In this document: positions 1 to 64,000 of the stretch, piece after piece
How the letters are laid out: the number at the start of each line of letters is the position of its first letter
Position numbering within the stretch: the stretch's first letter is position 1
Assembly: GCA_951406725.2 (NCBI GenBank)
Contig: OX597824.1
Span: 50,096,001-50,160,000, forward strand
DNA: 64,000 nucleotides
Reading direction: 5' to 3'
Origin: Octopus vulgaris
Lineage: Eukaryota
Made by a program: the position numbers and the translations under genes
Notes under the pieces: model-generated
The model's input: the letters and a program-made list of their open reading frames with translations, nothing else
Databases searched by the model: none
What the model was told of the DNA's origin: nothing

Positions 1-79
1 AGTTACGAACCATTAATATATTATCTACTCGCTCAATTAGTGAACTACAGTTTGATGGGGGCACTAACAGAGATGAACA

Positions 80-664
80 AGGCAAGAGCTAACGTGGAGG
101 TGGTGGACAGAGATAAGAAGAGAGACATAGAATTGGATTAAAGGAACATTAGATAGAAAGACACAGAGAGAGTTTCTTTTTACTTCTGGTATTAAAAAGC
201 TCATGTAAACCTTCATTTGAATTAATTTTCAATGAAAAAAAAAGTAAATAAAAGCGTTATATGGTCATGGGGTTAAATAAAACCTGTGAATGCTAGATAT
301 TAGATATTATAGGTAAAGATCACATTTCGTAGCCTTTTGACCCTTTGTGACTTTTTAACAGAATAAATTTGCTTATCATTTGCATGAACGTGTAAGTCTT
401 AACTGGGCAATCATTTAAAGCGGTCATTTGAAATATTTTGGTGAAAAGTTGCGAAGTTAGAGTAGTTTGATTTTTCCGCACCCCTAATTTTCTGCCGCCA
501 GCTGTAAAAGTGGGCGTGGTCAAAAAGTCCATGGTGAGTATCTTCCATCCCAGTTTTTTTTGCAACATCAATTTTCTGACTTGTTGGACCCAAGGCTACA
601 TGAAAATGCTCATTAAAGTAAATCAAAAGGGTGGTGAACCATGGCCTCCACTAGCTCATGGCCT
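80..664. mobile_element. Possible non-autonomous DNA transposon remnant with imperfect terminal inverted repeats
   Basis: aggcaagagctaacgtggagg (~80-100) resembles the reverse complement of cctccactagctcatggcct (~645-664); no coding capacity seen. Confidence 0.3.
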
Positions 665-669
665 AATGC

Positions 670-985
670 ACTGCGGTTATCCTGGAACATCGCCTTAAAG
701 GGTTATAATCGAGGAAATCGACCCCAGGACTTATTCTTTGCAAGCCAAATTCTTATTCTATCGGTGTCTTTGGCCGAACTGCAAAGTTACGGGGACATAA
801 ACATACTAGCATCAGTTGTCAAGCCATGGCAGACACATACATACACGCACACACGGCGGGCTTATTTCAATTTCCGACTACCCAATCCATTCTCAGGGCT
901 TTGGTCGGCCCAAAGTGTCACGTAGTGGGACTGAGCCTGGGACCAGTTGGTTGGGGAGCAAACTTCTCACCACAAAGCAAATTTT
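670..985 (-). mobile_element. tRNA-derived SINE, family A (decayed)
   Basis: Reverse-complement similarity to the family A copy at 32178-32522. Confidence 0.7.
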
Positions 986-1004
986 GCGCCTCAATATATA
1001 TATA

Positions 1005-1179
1005 TATTCTTTTGTTTCAGTCTTTAGACTGCAGCCATACTGGGGCACCGACTTGAAGAAATTTAATCAAACGAATCAACCCCCAGCACTTATTTTCTAA
1101 ATCCGGGTACTTATTCTATCGGTTTCTTTTGCTGGTCCACTAGGCTACGGGGACCATAACCGGTTGTTTACAAACACAG

Positions 1180-1222
<43 letters not shown>

Positions 1223-1375
1223 CATGCATACACATGCACACACACATATTTATATACACGACGGCTTTCTTTTTTAATTTCCGTCTGTCAAATCCATTCA
1301 CAAGGCTTTGGTTGGCCCGTGGATAGAGAAAAGACTTGTCCAAAGTTACACGCCGTGGAACTGAACTCGGAACCA
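1005..1375 (-). mobile_element. tRNA-derived SINE, family A
   Basis: ttccgtctgtcaaatccattcacaaggctttggttggcc and the tail tcttttgtttcagtc match family A in reverse; internal (CA)n. Confidence 0.8.
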
Positions 1376-1921
1376 CAAACACACACACAGGCACAAAGAC
1401 GCCTTTACACGTATGTATAAATGAGCAGAGAGGAACAATTGAGAGTGACAATTGATATGTATTTGAGCAACATAAACAAATACAGGTATACCAGATACCA
1501 TACAACATAGATTCCTGTTTATTAAAATTATCTCCGCCTCCATAGGACGTATTTCAATTATTAATTGTAAACTGAAAATCAGTTCTATATGAAATGGAGA
1601 GATACCCTATAGAATCAAGAATTAACCAAAGTTGACAAGCTATTAAGGAAAGGACACATACATATATTTACACATAGAGATGAACATACAGACATATTCA
1701 TATATTGCGTACAGATACACATAAATACATATGCATAATCACATACACAGACACACACGCATATATACTCATTTATACATTCCTACATACTAATATGCAT
1801 TTGAATACATGCAGTCGTACGTATATACATATGCACTCACATGCACACACATACATATATATATATACAAACAAACACGTTTATATATATGTATATATAT
1901 ATATATGTATGTATGTATATG

Positions 1922-1954
<33 letters not shown>

Positions 1955-4163
1955 GAATATAGTTGAAAAATTTCGTTATAGGTATAAATATACCATAAAC
2001 AAGTATAAAAAATGCTGGAAAAAAGATGATGAATCAAAATTAGATTTAAAACAAAATTGGATTCAATACATACGTACGTTTCGAAGGACAATGCAAATAT
2101 GTAAGAAGAAAATATGTAAGAAGCAAATATGTAAGAAAATGTAAGAAGAAAATTATAATCATAGTAATTATAATTAAATTCAAGCATTGTCATTCCCATC
2201 AGTGCGAGGAATTTTTGGATGAACATCAAAAAAGGTTTAATAAAATAAAATAACATAAGATACAATAAGGGAGAATACAGATGGTGTAACAGGGAAAAAT
2301 CGGATATTAACAAACAAGTTGTAAAAGGGAAAAATAATAACAATAATAATGATAGTGAGAGAGACGAAAAAGAAAAAGAAAGACCTATCAATGTGTATGC
2401 AAGTCTTATTGAGCAGTAAACTATAACATAAAAATAAAAATCTTACGGATATGTGTAAAGAAATAGTAACAGGTCGAGACGAAGTAAAATGTAAACAAGG
2501 CCACGTATGTATAGTACAAATAGTAGAAAAAAGCCATAGAGAGTTATACTTATACATATTAATAATGAAAAAAATATGTATATTATTACAAAAGGCTTAA
2601 AGCTGATAGGCAAGGCTATGTTTGAAAAAGATACAATATTTAAGTAAAATGTACATACAAGCAGCGAAAAAAACAACAAGAACTTAACAAAGAAAAAGCA
2701 ACGATCACGGACAGGACCGGTCGGTGTATTCAAGAGTGTTACCTTACTCAAAAATCAGCCCGGGGTAGGGGAGATAATCAAAAAAGAATAGGAACAAAAA
2801 CGAATATATGAAGTAGAAAAATATAAATTTACAAGTGATAGAAAAAACGTATACACTTAACAAATATGGATATACAGTGTTACATATATACATACATACA
2901 CACATACACATACCCACACAAACACACGCACACACGTGCATACACTCACACATACACATACAAGGCTGCAAGTGCAAGGGAAGATACAAACAAGTAAAAT
3001 AAAATGATAAAATAATAAAGGAGTACGTATTCACATAAGACGTATATATGTGTGTGTGTGTGTGTCTGCATGTGTATACATATATATATATATATATACA
3101 TGTATGTATATATGTATATATATATATAAACGCACACATACATATACACACATAGAGACACACACACATATATACGAATTTACACATACACACATGCACA
3201 GACATATAAATACGCATACATGCGTGTATATGTTTATATATATATATATATATATATATACACCTTATATTCATGTGGTGTATTTTAAATGCATACTCCT
3301 ATGTGTGGATGCACATTATGCTTGTATATGCATGTATGTAAATATATATATGAGTATATTAGTTTATATATGTGCGTAGATGTTATGCATATATATGCTT
3401 TCTCCTTAACTGTTACCTATTTTCTTTACGTTTATTTTTCTTTTATCAAACTTCTTAACGGGTAGACTATTTGAAATAAAAATGGCTATAATTCAAATGA
3501 CCATCTAATTGTTACTAATTTTTTTCTAGAACAATCCAGAGGCATCAATTTTTGTCAGTCTCTATGAAAAGAGGTTCCCCAAAACAGAAGCCAGTTTCAT
3601 AAGTGTTATACACGAAACTTTCAGCTCCTGAGTCATTTTCTAACTTCTGCGGATTAATGTGTTTGATTGTGTTATTGTAATTCCCACCTAATTTTCATAA
3701 AATTATGTGCTTAGTAAATTGTATATAAACCAAGGGAAGGGAAAGGAAAAGAGTAGATTGACGTTTCGGGCGAACCAATTATCAAAGTAGAGTAAGAAAG
3801 AAATAAGTAAGGAAAAAGAAACATTAAACGAAACGATGCCTAATTAACATACATGTGTGACTTTGGACTATGCGCTGAAGAATATATCTCTATGTTTATA
3901 TATTTATATATACATACTTCCAAAAGGTCGATTTCATTGCGTTTGAGATGCATATCGCAAACATTGATTCATCGTGTTAAGTGAACCTCTTTCAATTTAT
4001 GTGGAACACACATATTGAGCTTCTTGCCAACCCAATGCACACATATATTTGGTTGGCAATATATATATTTATTGGTTACATTTCAAAATGTAGCCACATG
4101 TGATTCGTTGGCGATTTTTTTTTACTCCGTTTTTCTTTTCTCTTGGAGCTTCCTCTGTCTCCT

Positions 4164-4201
4164 GTTTCTGAAGAAGAAGAGCTTTGTTCGAAACGTAAAA
4201 C
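4164..4201 (+). ncRNA. Minimal type I hammerhead ribozyme of PLE type
   Basis: gttt-CTGAAGA-agaa-gagc ttt gttc-GAAAC-GTA-aaac; stem I gttt/aaac, stem II gagc/gttc, palindromic ACGT in place of stem III. Confidence 0.6.
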
Positions 4202-4307
4202 CACCTTGCTTTCCTTCCCTGAGTGTCTGCTAGTACTTTGCATGTACCACATCCTTGCGTTGTTGCTTTTTCTTGTGTTTGTTCTACCTTTTTTATTTAC
4301 TATAACT

Positions 4308-4643
<336 letters not shown>

Positions 4644-5118
4644 TTATCATAGTCCTATGATAAATAGTCCTTGAGCATAGTCCTATGAACCCAGAAATCG
4701 AAAACAGAGAGTTGCTTATTTGCAAAAAAAAAAAAAAAAGAAATATAAAATGTGACTTCATTGACCGAGGTTACCGTGGTCTTTTCCGTAGGCTTTTCTT
4801 TCCACGGGTAAACCTCACCTGTCCTCCCCTTTACACTTCATATTGACATTTCTGTGATAACGATCCCTATTGATCAATTTTTTTTTCCTCTCCCCCTTTT
4901 TTTAACCCCCCTTTTTTTTGTCCTCTTTCTCTCCTTTTACGATCCCTTTTGATCGAAACTCCCCCTTCCTTTTTTTTTTTTTTTTTTTTTTTTTTAAACC
5001 TTCAAAAGAAAAGCTCTACCTTGTAATTTGTTCTATCTGTGTGCAGCCCTGTGTGGCTAATAAAGAAACATATCTATCTATTTATCTATCTATCTATATC
5101 ATCTATCTATCTCTCTAC

Positions 5119-5210
<92 letters not shown>

Positions 5211-5247
5211 GTATGTATGTATGTATGTATGTATGTATGTATGTATG

Positions 5248-5281
<34 letters not shown>

Positions 5282-5434
5282 GTTGTATTTCGGGTAATTT
5301 TCTTTTACCAAATAAACACACGTTATTCCCTCGTTTATTGCTGGTCTTATTCTACCTCATGTTTATTGTCCGGAAATCTTTTGTCACACGTCTGTGACCT
5401 CCTCAGTGACACTTTCCGTCTTCGTGTGATTTCT

Positions 5435-5481
<47 letters not shown>

Positions 5482-5842
5482 TATATATATATGTTGGTAG
5501 CGAGCTATAAATATGTATGTATGAATGTGTGTGTGTGGGGGGGTGAGCATGTGTATATATGTGTATAAATATGAGAAAGAGACACACAAAGAGAGGGAGG
5601 AAGGGAGAGATTGAACAACATTAGCAGCTATGTCGATAATATGATTGACAGTTGTATAGGTTAAACGATATACTAAGAGTTTCGTTGATAGATCAATAAC
5701 AGAAACAAATATTGGCCCAGATCTCCCTCTCCTTCTCTCTCTCTCTCTCTCTCTTCATTTCTTTTATCTCTTTTTTCTCCATCTTTCTCTATATCTATAT
5801 TGATAGATAGTGGAAACGATGATATATATTAGAGATAGAGAA

Positions 5843-5878
<36 letters not shown>

Positions 5879-6399
5879 GAGGGGGAAGAGAAGGAAACAG
5901 AGTGAAAGAGAAAGTCAGTGTTGTTCAGAAACTGCCGTTTGACGTTAAGCGTTCAGAAGCCACATAGAGCGCTGTTTCCATTGGTTGGCGGAAGGATATA
6001 CAATAGTTTATATAATAGGTTTTGGTTGTTAAATGTGAAAGGCAGTGGTGCTGGTGCTGTTGGTGGTGTTAATAGTAACAGTTGTGATGGGGACTGAGGC
6101 GGTGTTGGTGGTGTGGTTGGCCTGAATTGTTATTGTGGTGGTGATTATATCGGTAGTTGTAGCTGTTAAGGTGATGTTGGCAATGGCGGTTATGGTGTTT
6201 TGGTGGTCGTGCTGGTTGTGGCAGTAATGCCAAGGATGACTGATTGGGATGTTGTGCTGTTAGAGTTAGTAGTGGTGGTGGCGATGATGATGATGATGAT
6301 GTTTGTTGTCAAAGTATTGATGGCAGAGTGGTGATACTGGTAGTCGTTGCCTGAAATTGCGGTGATCATGTTTGCTTTTGAAATATTTTTGATAGGTTT

Positions 6400-6603
6400 A
6401 AGGCGGTGAGCTGACAGAATCGTTAGCTCGCCGGGCAAAATGCTTAGCGGCATTTTGTCCGGCTTTACGTTCTGAGTTGAAATTCCGCTGAAGTCGACTT
6501 TGATTTTCATTCTCTCGAGGTCGATAAAATAAGTACCAGTTGATCACTGGGGTCGATGTAATCGACTTACCCCTCCTCCAAAATTGTGCCAACATTGGAG
6601 ACC
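6400..6603 (+). mobile_element. tRNA-derived SINE, family B (Nin/Deu-domain-like core), with target-site duplication
   Basis: ggcggtgagctgacagaatcgttagc...gaggtcgataaaataagtaccag...ggggtcgatgtaatcgactt; flanked by aaatatt(t/c)ttgataggttt on both sides. Confidence 0.85.
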
Positions 6604-6879
6604 AAATATTCTTGATAGGTTTGACATAAAGGAGGAGCTGAGTGTTTGGCCAGCACAGAACCTTTAGGCATCAGTGGGAATTGGCACAGTTAATGATTCC
6701 CTTGAATTGTTGCAGATTGATGACAGGAGTAAGTAAATGAGTGGAGAAAGAATCCCAAAGTTTCACATTTCGGGTAGATAGGACTGGGTCGAATAGTTCG
6801 TGTGAGGTCTGGACCGGCATAGAAGTTGGTGGACACAACATTGATGAATAATATATAGCTTTCCAAATCTTTTATCGTT

Positions 6880-7268
6880 TACTTTTTACTTATTTCAGTC
6901 ACTAGACTGCGACCATGCTGGGGCATCGCATTGAAGAATTTCTTTTAGCCGAATGAATCTACCCCAGTAATTAATATTTGTTAAGCCTGGTTCTTATTAT
7001 ACCGGTCTCTTTCACCCAACTGCTAAGTTACGGAGACGTAAACACACCAACACCGGTTGTCAAGCGGTGCTGAGACAAATACACACACACATACACACAT
7101 ATGTATATATATGACGAGTTTCTTTCAGTTACCATCTACGAATTCCACTCACAAGACATTGGTCGGCCAGAGCGTATAGTTCGACACATTTGCTCAAGGT
7201 TCTTGCAGAGGGACTGAACTCGACGTCATGTAGTTGGGAAGCAAACTTCTTACCACACAGCTACACCT
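6880..7268 (-). mobile_element. tRNA-derived SINE, family A
   Basis: Near full-length reverse copy ending cttcttaccacacagctacacct. Confidence 0.85.
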
Positions 7269-7889
7269 AATATTTTCTATATTCTTTTTGTAGCTTGGTT
7301 TTGTGAAAGTTTTTCAGAATCGAAGGCTGTATGCAGTTAGGTAGAAGCAAAGACTAGGTTATAATGATACTTATTGACGGTAACCTGTCCGCCCAGAATT
7401 AGGGATTTTGGTGGACGGTTTCAAGAACTCTTCCAGTTATATTACTTTGTGTTCTACACAAATTATTGCCTACCTAATTTAGTAATGAGATGGGTGGCTG
7501 ACTGTTTAAGGTCCATCTTTGAAGGTATTTGAAGAGGACGGTGTTACTGTTTGAGAGTATAAAATATATTTAGCAAAGGTATCACCAACACCAAGGAGAA
7601 TCTCACGTTATATGAATTTCTGGACCGCAATGGTTTACTTTGTATATTATGTATATATATCAATATATTTACATATATTATATGCATGTATATATGTATT
7701 TATATATATGTAACTACATCTATATATCTATATTTATAACCACATATACATTTATAAATTATATACAAATATATTTATATATGTATATATGTACATACAT
7801 ATGCATGTGTATGTATGTATGTATGTATGTATGAATGTATGTATGTATGTATGTATGTATGTATGTATGTATGTATGTATGTATGCGTG

Positions 7890-7922
<33 letters not shown>

Positions 7923-7925
<3 letters not shown>

Positions 7926-8234
7926 TGCAGGAGTGGCTGTGTGGTAAGTAGCTTGCTTACCAACCACTTGTGAGTGGAATTGAAAGAAGCCCGTCGTATA
8001 TATGTGTATATATATATATGTATGTGTGTGTATACGCTTGTGTGTCTGTGTTTGTCCCCACCACAATCGCTGGACAACGGATGGTGGTGTGTTTACGTCC
8101 ACGTAACCTAGCGGTTTGGCAAACCGAATAGAATAAGTACAAGGCTTACAAAGAATAAATGCTGGGGTCTATTTGTTCGACTAAAAGCGGTGCTCCAGCA
8201 TGGCCGCAGGCAAATGACAGAAAAAAGTTAAAGA

Positions 8235-8235
<1 letters not shown>
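7923..8235 (+). mobile_element. tRNA-derived SINE, family A, internally deleted
   Basis: Head ggtgcaggagtggctgtgtggtaagtagcttgc joined directly to ttgtgagtgga; tail gcggtgctccagcatggccgcag. Confidence 0.85.
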
Positions 8236-8289
<54 letters not shown>

Positions 8290-8459
8290 CACACACATTC
8301 AGTATCCTCAGTTATGTCATATGCGTATTTACCGTGCATTTATTTCATTTATTAAGTAATGTGACACAACACACACCGAATTTGTAAGGTACCCGTGTGA
8401 ATCTCCCTCTCACTTGTACTTTATTGTGTTGTGTTACAACACAATAAGTGCATAATACA

Positions 8460-8656
8460 TAAAGGAAGATGGTCACGTGAGGAGAAGAAAGATGGCCAAT
8501 GGTCACGTATGAGCAACGAGAGAGAAAAAGAGAAAGAGACAGAGACAGATAGAAAACGGTGAAAGAGGGAGAGGAGACAAAGGGACTCTCTCTCTCCTCT
8601 TTTTCTCTTTTTCTCTCTCTCGTTGCTCGCACGTGACCATCATCAATCTTCCTTTT
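8460..8656. repeat. Foldback inverted repeat (MITE-like)
   Basis: atggtcacgtatgagcaacgagagagaaaaagagaaagag pairs with ctctttttctcttttctctctctcgttgctcgcacgtgaccat; outer aaaggaagat/atcttccttt. Confidence 0.7.
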
Positions 8657-8717
8657 CCTGTATGGACGTTCAAAAGACTAGACATTTGTTTTCTCTCTCT
8701 TTCATCTTTTCTCTTTT

Positions 8718-8930
8718 ATAGGGTCTCTATAAAGTCATGAAAAAGAAGTCATTTTTGTGGCAGAAATTGTGAAAAATATTTGATAAAAGAAGTAATAAAT
8801 AAAACTTCAGAAGAACCTAAAAACTAGACATATCAAGTTTTCTTATACTTTTTAAAGATAAATTCTATCATGTATAGTTACGAAGCTACATGTATTTTAA
8901 CTTGTACCATGATTTTATGGACACTCAGTA
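8718..8930. mobile_element. Tc1/mariner-type MITE
   Basis: tagggtctctataaagtcatg versus catgattttatggacactcagta as imperfect TIRs; TA at both ends. Confidence 0.5.
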
Positions 8931-9374
8931 TATATAATTTGATTATTATATCATACTTATACAATGTAAAAATATGCTGCAGATTGCGATAGCCAATAAA
9001 ATAGAATTAAAATTTAAAATTCTATTCTTTTCGTTTGGCCCGCTACTATATGATCCTCGGCCAGCTACTGATTCAACAGGCAGAAGGCAGGAGATCCCTG
9101 GAGATTCCGGATAAAATTCGGTCCGACGACGTCCGTCATATTTTCTTGTTTCTTTGTACAGCTTTGTAGCTTTAGAAGTAATTCGAAGCTCTAATCATCC
9201 TCTCCTCTATTTATTCGAGGACAGTGATTCTACGAGTGTGGCCACTTAGGAGTTTATCTAATCTCTCAACGTAGCCGACTGTGAAACCGTACGAGGCAGA
9301 GAGAGAAAGAGAGAGAGAGAGAGAGAGGGGGGGGGGAGAAGGAAAGAAAAAACCCGAAGAAAATGAAGTGGACG

Positions 9375-9455
9375 AAGAAGAAGAAGAAGAAGAAGAAGAA
9401 GAAGAAGAAGAAGAAGAAGAAGAAGAAGAAGAAGAAGAAGAAGAAGAAGAAGAAG
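9375..9455. repeat. (GAA)n microsatellite
   Basis: Directly visible. Confidence 0.98.
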
Positions 9456-10289
9456 CTACTCCTGCATTTGACATTTACTTCCTGTAAATGGACAGTAAAG
9501 TTAACTTCGGCCCAATTTGAGCGCAGATATTGTCGATCGAGAACAGTTACCGCGATGTATTTGTCCAACGTACTAATATTATCATTCTCCCGCTCAAAAC
9601 ACAGAATATTACAACTACGAAATCGTACTGTAACTCTATTGACCCTTGAGGTATGACAAAAGTCGGTGTCCGTTGAGATACAATCTTAGAATGCAGAAGG
9701 ATGGAAATCAGTTCTGCAAGGCCCCTCCCTTCATCCTTTATCCTACAATCTCTACCTTATACCTCACCCCTTTCCTCTGCAACATTGAAAGAATCACAGA
9801 AATTTTAGATGAAGGACAAAGTTATTTACTTTATTTCTTGTTATGTAACAAATATTTTTTTTGATTACAAGTAAGTTCATACCCATCGTGAAGAATGTTC
9901 TAGAAACAATGCTACATAGACTATACTGCTTTAGCAGAGGAGATGATATGAAATTCGGCGTGACAAATGCTTCAAGACAACCTTGAAAGAAAGGAAAATC
10001 AAATATTGAACACTTCGAAGGCCACCGAGCTTTACTCGCAGTACAGTAAGAACACACAATAAAGAATAAGCGACTGAGAAGTAATGATGCTGATGCTGAT
10101 GATAGTAGTAGTACTAGCAGTATTATATTTATTCTTTTATTGTGAACTTATCTCTCCGTAAACTTTCTGTGCGATGAACATTCTTCGAAGTGACATTCCT
10201 TGCGGTGAATTTTCCCGACGGTGAATTGAGGACAGTGAACTTGTTGGACGTAATTTATTTTATGAACAAGAAAGAGGTATGTATGGAAA

Positions 10290-10660
10290 GTATCGCCTAC
10301 CTTGGTGGGATTTGTACTCATATCGTGCGGGCGGGAACCTAAAGAAATACCCTAATGCATTTTAGCCGCCACTCTACCTACCATTCCTACTATTCGCTTC
10401 CTCCTTATTATTCATCCGTAAACAAATATTGATTTCAAGTTTTGGCTCAAGGCCAGCAATTCCGGATTACATCGAATGCCTGTGTTCAACTAGTACTTAT
10501 TTTATCGACCCCGAAAGGATGAAAGGCAAAATCGAACTCGGTGGAATCTGAACGCAGATCGTGATGGTAAAGTAATACAGTAAAGCATTCTAGACGCCAC
10601 TCTACCGACCATTCCTGCTTTTCACTCCCTCATCACACTATTCCCGTCTATACAAATATT
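10290..10660 (-). mobile_element. Two tandem decayed family B SINE segments
   Basis: tacttattttatcgaccccgaaaggatgaaaggcaaa is the reverse family B core; gccactctacc..ccattcct...acaaatatt occurs twice. Confidence 0.7.
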
Positions 10661-10789
10661 AATACAATATCATAACAAAAAATAACTCTGCTGCTTCAGT
10701 TCGCAATCACAACAAAAAGAATAACATGATCAAGAACATGAATAACAATAACAACAGCAACAGTAATAATAATCAGAATGCAACGATAT

Positions 10790-10860
<71 letters not shown>

Positions 10861-11192
10861 GTATATATACATATATGAGTGTGCGCGGGGGGGGGTGAAA
10901 CCTCATTAAAAAATGCTTATTTTATTTTATTTAGTTGTTTCACCCCTTTAGTAATGGGGTGGTTTTAATGCTCCGCTGTTTTTATTTACTGTCATTTAAA
11001 ACCTCCCCCTATCCCTCTTTAACCACAGGTATATTGATGTCAGCGAAATTTTATTGGCTTTTGCTAATAAATAAATGTTAGGATTTATGCTATAAAAAAT
11101 TCAGCTGCTCCTCCCTCACTGAAGCCGTTCGATTATCAATAACAAGGAAACAAAGTTCAATACGATTAATAGACACCATTTAATTACTATTA

Positions 11193-11260
<68 letters not shown>

Positions 11261-11492
11261 TGTTTTACATTTTTCACTAAATTTTAGTATTTTGTTATAT
11301 ACATTTTATATTTTTTAATATTTTTTTATTATGCGATATAAAATTTAGTATTTCTTTTTTTTTCCGTGAAAGTAGTTTACTTTTTCATCGTCTTAATCTG
11401 TTTTATAATTTTTTAAATACTTTTTTCTCTACATCACTCACACGTACGCTCTTTCTCCTATATATAAATATATCGTAAATAAACACACAGCG

Positions 11493-11558
<66 letters not shown>

Positions 11559-11726
11559 TATATACATACATACACGGACACACATATACATAAACATATA
11601 TATAAATATATATACACACATGTATATATACACACAGGCATATACATATATATATACATATATATATGTGTGTGTGTGTATATATATATACATATACCTA
11701 TATATATATACCTATATATACACAGG

Positions 11727-11762
<36 letters not shown>

Positions 11763-11889
11763 ATATGTATATATACACACACGCACATACCTATATATGT
11801 GTGTATATGCGTGAATGTGTGTGTCTGTGTGTTTATGTACATATGCATTCCTCTGTGTGTAAATATTTACATATATATATTAATATAGA

Positions 11890-11979
<90 letters not shown>

Positions 11980-12387
11980 AGAGGGGGTATATGTATCTTT
12001 GTGAGTATGTGGATATTTATAGATAGTTTTCGCAAGTTTGTTACTCACGCATTAAAATAAGTAATGTTCTTTTTATTTACATTTTTAAAAAAATATCTTA
12101 CCTTATATCATGCACACACACACACACACACACACATGTATCATATTTACATGTATGTAACTTTTTATACAATTTCCATATGTTATTTCCATTCATCTGA
12201 TATATTATCTCCTACAATTATGTCCCTAATATATTGAACATATTTTCGTTAATTTATGATAAACAGACACATACATACATACATACTTACATACATACAT
12301 ATATATGTCTGTATATATATATACACACACGCATATATATATATATGCATATATATAAGGACGATACTCACACACATACCACAAATA

Positions 12388-12476
<89 letters not shown>

Positions 12477-12886
12477 TATATATATGTAGACACATAGTGT
12501 ATACTCGTATAGGTATTTACGTAGAGCGCGCGTGGATAAGGAGAAAGACCTGCAATGAATGAGAGTGAGAAGAGTAACAGTAGATATTTTAGTTTTCATG
12601 GATTCTATTTTGTATTTTTATATACATTCTAATATATATATATATGTATTTAATGCTTAATTTAAACATTTCTGTTATCGTCCTTTACGGTTATCTTACA
12701 ACCGCTTATAGGCGCGCACGCGTATATATACACATCCGCCCACCCGCAAACATCCCGGTAAACATCTATCAATAAATTCTACTTAACAAACATTAATTTT
12801 TTTTCCCTATTTACACATATTTTGTGTGTGTGTGTGTATTTGTGTGTCAATGTGTGTGCGCGTATATGTATATGTATGAATGTATG

Positions 12887-12951
<65 letters not shown>

Positions 12952-12974
12952 GGTTTATATTTTTATTAAAATTT

Positions 12975-13235
12975 TTTTTTTCAGTCATAAGACTACGGCC
13001 AAGCTGGGGCACTGCATTGAAGAATTTTAGCCGAACGAATCGACCTCAACATTTATGTTCCAAACCCTGGTACTTATTCTATCGTTTTCTTTCGCTGAAA
13101 CGCTAGGTTACGGTGACGTAAATACCCCAACAAGCAGTTTGGGGGAATATAGACTAAAGACACACACAAACACACACAGAACGGGCTTTTTTCGGTTACC
13201 GTTTACCAAATCCACTCACAAGGATTTGTTCAACC
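12975..13235 (-). mobile_element. tRNA-derived SINE, family A (head missing)
   Basis: ccgtttaccaaatccactcacaagg and the family A tail in reverse. Confidence 0.75.
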
Positions 13236-13287
13236 CAAGCATTTTTTAATGAGGTTTCACACACGCCTGCACACACACATATATGTG

Positions 13288-13349
<62 letters not shown>

Positions 13350-13452
13350 TGTGTGTAGAAAACATCCTCGTTTTTTTATATATATATACACATACATACA
13401 TACATATATACATACATACGTACGTACGTACATACATACATACATACATACA

Positions 13453-13483
<31 letters not shown>

Positions 13484-13639
13484 GTTTCTGTGTACATGTC
13501 TATAAATTATATCAAATTTTCAGCCATTGGACAGCGACTATGCTGGGGTATTAGTCGATGATAATGATCGTGATATTGATCTCTGTTTGTTGGACTACTG
13601 TGTCCGAGACCTAAAGGGGCACATAAGAAACATCAATAT

Positions 13640-14112
<473 letters not shown>

Positions 14113-14231
14113 AAAAATAAAACAATATGTGTGTGTATATGTTCTTGTACATATATGTGTATATATATGCATATATATGTGTGTGTATATATATGTATAC
14201 ATACAAACATACATACATACATACATACATA

Positions 14232-15492
14232 CAAGGGTTGGACTAAATAATAGAAATACTTTAAAATTTAAAACAAATTTAATTTAATATGGGTTAGATC
14301 GCCTTTGGCAGTAATTCTACGAGGTATGGTTTTGTACGAAGTTTGAATTGTTTCCAAAGGAATTTGTGTCCATTCTTCAGATAAAACAGTCTCCAGTTCT
14401 TGTAATAATGATGGTAGGGGATATCGACTCCTTACTTGTTTTTCTAAAATGCGCCAAAAATGTTGAATAATATTGAAATCTGTGGACTGTGGCGGTCAGA
14501 TAAGATGTTCAACTTCACTAGAATGTTCTTCGTACCATTCAGTAACAACTTTAGCTCTGTGAATTGGTGCATTATCATCCTGAAAGATTGCGTTTTCCTT
14601 AGGAAACAGTTTCGCAAACATAGGATTAATTTGATTAGATAAAATGCTTAAATAGTCTTGATTATTAATTTTACCATGAAGGAAAACCATTGGGCTGGCG
14701 GATTTCCAAGATATAACCATCCAGATCATCACAGATTCTCCTACATGTTTAACAGTTGGAAGAAGGCAGTGTGGGTCAAATGCTTCTTTTGGTTGTCTCC
14801 ATACGTATACTCGGCCGGTGGTCGGAAATAAGGTAAAGTAGGACTCGTCTGAGAAAATAATATTCTTCCACTTCTCTAGGGACCAATTCTGTAGGGTTTT
14901 ACTCCATTCTAAACGCTTTGCAACGTTTGATTTTGAAAGTAGTGGTTTTCTGATTTAAGCCCTCCTGTGAATTCCGGCTTTGTGCAGCTCCTGGCGAACA
15001 GTTCTTATGGGAACTGGGTTCTCGAGGTGGTCATTAAGCTCTGCAGTAATTTCGGGAGCTGTACTTTTGGGATCTTTTCTAACAATTCGCGTAAGAGTCC
15101 GACGGTCCCTGTCTAAAAGTTTTGATTTTCTTCCAGAGTTTTGTTTCGACGAGGAGATTTTTCCCTCTTTCTCAAAGGCTGTCATTTCATTCGAATCAGT
15201 ACTTCTTGATACACCAAACATTTCAGCTGTTTTCGTTACGCTAGCGGCTGTCATACGAGTACCAACAATTCGACCCCTTTGAAAGTCCGATAGATCTGTC
15301 ATTTTAGTGAATTTTAATTACCTTTTTCTGATGATTGCTGAAAAGAAGCAGCAATTTTAGCAAAACATATTAAGCAACATTAATAATAAATCCCAAAAAC
15401 ATAAAAATAAACATGCTTTTGACGGTTTTACAGATATTTCAAAATTATGATGCTATGATGCTAGGTGTCTTCATTATTTTGTCCAACCCCAG
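14232..15492 (-). mobile_element. Full-length but inactivated Tc1-family DNA transposon
   Basis: TIRs agggttggactaaataat / attattttgtccaacccc; transposase pieces MTDLSDFQRGRIVG (HTH), IIFSDES, IFQDDNAPIH, SPDFNII; disrupted by stops/frameshifts. Confidence 0.93.
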
Positions 15493-15511
15493 CATATATA
15501 TATATATATAT

Positions 15512-16455
15512 ATTATATAAAAGGGCTTAGTAAAATAAATTACTTTGCCGCATACTGAACTCATTAGAAATAGCAGCTAAAAAACTTTTTTAAAGCTATT
15601 TCTAATACTTAAAGAAAATCTCTCTCATATAGTGTTTGCTTGACTCAACTCACAGAAGTTTGGGGGTAAGGACATCAAAAAATCAAATGCAAAGGTTATT
15701 TGAGAACGTACGTTTCAAGATTAGTCAAAACGACACTTCTATCATCAGCTCAGAAACTCCTTAGTTTGGATTTGAAAACACTGAAAGTAAGAACATACCC
15801 TTTCGAAGATCTGCTCGTAACTAACAGTGCCAACAAACTCAAATAAGCAAGCGAAGAATTTCTGTTCTCCCCTTTCCACCAGCGTGGGTTAAAATCATCA
15901 AACACTATGCTTATTTCGGTAAAATCCGAAGCATTAATTAGAGGGAGATTAATTATAATTTCAACAATTGAGGGTAAAATTAATTAATTATTAATCAATT
16001 TCACCAAGTGTTCAGTATGCAAAGGGACCATTCAAGGCGAATTCAAATTATTACATTATATAAAAGGGCTTAGTAAAATAAATTACTTTGCCGCATACTG
16101 AACTCATTAGAAATAGCAGCTAAAAAAAGATAGAAGTGTCGTTTTGACTAATCTTGAAACGTACGTTCTCAAATAACCTTTGCATTTGATTTTTTGATGT
16201 CCTTACCCCCAAACTTCTGTGAGTTGAGTCAAGCAAACACTATATGAGAGAGATTTTCTTTAAGTATTAGAAATAGCTTTAAAAAAGTTTTTTAGCTGCT
16301 ATTTCTAATGAGTTCAGTATGCGGCAAAGTAATTTATTTTACTAAGCCCTTTTATATAATGTAATAATTTGAATTCGCCTTGAATGGTCCCTTTGCATAC
16401 TGAACACTTGGTGAAATTGATTAATAATTAATTAATTTTACCCTCAATTGTTGAA

Positions 16456-16457
<2 letters not shown>
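15512..16457. mobile_element. HHR mini-element, family 1: 543-nt unit, head-to-head inverted arms in (TA)n
   Basis: 15512-15585 repeats at 16055-16128 (period 543); 16129-16457 is the reverse complement of part of the unit and crosses the unit junction. Confidence 0.9.
15701..15752 (-). ncRNA. Type I hammerhead ribozyme
   Basis: tgag-CTGATGA-tagaagtgtcgttttgactaatctt-GAAAC-gtac-GTT-ctca; palindromic loop 3; stem II imperfect. Confidence 0.75.
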
Positions 16458-16539
<82 letters not shown>

Positions 16540-16552
16540 GTATATATATATA

Positions 16553-16616
<64 letters not shown>

Positions 16617-17080
16617 ATTGAGATTCAGTTGAATTAGGTACTTAAATTGAGGCACCTTGTTAGGACGAATTTATTAGCAGACTCAAACAATGCTAGGTGA
16701 GGACCAAACTCTACATAGAATTTTTTTTATCCGATTTTCAGGCAGTGTATGCGGATGGCACGATCCATATATATGTATATGTATATATGTATGCACGTGT
16801 ATATGCGTATACAAAAAGCTTTAGTAAAATTCCGCTTTCAAAAATGTCCGAGCAAAGTATAGGTCAGTCCTAAGATATGGCATAATATCAGTTGCTGAAG
16901 GCTCCATGTAGTAGAATCGAAACCTAGACTACGTATTAGTTAGGTGAACTTTGTTATCACACACCTGTGCCTCAAGGTACATATATACAGACATACATAT
17001 ATATGTATATATATACATACATATATATATATATATGCATTTATGTTCATGTATATGTAAACATGCATACACATACATTT

Positions 17081-17131
<51 letters not shown>

Positions 17132-17515
17132 AGCACACATAGATATGTATATATACATACATAGAGATAGATTGGTAGACAGTTAGATAGATAAGTCTCT
17201 TTATTCCTCCACCCAACCATCTATAACAGGAAGTAACGCCCGTATTAAAGATTAAAGAAACATGGAGAGCTTGCTAAAAGCTTTGAATTAAATTCTTATA
17301 AAGATTGGTTACTGGCTGTATAGATAAGCATATTAAAAGTAAATAGTTTAATATTCTGGGTAATTGCACGGCGTGCATTACTAATACAGATGCTTGTATG
17401 TGCGTGCGTGCGAGTATATATATATATATATATGATCGTGTTTGTGTATGTATATATATATATATATATATATATTTGAGTGTGTATATACATATATATA
17501 TATATTTGTGTATAG

Positions 17516-17623
<108 letters not shown>

Positions 17624-18069
17624 GTGTGCATGCATATGCGTATGTATGTCTATGTGTGTGCGTGTTATATGTGTGTTTGAAATATCTTGCTTTTTGTTTA
17701 TGAGTTGTACGCTTCATTGAATTATGATATGTCTATGTATACATACATGTATATTTAAATGTGTATATGTATATATGTGTGTGCGTGTGCATATATATGG
17801 GCATGAATTTGTGACTGTACATACTTATGAACGTGTGCATGTGTACATAGAAAAACATAAAAATATGCACACATGTGCATATGCATATGCATATCCATAT
17901 ATACATACATATAGGCCTACATGTATGTATATATATATATATATAAATAAATATATATATATATATATATAGGCGTACAAATACAGATTTGTGGGCGCTC
18001 TTATACACACACGTACACACGCGCATACATACACACATACATACATACATACATACATACTTACAAACG

Positions 18070-18146
<77 letters not shown>

Positions 18147-18700
18147 GTCGATAGTTATTCATTATAATGTGTGTGTGTATATTTGTGTGTCCCTAGGTAA
18201 ATATCCATGTATGGGTGTGCCTTTCATATGAAAGAAAAAGTCCGTGTGCAACTGTTAAATTGTGTATATATGTATGTGTTCGTGTCTGTGATTGGATATG
18301 AGCGATTATTAAATTAAGTATGTACTTATTCACGTGAATGTGTAGTATACAGGGTATCTATGTAATGTATAGTACATATGCTTCTAACATGCCAGCATGA
18401 ATATATAAAGCAATTGATCAGACATATATTATACGGATATTAGCTGATTTAGATATTTGTATATATATGTGTGCATGTGTATATGTCTGTATTTGCGTAA
18501 GTGTGCATACGCGTGTGTGACTGTGTACGTGTAGCAATGGTTGGTTGAAATTTGTGGACTTCTGTGTACAAGTATGTGCTGACGATGATGTGAAGATAGC
18601 TGTTTGACTTTGGGAAATCGGTGTTTACCCGCTATGCTATATATTTGTAAATGTATTCAACTACAAATATAAGGGCGATATGCGTGCATGCGTTGATGTA

Positions 18701-18793
<93 letters not shown>

Positions 18794-18798
18794 GTCCG

Positions 18799-18847
<49 letters not shown>

Positions 18848-18864
18848 ATGCATACACACATATG

Positions 18865-19040
18865 AATATCGTCCTCTTCCGCCGAACCGCTAAGTTACAG
18901 GGGTATAAACAAGCCAACGCCGATTTTATATATATATGTATATACGATGGGCTTCTTTCAGATTCCGTCTACCAACTCTACTCACAAGGCTTTGGTCTGC
19001 TCGATGTTACAGTAGAAAGCACTTACCCAAGGTGCCACTT
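18865..19040 (-). mobile_element. Family A SINE fragment
   Basis: gggcttctttcagattccgtctaccaactctactcacaaggctttggtc. Confidence 0.7.
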
Positions 19041-19224
19041 CTTCAAGCTGCCACTAAGAACTAGTGTTGTGCTGAATCCCTGAAGCACAAACACACACAC
19101 ACTCACACACATACACACACACACATACACACACACAAACACACACATACATACACACACATATATATATATATATATGTATATATAAACGTATGCATGT
19201 GTATATGTATATATATATATATGT

Positions 19225-19301
<77 letters not shown>

Positions 19302-19917
19302 ATCTATCTATCAATATATATATATGAATGTGTGCCTCTGTGTGTGTGTGTGCAGGGGGTTAAAATTTCCCTTATAAATCATATTGAAAATATACAATAA
19401 CTTTAATACTTGTAATCCCCTTCAATAAATTGCAAGACAAATAGCGGATGTTGTTTTATATATAGACATATTAAATAATTTTACATTAAACTGAAACCTG
19501 TTTACGCCCTAGGAACCATTTAAGGGAAATGAGAAGTCTAGGTTTTTAATTATTACGCTGACCCAAAGGGACTGATTGTTAGATACAGTAATGAGAATCG
19601 GATAGAAGAATAATTAGAGAGGTCACAGTGTTGTAAGTGGATGAAAAATGATTTCAGATTACAAATAAACAGTATTTAGGATAGAACTTTAGTTCTAGAC
19701 AGGCTATAAATAGTTTAATGCTTAGTGAGATCATTTGGCACAAGATTGAAAGAAAGGTAAGTAAATATGAATAAAAATTTAATAGACTGTGTAAGACATA
19801 CATACACACACACACATTTTTACAAGGGTATACGGTCATCATTTTACCCACATACTGATTATGTTACATAAATATATATATATATATGATGAATGTGATG
19901 ATTATGCTCTGTGTGTT

Positions 19918-19963
<46 letters not shown>

Positions 19964-20467
19964 GAAAATGCACATAAATGTGAAAAACTTGTAATTGTTT
20001 TAAAATAAATTTATTTTACATATATACCAAATTAGTTTCAGCAATATTTTTTGTTTATCAATGGTAAAAATTCAGAATTATGAATTAGAAAAATATATTT
20101 ATCAAACCGGGCAAAATAATTCATAAACTCTCTATTGGAACACCAGGCTAACAAAATTAGATTAGTGAAGAACACCAAGTAATCTTTTGGTAGGATTCCA
20201 AGTTATGTTTCATCACAATTCAAACTTGTAAATCCGTGGATGGGCTCCCGATAAACTGGTTTTTACAGTGATATAAAAAAAACACGTTCAAAATAGTGGT
20301 CACAGCATATAATATATATACATATACATATACAAATATATATATATATATAACAAAAGAGGGTGTGTATTTCCACGCATGAAAAACTATAGGCAAATTT
20401 GTTGTTGAAAATGCACAATAAATTTGAAAAACTTGTAATTGTTTTTAAATGAATTTATTTACATATA

Positions 20468-20509
20468 TACCAGACTAGTTTCAACAATATTTTTTGTTTA
20501 TCAATGGTA
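20468..20509 (-). ncRNA. Degenerate type I HHR in the PLE 3' repeat (second, more decayed copy at 20025-20066)
   Basis: tacca-TTGATAA-acaa..ttgtt-GAAAC-ta-GTC-tggta; stems present, CUGAUGA mutated. Confidence 0.55.
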
Positions 20510-21279
20510 AAAATTTTGAAATATGAATTAGAAAAAATATGTTTAAAAGTTTCAATGTTGACAAGTTTAAATGTTCATAACAGTCAATAATATAAAAACT
20601 GTGGATCAACTTGTTTAAAAGTTCTAAATTGAATAGTGTTAGTAGTGGCCGACAAGAAATGAATATCATCAAAGTTTCAGCGATTCTGAGTTAAAAGGGA
20701 GAAAAACAAGGGAGAAACGAAGATACTAAAAAGGGGGATTTGGTTTACAGTTTCTGTAAAATTCTCTTTCCGTCGTGCACAGGAACTTTCGCTTGAAACG
20801 GTGTTTTTTGGAATCCGGTGTATTTATAACTTTTTCCGCGAACGGATCTGATTTTGTGATTCCTTAAAGTACTGTTGACGTCTCGTTTTTCTGGCGGTCA
20901 AGTTTGTCGCTCTGCCTGATTAGCTTCGCTGTGGTGAACGGTCATCAGACGTTCCAGCTGATTAATTGTCTTAAAGTGTAATTTTGTTGTATTTGCTGAA
21001 GTTCGGTTTTGATCGTAGGTAAAATTTCATTGATCTAGATTTAGGTGACGTCAGCAACTAGTGTTTGTAAAATTTCATTGGTCTAGAGTTAGGTGACGTC
21101 GGCAACTGGTGTTTTTTTAATGTTGTTATTGCATGGTGATTTGGAGTTGCAGTTTTGAAACCCAGGCAGAAGACTCTTACTGAAGTTTTTAAAAATTGTC
21201 TGCTGCACATGTTTTTTTTTTTGTGTTGAAATTGAGTCTCTTTTCCTTTTTCTCTTTAGTGTTTTTTCGTCTTTCTCAA

Positions 21280-23240
21280 GGATGTTTATATTTTTTAATC
21301 AGCATGTTTTCCTTATTTAAACGGAATTGTGATGAAGTGTTTCCGGTGCATTGATAGAGAGGGAAGATTTGGTATTTCGGGTTTATGCTTACGGGAGTTT
21401 TCCTGGTCATGGAGTCTCGGATATTTTTGCCTGTGCATCGTTAGTCCGTCCGTCAAGGTTAAACCAGTTTGACCTATGTAGTTTCCACCACGCCCTCTAC
21501 ATTTGAGAACATAGATTAAGTTCTTCGAAGGACAAGTGAAGTGATATTTTATGGTAAGAGTTTGACCTGTCTTAAATTTGTATGGTGAGCCCTCTAAGAA
21601 GAAGATGCAAGCTCCGCAGTTAGGGCGGTTGCACTTTTTGACTAGTGGGTTTGTATTTTTAGTGGGTAATTTGGCGCTGGTGAATAACTTCTTTTAGGGA
21701 TTGCGGTCGTCTCTTGCTTTTATTAATCTTCTGTGTTTCCAGTGCCTTTTTCATTCGCATGTCCTTCATAAGGAGTGGTATGTTTTGGTGGATGATGTAT
21801 GCTTCCATGTTCCACGGATTATTTGTTGATACGGAGGATAAAGTTTTAAGTGTGCCATGGTGTTTTCTCGTTATCCCTAACTCTTGGATGTCTATCGTTT
21901 TTGCATGTTCTATTCCATTTTTGATTAGACTGGCCGAGTATTTTCTATCTAGCATTGTGTTTTCTTAGTTCTTGGAGTCGCTTTCTCGGGTTTCGGGATT
22001 TGATGCAATCGTGCAAATTCTTCCTGCTAAGTTGAAAGTTATATTTATTTTAGTATGTTTTGGGTGGCAGCAAGAGAATAGAAGATGTTGTTTTGACTCC
22101 TCCTGTTTGAAGAAGATGTTGGTTTCAATCTCATTTTCTTTTTTGATGATTAAGATGTCCAAGAAGGGTAGTTGTTTGTGGCTGTATTCCCTTGTGAACT
22201 GGATACTCTGGTTAATGCTGTTGATTAAGATTTTAAATTTTGAGAGTTGTTTAAGGTTATGTGGCCACAGAATGAAACAGTTATCCAGGTAGCGTTTCCA
22301 GTTGGTGAGTAAGTATTTTTGCAAGTTGTCTCCTAATTTCAGTCTAGTGAGCTCGTATATTTGGACTTCCAAGTATGCCATGACAAGGTTGGCAAAAATA
22401 GGGGCTACACTCGTTTCCATCACCGTGCCCGTTTTTTGTCAGTAAGTGTTCTCGTTGAAGTTGAAGAAGTTGTTCTTTAGGATGAATTTTATTCCTTCAA
22501 CGATGAATTCTTTTCCGATTCGGTCAGGAATGTCATTTGGGAATTTTTCCTGCCAATATCGTATGGCTATTATTCCGTATTCGTGAGGAATCGAGGTGTA
22601 GAGGTTTATTACATCGAATGAAATTAGAAGGAAGTCCTTCCTGGTTTTGTTCGGGAGATGGTTTAAAAAGTCCAGATCATTCCTTATAAAGCGCAGTATA
22701 TGTAGGAGAATATGTTTAAGGAGGACAGCAATAAAGGTACTGAATCTGTGTGTCTCACACGAGGGACCATCCACACTTAGTCTCATTTTGAGATCTCTCG
22801 GGTGTGGAATATTTATGATTATAGAAGTTGATCTGTTATAGGCTTCGTTTATGGCTTCACTTTTTGGGATTTTAGGAAGTCCATAAAAGTTTCTGGTTTT
22901 GCCGTCAAATCTAGTAAAGTAATTTTTCTCCTTTTCCGTTAAACCTTGTTGGAGCTAATGGATAAGGGTAGAAAACTTAGTCATTATCTTGGATTGACTG
23001 TAGTTGTTGATTTTTTCGTAGTAGGTATTGACTTGAAGGAGAATTAGAGTAGTGTTTATGTATTGTTCTGAGTCCATGATTACTACAGCACTCCCTTTAT
23101 CGGTTTCTTTTATAATTATATTATGATCCTCCTTCAGACCATTAATGATTTCCCATTTTTCTCGACTTGTATTTGTTTTAAGCTTTCGAGATGGGAGTAA
23201 ATTGTAGGGATAATTATTGACCAAATCACAAAAGTTATCC
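21280..23240 (-). pseudogene. PLE reverse transcriptase / GIY-YIG endonuclease pseudogene
   Basis: DKGSAVVIMD, SFDVINLYTSIP, METSVAPIFANLVM, KRYLDN, LPFLDILI, HPKHTK; manual translation gives KCNRPNCGAC linker and NLIYVLKC..NYIGQT; many frameshifts. Confidence 0.93.
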
Positions 23241-23299
23241 AGAGTTTGATTTCTTCCTTTTGTCGAACAGGAGTTACTTTTATAATGAAGTATTATCCG

Positions 23300-23460
23300 A
23301 CCAATGCCTTACGAGTGGATTTGGTAGAGGGAAACTGAAAGAAGCCCGCTGTATACATGTATGCATGTATATATATGTGTGTGTATTTTCTGTATTTGTT
23401 TACCACCACCGCTTGGCAGCTGGTGTTGGTGTATTTGCATCCCTGTAAGCTAGTGTGCTT
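23300..23460 (+). mobile_element. Family A SINE fragment
   Basis: gagtggatttggtagagggaaactgaaagaagcccg. Confidence 0.7.
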
Positions 23461-24179
23461 AGCAGACCTATCTTTAGAGTCTGTGTATCACATGGCATCT
23501 TGGTATGTTCTTCATTCCTGACAACACAATGTTTCGCTTTCCTCCTTATCTTTGAAGGTAATTGAGTGTTTGCCTTACGGTGCATTGTGTTGTGACCATA
23601 AACAGAAAGAATCGATTGTACCTTGATGTTATGCACATATGGAGCCAAAATAATTTGAAAATATTTTGCTTTAAAGACATTTATGAGTTTTAAATATGGT
23701 CTTATTAAAAAAATAAACAAGAATGTCACAAAATGGCATCATGTGTGACAAAGTTGAAAACATGACCGGTTTTCAGAAAGAGAGAGGAATATATATATAT
23801 ATATATATATATACAGAGAGAGAGAGAGAGAGAGATAGAGAGAAAGAGAGAGAGAGAGAGGGAGAGAGAGATAGGGAGAGAAAAAAAGAGGTGGAAGAGA
23901 AAATCCTCTTCATTCTCACCACCAATAATTTCTCCCGACAGTTAAAAGACGTTTGCAGTAACTAAGCGACCTTTTTATATTGAAAGTGCTTAGCGATCTC
24001 TAAAACGTGTTAATTTACGTAAGGGAAACGAGCATGCAAATCTTTTTTCGTATTACATATTTGACTTACAACATTAACGTCTCGACAACCATTAACTTAT
24101 TCTGAAATCAATATTCTTGCTGAATGATTGATGGATACCTCGGGTCACAAAAAGAGAAGCATCTGACTGCTATGCATCT

Positions 24180-24362
24180 TGCCAATATGCTGGACGAAAA
24201 TCGCTGGGCAAAATGCTTAGCGGCATTTCGCTCGACTTTACTTTCTGAGTTCAAATTCCGCCGAGGCCAATTTCGTTTTTCATCCTTTCGGAGTTGATAA
24301 AATAAGTGCCAGTTAAGCACTGGGGTCGGAATTATTGGTCTTGTACCAGCATTTGAAACCAT
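24180..24362 (+). mobile_element. Family B SINE
   Basis: gggcaaaatgcttagcggcatttcg...tcatcctttcggagttgataaaataagtgccag. Confidence 0.8.
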
Positions 24363-24486
24363 ATGCAGGAGGGAAATAGCTACGTCTTTGGTTTCATTCT
24401 TAATTCCTAATTCATAACTAAATGCTGCAATATAACGATGGAGCAATGAAGATGACCTGAACGTGATTTATAAACCTGTTAGATAT

Positions 24487-24691
24487 CAGTTTCAAATTTT
24501 AGCACAAAATTTCGGGGACGGGAGTAAGTCGATTACATTTTCCAAGTAGTCAATTAACTGTTATTTTATCGACCTGAAATGATGAAAAGCAAATGCGACT
24601 TCGACCGAAATTGAACTCAGAACGTAAAGACCGATGAAATACCCCTATGCATTTCGCCCGGCCAGTTAACGATTCTTCCAGCATGCTGCCT
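24487..24691 (-). mobile_element. Family B SINE with 16-bp target-site duplication
   Basis: Reverse family B core; flanked by taaacctgttagatat and taaacctgctagatat. Confidence 0.8.
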
Positions 24692-25345
24692 TAAACCTGC
24701 TAGATATTGCAACCTCATCTTCCTCAAATTAGACATTACTGTCTTAAGGAAAGACTCGAGTGATAATTTACTCCTAGACACATAATGTCTGAGAAAATGA
24801 CGGGAGGTTCACAGCAAGAATGTCTGCTCATAGCTCAGCTCAATCGACGCTAACTAGAAACTAATCAACAATAATAATATCGACACGTCGCCAAAAACAA
24901 AATAATCACGAATCAACAACAGAAAGAAGCAACAGCAAAAAATAAAAGAGGATATTAACATAAATAACAAAAACAAGTAAAAAAAAATCACTACCATCGA
25001 CGCGGGAAAGAGTTCAAATGACGCACAAATCTTCCAAAAAGCAGGTGGTGAAAATAACACATGTTTTTTTTTATCTACTTATTGCTAATTTTTTGTAGTT
25101 CATTTGTTTTTCTTTTGGTTGATTTTGTTTAACGGCCATGTTTCTTTTTCTTTTATTTGTGCATCTTTGTGAGTAAGCTTTGCGAATGAGTGTGTGGGCG
25201 TGTGTGTATGTGTATGTGAGTGTTTGTGTGTGTGTGTGTGCATGTGTGTTTTTCTGAATGTGGGAGAGTGCAATTGTGTCTGTATTTCTAAGAATGTACG
25301 TGCGTGCGGATGTATGTATGTATGTATGTATGTATATATACATAC

Positions 25346-25408
<63 letters not shown>

Positions 25409-25454
25409 CATACATATATATATATATACATATATACATATATATAATATATAA

Positions 25455-25500
<46 letters not shown>

Positions 25501-25900
25501 CATACATGTATGTATGTATATAAATTCGATTTGATGTGTGATTGTGCAGCAATGAGTAAGCATGTTCGTGTATCTAAGACAATGCATGCATGTACATATG
25601 TATGCTTGAGAGTACATGTGTGCGTATAATTTTACATGTTTATGTACATGTGCACGTATGTATGTGCATGTGTGTGTATACGTTTTGGCAAGGCACCACC
25701 TGACTCAAATGTCAAAATGGTCGGTCTAATTAAATTTCTGTGAAGTCGATTTATTTCAAAACAAACAACCAAACAAGCAAGACAACAAATAACAAACACC
25801 CAATAGCGCTAACAACAACGATAACAACAATATCCATACCAATACCAACTTCAACAACAGCAACAACAGTAACGACATGTTAAAGTGTACAATTATTGGA

Positions 25901-25984
<84 letters not shown>

Positions 25985-26041
25985 CCTGAAGATTTCTCTT
26001 GAATGAAACAGTTCTAGTCCTGTAGAAGCTCCTTCTATATA

Positions 26042-26095
<54 letters not shown>

Positions 26096-26564
26096 CTAGT
26101 CGAATGATTTATTTTATTCTATTTTATTCTATCTAATCCCATCATGCAACATTTTGACTTTTCCTTATTATTTTTACCAACTTTGGCAACCATTTTATTT
26201 TGGCATTTCTATGCCTGTTTCTCTGTCTTTCTTTCACTCACTTCTCTTCTTTTCTTCATTTTTTGTCGTTTCTTTCTTTTTTCGTTCTTTTTCACTTTTT
26301 ACACGTTTATATTTTTTTAAAAATTATTATTTTCTTTCATTTTTCTACTATTTTTATACACTCTCACTCCTTCTCTCTCATTGCTTCCTTTAGTATTTTT
26401 TTGCATTCTATTTTATATTTTCGCCATTTTATTCTTCCCCTATTTCCAATTGTGTTTTTGTTTCAGATATATTATCCTTCATTTTACTACTATGCTTTCT
26501 CTTTTCATAAAATTCTCTTTTCCGTTTGTTATTTTTTATTGTTTCCTTTTTTCATTGTTTACCT

Positions 26565-26654
<90 letters not shown>

Positions 26655-26669
26655 CATCTATCTATCTTA

Positions 26670-26771
<102 letters not shown>

Positions 26772-27432
26772 GTCTATCTGTCTGTCTGTCTGTCTGTCTA
26801 TCTATGTATCTATCTATCTATCCATCTATCTATCTATTTAATCAACCTACACTCTTTCTTCAATTTTTCTTTTCTTATTTCCCCATTCTTTATCCCCACT
26901 TTCCGTACATTTATCATACTTTCTCTCCAACATACTCTTCCCTTCACGCTCTATGCCTCTTTCTCGTTTACATTTTTCTCTTCTTCTTTACGTTGTACTC
27001 TCTATAGCGAATTTCCTGTTTCCATTATTTCTCTATCAATGCTATAGCCTTACAAACATTTACACACACACACACATGCACACAAACACACACACTCACA
27101 CGCTGTCTCACTTTCTCAAGCCATATTTTATTTCCAAATTTCCTTCACCTTTCATACTTACTCTTTTCCTTCCTACTGTCAACTCCTTCTGTCATCTCTC
27201 TTCTCTCCCCACTCTCTCTCTCACCACTTTTCAACCATACACCTATCTCTTACTCATTCTTTCCTAATTTCACTTTCGATCTCACTTCATAATTCTCTGT
27301 CTCGGCAATGATGTTGTATCTTCCTCTGGCGGGTTTCCACTTCCCTTGCACTTTTACCATGCAATCTCTCTCTGTTTCCTTGTTTCGCTGTGTCTCTCAC
27401 CTCTCTTTCTCTATCACTGTATATATAAATAA

Positions 27433-27509
<77 letters not shown>

Positions 27510-27600
27510 TGTATGTATGTATGTATGTATGTATGTATGTATGTATGTATATCTATATGCTTATATTTATGTCAATATCCATATCTGTATCTCTATCTAT

Positions 27601-27664
<64 letters not shown>

Positions 27665-28254
27665 ATATTTATATACACATTTATGTAAATATATATATAT
27701 ATATACATATATACACGCTCATTCACACGCGCGCACACACACACGTATGTACGCATGGATTTGTACACACATATATCCTCTATTTATCAATATCTTGCCA
27801 TCTTGGTTGTCTCCTCCGTCAGTCTTTCCACCTTCTTTTACTAACCCACTCCCAAACCAAAAGTTCATTCTCCATAATTCCCAATTCTACAGCGATTAGA
27901 CACATACGTACACACATAGACATACACGCACTAAAATACACATACACACGCACAAATACAGTCTCTTCTTTCTTTTTTTCTTTCTTTCTTTCCTTCTCTC
28001 TCTCTCTCTCTTCCTCTCTCTTTACATGACTCCATCTTCATCATCTGACTTTATGTCTTTATTCAAAACTATAGTTAACCGTTACCAATTAGTGAAATCA
28101 CGACCTGCATTTTGGCGCCATCGGCAACATCATTGTTTTAAAAGCGAGTTGTTCTTGTGAAATTTGCAGCTACTGTTCTTGACGTTATTGTCTTTTTCAC
28201 ACATACATACAAACATGCATACACACACACATATATTTATGTACATATATATGA

Positions 28255-28298
<44 letters not shown>

Positions 28299-28694
28299 GT
28301 GTATATGTATGTATGTATGTATGTATATGTTTATATCTTAATATGCAGGCATAGACAGGCACAAACATGATGCGATGAACACGTGTATTTATGAATATAA
28401 ACAACGTAAATATGCACATGCGTATTACAGTGATATCATCTTCGTATGCACCTCAAGCATGAAGAAGTAATTCACCAAAACAAATAAAAATGATGTTGCA
28501 CTACTAAATATATGTAACAATAAATGCAAGAATACATATAAATATATATACATATATATACGTATGCACACACATATTTCATATATATACACACACACAT
28601 ATATATAAACACATTATATATATATATACATATATATAAATACATATATATATATATATATATGTGTGTATGTATGTGTATGTATCTGTATGTA

Positions 28695-28739
<45 letters not shown>

Positions 28740-28812
28740 CCAGGCGCTTGAAAACTGTAAACAAGAACAGGCATAAAAACTAAGATAAACTCAAAATAAA
28801 AAAACTGCATAA

Positions 28813-28853
<41 letters not shown>

Positions 28854-28863
28854 TATGTATGCG

Positions 28864-28895
<32 letters not shown>

Positions 28896-29147
28896 CAAAG
28901 AGGCAGGTAGGCATACTATACTTGCATGTGTTTGTGTGCATAAAAACTAGTTACAACATACAAACAAACAATTTAAAAGTATGATGCACAGCTAACAATT
29001 TCCAAACATTTTAAAAAGGAAGTAATTATTAGATATGCTACTTTCTTTTGTAACTTTATTTCCACCCTATGTATGTATGTATGTATATGTATATGTATGT
29101 ATGTATTTATGTATGCCTGTATGTATGCATGTATGTATGTATGTTGG

Positions 29148-29189
<42 letters not shown>

Positions 29190-29325
29190 TATATATATAA
29201 ACCTACACATACATGTATATGTACACACACATATATGTTCATATATATATTTATATATCAATATATATACAAATATATATATATATATATATATACATAT
29301 ATTTGTATATATATTGATATATAAA

Positions 29326-29366
<41 letters not shown>

Positions 29367-29887
29367 ATGTATCTGTGTTTGTATGTATACATATATATAT
29401 ATATGATATACACATTAAAAAATGTATATCATTTGTAAATTTTTACTGCCCTTATTTTTCTCTTTCGTTGTAAATCTTTCATGAAATTTTCTCAACTAAT
29501 TATTTTTCACCTCTTGACTTATTTATTACGCTACTCTTGTTTTTTGGTATTGTACTTATTTTTTGATTTTATTATTGGTGACATGTTGCTGTTGTTGTTG
29601 ACGTGATCATCGCCACCATCACCACCATCACAATCGCTACCACCACAACCACCACCAACATCGCCGCCACTACCAAAACCACCACCACCACCATCCTCTT
29701 CGTCCTCCTCCTCCTCATCATCATTATACATTTAATTTTATTTATAAAGAATCCCTGCCATTTTTCAATCTTAAAGTTGTATTATTTAATATTTACTTGT
29801 TTATATATCTTTTTTACTATACTTCTTTCATATGTATATATGCGTATATGCACACACACACACACACACACGGACACAGACACACAC

Positions 29888-29956
<69 letters not shown>

Positions 29957-30367
29957 GTTGTTGTTGTTGTTGTTGTTGTTATTATTATTATTATTTAAAA
30001 CAGTCTGATTCGGCTTCACGTGATTTAAAGTTGCGCAGGCTTCCAACAGAAACCTAGCTCGTACAGACTAAGATTATCGAATGGAGAAATAAGTGAAGTC
30101 CAAGATCACAACGGGAAAATGGGTAGATCACATGATGTTGTGAGAAGTGAGATCGGCATTTCAGCGACACTAGATGTATTAGAAAAAGAGAATTTCTTAA
30201 ACTGCGTGGCTGGACAGGAGGTTAGAGGTGCCTTAGTATCTGGTGGGCCTTCCAACAACAGCATGTGATCCGCTTTGAACAATAGCAGCCATTCTGCACG
30301 AGGAATCTTGAACCACCAGTAGACATCTTGGACTTCCTGCATTTCTTCATTCAATAATCTGATCCTG

Positions 30368-30398
<31 letters not shown>

Positions 30399-30559
30399 CA
30401 CACACACACCACACACACATACGCGCACACACATATACATATATATGCACAATATAAGTATTTATATAATATATAAATATATAATATACATATATATCTA
30501 TGTATGCATGTATGTGTGTATATATATATATATATGCATATCGATATATATATACATAT

Positions 30560-30624
<65 letters not shown>

Positions 30625-30632
30625 CATATATA

Positions 30633-32145
30633 CACACTGTTTCAAAATTTTAACGACGTAACATTTTAAAAATTCTATCTAAAAAATACTCGTTGGGATT
30701 CAACAAAATTTTCACAGAATGATGGCAACAGTTATAGGCGTGGTGTGTAAAAAATGCGATTTGTCTTAAAACAATACAGAAACTATAGCCATTTACCAAA
30801 TTTCCGTAAACTTTCATTGTTTCAAATTATTAGGGAGGCGTAATTAAAACTCATGTAAACAAGATAATATCAATTTAATTGTTTGATTTACATACTGAAA
30901 TGAACAGACGCAGTCACAAGCATGGAAGAAATACAAATAAACAAATAAACAGCGTTCAAAAATGATAGGTGAACTAGTTAGTAAGGAATATATGAGCGTT
31001 TGTTTGAAATAAATTGGGAAAGACGCTGGTCCATGGAAGATGCTGATTTCTGGATCTCCTCTGATGTTGTACCACGCAATACATACACTATTGCCTGCCA
31101 CACTTCCTCCTTGCCCCCAAATTGGCGTCCATTCTTGTAAACTTGTTGCTTTAGAATAATATATTGTGGTTAACCCGGAAAACAAGCAGGCCACTTCATC
31201 TTTCGATGTCTAGTTGTTGCAGATGCTCTAGTTTTCTTCGCTGAGTGCGAGGACGCATTATCTTACACTAATATTATGGTTGTCTTGGTGATCCTTTGCT
31301 TTTTTAACTAAGAATCAAGGTGCTCTTTCAGAAACGCTATATAAGAATCCACAGTAATTTGAACACCGTCCAACCATAATGCCTCTAATAATACCTACTC
31401 AAATCTCGCCCTTGTTAGCGTGTCAAGCGTTGATGATGGTCTCGTCCATTTACAACCCGTCCTTGCTCCAACCAGCAGGTCCTTCAAGAGTAGTCCGAGT
31501 TTTGTCCGTAAACAAAACTTTTCGAAAAGTCGACCTTCATTTTATCTTCTGCTCATTTCAGACGATTTTGTATGTGTATTTTGTTTAAAGAGGTCCTTTT
31601 ACTTGATGTCACTGGTTTACCGATCTTTTTCAGAAGAGGACATCGGGGAGTTCTGGACACAGTTGTTTCACCAATGAGCTTGAAAAGACCTCTTGTAAGA
31701 CCTGGGTCGTTTAAAGCTCCACTTGTAAGACCTGGGTCGTTTAAAGCTTCACACTTAATTCGTGACAGAGAACGTATCTTCGTAGAAGCTGTAACAAATT
31801 TCTTCACAGTTTGGTGACATCTTCCAATTATTTTAGATAATTCTAATGCTGATTTGTCTTTGCAAGTTCAGAAGTAATAACAGATTTCTCTTAAACAGCT
31901 AAGTCACATTTACGCCCCATAATTATACGCTTATCAGACCACTCGTTATTAATTTGGACCACTGAAAGTTCGTGGAAATGATGTAAATGGCCATGGTTTG
32001 TTTACACTTGCGCAAATCCTCACATTTTTACACCCTATGCGCATACAATTGTTGCCATCATTCTGTGAAAATTTCGTTGAATTCCAACTGGTGGTTTTCA
32101 AATAAAAGTACAAATGTGTAAAATCGTTATTGATTTGAAACGCAG

Positions 32146-32146
<1 letters not shown>
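30633..32146 (-). mobile_element. Decayed Tc1-like transposon with long (~130 bp) TIRs
   Basis: aaattttcacagaatgatggcaaca / tgttgccatcattctgtgaaaattt inverted; minus-strand remnants MGRKCDL, DNASSHSA, WPACFPG. Confidence 0.8.
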
Positions 32147-32176
<30 letters not shown>

Positions 32177-32177
32177 C

Positions 32178-32522
32178 GCACAGGAGGGACTGTGTGGTAA
32201 GTAGCTTGTTTACCAACCACATGGTTCCAGGTTCAGTCCCACTGCGTGGCACCTTGGGCAAGTGTCTTCTACTATAGCCTCGGGTCGACCAAAGCCCTGT
32301 GAGTGGATTTGGTAGACGGAAACTGAAAGAAGCCCGTCGTATATATGTATATATATATGAGTGTGTGTGTGTGTGTCTCTGTTTGTCCCCCTAGCATTGC
32401 TTGACAACCGATGCTGGTGTGTTTATGTCCCCGTTACTTAGCGGTTCGGCAAAAGAGACCGATAGAATAAGTACTGGGCTTAGCCGCAGTCAAATGACTG
32501 AAACAAGTAAAAGAGTAAAAGA
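32178..32522 (+). mobile_element. tRNA-derived SINE, family A (best-preserved copy)
   Basis: A-box-like tgtgtggtaag, B-box-like ggttcagtccc, core ccttgggcaagtgtcttc, tail gaaacaagtaaaagagtaaaagag. Confidence 0.9.
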
Positions 32523-32527
32523 GTATA

Positions 32528-32602
<75 letters not shown>

Positions 32603-32607
<5 letters not shown>

Positions 32608-32949
32608 TATATGAAAGAATGGAGTTATTTTGTGCATTTTGATGTCGACATAAGTCCCTTGATTTTCCTGATGAGAAATCTGCATAATGTACTCCTTATT
32701 TCTTCGGAATTAGGAATATGCAGCCTTCGAAACATATGTCGAGAATAAAGGATATTTGTTAACTAGTCGTTCAACTCCATTCTTTCATATACTTATAATT
32801 TTTAAATAAACATACAAATTTCCGCACGAAGACACGTAGTCTATGTCCTAGGGACGTAGCTTCAACCGTGTTCTTTCTGATGTGAATTTGCTACCCAGGT
32901 ATCGGTTATCTTTCGAATTATCCTTAATAAGATAATTCATTCAATTACT

Positions 32950-32953
<4 letters not shown>
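32603..32953 (+). mobile_element. HHR mini-element with a short inverted left arm, in (TA)n
   Basis: tataagtatatgaaagaatggagtt (32603-32627) is the reverse complement of 32773-32797; (TA)n on both sides. Confidence 0.8.
32662..32746 (+). ncRNA. Type I hammerhead ribozyme
   Basis: attttc-CTGATGA-gaa..ctgcata...tatgcag..ttc-GAAAC-atat-GTC-gagaat; full core, three stems. Confidence 0.88.
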
Positions 32954-33022
<69 letters not shown>

Positions 33023-33027
33023 AATAT

Positions 33028-33057
<30 letters not shown>

Positions 33058-33058
<1 letters not shown>

Positions 33059-33981
33059 GAACAAACTTACTTAGAAATGGATGCGTGCGTTCTGTCGTAT
33101 AATAACAAATTAATGAATAAAACATATGCATATATGCATACATATATGTACGTACCTAAATCTACATGTATATATACATGCATATATGGGTACAGGACAC
33201 CAAAAAAAAAACGTTGAACAGAATGAGAAACGAAAACATAAACACAAAACCAAGGAAATGGACATTTTTCTTAAACAACGAAAAAATAGAGTACAGGATA
33301 AAGAACACAAGGAAAATTCTCCTTCTTCAGTCGCCTCCGTTTCATCTACTCCGCGTTTCGAAGGTCAAGGCGAGACGCGACTTCGGTGAAACATTCCTTC
33401 CCGCAAAAAGCAAATAAATAAAATTTGAGATTTTTTTGCGGAGGGGTAAAAATGGTAACAAAAACAGGACAGTAAAGACAGTACAAAATATAAACAGTAA
33501 AAGACAGGACAAGGAGAATAACAGTAACACAGACAAGGAGAGCTGTTAAGCCAAACGAGAGAAAATTTTACGAACGCTTTTTTTTGAGAACGGCGAAGGA
33601 GGCACAAAAAAGCCGTCTACACTCGAAGGAAGCTAGGTCAGGTAGACAGTAGTTTTCTTGTCGCTGACCAGCGACGGAACAGAGGAGGAGGAGTAAGAGA
33701 AAGGGAATGGTTGCAGAGAAAACAAGAAAGAATGAAGAATGAGAGAGAGGGAGGGAGAGACAGTAAGATAGAAGAAAAGGAAGTCAGAAAGAATGAAGGC
33801 TGAGAAGGGTAGTGGGACAGAAAGGTTAAGAGTGTGCATCATTAATATTAAGAACAAGCTTACTTAGAAATGGATGTGTGCGTTCTGTCGTATAATAACA
33901 AATTAATAAATAAAACGTATGCATATATACATACATATATGTACGTACCTACATCTACATGTATATATACATGCATATATG
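33058..33981 (-). mobile_element. Non-coding PLE-like element: 793-nt period, ~125-nt direct terminal repeats, carrying the scrambled HHR motif
   Basis: ttacttagaaatggatg...catgcatatatg starts at 33067 and again at 33860; left end in (TA)n. Confidence 0.75.
33319..33379 (-). ncRNA. Candidate hammerhead ribozyme with non-canonical (reversed) strand order
   Basis: cgcGTC-tcgcctt-gac-cttc-GAAAcgcg-linker-gaggcga-CTGAAGA-a-ggag; stems CGCGU/ACGCG, UCGCCUU/GAGGCGA, GGAG/CUUC. Confidence 0.6.
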
Positions 33982-34275
33982 TCGCCATGTTTAAGTTGGT
34001 GAATGCTGCCATAATCCTTGGCTTCAGTTCATCTGTTGTGTTAAAAAGAGTTTTGTCGGCCTCTTGCACAACTGCGCCTCACACATAATAATCAAGGGAG
34101 TAGCAGTCAGTGAAGTTAGGTGGTCAGATGTTAAAGGTGAAATGATCGCTGAAATTGTCTGACAGCCATGACTGCTTGTGTGGCATGGTGCAGAGTCCTG
34201 TTGCTAGACATAGGGTCTTCCAGCAGCCAGCCTCTTGACTCAGTGCAGCACCACCTCCTCCAGGCACTTAACGTA
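33982..34275 (-). pseudogene. Tc1/mariner-superfamily transposase C-terminal fragment
   Basis: Manual translation QQDSAPCH and PPNFTDCYSLDYYV*G (cf. WPPNSPDLNPLDYYVWG), then NTTDELKPRI. Confidence 0.75.
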
Positions 34276-34342
34276 AGCATGCGCGAAGTTAAAAATATAA
34301 TATGGTGACAATTTACCCATCGAACCTGCTCTCTCTCTCTCA

Positions 34343-34429
<87 letters not shown>

Positions 34430-34516
34430 GGAGAGAATTCACAAAAAAAGGCGAAGACAGGTGGTGTAGACAACAAACAGATGTATTAGTATAACGCTCG
34501 GGAAGTGTGAAAAAGT

Positions 34517-34552
34517 CTTTAACATTTCGAGCCTACGCTCTTCCACAGAAAG
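34517..34552 (-). ncRNA. Degenerate minimal type I HHR in a PLE pseudo-LTR-like fragment (~34430-34605)
   Basis: cttt-CTGTGGA-a-gagc gtag gctc-GAAAT-GTT-aaag; stems I and II perfect, core altered. Confidence 0.5.
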
Positions 34553-34621
34553 GAACACAGAAAGAAACAAGGAGAGAAAATAAAGAATGTGTAGTGGCTA
34601 GCGATAGAACATTTACAGGCA

Positions 34622-35219
34622 TTAGGGTAGCAAGAATATTCATCGAAAAATTCTTTTTTTTCTCGCTAGACCACTGGTAACTAAGAATTTTTCGATGAAT
34701 ATTCTTACTACCTTAAGATTTTAATTAATGATAAAATGTTTTTTGGCTAATTCTGGAAGAAAATCGGCAATATTTTTATTTAGGGCTGGTTGAGTTCCGC
34801 TTCTGTGCAGTAAATTCAAAAAATTAGAACCTATAGACACGTGGCTGATTACTGATAGCTCCATGTCTATGGATTCAGTCTTGGAAACCTACTGAGGACG
34901 CAGCGCCAGATATAGACTGAAATGATCGTATTTCAATCTGTATTTAAGTCTGCAGAAACCTTGCAGGGTCTAGGATTAAGGTAAATGTTTTTATTTTTCA
35001 ATCACTTTCTGAATTACAACAATTGGTGGTTTGGAGTTTTAACTGCTCTTTCTAGCGAGTCATATATCCTATTCTTCAGGTATCTCTTTTGTGTTTGAAC
35101 GTAAAGTGTATTCTTCTCTGAATAATATATAGTCTATTGACTAATTTTTTCTCGCTAGACTACTGGTAACTAAGAATTTTTCGATGAATATTCTTGCTAC
35201 CCTAAGATATTAATTAATG

Positions 35220-35222
<3 letters not shown>
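34622..35222 (+). mobile_element. HHR mini-element, family 2: 489-nt unit with 33-nt inverted left arm
   Basis: ctcgctagac..ctggtaactaagaatttttcgatgaatattctt at 34662 and 35151; 34622-34654 is an inverted copy; right end in (TA)n; terminal segment homologous to 37631-38590. Confidence 0.85.
34888..34974 (+). ncRNA. Type I hammerhead ribozyme
   Basis: ccta-CTGAGGA-cgcag...ctgca-GAAAC-cttgcagg-GTC-tagg; long internal hairpin in stem II. Confidence 0.82.
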
Positions 35223-35267
<45 letters not shown>

Positions 35268-35312
35268 TGAGAAAGATAGTCAAATGCAGGTATTATTCAT
35301 AAACATATAAAC

Positions 35313-35377
<65 letters not shown>

Positions 35378-35656
35378 CATACATTCAGACACACACACAC
35401 ACACACACACATACACACAGAGTTTAAGACATTGAATTCGTGATTCAATCACCACAAGATTTGAATAACATGCGTTTCACTCCATTTCTTAATTTATCTA
35501 TGTTATACAAAAACTTTTCACTTACTCTGGAATTTCTAACTTTATAAGTAGGCTGTAATATCCTTGGCACTTATGTGAATTTTCGCTACCCCGGTAACTA
35601 TTTATTTTTTCCGTGTTATTTATACACATTGAAAAATACACATACATTTATATACA

Positions 35657-35735
<79 letters not shown>

Positions 35736-36047
35736 TCTTGATAGTCACCGGAAAATGACGATTTATTATCGACTGGCTATAATCAGCACGAGTCAATGAA
35801 CATTGGTGCTTGTCAAATTAATCGATCCCGGTACCTTTGGTTCACGAGACACATGTCTAAACATCGGCATCCCAAAATCTCTTGTAATAACGAAACGAGT
35901 ATGTTATGAACACATCACAAAGGAGAAGCTGTTCTCCTGTAAGGAACACGACAGATGGCGCATTTGCGTTCCAATCAGCCTGATCATGTCAAGAATAAAT
36001 ATTCAAGTTATCGTGTTATACATACATACATACATACATACATACAT

Positions 36048-36081
<34 letters not shown>

Positions 36082-36479
36082 GCACACACACGCACACATA
36101 TATATGCATGTATGTATATATACATACATCACGTGATTATTTCGGTCTTCAGTGTCTGTCCAGGAGGAATTGATTGCTATGTCTAGCCGCGGACGTCTTT
36201 CACTGAAAAGTCCAAGAAAAGCCGAAATTGCATGATCTAACAGTTCTGACGGGCGTGGCGGACAGTTATCGCCGGACAGCAACATAAACATTAGTGCTTT
36301 TAAGCACCACAAGTCCATTTGAGTGGTTCTTTCATTGTAAATGACGCAGTATTTTGTATTCTAACACAACATCCACTTTAGCGAATGATAAACATTGCTT
36401 TTTGGTTCGACACTTTCTTACCGAATAACCACGCAGATGATTTGTTTACAGATAAGCTCACTCTCTTCATCAGATCGAC

Positions 36480-36640
36480 ATTACCTGTGCAAGTGCAAAG
36501 GATGACGCATGTCATATGTCGAAATGATCGCAGAGCAACGTGAAATGAAATGCTTTGCTCAAGAACACAACGTAACGCCCGGTCTAGGAATCGAATCCAC
36601 GATCTCGCAATCGTGAGTGCAACACCTTAACCACTAAGCC
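36480..36640 (-). mobile_element. tRNA-derived SINE, family C head
   Basis: Reverse strand ggcttagtggttaaggtgttgcactcacgattgcgagatcgtggattcgattcc has tRNA A/B boxes. Confidence 0.75.
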
Positions 36641-36765
36641 TTGTATTGAAATGTTGCAAGATGCAACGAAACTTTCAGGAAAAATAAATAAGTAAATGAG
36701 TGGAAACTTTACCGGTGAATGTGTTAAATAATAAGGCACTAAGAGGGAATGACTCTTCTCCAGAC

Positions 36766-36841
<76 letters not shown>

Positions 36842-36843
<2 letters not shown>

Positions 36844-37250
36844 CCAATTAAGGACTGAACACGAAAAGTGGACAGTCAACATGCTAGATATAGACGTCAA
36901 ATCGCCATTCTCCACAAAAGATTATGTTCTCAAATCAAACTCAGCACAAAACCAAAGCAATAAACAAGTGAAAATATACGAAATAAAATAATTACACATG
37001 TACTGATCAGTTTCGGCTATTATTATCCGCAAGGATAACTGTAGCATTCATCAGCATGGTCCGTTATAAATGCAATTTGCTGGACTAGATGCAAAAACGA
37101 TACCGGAGTATCGCGTGCATGGAGTTCAACCTATTACATTCGAATGTATCTTTCAAATGCCTTTACTTTGGCGCGTTGAGACCCGAAAAAACCAGCCTGC
37201 AGCTAATAATTAACTGGTTTTAATTGATAAATATCAATTTCTACCCTTAA

Positions 37251-37258
<8 letters not shown>
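36842..37258. mobile_element. HHR mini-element between (TA)n tracts, probably with opposed arms
   Basis: Left end reads gtccttaattggtat on minus and right end ctacccttaattaatatt on plus, both resembling family 1/2 termini; HHR on minus. Confidence 0.6.
36997..37058 (-). ncRNA. Type I hammerhead ribozyme
   Basis: catg-CTGATGA-atgcta..ttatcc ttgc ggataa..tagcc-GAAAC-tgatca-GTA-catg. Confidence 0.8.
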
Positions 37259-37298
<40 letters not shown>

Positions 37299-37301
<3 letters not shown>

Positions 37302-37568
37302 GTCATGTATCGCCTTGACCTTCGAAGCGTGGAATAGATGAAATTAAGGCGACTGAAGAAGGGGAATTTTCCTTGTTTTGTATGTCCTGTACTCTATTTT
37401 TTCGTTGTTTTAAAAAAATGTCCATTTCCTTGGTTTTCTGTTTATGTTTTCGTTTCTCATTGTGTTCGACGTTTTTTTTGTGTTCTGTACCCATATATGC
37501 ATGTATATATACATGTAGAGGTAGGTACGTACATATATGTATGTATATATGCATATGTTTTATTTATT

Positions 37569-37578
<10 letters not shown>
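37299..37578 (+). mobile_element. Truncated second copy of the 33058-33981 element
   Basis: Reverse-complement homology to ~33107-33384; (TA)n on both sides. Confidence 0.85.
37304..37364 (+). ncRNA. Second copy of the scrambled-order hammerhead motif
   Basis: catGTA-tcgcctt-gac-cttc-GAAGcgtg-linker-aaggcga-CTGAAGA-a-gggg; pairings retained, one core change (GAAA to GAAG). Confidence 0.5.
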
Positions 37579-37630
<52 letters not shown>

Positions 37631-37635
<5 letters not shown>

Positions 37636-38590
37636 TCAATATAGGGTAGCAAAAAATTCAATAGAAATTTTTTTCGCCACCAGCGGTCTAGTGAGAAAGA
37701 GAAAATAGTCAGAGACTATATATATAAATTCAACAACAATTGAGGAACGGCCTCAATAGACCATTCGACCCACTAGTAAGAGCAGCCAGGACTCAAACCG
37801 CCAAGTAGTAGTAATTCAGAAATTAAAGGAAAATTAAAAACATTTACCCTATTCATCTTTAGACAATGCATTGTTTCGACGTTTTTAATGGCAAACCAGC
37901 CTAATTAAATTAAATTAAACTTAATCAAGTCAATCTACCAAAGGCTACGTCTCATCGGTAAAGAAGCCAGGAGGGACAGATATACACGAGGCGGCAGTAT
38001 CTATGCCCCGGGAATATCTGCCCTAAAATTTTCAGACCCACCGTAATCGCGCCAAACTTATCAGCAGCAAATATTAACTGCTGATTCAATTTCAGAATTA
38101 GTCAGAAAATCATCAATTAATCAATAGAGGGTAGCAAAAAATTCAATAGAAATTCTTTCGCCACCAGCGGTCTAGTGAGAAAGAGAAAATAGTCAGAGAC
38201 TATATATATAAATTCAACAACAATTGAGGAACGGCCTCAATAGGCCATTCGGCCCACTAGAAAGAGCAGCCAGGTGGGTTTGAAAATTTTAGGGCAGATA
38301 TTCCCGGGGCATAGATACTGCCGCCTCGTGTATATCTGCCCCTCCTGGCTTCTTTACCGATGAGACGTAGCCTTTGGTAGATTGACTTGATTAAGTTTAA
38401 TTTAATTTAATTAGGCTGGTTTGCCATTAAAAACGTCGAAACAATGCATTGTCTAAAGATGAATAGGGTAAATGTTTTTAATTTTCCTTTAATTTCTGAA
38501 TTACTACTACTTGGCGGTTTGAGTCCTGGCTGCTCTTTCTAGTGGGTCGAATGGTCTATTGAGGCCGTTCCTCAATTGTTGTTGAATTTA
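37631..38590. mobile_element. HHR mini-element, family 2: 485-nt unit, head-to-head inverted arms in (TA)n
   Basis: gggtagcaaaaaattc at 37644 and 38129; 38273-38590 is the reverse complement of ~37720-38042. Confidence 0.9.
38352..38458 (+). ncRNA. Type I HHR with CCGAUGA core (mirror copy 37857-37963, minus)
   Basis: cttta-CCGATGA-gacgt...acgtc-GAAAC-aatgcatt-GTC-taaag. Confidence 0.82.
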
Positions 38591-38601
38591 TATATATATA
38601 T

Positions 38602-38638
<37 letters not shown>

Positions 38639-38740
38639 CATACATACATATACATACATACATATACATATATATATATATATTTATATATGTATATATA
38701 TGTGTGTATATATATATATACATGAATATATATATATATA

Positions 38741-38808
<68 letters not shown>

Positions 38809-38811
<3 letters not shown>

Positions 38812-40628
38812 ATTAGAAAAAAAACACCTTTTATCAATTCAAAATGAACAATTAAATTACACCATCTATCTATATATATATATATTTATGTAGTGTCCGG
38901 GTAGTGTTGTTGAACAAGTAATACTTAATATACTATTTTTACTATTTTTATTAATTTTATTTGATTCATGAAGTTTAGATAATTCCCGTATTTCATAAAT
39001 AAATTCCTTTTAGCCTTTTTCATTTATAGTTTTATTCTATTTTTCCACGCAACGTCTCCACTAGTTTTATTTCTTATAGACGCTAAAAACTATTTTTTTA
39101 CGTTTATAATCTAGCGATATCTTCTCAACTAACTTAGCAACGTTCTTTTCTCCTTTTCGTTTGGATTTTGTATTATTTTTGGATTAATGTTTAGCTGTGG
39201 TTAATTTTGTTATTGATATATTAATAGGTATCTGTTAGTTTTAGTTGTGTGTCTTCATATTAGTTTCTCCATAAGTTGTGCTTTTTTCTCACATTTTTTT
39301 AGTTCATGAGGCTTTAATGTTTTTTCATTTTTTCGTATTTTTCATTGATAAAAAAATTTGCCATTTCATTAAGTATTCATTCTATTTCTTTGCACTAAGT
39401 CTCCACGCGATAAATTTTATAAACGTTTTAACTGTTTACTTTAAAAATCAGTTACTCTTTCACTTCGCAAAGCTAAGTTTGACATTTTATCGTTTCTCTA
39501 TTTCATTATTTTTTGAAATATTATTATTTTTCTTGTTATTATTACTGTTGTTATTATATTATTATTTATTTATAATTTATTATTGTTATTGTTATTGACT
39601 GGTTTTGTATAGGACTATTGATTGTGATTGTATATCTTCTTAGTGTATTGTTCTTTGGTTCTAATATTTTTGCACCTTTCTTTAATTTTGGGGTTGATAG
39701 GAATTCTTACTTTCCATTAACATATTATTCTCACTATCATATCTTTATATATATATCTATAGGTATAAGTTACAATAGATATTAATTCCTATTTTTGGTA
39801 TTTTTTAATATATATATACATTTTTAGATATATATATATATATTTATATATAAAGGGATCTAACGAATTAAATTTAATTTGATTTAAGAATTTGTTTAGT
39901 CAGACAATATATTATTTAATTATTAGGTGGCTTATTTATTTGTGATATTTAATTTTAAGTTAATTTGGTATTATATTATTTGATATTTAGTCAACTTTGT
40001 TATAGATTCTTATATTAAATCTATAGATACTACACATGTATATTGATTATATAGTTAGCTTATTTAAGGAGTTTGTATATATTTGAACCAATGTTTTATT
40101 TTAATTCCAATTTAATGACTTGTACAAGATTTGTGTACTTTACTTAATTTTAAAGTATTTAATAATTTAAGTATTGTTTTAGTCTTCACTTATGTATATT
40201 TAATATTTTCATATATATATATATTAAAATATATTTATAAATTAATTATTTTATTGTTCTAATTTATTTTTAACCTGATGAGTGACTATATTTTATCGAA
40301 GTGATTTCTCTACCACTATAATCATTTCTTAAATATAGCCACGAAACACGTGTTGTTATTCTACAAATTATATACGTTATTATTATTATTATTTTTTTGC
40401 AATTTACTTAATCATTGACATTTTATTGTTATTTTAATGTTAATATTTATATTATATGTAATTTTCTAGATGATGTAATTTAATTGTTCATTTTGAATTG
40501 ATAAAAGGTGGGATTTCTTTCTAATTTTTTATAAATAAATTATATTGTGTGAAATTTGATTTAGCATTTCCAAATTGAATTTTTTCTTGTAAGTTTTGGA
40601 TTTTATTCCCTCAAATAATAATAATATT
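38809..40628 (+). mobile_element. Longer AT-rich HHR element with ~58-nt inverted left arm, in (TA)n
   Basis: 38810-38867 is the reverse complement of ~40467-40525; right end attccctcaaataataat. Confidence 0.75.
40271..40358 (+). ncRNA. Type I hammerhead ribozyme with long stem II
   Basis: taac-CTGATGA-gtgactatattt...aaatatagccac-GAAAC-acgt-GTT-gtta. Confidence 0.85.
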
Positions 40629-40716
40629 ATATATATATATATACACATATATATACACATATATATACATGAATATATATATATATACATTTAAATACAT
40701 ACAGACATCTATATAT

Positions 40717-40781
<65 letters not shown>

Positions 40782-41270
40782 TATACATACATCCAGACTT
40801 ATATGTATATACACGCCCATACACACACATACACACGCATATAGTTTAAGATATTGAATTCATGATTCAATCACCACAAAATGTATCAACTGTATTTAAG
40901 ACCTCAATTATTACTATGTCATTAAACTCCTATATATTATTGCAACGCAATAATTAGAAGGGAAATTGGTTTGCATGTACAAAAAAATTTATTAAAACGA
41001 TTTTTCAGTGTCAACATATTTAGTAAAAAAAAAGCGAAGATTACACAAATGATTCACAATTTAATTTTGCTCCACAGCTATTCCAACTGTTAGAATACAA
41101 ATATCATCATTCATATAATTACCTAATTTATTTATATAAACGCATTTTTGATTAATTAATTTAAATGGGATGGATTCATTAATTTGTTACGTAATTACAC
41201 AAATGATGTTTGTGTTCGATAAATCACCTGTGAAATCTTTGCTGTTACACTATTTGTTATATATTTAGAT

Positions 41271-41590
41271 CAGTGGATCTTCACCGTGGTCCATTTAACT
41301 CCTTGGGGGTCCACAGAAGCAAAATATCAAAATGGAAACCCGCAGTAATATTTGAAGGGTCTATGAAAATATTTTGATTTAGATGTATTTATTGTAAAAA
41401 TCAACTAAATGTTTTTCTCTAACGTTTTAGATAGTTCAACCTCCACGAGTGAATGCGTGAAAAACAAAATAGGAATTTTGAAAGAAGGTTATATAAAAGT
41501 GGTTTGTAAAACATCGAATGGCTTTGGGGTCCACCATAACGGAACAATAATCAAACGAGTCCATAGCCAAAACATGGTAGAGAACCCTTG
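41271..41590. mobile_element. hAT-type MITE with 8-bp TSD
   Basis: Ends cagtggatct / agaacccttg; identical atttagat at 41263-41270 and 41591-41598; subterminal gggtcca motifs. Confidence 0.85.
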
Positions 41591-44529
41591 ATTTAGATAT
41601 ACATAGTGGTAGATATACATAGTATTACAAAATAATGCGTAATAATATATAATAATACACACGTAACGTTTTCTGTTTCGAAACGATGTTAAAGCTCAAT
41701 ATTTACACGCAAAAAATTATGTCAGGTTCTCTTGAAGTTTCTAAATTCTTATGATGTAATTATGCTTTCAAACGTGAATGAAATGTCAGTTTACAACTAC
41801 GGCGTTTTAATTCTGTTTTAAGGGTGTAACTATAACCATCAGTTAGACCATTCAAATCCTAAGTAAATTCAGTTGGTATGAAAAAATTATTCGGTGCGGT
41901 TGGTGATAAGTCTTAGTTTTATAAATAATAGTTTATTTTTATAATCATTAATACTTACAATGCATAATTGTAGATGATTCGTGCGGTAATAAGTAATTAA
42001 CTTGTATTAATTAATAATTAATTCGTATAATAATAGTCAATTCTTGTCATCATAATTCATTCGGATGGTAATTAATAATTAATTCGTGTGATAGTAAATA
42101 GCTAATTCGTGTAATGATTGCCAGTTAATTTGTGTGATAAATAATAGTTGATTAATGTTATAATTAGTAGTCGGTTAAGACAAATCTTATTTAATGTTCA
42201 GATCATTAAATATACACAGTGTTTTATTTGCCTGCTCAGATTTTCGTTATGGTTTATGATTAAGATTGATTTCATAATCAAATTTTTTTACTTGAAGGTA
42301 TTTGTGGTCTTGTGTCTATGTTAAAAGTGATTTTATGCAGGGTGATTGTGTTTTCAATTAGTGAATGGTTTCTTAATATGTTATTATTGTGCTCAGCATA
42401 AATCAGATCAAACAGATTCATATCATAAGACGGTTACCTACCACTACCACTCATAGAACTTTTGTTCCAGTTATAGCAAGCCTCTGACCAGTTGAAAACC
42501 ACATTGAATCGTATGAAATAGTGTGATTGATCCAATAGAGTGCAAGGTTGTTATCTGAATAATGTCACTCTCTCTCCACAATTTCTGTACTCTCGTTGCT
42601 GATGTTGTTATCGAACCTCACTTCAACTCTGACGGAACAAACTTAGGTCTACAAACTTATGTCAACAGTCACTTATTCGTATTTATCCCAGCACAGTACT
42701 CGGGTTTAATAATGTTGTTGATGTTGATGCGATTTGTGTGTGTTTTTTTAATGTTTTACTGGGCCGATTAGGAGAGACTGTTTTCGTAAGATGGCTTTAT
42801 ACAATTGCGTTTTAAGGATGTATATGTGTCAGCTGATTGGAATGATTTTGTATGTTTTACCTACAAAGATTGATGCCTGATGCTCAAATGAAATGTGCTG
42901 CTCGTATGACCCGGTGAGTTTCTTTTTTACTATTTTTGTACAAGTGTGACCTGTGTGCAACATGTGATGATGCAAAATGAGTTATTTTTGTTGTTTATAT
43001 TTTATACTGTTTTTCACGGTGAAGAGACTGAGGGCTCAGGAATGGCTGACACAAAACCTAATTTATTGAATATATTGTTTCTATATCACTGTTGTTTCTT
43101 TCTATTAGGCAAACATGATACTGATATAAATGATACTTATATTCCTTTTCCTCTCACTATCAAATGCTCTCTGTGTGCTGTAAATGTTATGGAATTATTG
43201 TATGTATTTCCTCGAATTTTTGTTTTGTGAGTGTGTGTGCGTGCGTGAGCGCGCGCGCGTGTGTGTGTTTCTGTTATTCAGTGTGAAGGATTTTTTATTT
43301 TGCGCTTTTTGTGCTACTAATGATGAGGAAGACATTGGATTTGATACTATAAATCCATTGTTTTATCTAGGTTTCTAATGATTGAGGAGTTAGGGCTACT
43401 ATTAGTTTGTGTCTGGAGACTTGTGAGATGCTGATACTGTAATGTCTTAGGCGTATTATAGCATATTGCGGCTTTGTGGTACATATGTCACTATACTCCC
43501 AGAAACACCACCATCTGTTTTATTATACAAATTCTATCGCTGATAACTCACAAAGTTGATGGTAATCCACATCTTCAACCAGGTGGCCCTGCAGTGCACA
43601 AGAGTTTCCAGTTTTCATTTAGGAATTGTAGCTGCTTTGTGTTAAACAAGTGATTCGCATGGATGTTATTCGATATGCAAGGCCTTGGTCTACAGCGAGC
43701 TGAAATGCATCAGAAAGTTCGTTACAAAGTTTAGATGAAACGACATCGCGATGAAGAGGGTGGTGTGCTTACTGCTGCGTAGAAGACAGCGATTGAACGT
43801 GTGCAATGTTGGAGAGTTATGGAGAAAGGAGTAAAACTTGCAGACTTGAACTGGACGAAACAACAAAAAGAGAAATGAGAAAAAGCTAGAGTTAATATCC
43901 ACAACATCGGATCTATCGATAATATTCTCAGACATCTCAGGGCATATTTATACTTGCGCCTTTGGTCTACAGTGTCACGAAAGAGTGAAACCTAATTGAT
44001 GAAGTTACTTCATGGAATAAAAAAAATACAAAAAGAACTAAAAACTTGTTTTATTACTAAATTATATTTAATTACAAGCGACTGCCGAAAGAGACTGATA
44101 AGATTTTATTATTTTTTTTCATTATATTAATTATATTAGCCTCCTCAATTAATTATGTCTGGTTAACATGGTTTCACAAAATATACATTACTATTCAGTT
44201 TCATTCGTCAACCAACTTTACGTTTGTGTTTTTTTCCCTCCGCCGCCAGTGTCCCTCTAGTATTATTATTTAGCCACATTTAACCCAGTATGGTATATAA
44301 TCAAAGGAGTTCCTGCTGCAATTTTCTTTTCTTTTTCGGGTATAGTGTATCCTGGACTACATCAACCAGTGTTTTCATTTTAAGACAGAAGAGTGTTATA
44401 TCAAGGATATATGGCTGGAAAATATAGCGCATCGAACGACTACATACTTAATCGCTGGTTGCAGTATTTCCATGTCCCTGAAATTTGTCCGTTTTGGGGA
44501 TTGTTGTAGGAAGGGAAGCTGTTTGTATT

Positions 44530-45260
44530 ACCCCTAATTTACTTTGTGTTGTTGCCTGTTTGTCTCGTATTCTACCATTTTATTGTTTTTGTTGTGAAAA
44601 TCTTTATAGTATTGCGAGATGATTACTATGTAAGTTATATAGTTTTGTTGGGAGGTCTGTGCTCTTTCATTATATGGTGATGGTGTTGATTGTCTGCTGT
44701 GATATTTTATTGGGCAGTGATGTGTGACTTGTGACATTTTATTTGTTGGTGATTGTGGGGAACACGTACTGTGTGAATTGTCATATTTTATTGTTGCATG
44801 ATTGTGTAAATATGTAGTCTCTAATATTTATTATTTTGTCATAATGATAAATATAGAACATGTGATGTACTAGTTATAGAATTCAAAGTGTCTGGTTTTG
44901 CTTACTTGTAATATCTTAGGCCTATATTTTGGAATCCACAGCAAATTGGGAGGCATTGTATAGGAAATATGATTTTGTTCATGATCCTTTGTTTCTTCAT
45001 TACCGTTTTTATTGACACACACAACAACTTGTTTACTTTTTTTTACTAATTCGTAGTTTTTTATGCTTATAAATAATTTTGGAAGGATCTTCCGTGTTAT
45101 GTTTTGGTCAGAATATATCGAGATATCTAATAAAATATGCAAGTTCTCCTTTTAGTTTTTGATCCCGAGACCTCTTTTTCAGTCCCATTGTCCTTTATAC
45201 CGTATATTTTGAGTTTTAATATGTTATCATTATTACTAAAATATATTATATTATTATATT
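44530..45260 (-). pseudogene. Highly decayed PLE C-terminal/GIY-YIG remnant
   Basis: HISYTMPPNL (cf. ISYSCMPN) and HHCPIK...PY...TYIV (cf. CPL..VIY..TYIG); weak. Confidence 0.35.
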
Positions 45261-45379
45261 ATAATAATTCTCCCATCTCACCGCCTAATTACATAAACAG
45301 TGACGGGGCAAAATGGTTAGAGCGTTGGATAAAATGTTTTGCGATATTTCTTCTGGCAATGAAGACGACAGGATGGTAG

Positions 45380-45592
45380 GTTCGTTAGCACACCGGGCGA
45401 AATGCTTAGCGGTATTTCGTCTGCCGTTATGTTCTGAATTCAAATTACGCCGAGGTCGACTTTGCCTTTCATCCTTTCGGGGTTGATAAATTAAGTACTA
45501 GTTACGTACTGGGGTCGATGTAAACGACTTAATCCGCTTGTCTGTCCTTGTTTGTCCCCTCTGTGTTTAGCTCCTTGTGGATAGTAAAGAAA
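45380..45592 (+). mobile_element. Family B SINE
   Basis: cgttagcacaccgggcgaaatgcttagcggtatttcg...tttgcctttcatcctttcggggttgataaattaagtac. Confidence 0.9.
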
Positions 45593-45614
45593 TATATATA
45601 TATATATATATATA

Positions 45615-46058
45615 CATTGTGGCACTCCGCCGATTACGACGACGAAGAGTCCAGTTGATCCGATCAACAGATCAGCTTGCTCGTGAAATTATCGTGCAAG
45701 TGGCGGAGCACTCCACAGACATGTGCACCCTTAACGTAGTTCTCGGGGAGATTCAGCGTGACACAGAGTATGACAAGGCTGGCCTTTGAAAATACAGGTA
45801 CAACAGAAACATGAAGAAAAAGTGAGAGAAAGTTGGAGTGAATGAGCCTCGTGGCGCTTTAGGTGTTTTCGCTCAATATACATTCACAACGCCCGGTCTG
45901 GAAATCGAAGCTGCGATCCTACGACCGCTAGTCAGCTGCCTTAACCACTGAGCCATTGCAGCTTCACATAAACACTCACAACGCCTGATCTGGGAACCGA
46001 ATCCGCGATCCTACGACCGCGAGTCCGCTGCCCTCCCCACTGGGTCATTGCGTCTCCA
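45615..46058 (-). mobile_element. Family C SINE with duplicated tRNA head
   Basis: cacaacgcc..tctgg.aa.cgaa..gcgatcctacgaccgc.agtc.gctgcc occurs twice (~45885 and ~45977). Confidence 0.8.
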
Positions 46059-46433
46059 CACACATACACACATACACACACATACACACATACACACACA
46101 TACACACACACACATGATATGATGGAATATGTCGTCGTTAGCTTAGCTCGTCAAAATTTCAAAGCCACTGTGAACACCATTCTTGTATAAGAATAATAAT
46201 TTGTAGTCTATAAAAGTCTATAGCAGAGGCTGGGGGTCCCGCCTCCTAGGCACTCAGTTCTTTATAGTAGTATATGTACTATAGTATAAAAGATTATAAC
46301 TGAAAATAAAATAATTAATATATATATATAGCAAAAAGGATATGTACTATAGTTTCTAATGCAAACACCAGAGACACACGACTACAAGAACTAAAAGATA
46401 CCTTCATCACCAGGAACTATCCACCTTCACTTA

Positions 46434-47138
46434 TTGACTCAACTCAACATCCAGGAACTGAGACATCCCAAATCAAAGAAAAATTTACGACCAAAAGCCT
46501 TACCATACATCTCCACACACAACCCTCTCAACAATGAAGCCTTCGACACCATCCTCCAAAACATACCTCTCCTAAAAAAAGACCACAGAATGAACACAAT
46601 CCTCCAAACACACACGATCATAAAAATCAAGAGACAGCCTAAATCTATGAAAAGTCTCCTAACACAAGCCCGAATACACTCTTCATCACAGAAGCCGACA
46701 GTAAAAAGATGTGGAAGACCTAATTGCGGGATATGCGATTATCTAATTGAGGGATCAGAGTTCTCCTTCAAACAGGGACAACGGTTTACAGTGAAAAGCA
46801 ACTTCACATGTGCTTCGGAGAACCTGATATACACACTAACCTGCTCTGGGTGTCAAGAGCAGTACATAGGCCAAACAAAAAATAGTTTGCGTGAAAGAAT
46901 GGCCCTGCACAGATCCCAGATAAGAATTCCCCAAAACAGAAAAATAGCATTCAGCCAACACATAGATACTTGCGCCAACAACAAAACACCAAGCTTCAGG
47001 ATTTTCCCCCTCTACCAATTCAGGGACGATACAACCTCGAGACAACGAATAAGTAAAGAAACTCTCTTTATTCCAAAATACAGGCCTCTTCTTAACGGGT
47101 CTACGACAAACGATATATACACCTCAGCTTTAGAATAA
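46434..47138 (+). pseudogene. PLE C-terminal fragment: Cys linker plus GIY-YIG endonuclease (open frame, RT missing)
   Basis: RCGRPNCGICDY; ENLIYTLTCSGCQEQYIGQTKNSLRERMALHRSQI; KETLFI..LN. Confidence 0.92.
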
Positions 47139-47269
47139 CACAAATGCACACGCAAATATTACATTCCAAAGAATCTATTACAAATCAGCCCCAATCACAG
47201 CTATAACCCATAACGTGCCAACTTCAAGTCATACAACACCTCACTACTTCCACTCATTCATATTCTCCC

Positions 47270-47695
47270 TTCTCTTTCTTCTTCTTCCTCTTCTTCATCA
47301 TTACCATCATCATCATCATCTTCTTCTTCTTCTTCTTCTTCTTCTTCTTCTTCTTCTTCTCCTTCTTCTTCTTCTTCTTCTTCTTCTTCATCTTCTTCTT
47401 CTTCTTCTTCTCCTTCTTCTTCTTCTCCTTCTTCTTCTTCTTCTTCTTCTTCATCATCATCATCAACATCGTCATCATCATCATCATCATCATCTTCTTT
47501 TTCTTCTTCTTCTTCTTCTTCTTCTCCTTCTCCTTCTTCTTCTTCTTCTTCTCCTTCTCCTTCTTCTTCTTCTTCTTCTTCTTCTTCTTCTCCTTCTTCT
47601 TCTTCTTCTTCTTCATCATCATCAACATCGTCATCATCATCATCTTCTTCTTCTTCTTCTTCTTCTTCTTCTTCTTCTTCTTCTTCTTCTTCTTC
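47270..47695. repeat. (CTT)n/(CAT)n compound repeat
   Basis: Directly visible. Confidence 0.97.
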
Positions 47696-48063
47696 TGCTC
47701 CACCTTCTACTTCTTAACTTTATCACTAATGCTTTTTAGTATAACACCTACGCAAATTCTATAAACAAACCATTCAATAGAAATATTCTCATGAATTGAA
47801 CTGCAACTGCTAGCCGCCACTGACCATTCAAAATACGACAATCAAGGCACTCCCAAATTTTTCCACCCCTTCTCCTCCTCATCCTTCTTCTTCTTCTTCT
47901 ACCCTACCAAGAATTCACAACGACCTCGAACCCACAAGTGTAAACAAGAGAGACAGAGAAAGGCAGAAACAAGGAAAATGCCACTTATATTTGAATACTA
48001 TACAAATATTCCTTAAAAAAAACTTTTCTTTTAATTTTTCTAAATTTAATTGTTTAAACGTTA

Positions 48064-48101
48064 CAGTTGAAAAGGTCTCAAAATGACCGAAACCGGCACT
48101 G
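48064..48101 (+). ncRNA. Degenerate minimal HHR in the PLE 3' region
   Basis: cag-TTGAAAA-ggtc tcaaaat gacc-GAAAC-cg-GCA-ctg; stems intact, core mutated. Confidence 0.5.
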
Positions 48102-48153
48102 AAATTTTCTTTATAAAATTATTTTAGCATTTTCTATCTTGACTTGTTTTTTC

Positions 48154-48200
<47 letters not shown>

Positions 48201-48204
48201 CATG

Positions 48205-48302
<98 letters not shown>

Positions 48303-48310
48303 CTATATAT

Positions 48311-49101
48311 ATCAATAATTGAGGGTAAAATTAATTAGTTATTAATCAATTTCACCAAGTAGTGTTCAGTATGTAAAAGGACCATTTAAGGCGTATTCAA
48401 AATATTATATTATATAATTAGGGCTTAGTAAAATAAATTACTTTGCCACATACTGAACTTTCTAGAAATAGCAGCCAAAAAGTTTTTTAGCCATTTCCAC
48501 TACTTTAAGAAAAATTCTCCCAGATAATGTTTACTCAAAAATAACTCACGAAGATATGGAGGTAAAACAGTAAAATATCACAAGTACAAAGATCATTTGA
48601 GAACGTCACGTTTCTAGATTAGCCGAAATAAAACACAGCATTCCTTCGTCAGCTCAACATTTCTTAATTTTCGATTTGAAAGCACTAAAAGAATGAACAT
48701 ACCCGTCCGGCGATGTATCACCTCAGACAAACACCCTCAAACTGCCAGTACTAGCAAATTCAAAATGTACAAGCGAAGATTCATGTTCTTTCCTCTACCA
48801 CCCACGTGAGTTATCTAGTAAACATGCTATAACGGTGAGAACCGTAGTAACAGAACAGGGAGAAAGGAATTATAATATCAATAATTGAGGGTAAAATTAA
48901 TTAGTTATTAATCAATTTCACCAAGTAGTGTTCAGTATGTAAAAGGACCATTTAAGGCGTATTCAAAATATCATATTATATAATTAGGGCTTAGTAAAAT
49001 AAATTACTTTGCCACATACTGAACTTTCTAGAAATAGCAGCCTTCTAGAAAGTTCAGTATTTGGCAAAGTAACTTATTTTACTAAGCCCTAATTATATAA
49101 T
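48311..49101. mobile_element. HHR mini-element, family 1 variant: 566-nt unit plus 59-nt inverted arm, in (TA)n
   Basis: atcaataattgagggtaaaatt at 48311 and 48877; 49043-49101 inverted; colinear homology with 15512-16457. Confidence 0.9.
48597..48657 (-). ncRNA. Type I hammerhead ribozyme
   Basis: ttgag-CTGACGA-aggaatgctg...cggctaatcta-GAAAC-gtgac-GTT-ctcaa; stem II imperfect. Confidence 0.72.
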
Positions 49102-50115
49102 ATGTACTATATATATATATATATATGAAACCAATGTTTATCGCCACCTAAACGTGGGCATTCTTTTAAAACACTCGATATATAAATTGCAAGCGGAGAG
49201 AGAACTCCCTACTATTTTACCTCTTGAGAAGCGAGAAGTCTTGGGAACCATGCCGATTCAACAGCCATCCAGCAGCCCTGCAGCTGGGAGTGAGAGATAC
49301 CTACTGTGTTCGGACATCTCTCTAGGAGAAGAAAAACCCTGATGTAACCTCGCGACTTTATTTGCATCCAATGATACAGATCAGTTCCACTTTTGGGCCA
49401 AATAGCAAATGCATATGCCGTTGAGAGAATGTAAGATTTCTTGGATTTCTTCACTTTACAAAGTTTCAAGTACAGGCATCCTTTGATTTAAAAAACATTA
49501 TCCTTAAAATGTAAGATGAGCTGCATACTATGGCTGGCTGTTGCCATGGTGAATTAAGGTATGCGTCAGCATGGTTTGGAAGCTATCTGAAAACCTTCTG
49601 CAAAAAGGTGCCCATCATTGTCACATATGAGCGTAAGAGTGTAGGTCTGTTGAAGGACTGAAAACCCCGCTCATGTTCAAGAAAACAGTCATGACATAAT
49701 AATGTTCGAAATCGAATTGTAGTTATCCTGTATACTACGCATGATTAACTCAGTCCTCAGTATGAAGACTATTCATACAAAAACAATATTTCAATGTAGA
49801 GTCATTTATTTTAATAATATAAAAGGCGTCCAATACTTGAACAAACATTTTAACACGTACTCCGCACAAACTCACTCACTCACTCAGACACTCACTCAGA
49901 CACTCGCTCACTCACTCACTCACTCACTCACTCACTCACTCACTCACACGTGCCCTCTCACATACACATACATACACTCACAAACACACACACTCACACA
50001 TACATACTCACATACACACACAAAGACAACAACAAATCTATTTAATAGGTGACAAAGGACAAGTAGTGTTGCATTCCTGGAGAATAATCAGTTGGTTTGG
50101 TAATTCCTCTGTGAA

Positions 50116-50173
<58 letters not shown>

Positions 50174-50240
50174 ATGTATGTGTGTGGGTGTGTGTGTGTT
50201 TGTGCGTGTGTGTGTGTGTATGTGTTTGTGTGTGTGTGTT

Positions 50241-50282
<42 letters not shown>

Positions 50283-50369
50283 ATATGTCTACCGCCTTGG
50301 GTTCGACTTGAGCACTTCTACGCAATATTTTTCGAAAGAAAATTATAATTACACACACACACATGCATA

Positions 50370-50679
<310 letters not shown>

Positions 50680-51618
50680 TATGTACATATGTATATATAG
50701 GTGTTTTCATCCAAGATAGAGACGAACACCAAAATTCCATGTGACAAGCTTGATAATTGCTTAGTGACATCTCTTCTATCATAAAACTAATGGTAGCCTG
50801 GTTGACCTACGATTAAAGAATATTTATCCACCAATGTGGTGTTGAACACCCATTCTCACTGTTAGATATTAATGTATATAACATATATATATATATGTTT
50901 GTGTGTTTATGTATTGATATATATGTGTATATAAAAATGATATTTATATGTACATACATAGATACACACACACACACACATACACATCTTTCTAGCTCTT
51001 ACACATAATGTCTTTTCTATATACTATATACTATCAGAAAGGTAACTCTAAATGCCTCTAAACTGACGCAACCTCAGCATGATGCATTTGCCAAGAATAG
51101 AGTACAAATACATCCAAAGACAAAGTGTTCGGCGAGTTGACTTCTGTTAATAGTAGTAAATAGCTTTTTTTTAATTCTACTATTTGAAATACCGCTCACA
51201 CAGTTCACAGTTCATCTACCTTTGTTGTTGAGATAAATTTATAATAAACCATAAACCGTTGATGCAACTTTCCCTTCAAAATATAAAAAAAAAAAAGAAA
51301 TAACAACAAAAACAATATATTCATAGAAGAAATAACAAAAGCAGAGAGAAAATAAAACAAAATTTGTTACAGCTTGTTTGATACATACACACACACTTTT
51401 ATGCAGGTACACAATATGTATATGTATATATGTACGTGCATATGCATAAAGATGATGTTATCGCGTTCTATTTACACCGTTAACTCGCCAATCTCTATAT
51501 TATGTCGTATCATATATTGATGCGGTCGAGATAGCTGCGTTAAATACTTGGTAACTTCACCACATAAACACACAAGGGCACATGCACACACATGCACACA
51601 TACACACACATAAATGTA

Positions 51619-51655
<37 letters not shown>

Positions 51656-51692
51656 TACATACACACACAAATATACATACGCACAAATATAA

Positions 51693-51741
<49 letters not shown>

Positions 51742-52522
51742 CACACACATATATATGCAAATACAGGCGCACGCCCACACACACAAACTCACATAGACAT
51801 ATAGACATATTCATATACACACATAACCGCACCACCCATTAAAGATTGATGGGAGAGTAACATCTCCACTCAATATGGATTCTGTTTACGGTATGTCGCC
51901 ACCTTTACAATTTATCATGCTTCAACCGGCGATATAGGATTATAAAATAACCGGCTATATAGCTTGTATAAAACAACCGGCTATACAGCGTATATAAAAT
52001 ACATGCATACATAAATACATACACACACACACACACACATGTATATATATGTATTTTTATATATGTATGCTTATATGTATGTGTGTATGTATGCATGTTT
52101 GTATGTATACATGCATATGGATATCATAGTTCATAACAGCGGAAACTATTTCTTTCACACTCTTCATTTCACATATCTATAGATAAGTGTGTGTGTGTGC
52201 GTCTGCGTGTGTGTGGTAGCTGGGTGAATGTATGTGTGAGTGTGAATGGGTGCGTGAGTACGTGTATGTCTGTACGTTGTATGCGTCTGGGTATATGCAT
52301 GTATTTGTCTATATTTCTATGTGTGCGCATGAGAGTATTTGTGTGTAAGTGTATGTATAATTATGTGCATGTTTTCGCGCGCATATGTGTCGGTGACCGT
52401 TTGAGCATGTGGCTATGTACATATATATTTATGTTTGTGAGTGCTTTTTAAGTAGTTCTTGTCTCCCTCTCTCTTTCTCTCTATAAATATATACATACAC
52501 ATATATATATAAATACATACAT

Positions 52523-52569
<47 letters not shown>

Positions 52570-52570
<1 letters not shown>

Positions 52571-53312
52571 CAATAATAATTCTCTAAAAGAGATATAGAC
52601 AGTAACTGCTCGATAACATAAGGGACTAAAGCCATCTGAATATGGCTAGGGACAGGGCAGGGTGGTGGGGGTGTTACTGTTGCATTTAGCCCCAGGCGAA
52701 CATCGACGTCACCAGAAAGGCTAGACACCGTCACGGTGTCCTTATCCTGCAAAGGGAGGTAATTCCCCGATGAAGCGGAAACCACACACGGACCATGGTT
52801 TCAAGGTGTATTGCCTATCGTCGGCGTGTGGTAGGCTTCCGCTTCCTCGACGAATTCTCACTCTGCAGGATTTTCACATATAGATTTTCAAGCAAAATAC
52901 ATTTGCTGATTTCGAAAATCTGTTCGAAAGCAATAATAATTCTCTAAAAGAGATATAGACAGTCCCTTATGTTATCGAGCAGTTACTGTCTATATCTCTT
53001 TTAGAGAATTATTATTGCTTTCGAACAGATTTTCGAAATCAGCAAATGTATTTTGCTTGAAAATCTATATGTGAAAATCCTGCAGAGTGAGAATTCGTCG
53101 AGGAAGCGGAAGCCTACCACACGCCGACGATAGGCAATACACCTTGAAACCATGGTCCGTGTGTGGTTTCCGCTTCATCGGGGAATTACCTCCCTTTGCA
53201 GGATAAGGACACCGTGACGGTGTCTAGCCTTTCTGGTGACGTCGATGTTCGCCTGGGGCTAAATGCAACAGTAACACCCCCACCACCCTGCCCTGTCCCT
53301 AGCCATATTCAG
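52570..53312. mobile_element. HHR mini-element, family 3: 360-nt unit as a near-perfect head-to-head inverted duplication
   Basis: gcaataataattctctaaaagag at 52570 and 52930; 52961-53312 is a circularly permuted reverse complement; the same 50-aa N-terminal spurious peptide appears on both strands in the ORF track. Confidence 0.92.
53103..53176 (+). ncRNA. Type I HHR with long stem I and CCGACGA core (mirror copy 52772-52845, minus)
   Basis: gaagcggaa..accacacg-CCGACGA-tagg caataca cctt-GAAAC-catg-GTC-cgtgtgtggtttccgcttc. Confidence 0.85.
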
Positions 53313-54109
53313 AACCTTGAACTTTGCTCTGCATGGACACTAGGTTTTAACGTTCTAGTTTCTACTATTTGCAGCAGTGCTTGGAAGCAAGGAGTGTAGA
53401 GTGTGGTCGTCGTTTTGACCATGACAGAGAAAGTTGTCAAGGCGATGCCTGTTTAGATGTCTACGCAAAGTTACAGAAAGTGTATGATGAGTTGTGTATG
53501 AGCCGCACACAAGTGTACGAGTCGTTCAGACGTTTCCAAGATGGTCGAAAAAATGTCAATATTGACGAACGTTTTGGGAGACCCGCAACCAGCAGAACTG
53601 AGAAAAAACATCGCAGATGTGCTGTGAGAGGAAATCGTCGAATCCTTATCCGTGAGTTATCAGAAGATTTGCAGATTAGTTATGGTTCAGTTCAATTCCA
53701 TCATCACAGGGGATTTGGGTATGAGATGCGTGTCTGCCAAGTTTGTGCTAAAACTGCTTTCAGCTGACCAAAAATACACTCAGGTTTCAGTTGCAAAAGG
53801 TCTTGATTGTGTGGAGTACGATGAAAACATTTTGAAAATTTTGCGTGGGTCTCTGAGCAGATATCGCCAAGCTTTTGGAAACATTTGTTGCAGATTGTCT
53901 GCTCAACTTTGTCATGGACAATGCGACGATCACACACTACACGCCTTCCTTCCCAGCACTGTTGTAAACAGCAGAAGTGAGTTAGAATGTTAAAACTTAG
54001 TGAGCATGCACAACAGAGTTCAAGGTGAATCTGTTTCAAGCGGCTTTACTCTGCGTGCCTCAGCTTTGTTACTATGGCAACAATCCGGATACTTATTGAT
54101 CAGAGCACG
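53313..54109 (+). mobile_element. Internally deleted mariner element with long TIRs; left end missing
   Basis: HTH remnant LQKVYDELCMSRTQVYESFRRFQDGRKNVNIDERFGRP; 53313-53357 inverted at ~53982-54026; right end ggatacttattgatcagagcacg-TA. Confidence 0.88.
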
Positions 54110-54399
54110 TATATTTGATTATGTCCATATGTTCAAGTAAGAACTTTGAATAGAGAATCTATAAAATTTTTTTTACAAATTTTCCCTGTTCCTCTGATAA
54201 ATTGCATCTGAAGACTGTGAATTAATCTGCTCTGTTCAGTTTTGGAGAACTTAAGCTTTTTCCAGGTTTCTATGGAGGTCTGTTGTTGCGTATCCAAGGG
54301 CACCTGTAATAGGTGAAAATGAAACACCTGGATACGAGAGCTGTATGTTTCTCATCATAAGGTATTAAACTCATCTGCAGTTTTTGAACAAGCATTCAC

Positions 54400-55900
54400 A
54401 TCCACTGAATCACTGATCTCTACAACGGTGCGCGACTTTTGCTCTCTTCCCCATACAGCAATCTCTGGCAGGTAGTGCTTATAAAGGCTTGCTGTTTTTA
54501 TTGGAATGTTCCCCCAATTTTTCTATATGTTTAGAGGTGTGGATATTTTCCTATCTGGTGTGCTTTTGTATGGTCGTCATAACAATCATTCCCGCGTGTA
54601 GCATTGTAGATCGCCTTAGCTACAATACTATGAGAAGGCAGTTTGTTGCTGCTATTTCTGGGCAACTACTGATGCTATGAGTGATACAGCACATTTATTA
54701 CATTTATCATATGGAATTTTAGAGGCATCCTCCTCTTTTTTGTCGATCACGTATCCAGTAGCTATCTCCTGTTCTTGGATGGCAAAAGCATAGTCTTCTA
54801 GGTAAGATGTGATGTACTTATCGCAAGTTCAGGAGAGGCTACTAATTCCTATCAACGTTGCTGAAATTCTCTAGTTTGCAGGATATGTACCTATGCATAA
54901 ATTTCTGCAAGTATGAAGAGTGTTTCTCTTCTATGTTCAGCCACTATTGGTTCACAAGAAACAACCGTAAAAACGTCGTACTTGTTCGGGAGTTTCTCAC
55001 CTAATCTCATGATGCTATTACCTTCAGTGTTGAGCATATGCATGATGTACTCATTTCCCTTTGTTGTTTAATAAGTGTTGTCCATGTTACACAATTCAGC
55101 ACTTAGTGCCTGGCTGGACTGGTCTTATGCCACTACCACAATCTCTCAGATTCTGTCAGTATTACAGTCGATGTGGAAGCTACAAGTCATTGTTAATATC
55201 TTCTTGGTTTTGGTATCTAAGTAGTAAATTTCTTCCAGCGTCCACTCTAATATCTCATATGTTGGTACTTGTACACGAAAACATTGTGGGATAAAGTTTT
55301 ATTGAATGCAGATAGCTCTGACTTCCATATCTGCTGAAGTATTCTCTTGTCATTCTGTATTTATTGACAGCACCAACATATTCAATATTCTCGTTGATTC
55401 AAAGTTATTCGTAAAATTCATCACTGGTGATAGGAGGAACAAACAGACAATTTATATGCTTATTTCTTGTCTGGTCGCCAATGTTTCCTTGTTTGACTAC
55501 CAAATATGAATGCTTGTTGTGACCAAACTTCATTCCGTTGCAACATGATAATGTTTTGCTCTGAACTAACTGATTCTTGGTATTATGATTTTTATTCAAG
55601 TGCAGCTTGAGGTCATCAACAAAAAAGATGTGGGTGAAATTAATCTTCCTTTCATCTTCAGATCCTCTCATGTAGTCTTTGTATTTCCTCCACAGGGTTA
55701 ACAAGGGGTTCACTGTTAGAACAAAAAGTATTATAGATAAACTGTCTCCCTGAAATATTCCTGTTGATAATTTAACACTATAAGTGCCTAAAGTATTAGC
55801 TTCAGTTCTTAACGATAGTATCGTGAATCATGTTGCTGTCAGCCTGTAAATGGCATTGACCATAATAGTTGGGACCGTAGCAAGGCGTAGTGACTCTGTT
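54400..55900 (-). pseudogene. Decayed non-LTR retrotransposon RT region (R4/Dong-like); possibly extends to ~57900
   Basis: GIFQGDSLSIILFVLTVNPL, INFTHIFFVDDLKL, LEDYAFAIQEQEIAT. Confidence 0.75.
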
Positions 55901-57929
55901 ATCCTTAAGTGGGAAAAAGTCTTATTGTCTAACTGTAAAATCAGCTGGTTTCGGCGATGCTGCTTCGTTGCCTTAAGGACAACTTTGTGGATCGATAAAA
56001 TAAGTACCAGTGGCCTACTGGGAACGATATAATCGACTTAGCCCACCCTTCAAATTCTTGTGCCAGAATTTGAAACCATTATTATTGTTGTTGCTGTTGC
56101 CGCTGTTTCTGTTGTGTTTGCAGTTGAAAGACGTCGATTTGAAGTTCTTAAGCTGTTATCGAATTTTTCTTTTTTGAACAAACTAATTTTTGTCTTTTGT
56201 TATCAAACCAACTTTTATTTTGCCAAATTTTCGTCTCATCTGGGGTGTATTTTGAAAGTTTCAAAAATAAAGTTACATATTTGAAAATAAGCAGTGTGGC
56301 TTCTTAAACTGAGCAGGCAGATGGACTGTTCTAAGAGCCATTATGAAAATGATCTCCAACTGACACTTGCTACTGTTAACAAATATTGTATGGATAACAG
56401 TACCAATGACAACAATACAAATAAAAAGAGAGGTGAAATTAACACTACTGTTACCAACATACCTCACACGACAACAAATACTGGCAACAACAGTGACACA
56501 GAAGACTAGGAGAACATTGAAACTTACACGACCTCAACGATCACAACCAAGACAAACTTAAAATACAGTAAAAACAGTAAATACAGCGGCTTGCAAACGA
56601 AGTGGAAACGAGTTTGTGAATGCATGTAGAAAACTAGAGTCAGATTACTTACTAGAACAATAACTAGGAAATAGAAAAACTCATTTCATGAAAAATGGTA
56701 GAACAATTAATCGAAACAAATTCAACAAGAAACCCAACAAGTTTAAGAGGAAGCCCAAAGTAAGACAATAATACACAAATGTGTTGGATTCAAAATGAGA
56801 CGACTTGAGCGAACAATATTGTTCTCTTTATATGAATTAATTCTTTTTTGCAGGCGACTCATATGAAGGAGTCCTTAGATTATTTAAAACAATAATTACA
56901 AACTTTGGCAGTAGAGTCGAATAATTGGACTTTCTTTTCATTTAAACGTCAGGATATTTTCTGGCTTTTATCAGCCATTTCGATTTCCTTTCTGTATTTT
57001 TTCATTCAATTAAGAAATATATTTGCGTCAATTTTTTTTGCGTGGTTTGCTATTATTTGCTATTATTTCCTCCAAAATTTCAGCCTTGTGCAAATTCAGA
57101 TATGATAAAGATTTTGTAGTACCTGGATTACTTGCTGCGCTGCTATTTCTCTCCAGGATTGTTCCAATGTTAAGTGATTTTTGTTTTATAATACTTTTAT
57201 CTCTGTTATCTTATTTGCTGCTCATAAATATAGTTTACTTGATGTCTTCTCTTTCGCTGTCCGTTGCCTGCTAACAACTATTTTCATTTCACATACATCT
57301 CGATAAAAGCACATTAGATTCCAGATGAAGTCATTCTTTGGTTTATAAAATCTGTTGGATTTCACATATCCAGAACCTTTATGACTTCGTGGTAGTTCTT
57401 ACTCTAGAAAATATTCTCCATCATATCTGTTTTTGCTGTTGCTTTTCGCTGTTTCTGCAATAATTCCTTCTCTTTCTTCTCACTTGAATATTTCCATTTT
57501 AGATTTTGTTCACGATTTAAAACAACCCGTTCTTCTATACTGTTTATTCACTGCCTCTCTTGTTTCGATATTGTCATTTTTTATTATTTTTAGGAAGTTT
57601 TTCTCCATTTTTACTACAGAGCTTGCTACCTAAATAAGTACGAATGGATATCGATGTTTAGCTTTGCTTTCAGAATACTGGCGTGTATTTCCTATTTTTG
57701 TCTTTTTCTTTCATTCACATTTCTTTCAAGGTCTATTCCTTCTAGCTTTTCTCAATAAGCTGTTTCTTATATGCCATAGCGATCAGATATGTTGGTGCGA
57801 GAGTGGTTCAAATTTTACTACTATGAATGGGACCAGATTTTGTTGATGTCAGTATGATTCAGGTTTTTCTTTGGTATTTTTTCTTGGTATTGATGTGGTC
57901 AATTTTTTTCTAGTAGTAAATACGAGTAT

Positions 57930-58117
57930 AGGCGGCGAGCTGGCAGAATAAGTTGCACGCCGGACAAAATGCCTAGCAGTATTTCATTCGTATTTACATT
58001 TTGAGTTCAATGTCTTTTCGAGGTCGATAAAATAAGTACCAGTTGAGCGCTGGGGTCGATGTAATCTACTTATCTCCTCTCACAAAATTGCTGCCTTTGT
58101 TCCAAAATTTGAAACCT
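57930..58117 (+). mobile_element. Family B SINE
   Basis: ggcggcgagctggcagaata...gaggtcgataaaataagtaccag; taaatac(g/a)agtat flanks. Confidence 0.85.
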
Positions 58118-58475
58118 ATATTAAATACAAGTATTTGCGTTGTTTATGTTTTTCTTTGTTTCTTTTATGCTTTTCTTAAGGTAAAAATGTCGCAACATTT
58201 ATACTTGTTTGCTGTAATTATTTACACTTTTCTCGTTTATATTTTCATTTGGTAGTCATTATTTAATTTGTTTTCTTCCTCTAAATCCTATTTCCTTGTT
58301 TCAATTCTATATATCTTCAAAGTAAGATGCCTGTGGACAATAAATACCAGTGCAGATGATCTTAATTTAAAATCTTATGTGTTATAAGTTGCTATATTAT
58401 TCTGAGATAGAATGCAGTAAGATCCATCTAACATCGGAATATAACATTTACCAATCGATTTATACTATTCTGTTT

Positions 58476-58680
58476 AGGCGGCTAGCTGCCAGAATCGGTA
58501 GTACGCCGGGCAAAATACTTAGTGGCATTTCGCCCGCCTTTATGTTCTGTGGTTAAATTCCGCTAAGGTCAACTTTTCCTTTCCTCCTTTCGGGGTCGAT
58601 AAATCAAGTACTAGTAAAATACTGGGGTCGATGTAATCGACTAGTGCCCTCCCTCAAAATTTCAGGCTTTGTGCCTGTTT
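58476..58680 (+). mobile_element. Family B SINE
   Basis: ggcggctagctgccagaatcgg...cctttcggggtcgataaatcaagtac. Confidence 0.85.
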
Positions 58681-58859
58681 ACGGACGTTCGTTTCGAATA
58701 TATAACCAGCTCTGTTACCTTTTTTACCCCTACCCCTAAAGTTAACACATTTAGACTAATTAATTTGATATTTTCCCTATGACATGTTCCAAATATTAGG
58801 TCGTCAAATATGAAAGTTGTGGAAAAGAAAATAAAGTTTGCTAATGTTTTATAAATACA

Positions 58860-59640
58860 AGGAATAGTTTTATTCATCAAAGTATGCACCCATATTGTCA
58901 ATACACTTTTGCCATTTCAGCGGTAGCTTGTCCAGCCCAGAACTGTAAAAGCCTAGCAATCTAGAGTCAATAAAATCTTGGAAGGCCTGTTTTACTGCAT
59001 CGTCTGAATTAAATTTTTTCCTATCAAAAAGTTATCCAAATTCTGGAAGAAGTGGGGGAAAGATCAGGTGAGTATGGTGGATGATGGAGAACTTCCAACT
59101 CCAACTCCTGTAGTTTCGCATTTTTGCAATGTGTGGTCTGGCGTTGTCTTGCAATACAATAGGAGTGGATCTGTTGACTAATCTAAGCTGTTTTTGTAAG
59201 TTTCTGCATCATTTGGTCCAGTTGGCTGCAGTATACTTCGGCCGTGATTGATGAGCTAGGTTTAATGAAATCATAACGGATCACACTTGTACCAGACCAA
59301 CAAACACAGACCATCAGCTTCTTTTGATGAAATTTGCTTTTTGGACTGTGTTTTGGTGGCTCATCTCTGTCCAACCATTGCACTGAACGTTTTCGGTTGT
59401 TGTATTGGATTCATTTCTCATATGTTACAATTCTATTCAAAAATTATTTATTTTTGTGATGAGAAAGTAGCATAATGTAGGCTTCCAAACGTTGCTGTTT
59501 TTGATTTTCATTGAGTTCACGCGGAAACCACCTATCCAACTTTCTCACTTTACCGATTTGAACTAGGTGAGTCAATATTTTTTGCTTGCTAACACCAAAC
59601 AACAACCATAATTCACAGGCACTTTGAGTTAGGATAAACA
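58860..59640 (-). pseudogene. Mariner transposase pseudogene
   Basis: KLDRWFPREL, QWLDRDEPP..HQKKLMVCVCW, LQDNARPH, HPPYSPDL. Confidence 0.9.
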
Positions 59641-60273
59641 AATAGATGTGTAGCTATGTCACAAAAAATAAAGATTGTTAAAATATAATAATGGCGCAAA
59701 ATGAGCAGTCAAAGTTTACCATATATCTTAGTACAAATTTCATACTTGACGAGCTAATACTAAAATAATCCGTTGCAGTGTTTCTTTGTATAAATTTAAG
59801 CATATATCTATCTTGTAAATTGTGTCTGCCTTACCCCTTCATAAATGTTCATACATATAGTAATTTTCAAGATCATGAAATTATATCTATTTATCTATTC
59901 GTGATTTATTATTTTGATAGTTTCACTTTATATTAGGCTGCACGATTTATTCAATGCTTAAGTAGTTAACTTTCCAGTTACATGACTCCGCGTTCATTCT
60001 CATTCCACGGTAATTTAAGGCAGTGTTTTTACTATATACTTCGTTAAACGTAAAAAAACTACAAAAGCTCGTAGCAAACTCAAGACATCACTCTGTTTAA
60101 CGCTACCACTGGGCACCTTTAAGTGAAGGTTACCCTATTTCAAGTATTTGGATCAGTTTTCTATTCTGAGAATAACCCTCTAAATCATGGTTTCTCAGTT
60201 CCTCCAGTGTAGGTCCAGCAAAAAGGTTATGAACGGTATCATACTCCGTCTCACATAGCCATAATTCACACAC

Positions 60274-60340
<67 letters not shown>

Positions 60341-60370
60341 ATCACTTTCTCTTTCTCTCTCTCTCTCTCC

Positions 60371-60405
<35 letters not shown>

Positions 60406-60425
60406 CACATACATACATACACACA

Positions 60426-60486
<61 letters not shown>

Positions 60487-60587
60487 GTATATAAATACAC
60501 TTAAAGTATAGATTATGAAACCTGTAAAATTAATGATTTAGCTCATCTTTCTGCACGTGTGTGCTACACAGAAAAAGCTACACGCAA

Positions 60588-60652
<65 letters not shown>

Positions 60653-61739
60653 ATATACATATATATTATATATAGCATACATTAAAAAACTACATTGTCA
60701 AACTTGCACATATACGCACGCGCACCCCACCACACTCATATATACATGTATCTATGCGATCTTAACATATTTCCTTCCCCCATTCCGATGTACATGTAAA
60801 TTGTTTAATTGAATCTTTATTATTTTTCTCTGGTAGATCCTCGTGCTAGTTGTCATTTCTTGCATATATTTTCAACTCATCCATATTTATGAGCGGACTT
60901 ATTGATTTTCCGCTGTAGATAGAGTTTTATTCAGTTTTACTTCGTACAATTTATTAAAGGGGTGTTGTCAAGTAGAAAAGTGGGAAGGATAACGAATCAC
61001 TTTGGAAAAAAATTCCCCTCCTTATGGGGATTGCGAAAAAGTTAGATCTTCAATTTCAGTGGCGAAAATATAGTTTTTCCACTTTTTACATAGCGTGTCT
61101 GAAATTACAATTTAATATTGAAGATACCATGCAAGCATACACGGACACAGAAACACACGCGCGCGCACACACACACGCACACGTACACATTACACATATA
61201 CATCCATACTTACAAATAAATATACATACACATACACAAACATCATCATACACTAATACACATACACGCGGTTACACATCACACTCATACATACATACTT
61301 TTACAAACACATACACATATATAGACGTATACACACAAACATATATAGACATATACATATACACATATATAGAGGTATACCCACACACACTCATATATAT
61401 AAATATTCACCCACATATCTACATATGATGAAAAACATACATGCACACACATAAACACCAAACGTATACATACAAATACTCACACAGACATTCATATAGA
61501 CTGGCTCCGCACTTCGAATGATGTACCTCTATTTTGCTAGAGTACGCTGTAAAAAATATTTATTCCTATCCCATTGCTGAATGATGGCGTCATCTTCCTG
61601 TAATTCTCCAACAACACTGACAGAATCATCACCGAAGTAACAATCATGACATACAACTTGCATGGGCGCTATCGACACCCCCTCCAGCATTATCACTGCC
61701 ACCCCTTTATCATGTTCCAGCATCATCTGCACGAGTAAC

Positions 61740-61800
<61 letters not shown>

Positions 61801-61810
61801 TCCTTTCTCG

Positions 61811-62530
61811 TTATATGATTTTAGCCCTGTCAAAGCTCCCCATAGAGACATCGAACAATAGATTGCCTTCTTTCCTCACCCAGAAAGAATAGTCGTAGAC
61901 CAAAATTAGCTTTCTGGCATTCATGGTAATTCTGATATCAAGATCACTAATACTGGTGTACTGCTCAGTAAAAGTTAGGGCTTTCAGAAGGAGGGGTTTA
62001 GGTATGGAACGGCAGAAGTCAACAATGTCGAACTGGGTGAATCCGCAGGCTGATTTATTCTCGAAATTGCGGAGTTCCATTGAATCAATCTTGTAGATCT
62101 TCTGATATCGAAGTTGATAGTATCGAGAATACATTTGCTAATGATACCTATCTCACATTTAGAGGCGTTGATCAGTCTGCATTTGAGATCGGAGGGGAAC
62201 TTGGGCTTATAGTCCTTAAGTGTAATATGGGGGAGTCGCGTGACGAGGCAGTCCAAACGATCCTCTATATTAAGGCGGGTGGCCAGCTCCTTTGCGTCTG
62301 TATTTATGTCATTGTATGTGGAATAACGGGTTTTCTTGTATGTTTTGGTGATGGGACTAGTAAGAAGTCTTGAGTGTGTGGAAGTGTTTATTTCGTAAAT
62401 GTTCTTTGTTTTGTCCGCGAGGGTGTGTGTGTTGGGTGATTATTTAATGCTGGTCATGTAGTCATTTAGGGATTTAAGGAAGGGCTTAGAAAAATGCCGG
62501 AACCTTACTTTCTTTACATTGTTCCATAGG
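61811..62530 (-). pseudogene. PLE reverse transcriptase fragment of a second clade (Naiad-like by motif recall)
   Basis: ITLKDYK..KCRLINASKCEIGIISK, QFDIVDFCRSI, FDVSMGSFDRAK. Confidence 0.8.
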
Positions 62531-62926
62531 TCAGTCTCTATCTGCCTATCTATCTTCCAATATTTGACTATATATCTTTTATGAAAATATATTGATTATA
62601 TTTAATTTTTTTTAATTAACGCCTCTTAAAATATTAAATTATTGACATGTTAGCGGTGTTCGTTTTGATGTCATGATATAAACCAGTGTGTAAATTAAAT
62701 TAATTAATTAAAAAATACCTATTGACTGTCCAATGCCAGTCTAAGATCTATGAATTTATTCTGTAGCGTATTACATCTTTCAAAACTTGTCCTATTACGT
62801 TCCCTTGGGGTATACCAGAAGGGGAAGTTTTGTGTGCATATATGTATGATAAGGGAAATTTGAATAGGAATGGATCGTGGCTGAATGCACCTAAATCTTA
62901 TTACTATTATCATTTTGCCCCTCTCG

Positions 62927-62927
<1 letters not shown>

Positions 62928-62992
<65 letters not shown>

Positions 62993-63500
62993 GAGTGTGA
63001 GAGAAGCGCATGCTATAAAACTGACACTGGGGTACAAATATATGAAGCCTAATATAACTATCACGACTACCCATCTCACAAGGGTACACCAGGCACATGC
63101 ATCACAACCACATGTGCACTAGATAGTGATCTCATATCAAGATATGACCTCACAAGTGGAGCCCAGTCAGAATTTTCTTCAGGTCGGGTAGCCCATTCCA
63201 CTCAAAAGGTTGAAAGACGATTAACGAAGCACCTATATTTCTTGGAGTGAACTATTCAAACAACAAAATCCCTCTCGATACATGGCTATGATGGTCCCCC
63301 CCCCCACTACTCCTGTTTGTGATTAGAGATACTCACATCCTCAGCCACTGAGGGATATGCTCAACTGGTAAAGGTCAAACAACTGACAATCAATTCTAGG
63401 GTATTGAACGGAATATTTGCTCTAGCCCATCTTTTATACGAAGATAAAACATAACAAGTGTGTTAACACTTCAAATCAGTTAAGATCAGAAACCATGACA
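62928..63500 (-). mobile_element. Probable retroposon 3' end with (TAA)n tail
   Basis: Mixed-composition sequence abutting (TTA)n at 62928-62992; no clear protein motif. Confidence 0.4.
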
Positions 63501-63599
63501 GCTGTGGGGGTTGTTCATTTAATTGCATATTTACTGTATAATGTGTGTCTTGTGTTTATATATTGTTTTATTTGGGTTGTACTATTAAAATGATTGTGT

Positions 63600-64000
63600 T
63601 TTTTTTTTTCGTGGAATGTTGGCTGTTCCTAGCAGGGCTATTTCTGGATAGTGTGTAGTAGTGAGGGTCTAGGTATAGCATCTACATTTTCAATCATACG
63701 ATTTTCTGTCATACCCAATACTCCATTCATACCCAATGCTTTATCATACCTAATACTCCAAATGGTATTGTTTTCATCTTCATGTCCCACATCTTGAATA
63801 CTTCAATTTCGACATCTTTATACTTTGACATTTCTCTTCTTTTTCGGCAATATTTTGGTTAGAAAGAACTGCAATCTCTATCAATAAGTAGGTGATATTT
63901 TTTTCAAATCTTTGATTATCATCTCTGGGTGATTAGTTTTGATTTGATTTCTTTATTTAAACAAATATATCTCAAATGATTATGACCTGGTCGTTGTCAT
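63600..64000 (-). pseudogene. Restriction-like endonuclease C-terminus of an R4/Dong-like LINE
   Basis: HPEMIIKD..LIEIAV..SKYKDVEIE..KMW..IPFGVLG..ALLGTANIPRK by manual translation across frameshifts. Confidence 0.75.

What the first reader, a model, noticed from the sequence alone, without database searches (positions are those of the whole stretch)
15512..16457. Two fixed 3' end points used in complementary pairs
Seen: one arm ends at site A (..TACCCTCAATTGTTGAAAT) and the other at site B (..AAGCCCTTTTATATAAT), ~96 nt upstream in the unit. The homologue at 48311-49101 uses the same two ends with long and short arms swapped. Elements at 37631, 38809 and 32603 also have ends ~90-155 nt apart. 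B often lies at an internal TATA-like run. Established: PLE pseudo-LTRs can differ by a short 3' tail. Inference: the two target strands prime reverse transcription separately, one at the RNA end and one internally by pairing with (TA)n.
Basis: partly seen in the sequence, partly recalled or inferred. Interest (0 to 1): 0.7.

Follow-up and report, generated by a model that had tools for sequence, protein, structure and literature searches.

The report
Paired start sites in Penelope insertions
Mirror-image insertions of Penelope-like jumping genes in this genome almost always end at site A on one side and site B on the other, which likely means both cut DNA ends are copied from one RNA at two separate internal start points, a known feature now shown to follow a strict pairing rule.

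Summary
15512-16457 is a head-to-head insertion, in (TA)n, of a non-coding 543-nt tandem unit with a hammerhead motif (retrozyme-like Penelope derivative). In four families, 93 of 101 independent two-arm copies pair one A end with one B end; 3 are A+A-like, 0 B+B, 5 other (at most 50% expected). All 33 further B-anchored copies with a partner had an A partner. Both arms carry the same haplotype (1163 vs 9 diagnostic sites), and in 48 of 91 the B arm reaches further than the A arm, so it is not a fold-back copy. A is not the RNA end: arms read through it and some ends run past it. B mostly lies 2 nt beyond the TATATA run (463 vs 125). Best model: coupled priming of both target ends at two internal sites of one RNA. 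The one-sided tail and two internal starts are published (Craig 2021; Frangieh 2024). I did not find the strict pairing, single-template evidence or 94-160-nt tails in print. The scan noted inverted Penelope ends elsewhere, without this tally.

The parts
15494..15511 (.). left (TA)n target flank
15512..16127 (-). left arm, family 1: unit positions 374-543 then 1-446; outer 3' end at B (15512)
15705..15748 (-). type I hammerhead motif (CUGAUGA, stem II with U.U at base, GAAAC-GUAC-GUU, stem I GAG/CUC); activity untested
   Evidence: 0.1 matches per shuffled window; below Rfam gathering score
15958..16054 (-). internal copy of the B-to-A tail, reading through A into the next unit at 15957
16129..16457 (+). 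right arm, unit positions 215-543; outer 3' end at A (16457); 100% complementary to the left arm where they overlap
16323..16348 (+). predicted weak hairpin (GGC..GCC) followed by CU, 12 nt 5' of B (16360)
   Evidence: (z -0.12, not significant)
16361..16457 (+). 97-nt tail between B and A, present at this end only
16410..16442 (+). predicted hairpin (GGU..ACC) followed by CU, 15 nt 5' of A; stem length varies between copies while the distance to A stays fixed
   Evidence: (z -2.5)
16458..16613 (.). right (TA)n target flank
48311..49042 (-). family 2 homologue (566-nt unit), long arm ending at A; hammerhead motif at 48602-48652
49043..49101 (+). family 2 short arm ending at B
32606..32953 (.). 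family 3 pair: about 21-nt B arm (minus) plus A arm (plus) with a GUC hammerhead motif at 32668-32740; pLTR of an autonomous Hydra-like Penelope element
37633..38588 (.). family 4 pair (485-nt unit, no hammerhead motif found): A arm left, B arm right ending in an internal (TA)5 run
38811..40626 (.). family 5 pair: short B arm left, long A arm right

Best explanation
These are Penelope-like-element insertions whose two arms end at A and B in complementary pairs and share one haplotype, likely because both ends of a break in (TA)n prime reverse transcription on one RNA at two internal sites that bracket the tail. Shown: A+B pairing, either orientation, one haplotype, independent 5' truncation, read-through of A, (TA)n on both sides. 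Inferred steps: (1) an RT/GIY-YIG protein supplied in trans, probably as a dimer, binds an uncut multimeric or circular RNA over the tail; (2) it cuts both strands of (TA)n, which is its own reverse complement, so the two 3' ends are equivalent and orientation is random; (3) one active site takes B and the other A, each about 10-19 nt 3' of a stem base ending CC-CU, with 1-6 nt of AT microhomology setting the exact register; (4) the two cDNAs stop independently, or together at a common RNA 5' end, and are joined head to head by end joining; (5) if one priming fails, a single arm ending at A or at B results.
For: 93 of 101 two-arm copies A+B, 0 B+B. 33 of 33 B-anchored copies with a partner had A. 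A-left 41 vs B-left 50 of 91. Arms agree at 1163 of 1172 diagnostic sites in family 1 (385 differences expected at random) and 153 of 155 in family 2; arm-to-arm divergence 0.6% vs 3.9% between elements. The B arm reaches further 5' than the A arm in 48 of 91, the A arm in 24; both stop within 10 nt in 19, an excess in families 1 and 3 (9/30 vs 1.1, 9/28 vs 1.9 by permutation). Single arms end at A or B (family 1: 11 A, 8 B). 75 of 108 arms cross the hammerhead site and only 3 start at it. In vitro, the anole element cuts and extends both strands, starts at two internal sites that bracket the tail, and is predicted to be a dimer (PMC11167929).
Against: Eight exceptions in 101: three A+A-like (L084, L116, L187, the last with mirrored flanks) and five with an end elsewhere. 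A shared haplotype could also come from two RNAs of one dominant source locus, or from gene conversion between arms. The excess of equal 5' ends is absent in families 2 and 4. The B hairpin is not significant by folding energy, and families 3 and 5 show no clear GG..CC-CU stem at B. The protein that mobilises family 1 was not identified. No biochemistry or RNA ends for these families. Frangieh et al. saw no strand difference in start site and did not test coupling.
Confidence: 0.68

Rival explanations
1. Both arms start at A, or one cDNA is made and copied, and the endonuclease or repair then trims the tail from one arm at B while resolving the intermediate (as Craig et al. 2021 suggest for the tail).
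For: It gives a tail on one end only. Craig et al. attribute the tail to EN-mediated resolution. The D. virilis EN needs the tail region for DNA recognition (cited in PMC11167929). B is more scattered than A, and 19 of 91 pairs have equal 5' ends as a fold-back would.
Against: In 48 of 91 the B arm holds sequence that the A arm lacks, so it is not copied from it. Single arms ending at B are common (8 of 19 in family 1). In vitro RT starts directly at both tail borders.
Confidence: 0.14
2. Same coupled two-site priming, but each subunit carries its own RNA, both from one dominant source locus.
For: It avoids copying one stretch of RNA twice. One element (L018) has three clustered diagnostic differences between arms. 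An earlier scan note reports arms from different parents in another family (unchecked).
Against: Only 1 of 34 family-1 elements with at least 5 informative sites has two or more differences, although elements differ by about 4%. Ten elements share private variants across both arms. Two separate RNAs do not explain why A and B exclude each other, nor the shared 5' ends.
Confidence: 0.1
3. One reading: A is the RNA 3' end, and B is chosen by base pairing of an internal TATA-like run with the (TA)n target.
For: A is sharper than B. B falls in a (TA)5 run in family 4 and at TATA in family 3. 125 family-1 copies end in the TATATA run. A-ended source copies would give A-(UA)n transcripts.
Against: Read-through of A in tandem arms and into the ORF leader, and ends with unit-specific bases past A. 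A-junction type is not inherited. 463 copies end 2 nt past the run. The TATAT tract at unit 327-331 was not an outer end in the family-1 sample.
Confidence: 0.06

Closest known systems
Penelope-like element inverted pLTR insertions with an optional 'tail' (Arkhipova 2013 PMC3846280; Craig 2021 PMC8557442)
   Same: Head-to-head 5'-truncated arms, partial tandems, a tail at one end only, (TA)n targets.
   Different: The published tail is 30-40 bp and called optional or often one-sided. Here it is 94-160 nt and follows a near-strict rule (93/101; no B+B). The passages I read attribute it to endonuclease resolution or self-priming.
Poseidon PAc of Anolis, internal initiation (Frangieh 2024, PMC11167929)
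   Same: Two internal RT start sites bracket the tail, 3' of a hammerhead; both target strands are cut and extended; uncut RNA is the substrate; dimer predicted.
   Different: They report no difference between strands and no pairing statistics. Their site is an AC-rich stem-loop not homologous to the target; here both sites are AT-rich with 1-6 nt microhomology to (TA)n. Different clade, longer tail.
Metazoan non-LTR retrozymes (Cervera and de la Pena 2020 PMC7229834; Li 2026 bioRxiv 10.64898/2026.07.22.740005)
   Same: Non-coding, low-GC tandem units with a type I hammerhead, derived from pLTRs.
   Different: Units here are 543-566 nt (150-450 quoted) with a GUU triplet. Term searches of both papers found no description of inverted insertions, and none of a tail in the bioRxiv paper. 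Circular RNA not shown here.
Hydra clade of PLEs (Craig 2021, section 11)
   Same: Family 3 ORF has DKT, an RW motif, CxxC and CxH around the EN, no CCHH, a canonical hammerhead and a (TA)n target; its relatives carry the CxCx5C linker.
   Different: In the copy read, the linker is replaced by an Asn-rich stretch and the ORF is frameshifted; no tree was built.
LINE-1 twin priming (recalled, not read here)
   Same: Both target ends prime on one RNA and give an inverted junction.
   Different: In L1 one primer uses the poly(A) end and the second a variable internal site, so the pieces do not overlap. Here both sites are fixed and internal, and the arms overlap in sequence.

Membership tests
EN+ Penelope-like elements | Single ORF with PLE-type RT and GIY-YIG endonuclease | tested here: inconclusive
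   Family 3 has an RT plus C-terminal EN ORF by motif and alignment, with no Pfam hit. Families 1, 2 and 4 are non-coding units; family 1's partner was not found.
EN+ Penelope-like elements | Partial tandems (pLTR) and inverted 5'-truncated arms | tested here: met
EN+ Penelope-like elements | [quoted passage not shown] | tested here: met
   93 of 101; length 94-160 nt rather than 30-40
EN+ Penelope-like elements | Hammerhead motif in the pLTR | tested here: met
   Families 1-3 by pattern, family 5 by eye; none found in family 4; none reaches the Rfam threshold
Non-LTR retrozymes | Non-coding tandem units each with a type I hammerhead core | tested here: met
   Up to 7 or more units per arm; core conserved across copies
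Non-LTR retrozymes | Self-cleavage and circular RNA | not testable with these tools
   Only contigs of runs not on record as RNA
Hydra clade (family 3 only) | DKT and RWK motifs, no CCHH, CxxC/CxH in the EN, (TA)n target | tested here: met
   (RW-L rather than RWK)
Hydra clade (family 3 only) | CxCx5C linker | tested here: not met
   Replaced by an Asn-rich stretch in L185, present in relatives such as P0001
Hydra clade (family 3 only) | Placement in the clade by RT phylogeny | not tested
   No reference Hydra sequences were fetched

The most novel reading that the evidence does not exclude
Penelope-like elements integrate by obligate two-site twin priming: a dimer straddles the tail of a single circular or multimeric RNA, its two reverse transcriptases each locked to one stem-loop-defined start, so that one RNA is copied twice at once into both ends of a double-strand break. 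The 'optional' tail and inverted arms would be the fixed footprint of this third kind of target-primed reverse transcription, with inter-site spacing free to vary from about 35 to 160 nt.
Probability: 0.5. Interest if true: 0.72.

Novelty: new variant of a known kind. Interest (0 to 1): 0.52.

Why it matters
How Penelope-like elements make their inverted and tandem insertions is named as an open question by Craig et al., and Frangieh et al. leave the steps after initiation unvalidated. A near-strict A+B rule with single-haplotype arms turns the 'optional tail' into a quantitative prediction: the two primings are coupled and mutually exclusive. This can be tested at once in the existing in vitro system. 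It also ties retrozyme arrays mechanistically to PLE machinery, and shows that a retroelement can synthesise into both ends of a break without conventional second-strand synthesis, which bears on RNA-templated gene insertion tools.

Tried and rejected
Chance or independent choice of ends: rejected. Assembly fold-back artefact: it would mirror ends and flanks; only L187 looks like that. Fold-back copy of the A arm as the general route: rejected by 48 of 91 longer B arms. Hammerhead-cut linear monomer as template: rejected, 75 of 108 arms cross the site. Inherited A-(UA)n tail: no lineage signal (modest power, slippage could blur it). Rfam gathering scan found nothing. Exact pattern for family 4 found only 3 matches, so a BLAST-type search was used, which favours copies like the window's. 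Family 5 gave only 2 further visible two-arm copies, both A+B, among 29 other loci; flanks were short and these were not counted. No RNA holder listed; contigs of four guessed-RNA runs cannot show ends. The autonomous partner of family 1 was not found. No dimer prediction was obtained. Five literature searches found no paper reporting pairing statistics; subscription papers (e.g. [quoted passage not shown] Frangieh's supplementary figures gave no text hits and may show related data.

Full report
Observation. The element at 15512-16457 lies between two (TA)n tracts. It has a minus-strand left arm (15512-16127) and a plus-strand right arm (16129-16457), fully complementary where they overlap. 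Read in the element's sense, the left arm is unit positions 374-543 followed by 1-446 of a 543-nt tandem unit and ends at B. The right arm is 215-543 and ends at A, 97 nt further on. The homologue at 48311-49101 has the ends swapped (98 nt). The elements at 32606, 37633 and 38811 are also A+B, with spacings of about 157, 94 and 99 nt.

What the elements are. The family-1 unit is non-coding and carries a type I hammerhead motif (15705-15748), conserved across copies. The pattern occurs 3 times in the window against 0.1 per shuffle, but does not reach Rfam's threshold. A 29-nt anchor has 2098 exact matches in the 2.8-Gb genome. Family 3 (32606) is the pseudo-LTR of a 3.5-kb autonomous element with an RT and C-terminal endonuclease ORF. 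Its motifs match the Hydra clade as described by Craig et al., though Pfam gave no hit and no tree was built. Named protein hits are from cephalopods. Families 1 and 2 are retrozyme-like non-autonomous derivatives; their partner protein was not identified.

The census. Family 1: all clusters behind the first 100 anchor matches on contig C1 gave 31 two-arm copies, all A+B (17 B-left, 14 A-left), and 19 single arms (11 A, 8 B); one further partial hit at a locus edge was dropped. Family 2: the first 30 matches, 14 clusters with opposite-strand matches and 15 further one-strand clusters; about 20 later one-strand clusters were not fetched. Seven copies with identical junctions and flank were collapsed to one, leaving 23 of 27 A+B; the exceptions are L084 (A+A), L116 (A minus 15 + A), L110 and L141. 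Family 3: 28 of 31; exceptions L187 (A+A with mirrored flanks), L160 and L181. Family 4: 11 of 12 among top BLAST hits, a biased set. Total 93 of 101, no B+B; independent choice gives at most 50% (P about 1e-19). The window's own five elements are not in this count. A separate, biased set gave 9 A+B (the window's included) and 4 A+other of 13. As an independent test I fetched 40 B-ended arms on C2-C4: 33 had a partner, three of them 9-13-nt stubs, and all 33 ended at A (one 8 nt short); 5 were single and 2 ran beyond the fetched stretch.

Are the arms made separately? In 91 clean A+B copies the B arm reaches more than 10 nt further 5' than the A arm in 48, the A arm further in 24, and both stop within 10 nt in 19. 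A B arm that holds sequence absent from the A arm cannot be its fold-back copy. Equal 5' ends are in excess in families 1 and 3 (9/30 vs 1.1; 9/28 vs 1.9; none of 20,000 permutations reached this) but not in families 2 and 4. Inner junctions mostly show a few bases of overlap or gap, as end joining would leave.

One template. Arms of one element differ by 0.6%, like tandem units within an arm (0.45%), against 3.9% between elements. At subfamily-diagnostic sites they agree 1163 times and differ 9 times where 385 differences are expected; family 2 gives 153 vs 2 (51 expected). Gene conversion or one dominant source locus cannot be excluded. 75 of 108 family-1 arms cross the hammerhead site and 3 start at it, so the template is uncut multimer or circle, not a cut linear monomer.

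Is A the RNA end? The data say no. Tandem arms read through A into the next unit (75 junctions in family 1). In family 3, A continues into the leader with an ATG 49 nt later. Some ends include unit-specific bases past A (8 nt in L206, 5 in L213, 9 in L161). The two family-1 junction spellings (31 and 23 ends) do not follow lineage. The sequence at A offers 2-4 nt of TA microhomology, just as B does.

Is B set by pairing? In part. Family 4 ends in its (TA)5 run. In family 1, 463 copies keep the AAT after the TATATA run and 125 end in the run; the latter is an upper bound, since slippage can erase the extra A. Other ends spread to about 10 nt further. A 5-bp pairing with one G.T wobble is possible at the main site, so pairing may set the register. 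A TATAT tract at 327-331 was not an outer end in the sample. In families 1 and 2 both sites follow a predicted stem closing GG..CC plus CU, 15 nt (A) and 12 nt (B) upstream. The A stem is significant (z -2.5) and varies in length while the distance to A is constant; the B stem is not significant. Position measured from RNA structure is therefore an inference.

Mechanism. The simplest account is coupled twin priming: a double cut in self-complementary (TA)n, two RT active sites holding A and B on one RNA, two cDNAs joined head to head. Trimming of one arm by the endonuclease, and two RNAs from one source, remain possible.

Comparison. I read parts 1-2 of 4 of PMC11167929 (abstract, main text, start of methods) and term-searched its supplements without hits. 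I read passages and section 11 of PMC8557442, passages of PMC3846280, PMC7229834 and PMC6431247 (nothing relevant), and part 1 of 5 plus term hits of the 2026 retrozyme preprint. A one-sided 30-40-bp tail on inverted insertions, and two internal RT starts with both strands extended, are published. In five searches I found no pairing statistics, single-template evidence or tails of 94-160 nt; older subscription reviews were not available. Earlier scan notes describe inverted Penelope ends as ordinary; one prompted the haplotype test.

Verdict. New variant of a known kind, interest 0.52.

Noticed in passing
L086, L087, L089, L100, L105, L140, L142: One short family-2 A+B insertion recurs at seven places with identical inner junction and the same flank beyond B, so it was re-amplified as a composite; L086 holds two copies facing each other.
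   Followed up: partly
window 34622-35221: Family-4-like pair; the right arm ends at A, while the left arm is only 34 nt and stops just after CCCTAA in a non-TA flank. Possible A+A or interrupted copy.
   Followed up: no
window 52570-53313: 680-bp near-perfect palindrome with a 58-nt inverted stub at its TA-flanked left end; the right end abuts a Tc1/mariner-like sequence (53314-54026).
   Followed up: no
window 33059-33916 and 37299-37577: Another inverted family whose two TA-flanked ends lie about 50 nt apart in the unit; the arms are 3.4 kb apart with other insertions between.
   Followed up: no
window 19961-23200: Decayed RT and GIY-YIG-like reading frames on the minus strand with a 143-nt direct repeat and two TA-flanked ends.
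   Followed up: no
window 46395-47138: GIY-YIG endonuclease frame with an upstream CxxC-type finger (PF01541, 22 bits, just under cut-off).
   Followed up: partly
window 14496-14954: Tc1-like transposase fragment on the minus strand next to the element (recognised by eye).
   Followed up: no
L185 1914-4055 and L184: The autonomous family-3 ORF carries Asn-rich stretches, one replacing the Zn-finger linker before the endonuclease, recalling the N-rich inserts of Adineta Penelope elements.
   Followed up: partly
family 1 unit position 153 (L018, L126, L128, L132, L268, L270, L271): Several arms appear to start at the same position 153 with similar non-unit sequence upstream, probably a subfamily with a divergent segment rather than a truncation hotspot.
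   Followed up: no
L283, L291, L077: Arms with seven or more near-identical tandem units, compatible with rolling-circle reverse transcription.
   Followed up: partly

Follow-up and report, generated by a model that had tools for sequence, protein, structure and literature searches.

Within a 64,000-nucleotide stretch of the Octopus vulgaris genome (the window), we found that a non-coding, Penelope-like retroelement repeat carries what is probably an active hammerhead ribozyme with a split core and a novel connectivity; on the sequence comparisons given below, we put the probability of this reading at roughly 80%. Both a descriptor and the sequence itself place the blocks of the hammerhead core in the order cleavage site (NUH), GAAA and CUGAAGA, which is not a circularly permuted form. 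The cyclic order would be that of types CSG, SGC and GCS, with the chain broken within the core, where A9 would normally be linked to G10.1; from A9, it is predicted to run into helix a and to come back by way of hairpin b into G10.1. Seven helices around an invariant core are conserved through covariation, and in elements of the Naiad type this fold lies in the 3' region. It also seems likely that a large part of the Naiad clade, together with tens of thousands of derived copies in the octopus genome, uses non-circularly permuted hammerheads: an intact CSG form in nematodes, and an active split-core form with a four-way junction at A9/G10.1 in cnidarians, cephalopods and other marine animals.

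The initial annotation had picked out the core segments on the minus strand at 33379-33319, and these letters are present as it wrote them, together with a stem III of 6 bp (33380-33375 with 33356-33351) and its stem I (33373-33367 with 33337-33331, 7 bp, of which 6 are Watson-Crick). The limits that it gave, 33319 to 33379, are too short, as the feature reaches 33446 and covers 128 nt in total (33446-33319, minus strand). C17 of the GUC cleavage site lies at 33374, GAAA at 33359-33356 and CUGAAGA at 33330-33324, all on the minus strand. CUGANGA, GAAA and NUH are all found, with A15.1-U16.1 and G10.1-C11.1, and stems I, II and III adjoin the correct core segments, with covariation. The features of the motif and of its host element, family A, are as follows.

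33052..33981, minus strand: host element of family A, with a non-coding unit of 793 nt (33981-33189), after which 137 nt of its own start recur
33319..33446, minus strand: whole putative split-core permuted hammerhead, with stem II 5' strand, cleavage block, GAAA block and CUGANGA; seven helices
33442..33446, minus strand: helix a 5' strand CCCCU; each of its pairs with the strand that follows A9 is present in 43-47 of 47 full copies
33401..33441, minus strand: hairpin b, with a 9-bp outer stem (33441-33433 with 33409-33401) and no spacer to helix a or stem II
33396..33400, minus strand: predicted stem II 5' strand GAAGG, the first G being G10.1; Watson-Crick in 42-46 of 47 copies per pair
33387..33393, minus strand: helix i 5' strand, a stem I-stem II joining helix as in types SGC and CSG
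33367..33380, minus strand: cleavage block, with stem III 5' strand, GUC and stem I strand; predicted cut 33374/33373
33351..33366, minus strand: GAAA block, with a 2-nt linker, stem II 3' strand CCUUC, GAAA and stem III 3' strand
33338..33344, minus strand: helix i 3' strand
33324..33337, minus strand: stem I second strand and CUGAAGA core
33319..33323, minus strand: helix a 3' strand, adjoining A9; position 33320 is A here and G in the family
33052..33098, minus strand: optional 3' tail of about 46 nt; copies end near 33098 or near 33052
37299..37581, plus strand: second, 5'-truncated copy of family A, beginning about 10 nt before the cut site, with a GUA site and GAAA changed to GAAG

Standard descriptors had been expected to miss the motif, and they do; an Rfam search of the window gave no match. 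A chance origin of the scrambled strands was rejected, as a descriptor covering all six block orders gave 0 matches in 60 dinucleotide-shuffled windows, both strands included. CUGANGA alone is not enriched in the window (26 seen versus 21.1 expected). The six-order descriptor found two matches in the whole window, the scrambled motif and a canonical type I hammerhead at 32663-32745 (plus strand), 700 nt away. The predicted core must fold as a pseudoknot, for which MFE folding is uninformative; the MFE z-score of the 81-nt stretch, 0.10, is as expected for such a fold. The extra A after the core had been said to recur in a neighbouring hammerhead at 34517; a real minimal type I motif with an extra A lies there, but its core reads CUGUGGA. 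This stretch (34505-34560, minus strand) represents a family of minimal hammerheads in canonical order, in which the core is CUGUNGA, position 6 being U, the extra A is present and stem III is palindromic; about 15 further loci were seen.

The family A element in the window is a partial tandem and ends in (TA)n. A 15-mer of this family has 1,787 exact matches in the 2.8-Gb octopus genome, against 1 for the control, and the unit is present in at least 1,787 copies; the family search found 3,410 candidates, of which 40 were scored. Copies are 5'-truncated, run into (TA)n and occur in tandem and inverted pairs. Among the 15 copy ends examined, 7 carry the tail, 5 distinct ones lack it, 2 continue into the next unit and 1 is a duplicate. 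Partial tandems, inverted truncated copies and a fixed 3' end with an optional tail are what a Penelope-like element is expected to show (Craig et al. 2021); Frangieh et al. 2024 tie the optional tail to two internal reverse transcriptase (RT) start sites (PMC11167929), and the tail is about 46 nt in family A versus 30-40 in print for Penelope-like elements. The family A unit has no ORF, and none for RT and GIY-YIG was found joined to it, so that it is at most a non-autonomous Penelope-like derivative. No autonomous partner was found in the longer flanks of three copies, in octopus genome loci up to L144, or behind 12 endonuclease (EN) and 30 RT remnants.

A young element of this genome with a C-terminal EN ends in a canonical-order motif instead. 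This Penelope-like element, with a C-terminal GIY-YIG, lies at 46395-48154 of the window (plus strand) and has 784-aa open frames elsewhere in the genome; the motif at its end (48060-48109, plus strand) is a minimal, hammerhead-like one in canonical order with a U3-A8 core. Broken RT/GIY-YIG frames of other Penelope-like elements lie at 21313-23308 and 61984-62439 (both minus strand), and fragments at 14496-15317 (minus strand) and 53351-54045 look Tc1/mariner transposase-like, a name given from the appearance of their translations only.

The truncated copies bear on cleavage, since insertions made from an RNA that was already cut should begin close to the cut. We selected 82 family A copies by a motif 38 nt downstream of the predicted cut, of which 73 reach +15. 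Their 5' ends pile up just past the cut, with 14/73 at +4 to +12 versus 1/59 in the 30 nt before it (rate ratio 5.5; p = 1e-5 after collapsing a four-fold duplicate, 9e-4 when corrected for 84 sliding windows). In family C, 10/41 ends fall at +4 to +13 (p = 1e-3), a peak that overlaps an AT-rich stretch beside (TA)n, and 5 more lie at -3 to -12. In family B, for which there are 20 copies only, 3/20 ends lie at -2 to +6 and 3 at -19 to -21. The family A pile-up starts at +4, not at +1, and our guess is that the offset of 4-12 nt reflects the last bases lost on joining. Since 59/82 family A copies extend through the cut site, cutting would be incomplete or reversed, and uncut or re-ligated templates common. 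The family A pile-up of truncated copies suggests cleavage in vivo.

The same data could come from a conserved hammerhead-derived fold that does not cleave and acts as an RT binding or packaging signal, in which case the truncation peak would reflect stalling of the RT. The discontinuous core fits such a fold, as do the copies that extend past the site, which are the majority, and the offset of the peak. We regard it as unlikely, because CUGANGA, CGAAA and NUH are kept in 22/22 representatives while every helix changes sequence, and because hairpin b, the strongest hairpin, causes few stops, the drop in 5' ends falling exactly at the predicted cut. Across the representatives H17 is C, A or U and never G, although H17 other than G was a requirement of the descriptor; within family A, where the position was left free in scoring, it is A in 27/47 copies and C in 20/47 (GUA and GUC sites).

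The fold of the split-core hammerhead was derived from 27 full-length stretches among the first 30 family A loci, and pairs were counted in 47 of the 82 copies taken in genome order, namely those with an intact upstream part. Helices a and b, the upstream stem II, helix i and stems III and I all hold in these 47 copies. Covariation over the family copies, which the initial annotation had suggested checking, was found as compensatory changes in b, III and i. Hairpin b has a pair probability of 0.999 in the family A consensus, and its second pair is C-G in 32/47 copies and U-A in 13/47; one pair of helix i is G-C in 34/47 and A-U in 7/47; two pairs of stem III read U-A 25/C-G 19 and A-U 31/G-C 14 of 47. 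Helix i, 7 bp long, is formed by the sequence 3' of GAAGG and that 5' of stem I, which is where type SGC has its joining helix, and would provide the tertiary contact between stems I and II; it has 5-9 Watson-Crick bp in 12 metagenome families.

The choice of stem II is where our fold departs most from the earlier one, which paired CUUC with GGAG downstream of the core as a 4-bp stem. That stem rests on a near-private change, as about 99% of the family depth has G at 33320 (4/4 runs). The family strand after A9 is AGGGG and pairs with CCCCU at 33446-33442; the A at 33320 in the window copy therefore makes a C-A mismatch in helix a. The downstream assignment of stem II is therefore probably mistaken, and CCUUC pairs with GAAGG on the upstream side. 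Duplex energies are -4.6 kcal/mol for the upstream stem II and -7.4 for helix a, versus 0.0 (family) and -0.8 (window copy) for the downstream stem. A register that pairs G8-A9 with CCUUC was discarded, as the upstream strand gives the identical five pairs and keeps the core free.

Family A alone leaves this choice unsettled, because the upstream stem II is invariant there, with no compensatory change in the 47 copies, and a weak downstream stem (2 Watson-Crick and 2 G-U pairs) can still form. One might then suppose that the 61-nt stretch is an intact monomer of type SGC whose stem II follows CUGAAGA-A; the upstream pairings would in that case be an off state, incidental, or part of a two-fold switch. 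The downstream pairs C-G, U-G, U-G and C-G do occur in 41-46/47 family A copies, and one extra base after CUGAUGA is present in tested SGC ribozymes according to the descriptor of Eckert et al. 2023 (PMC10085705). We hold this monomer to be quite improbable: its downstream stem has the near-zero energies given above, helix i has SGC geometry only with the upstream strand, and the downstream stem is impossible (0-1 bp) in families C, E and G and in 14/14 Naiad-like metagenome loci, where the upstream strand makes 5-6 Watson-Crick bp in 14/14. It is the other families, not family A, that settle the upstream stem II as the predicted one.

Further families were sought in the octopus genome with a pattern of CGAAA and then CUGAWGA, by which families A and B are left out; it gave 24,354 matches versus 4,397 for the reversed control. 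Of the first 100 places we inspected 50, taking 30 in order and 20 for variety, and these hold several more families along with chance matches and truncated copies. In family C (15 copies), 91.8% of cells are paired, a figure that is not a probability, since related sequences can beat a shuffle; 11/22 pairs have changed on both sides, spread over the upstream stem II, helix i and stems III and I. Compensatory changes in the upstream stem II are thus seen in family C, and they are seen across families too, while families E and G show 3 contiguous upstream pairs only, in the single copies scored. Helices a and b, which lie outside every descriptor, beat shuffled upstream sequence (<=7/200) in 10/18 families, are borderline (11/200) in 2/18 and no better than shuffles in 6/18. 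All three junction gaps are <=1 nt in 10/12 metagenome families. Additional split-core families in the octopus genome are represented by L099/L100, L131, L133, L134, L135, L110, L090 and L338, that of L099 having a 711-nt tandem unit; L103, L106 and L139 hold a repeated motif with GAAA before CUGAUGA in a layout that is not split-core.

The motif had been thought possibly to need tandem units or several RNAs, which is not required, because all seven helices form within one 128-nt stretch. Lünse is said to have described, in 2017, dimer cleavage of minimal hammerheads with a palindromic stem III. That the motif is active solely as a dimer, or across tandem units in which two copies supply the strands, is very improbable here even though tandem and inverted copies exist and the other Penelope-like hammerheads in the window are minimal with a palindromic stem III, as all helices lie within one unit, which makes a palindrome unnecessary, and the linkers match those of tested SGC constructs.

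In the split-core hammerhead as we envisage it, helix a, hairpin b, stem II and the core would meet in a four-way junction at A9/G10.1, with a stacked on b, and helix i would join stems I and II as in type SGC. The transcript would be cut after GUC or GUA (33374/33373) by the usual G12/G8 chemistry of cleavage after NUH (PMC11300833), and the cut would define a unit-length RNA. A Penelope-like RT acting in trans may start internally, about 275 or 320 nt downstream, which would give the two 3' ends; copying to near the cut end would yield short copies, and copying of an uncut or re-ligated circular template would yield long and tandem ones. Once cut, the two products would stay connected by about 23 bp of helices a, II, i and III, so that re-ligation would be favoured, a circle plausible and copies longer than one unit explained. 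Against this stands the lack of a precedent, among the sources discussed below, for a hammerhead without the A9-G10.1 link: a direct or 1-2-nt join of A9 to G10.1 is absent here, the G10.1 strand lying upstream in 14/14 Naiad-like loci, and this build departs from all six described block orders.

The split-core build also recurs in Naiads, a named clade. In the parts of Craig et al. 2021 that we draw on (PMC8557442), no canonical hammerhead is reported in Naiads, which are only flagged with 'HHR_core' and 'HHR_half_core'; because of these partial cores, we collected Naiad-like proteins and scanned their 3' regions. A homolog search with an octopus Naiad EN fragment gave nothing, and a HMMER search succeeded, with N-terminal GIY-YIG, CxC and DKA as marks. 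In the best 80 of 221 Naiad-like metagenome loci (279,561 bases), the split order occurs in 14 and intact CSG in 1, on the sense strand only (antisense 0). A scan blind to stem II returned the same 14 sense matches and 0 antisense. The motifs lie 110-1,800 nt after the ORF match, with one upstream of its ORF, and 10 of the 14 matching loci match from inside the N-terminal EN region. No hammerhead match was obtained in 65 of these best 80 loci, including all 36 rows of one clade; in a quick RT tree, the split form lies on both sides of the midpoint root and that clade has none. Rfam gave no match in 20 of the best 80 loci, a bivalve-type motif pattern matched 0 of the 80, and a relaxed-core scan of 36 no-match loci added nothing. 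The 36-row subclade (e.g., L189, L196 and L223) thus shows no hammerhead of any order under the descriptors used.

In family B of the octopus genome, the motif lies in the 3' UTR, joined to Naiad RT remnants at L225, L338, L342, L346, L350, L352 and L358, and an ORF with N-terminal GIY-YIG, CxC and DKA is present upstream of the motif for family B and for the metagenome loci. One motif of the Naiad consensus published for octopus has 603 occurrences in the genome. Among the passages seen of the 54-entry consensus file, read by eye, the split form is found in 8 entries, two of them named in their headers (Naiad_Obim and Naiad_Ovul) and six placed by file position (three from Acropora, three from other cnidarians), and intact CSG in 7, of which three are named in headers (Naiad-1, -2 and -3_Nbra) and four fall by position among the nematodes. 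In those passages, two published Naiad entries also share another conserved 3' motif. On a metagenome contig (L172, about 3475-3550, plus strand), an intact type-CSG hammerhead stands behind a Naiad-like RT. Topologically, taking the stem I strand and CUGANGA of CSG from the front and placing them at the back gives the split form, a circular permutation of which tandem pLTRs could be the source. Other GC-rich structured motifs without Rfam match lie 3' of the ORF at L145, L149, L150, L164 and L168, and in L150 helices resembling a, b, II and i are retained although a normal CUGANGA is missing; these are possibly further ribozyme variants.

If the split-core reading is true, it would raise the number of natural hammerhead topologies to seven and give animal genomes their first case of non-circular RNA permutation, moving such permutations from unidentified metatranscriptome RNAs to animals and to a named retroelement clade. 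Cleavage would occur in vivo, with a template that is possibly circularised. It would overturn, in a natural and abundant RNA, the assumption that CUGANGA and the stem II strand are inseparable in the best-studied ribozyme, and a core position that takes a two-helix insert would be a possible site for RNA engineering. The truncation footprint would bear on the role of hammerheads in Penelope-like transposition, and a direct answer would be offered to the question of Craig et al. 2021 on the apparent absence of hammerheads in Naiads.

The initial annotation knew of no description for the order of the blocks, but one exists: it is that of type SGC, which Eckert et al. 2023 (PMC10085705) confirmed in vitro by disrupt/restore mutants. 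As that paper describes, intact SGC and CSG cleave in vitro, SGC was found in metatranscriptomes only, CSG in 2 unique soil DNA sequences, and neither in the genomes of known organisms; block C (stem I strand, CUGANGA and stem II strand) was assumed to be indivisible. Its descriptor required CUGAUGAG or CUGAUGAUG and therefore could not match the split-core motif. The S-G-C order, the full core and the helix joining the stem I flank to the stem II flank are shared with type SGC, as is a short linker between stems I and II, 2 nt here and typically 3. The difference is that block C is intact there; in the present motif it is divided at A9/G10.1, where two extra helices are inserted, so that the motif would work like SGC but is not classed as SGC.

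In the pseudoknot (pistol-like) hammerhead of Zhan et al. 2024 (PMC11300833), the core likewise tolerates altered connectivity around helix II; A9, G10.1-C11.1 and G12 still form a short stem there, and in the parts drawn on, no insert at the A9/G10.1 junction is described. Perreault 2011 (PMC3088659) reports small core insertions only, in the portions consulted, and a 2026 paper (PMC13725137) mentions variants 'containing additional helices'. In two of the three sources that it cites for these, Eckert 2023 and Forgia (PMC10162972), no split-core build was found in the portions consulted. In full-text searches outside subscription journals and bioRxiv supplements, SGC and CSG turned up only in Eckert 2023, and no permuted hammerhead turned up for Naiads, octopus or any other animal. 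The S-G-C order is therefore known already, but not from an animal genome, and an A9-G10.1 opening bridged by two extra helices was not found in print.

Non-LTR retrozymes, reportedly described by Cervera and de la Peña in 2020, are also close in build. According to Li et al. 2026 (bioRxiv 10.64898/2026.07.22.740005), they resemble family A in being non-coding, tandem-forming units below 1 kb that contain a hammerhead, and both are probably moved by a Penelope-like RT. They are defined by type I hammerheads, of which the family A unit has none, and a circular RNA would be only a possibility for family A, as a junction between units looks the same as tandem DNA in contigs. Naiads differ from family A in that the latter has no ORF and no autonomous partner among the loci searched, but partial tandems, inverted truncated copies, an optional tail and (TA)n targets are common to both.

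Follow-up and report, generated by a model that had tools for sequence, protein, structure and literature searches.

The sequence at positions 52570-53313 of the window (the whole stretch of 64,000 nucleotides analysed here) consists of one 360-nt unit written in both directions, and it raises the question of what kind of element leaves such a structure and how it entered the genome. In our view the sequence is likely to be a recently inserted retrozyme, a 360-nt repeat that codes for no protein, copied into a (TA)n tract in trans by the reverse transcriptase (RT)-endonuclease of a Penelope-like element (PLE). The features of the locus are given below; the phases of the unit are numbered along the hammerhead strand, phase 1 being position 53019.

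52482-52569, no strand: TA/CA microsatellite, the insertion target, found with TRF; it adjoins the 3' end of the left arm, and (TA)n flanks occur family-wide
52570-52963, minus strand: left arm of 394 nt (phases 327-360 and a full 360-nt unit), with the family's long 3' end; from self-comparison and locus L005
52570-52614, minus strand: 45-nt tail (phases 316-360), the difference between the long and the short 3' end; family ends lie at phase 360 or 315-317
52775-52836, minus strand: predicted type I hammerhead, left-arm copy, with the predicted cut after C52791; motif at 52824, identical to the right-arm copy
52961-52963, no strand: AGT overlap (microhomology) uniting the 5' ends of the arms and belonging to both
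52961-53313, plus strand: right arm of 353 nt (phases 303-360, then 1-295), ~20 nt short of the expected short end
53112-53173, plus strand: predicted type I hammerhead, right-arm copy; from motif search and covariation
53208-53224, plus strand: 8-bp hairpin within the right arm
53314-54111, plus strand: old relic, presumably of mariner type, that has kept its 3' terminal repeat and lost ~85 nt of its 5' end, where it is fused to the right arm; from paralogue comparison

Self-comparison places one complete unit at 52570-52929, the initial 34 nt of which recur exactly at 52930-52963, in keeping with the left arm of 360+34 nt given in the preliminary description. The right arm is an exact match to the reverse-complemented, circularised unit over 353 nt, not the 352 nt reported there, and it was correctly seen as identical to the left arm and as starting at a different phase. 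The two arms are 100% identical and oriented 5'-to-5', and the crossing of the unit junction by both of them, as well as the AGT overlap, was likewise recovered. Along the hammerhead strand, the left arm runs from phase 327 through one full unit to phase 360, where it adjoins (TA)n, and the right arm starts at phase 303 and ends at phase 295, next to the mariner-type relic. The element consists of unit sequence throughout its 744 nt, close to the ~740 nt first described as a foldback; the foldback proper takes up 679 of these, as a perfect inverted repeat (52635-52963 / 52985-53313) whose two arms of 329 bp are separated by 21 nt. The element is also richer in GC than its surroundings, as had been claimed (45.6% vs 32.8% in 1.07 kb of left flank and 40.8% in 1.09 kb of right flank). 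The fold of the right arm beats 100 of 100 shuffles (z -5.8), and the unit folded as a circle reaches -121 kcal/mol with 63% of its positions paired.

The hairpin at 53208-53224 and a GUC ending at 53157 are both present where they had been reported, and the predicted hammerhead cleavage site at the latter is corroborated by the motif and by covariation across subfamilies. The right-arm hammerhead comprises a 6-bp stem I, the core CCGACGA (U4C) at 53124, a 4-position stem II with a basal U-U, then GAAA, a stem III of 2 bp with a palindromic CAUG loop, and the GUC. Among 15 variants hand-picked to span the subfamilies, the relatedness of which inflates the counts, 92.9% of the cells pair and 15 cells are changed on both sides, with none of 500 shuffles as high; these both-side changes are confined to three hammerhead pairs, which 132 of the 500 shuffles reach. 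The 3-8 pair is C-G, U-A or U-G in all 15 variants, and U3-A8 is a described variant of PLE hammerheads (PMC4209133). In an older subfamily (L214) the core is canonical and stem II is closed by G-C. Rfam gave no match at the gathering threshold in the window; at E <=10 the only hits there were sub-threshold ones to models of generic hairpins, and neither L214 nor L001 matched a hammerhead family. Within the 62-nt motif the active fold has -2.8 kcal/mol vs -21.0 for a rival fold, and the rival rod is much stabler in the monomer. According to the passage on this position in PMC3088659, U4C lowers activity in vitro and nonetheless allows viroid infectivity. It occurs in coding PLEs of this genome too, since one of their families (L166/L167) has CCGAAGA cores; for PLE ribozymes the basis is this genome's own PLE at L166, element I2 and one passage of PMC3088659. 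The axolotl hammerhead HHR_Amex2, with the same U-U, is described as cleaving weakly, better as a dimer, and as yielding circles (PMC7229834), and for Xenopus eight of nine tested dimers are given as uncleaved (bioRxiv 10.64898/2026.07.22.740005). We would expect the cleavage of the window hammerhead to be weak or dimer-dependent.

The non-coding tandem unit, the predicted hammerhead and the self-paired fold bear out the earlier reading of the element as a retrozyme, and on its sequence features it is an animal non-LTR retrozyme, a new family member beside those described from mussel (350-390 bp), axolotl (Rtz331/Rtz353) and coral (Cervera and de la Pena 2020, PMC7229834). As in the elements treated in that paper, a short tandem unit without an ORF and with less than 50% GC (here 360 nt, within the ~170-400 nt of this class, and 46% GC, in arrays of up to 22 units) bears one type I hammerhead motif, which has a variant core in the window and a canonical one in L214 and is negative in Rfam, and the monomer is highly self-paired. 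HHR_Amex2 as presented there resembles the window motif further in its 2-bp stem III with a tetraloop and in the U-U at the base of stem II, and PLEs are present in the same genome in both cases. The differences are that circles, cleavage and expression were demonstrated for the retrozymes of PMC7229834, whereas those of the present family are putative; that the U4C of the window core is unlike the retrozymes described there; and that the two-armed (TA)n insertion is the rule in the window family, whereas the main text of that paper uses none of the terms inverted, microsatellite and cephalopod. In the literature outside subscription papers, Repbase and supplements, we found no account of the window family or of a strict pairing of a long with a short end. 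The main text of PMC13282606 does not contain the words hammerhead, retrozyme or ribozyme; its repeat library or supplements may label the family otherwise.

The window locus is an ordinary one, one of roughly a thousand copies. In the genome searched (2.8 Gb, 227 contigs), a DNA search with the unit gave at least 190 matches (40 of 1038 candidates scored), and among the matches listed six, at three other loci/contigs, are identical over 350 nt. Exact patterns of the long and of the short 3' end followed by TA match 754 and 531 times, respectively, vs 0 for the backwards-pattern control, and an internal 24-mer of the unit matches 3147 times. The identical copies elsewhere and the end matches agree with the preliminary description, which had called the element apparently young and would have abandoned its reading if no other copies or transcripts existed; copies are abundant in the genome. 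Its suggestion of an element possibly still active suits the family, which has identical copies on three other contigs, but not the window copy, which is damaged at its right end and has U4C and the U-U mismatch at the base of stem II in its hammerhead. Inspection of 90 loci (ORFs listed for L031-L090) revealed no ORF joined to the unit. Long arrays, of up to ~8 kb and at least 22 units over two arms, were observed at L051, L052, L196, L212 and L272, almost without internal differences. At L166:6100-6317, L170:100-400, L189:766-828 and L109:15-73, sequences more distantly related to the unit and its hammerhead, or only resembling them, point to a putative larger and older superfamily.

The copies follow a strict rule at their ends. 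We examined 191 distinct insertions, a non-random set of loci picked by similarity or by one exact end; the end patterns fix one end by design and leave the partner end free. Two arms are present in 137 of the 191, and of these 127 combine a long with a short end, none has two long or two short ends, and 10 have one odd end; 127 to 0 corresponds to p 6e-39 against independent ends. The first set contributes 98 two-armed insertions out of 131, all divergent (5'-to-5'), with 92 long+short pairs and six with one odd end, the window copy 52570-53313 being counted among the latter. The second set contributes 39 of 60 with two adjacent arms (35 long+short and four long+odd, one of them cut by the edge of the fetched sequence), and the other 21 of 60 are one-armed or have arms more than 140 nt apart. 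The long end lies at phase ~360 and the short end at phase ~315 (315-317), 45 nt apart and both in (TA)n, which also stands on both sides of many one-armed copies, and the 5' ends are scattered; a second arm made of PLE sequence was found at none of the one-armed loci (33 in the first set, 21 in the second). Where the arms meet without a gap, the junction has an overlap of at least 2 nt in 44 of 77 cases vs ~15% for random joins, BLAST placing the ends only roughly, and locus L047 has a 12-nt target duplication.

A two-armed layout in (TA)n with a tail on one arm is the published footprint of PLEs, an ordinary explanation that the foldback reading of the preliminary description had overlooked. 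As set out in PMC8557442 and PMC3846280, PLE insertions consist of partial tandems with an inverted, 5'-truncated copy and a 30-40 bp tail at one end, and are biased towards (TA)n. The window family has the inverted, 5'-truncated second copy joined at its 5' end, the tail at one end only and the microsatellite target. Compared with the EN+ PLEs of Neptune/Naiad type as described in PMC8557442, PMC3846280 and PMC11167929, it is alike in its partial tandems, its head-to-head inverted copy, its one-end tail, its (TA)n targets and the hammerhead in its repeat, and it differs in having no ORF and a tail of 45 nt rather than 30-40. The combination of one long and one short end is strict here (127 to 0), whereas these papers word it as "often" or "optionally". 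In the in vitro experiments reported in PMC11167929, a PLE protein nicked both strands of AT-rich DNA, and reverse transcription started at two internal RNA sites, the distance between which equals the tail; the start site showed no strand difference, and uncut RNA was used as the main substrate, two results that count against the reading preferred here.

We therefore envisage, for the 360-nt retrozyme, that a PLE enzyme would nick both strands of a TA tract, that two cDNAs would be started, one per fixed internal site, with 45 nt between the sites, and that each would be extended until the enzyme falls off. The two cDNAs would then be united via a few common bases (AGT at the window copy), and an enzyme that circuits an RNA circle more than once could account for the homogeneity of the arrays and for the arms that extend across the unit junction. 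A wider proposition, which we put forward tentatively, is that the insertions record PLE action in several respects: an asymmetric two-site complex, the rolling of a circle, A-to-I edits in every unit and occasional two-RNA hybrids. How the inverted arms and the tail of PLE insertions arise is named as unsolved in PMC8557442, and the retrozyme family links this question with that of the mobilisation of retrozymes by PLEs. A 360-nt RNA with two mapped start sites and a one-of-each rule, in a genome with intact young PLEs, would be a compact substrate for the assay described in PMC11167929. That retrozymes are non-autonomous PLE derivatives has already been proposed (Li, Clavereau, Pollet 2026, bioRxiv 10.64898/2026.07.22.740005), on the basis of co-occurrence and of similarity to PLE pseudo-LTRs (pLTRs), mainly in vertebrates, according to the parts of the preprint on this proposal, where insertion ends are not used. 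In the window family the PLE link is supported by the ends, but the unit showed no resemblance to the pLTR of a coding element in the PLE loci sampled.

The genome has intact coding PLEs, with many 781-aa frames that contain RT and GIY-YIG domains and whose zinc-finger-like linker we read as Neptune-type, following the description in PMC8557442. Like the window family, they are flanked by (TA)n and built of inverted arms, one of which bears a tail, and they contain hammerhead-like motifs with a palindromic stem III. A young intact Neptune-like PLE of this kind lies at L156:906-4587, and others at L157-L161; this type has a second long frame upstream (333-479 codons, no Pfam match above cut-off), the U3-A8 hammerhead variant and a 38-nt tail. 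A second coding family was observed at L166:5305 and L167, with the hammerhead core CCGAAGA in some copies and CUGAAGA in others. The PLE loci were the top candidates of GIY-YIG and RT searches and represent several Neptune-like families, Naiads lying outside the search target; in these 52 loci (775 TA-adjacent ends scored) there is no end sequence in common between the unit and a coding PLE. The best-scoring of the 775 ends, L166:6272-6317, was considered as the end of a partner PLE and proved to belong to a separate, diverged retrozyme. The driver PLE is proposed from the footprint, because the ends of the sampled PLE families are unlike those of the unit.

It could be argued that the unit is the detached pseudo-LTR of a coding PLE and that the insertions are 5'-truncated copies of that element, a view favoured by the anatomy, which is that of the coding PLEs, and by the relatedness of Xenopus retrozymes to pLTRs reported in bioRxiv 10.64898/2026.07.22.740005. 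Against this, the arms consist exclusively of unit repeats, to 3.9 kb and beyond, and none enters an ORF; the layout of an autonomous PLE, with an RT and GIY-YIG ORF between pseudo-LTRs, was found neither in the 744 nt of the window element, which are unit only, nor in the arms of the family, and the sampled PLE ends have no similarity to the unit. We regard this origin as very improbable. Still less credence, hardly any, is given to the possibility that the fold-back was produced artefactually, in the assembly or in long reads, or through an inverted duplication at the DNA level unconnected with retrotransposition. The 100% identity of the arms would suit it, as would the central junction, which is crossed by none of the read-derived contigs listed. 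However, the arms begin at different phases and finish at two fixed phases in 127 other or similar loci, older loci (77-95% identical to the window unit) have the same layout, and a 141-nt contig of run X1 spans the right junction, with 15 nt on the element side, under the 31-nt mark for bridging. The recurrence of the layout at 137 loci, where the break points vary and the end rule is fixed, makes an artefact unlikely.

Within the PLE-driven insertion of a retrozyme, the template may have been an RNA circle or a linear multimer, and we lean towards a ligated RNA circle that can be traversed more than once. The circular or concatemeric RNA of the preliminary description thus gains indirect support from array homogeneity and from an A>G bias, not from the junction-crossing arms, which by themselves show no circle. 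The alternative, which we hold to be rather unlikely, would keep the same PLE machinery and replace the circle with an uncut linear multimer transcribed from a small number of master arrays; in it, with the same low likelihood, the hammerhead would be weak or vestigial and the arrays would be lengthened and homogenised at the DNA level. The window-type hammerhead, with U4C, the U-U and a poor predicted fold, speaks for this alternative, as does the use of uncut RNA as the main PLE substrate in vitro reported in PMC11167929. Against it, the hammerhead pairs covary among subfamilies, and HHR_Amex2, with the same U-U, cleaves and gives circles according to PMC7229834. Of 215 arms whose 5' ends were analysed (seven complex loci excluded), 117 are longer than one unit, and 4 end at the hammerhead cut site vs 2.7 expected, with 279 crossings. 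Linear monomers cut by the ribozyme are ruled out as the template because the 5' ends are not in excess at the cut site, an outcome that suits uncut RNA and circles equally. The 5' ends at phases 181-200, in or beside the hairpin 53208-53224, number 30 vs 12.7 expected, a weak excess confounded by short arms.

The variants within arrays bear on the same choice. Arrays of up to 22 units have 2 differences in 7669 cells, a homogeneity to which assembly polishing could contribute. The multi-unit loci comprise 27 majority haplotypes, each near-uniform along the array and even over both arms, and the two arms of a locus are discordant at 23 of 2669 diagnostic sites vs 30% for random pairs. A new haplotype could fill an entire array only through a monomer-to-multimer step, which the linear transcript would need in addition. 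Also against a linear transcript, rare variants common to at least two units lean towards A>G on the sense strand (14, vs 3 T>C; single-unit variants 7 and 14, respectively) in 121 young loci, eight loci and everything below 95% identity having been excluded. This excess has a Fisher p of 0.004, or 0.03 when recurrent sites are counted once (10 vs 3), and it fits edited RNA monomers copied repeatedly; against this, sub-lineage markers of the type C>T or G>A make up many of the shared variants. At L034 and L212, neighbouring units carry variants in blocks, a pattern consistent with duplication at the DNA level and favouring the linear transcript. A locus-private variant fixed in all units was found at 0 of 35 multi-unit loci (threshold three units), and this test is therefore not counted in support of the circle. 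Two runs that we guess to be RNA hold contigs of the unit and none of the flank, a pattern that low DNA carry-over could also give. One of the runs guessed to be RNA, X8, has a single contig of the unit, 358 nt long, and none of the flank. A 360-nt cycle broken at one variant would give this length, but 202 of the 358 letters lay outside the stretch, unseen, and such contigs cannot show circles.

The right end of the window copy departs from the rule through what appears to be a deletion. The adjoining relic at 53314-54111, which gave no Pfam match, is one that we take to be of mariner type from its motifs and termini. Its paralogues (81-84% identical) have ~85 extra nucleotides at the 5' end, with a terminal repeat matching 54066-54111. 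The fused junction of arm and relic is present in run X1, possibly the source sample, and absent in run X3, since the X3 contig, with a single mismatch over 119 nt, has mariner sequence in the 69 nt before 53313; X3 has a flank variant in common with a run labelled as another species, and may represent another population or species. With regard to the presence/absence polymorphism among individuals proposed as a check in the preliminary description, X3 differs from X1 in the fused right junction, and it may still have the retrozyme further left. A contig of run X2 starts exactly at 53313, its upstream sequence being unseen. Because the paralogues and X3 keep the 5' part of the relic, we infer a deletion, during or after insertion, that probably removed ~20 nt of the right arm, the TA flank and ~85 nt of the relic.

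In two of the 191 insertions, an arm of the window family abuts, 5'-to-5', an arm that belongs to a different retrozyme family. In L043:930-2210 the long end of the window family is combined with the short end of a family present at 15509-16457 in the window, and in L200:1056-2630 its short end is combined with the long end of a family present at 37631-38588; the ends of the foreign arms were classified by eye, with single window copies for comparison. The second set of 60 insertions contains no further hybrids. They may stem from a reaction with two RNAs or from a deletion between neighbours, which two cases cannot separate. It is conceivable, as part of the wider proposition advanced above and with the same reserve, that a PLE complex occasionally takes up the RNAs of two different retrozymes and so gives hybrids that obey the long+short rule.

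The window holds other sequences of this kind. The insertion at 37631-38588 is two-armed and of retrozyme type, with a unit of ~485 nt and a hammerhead motif at 38357 (+) and 37958 (-) that has the core CCGAUGA, a long stem II and a 10-nt palindrome; older relatives lie at 33013-33384 and 34974-35365. Further hammerhead-like motifs with a palindromic stem III occur at 32668 (+), 40275 (+), 37054 (-) and 20504 (-). The third family, at 15509-16457, has a unit of ~543 nt, is two-armed in (TA)n and carries a canonical CUGAUGA motif at 15748 (-); its two ends are ~94 nt different, and a diverged copy is found at 48150-49120.
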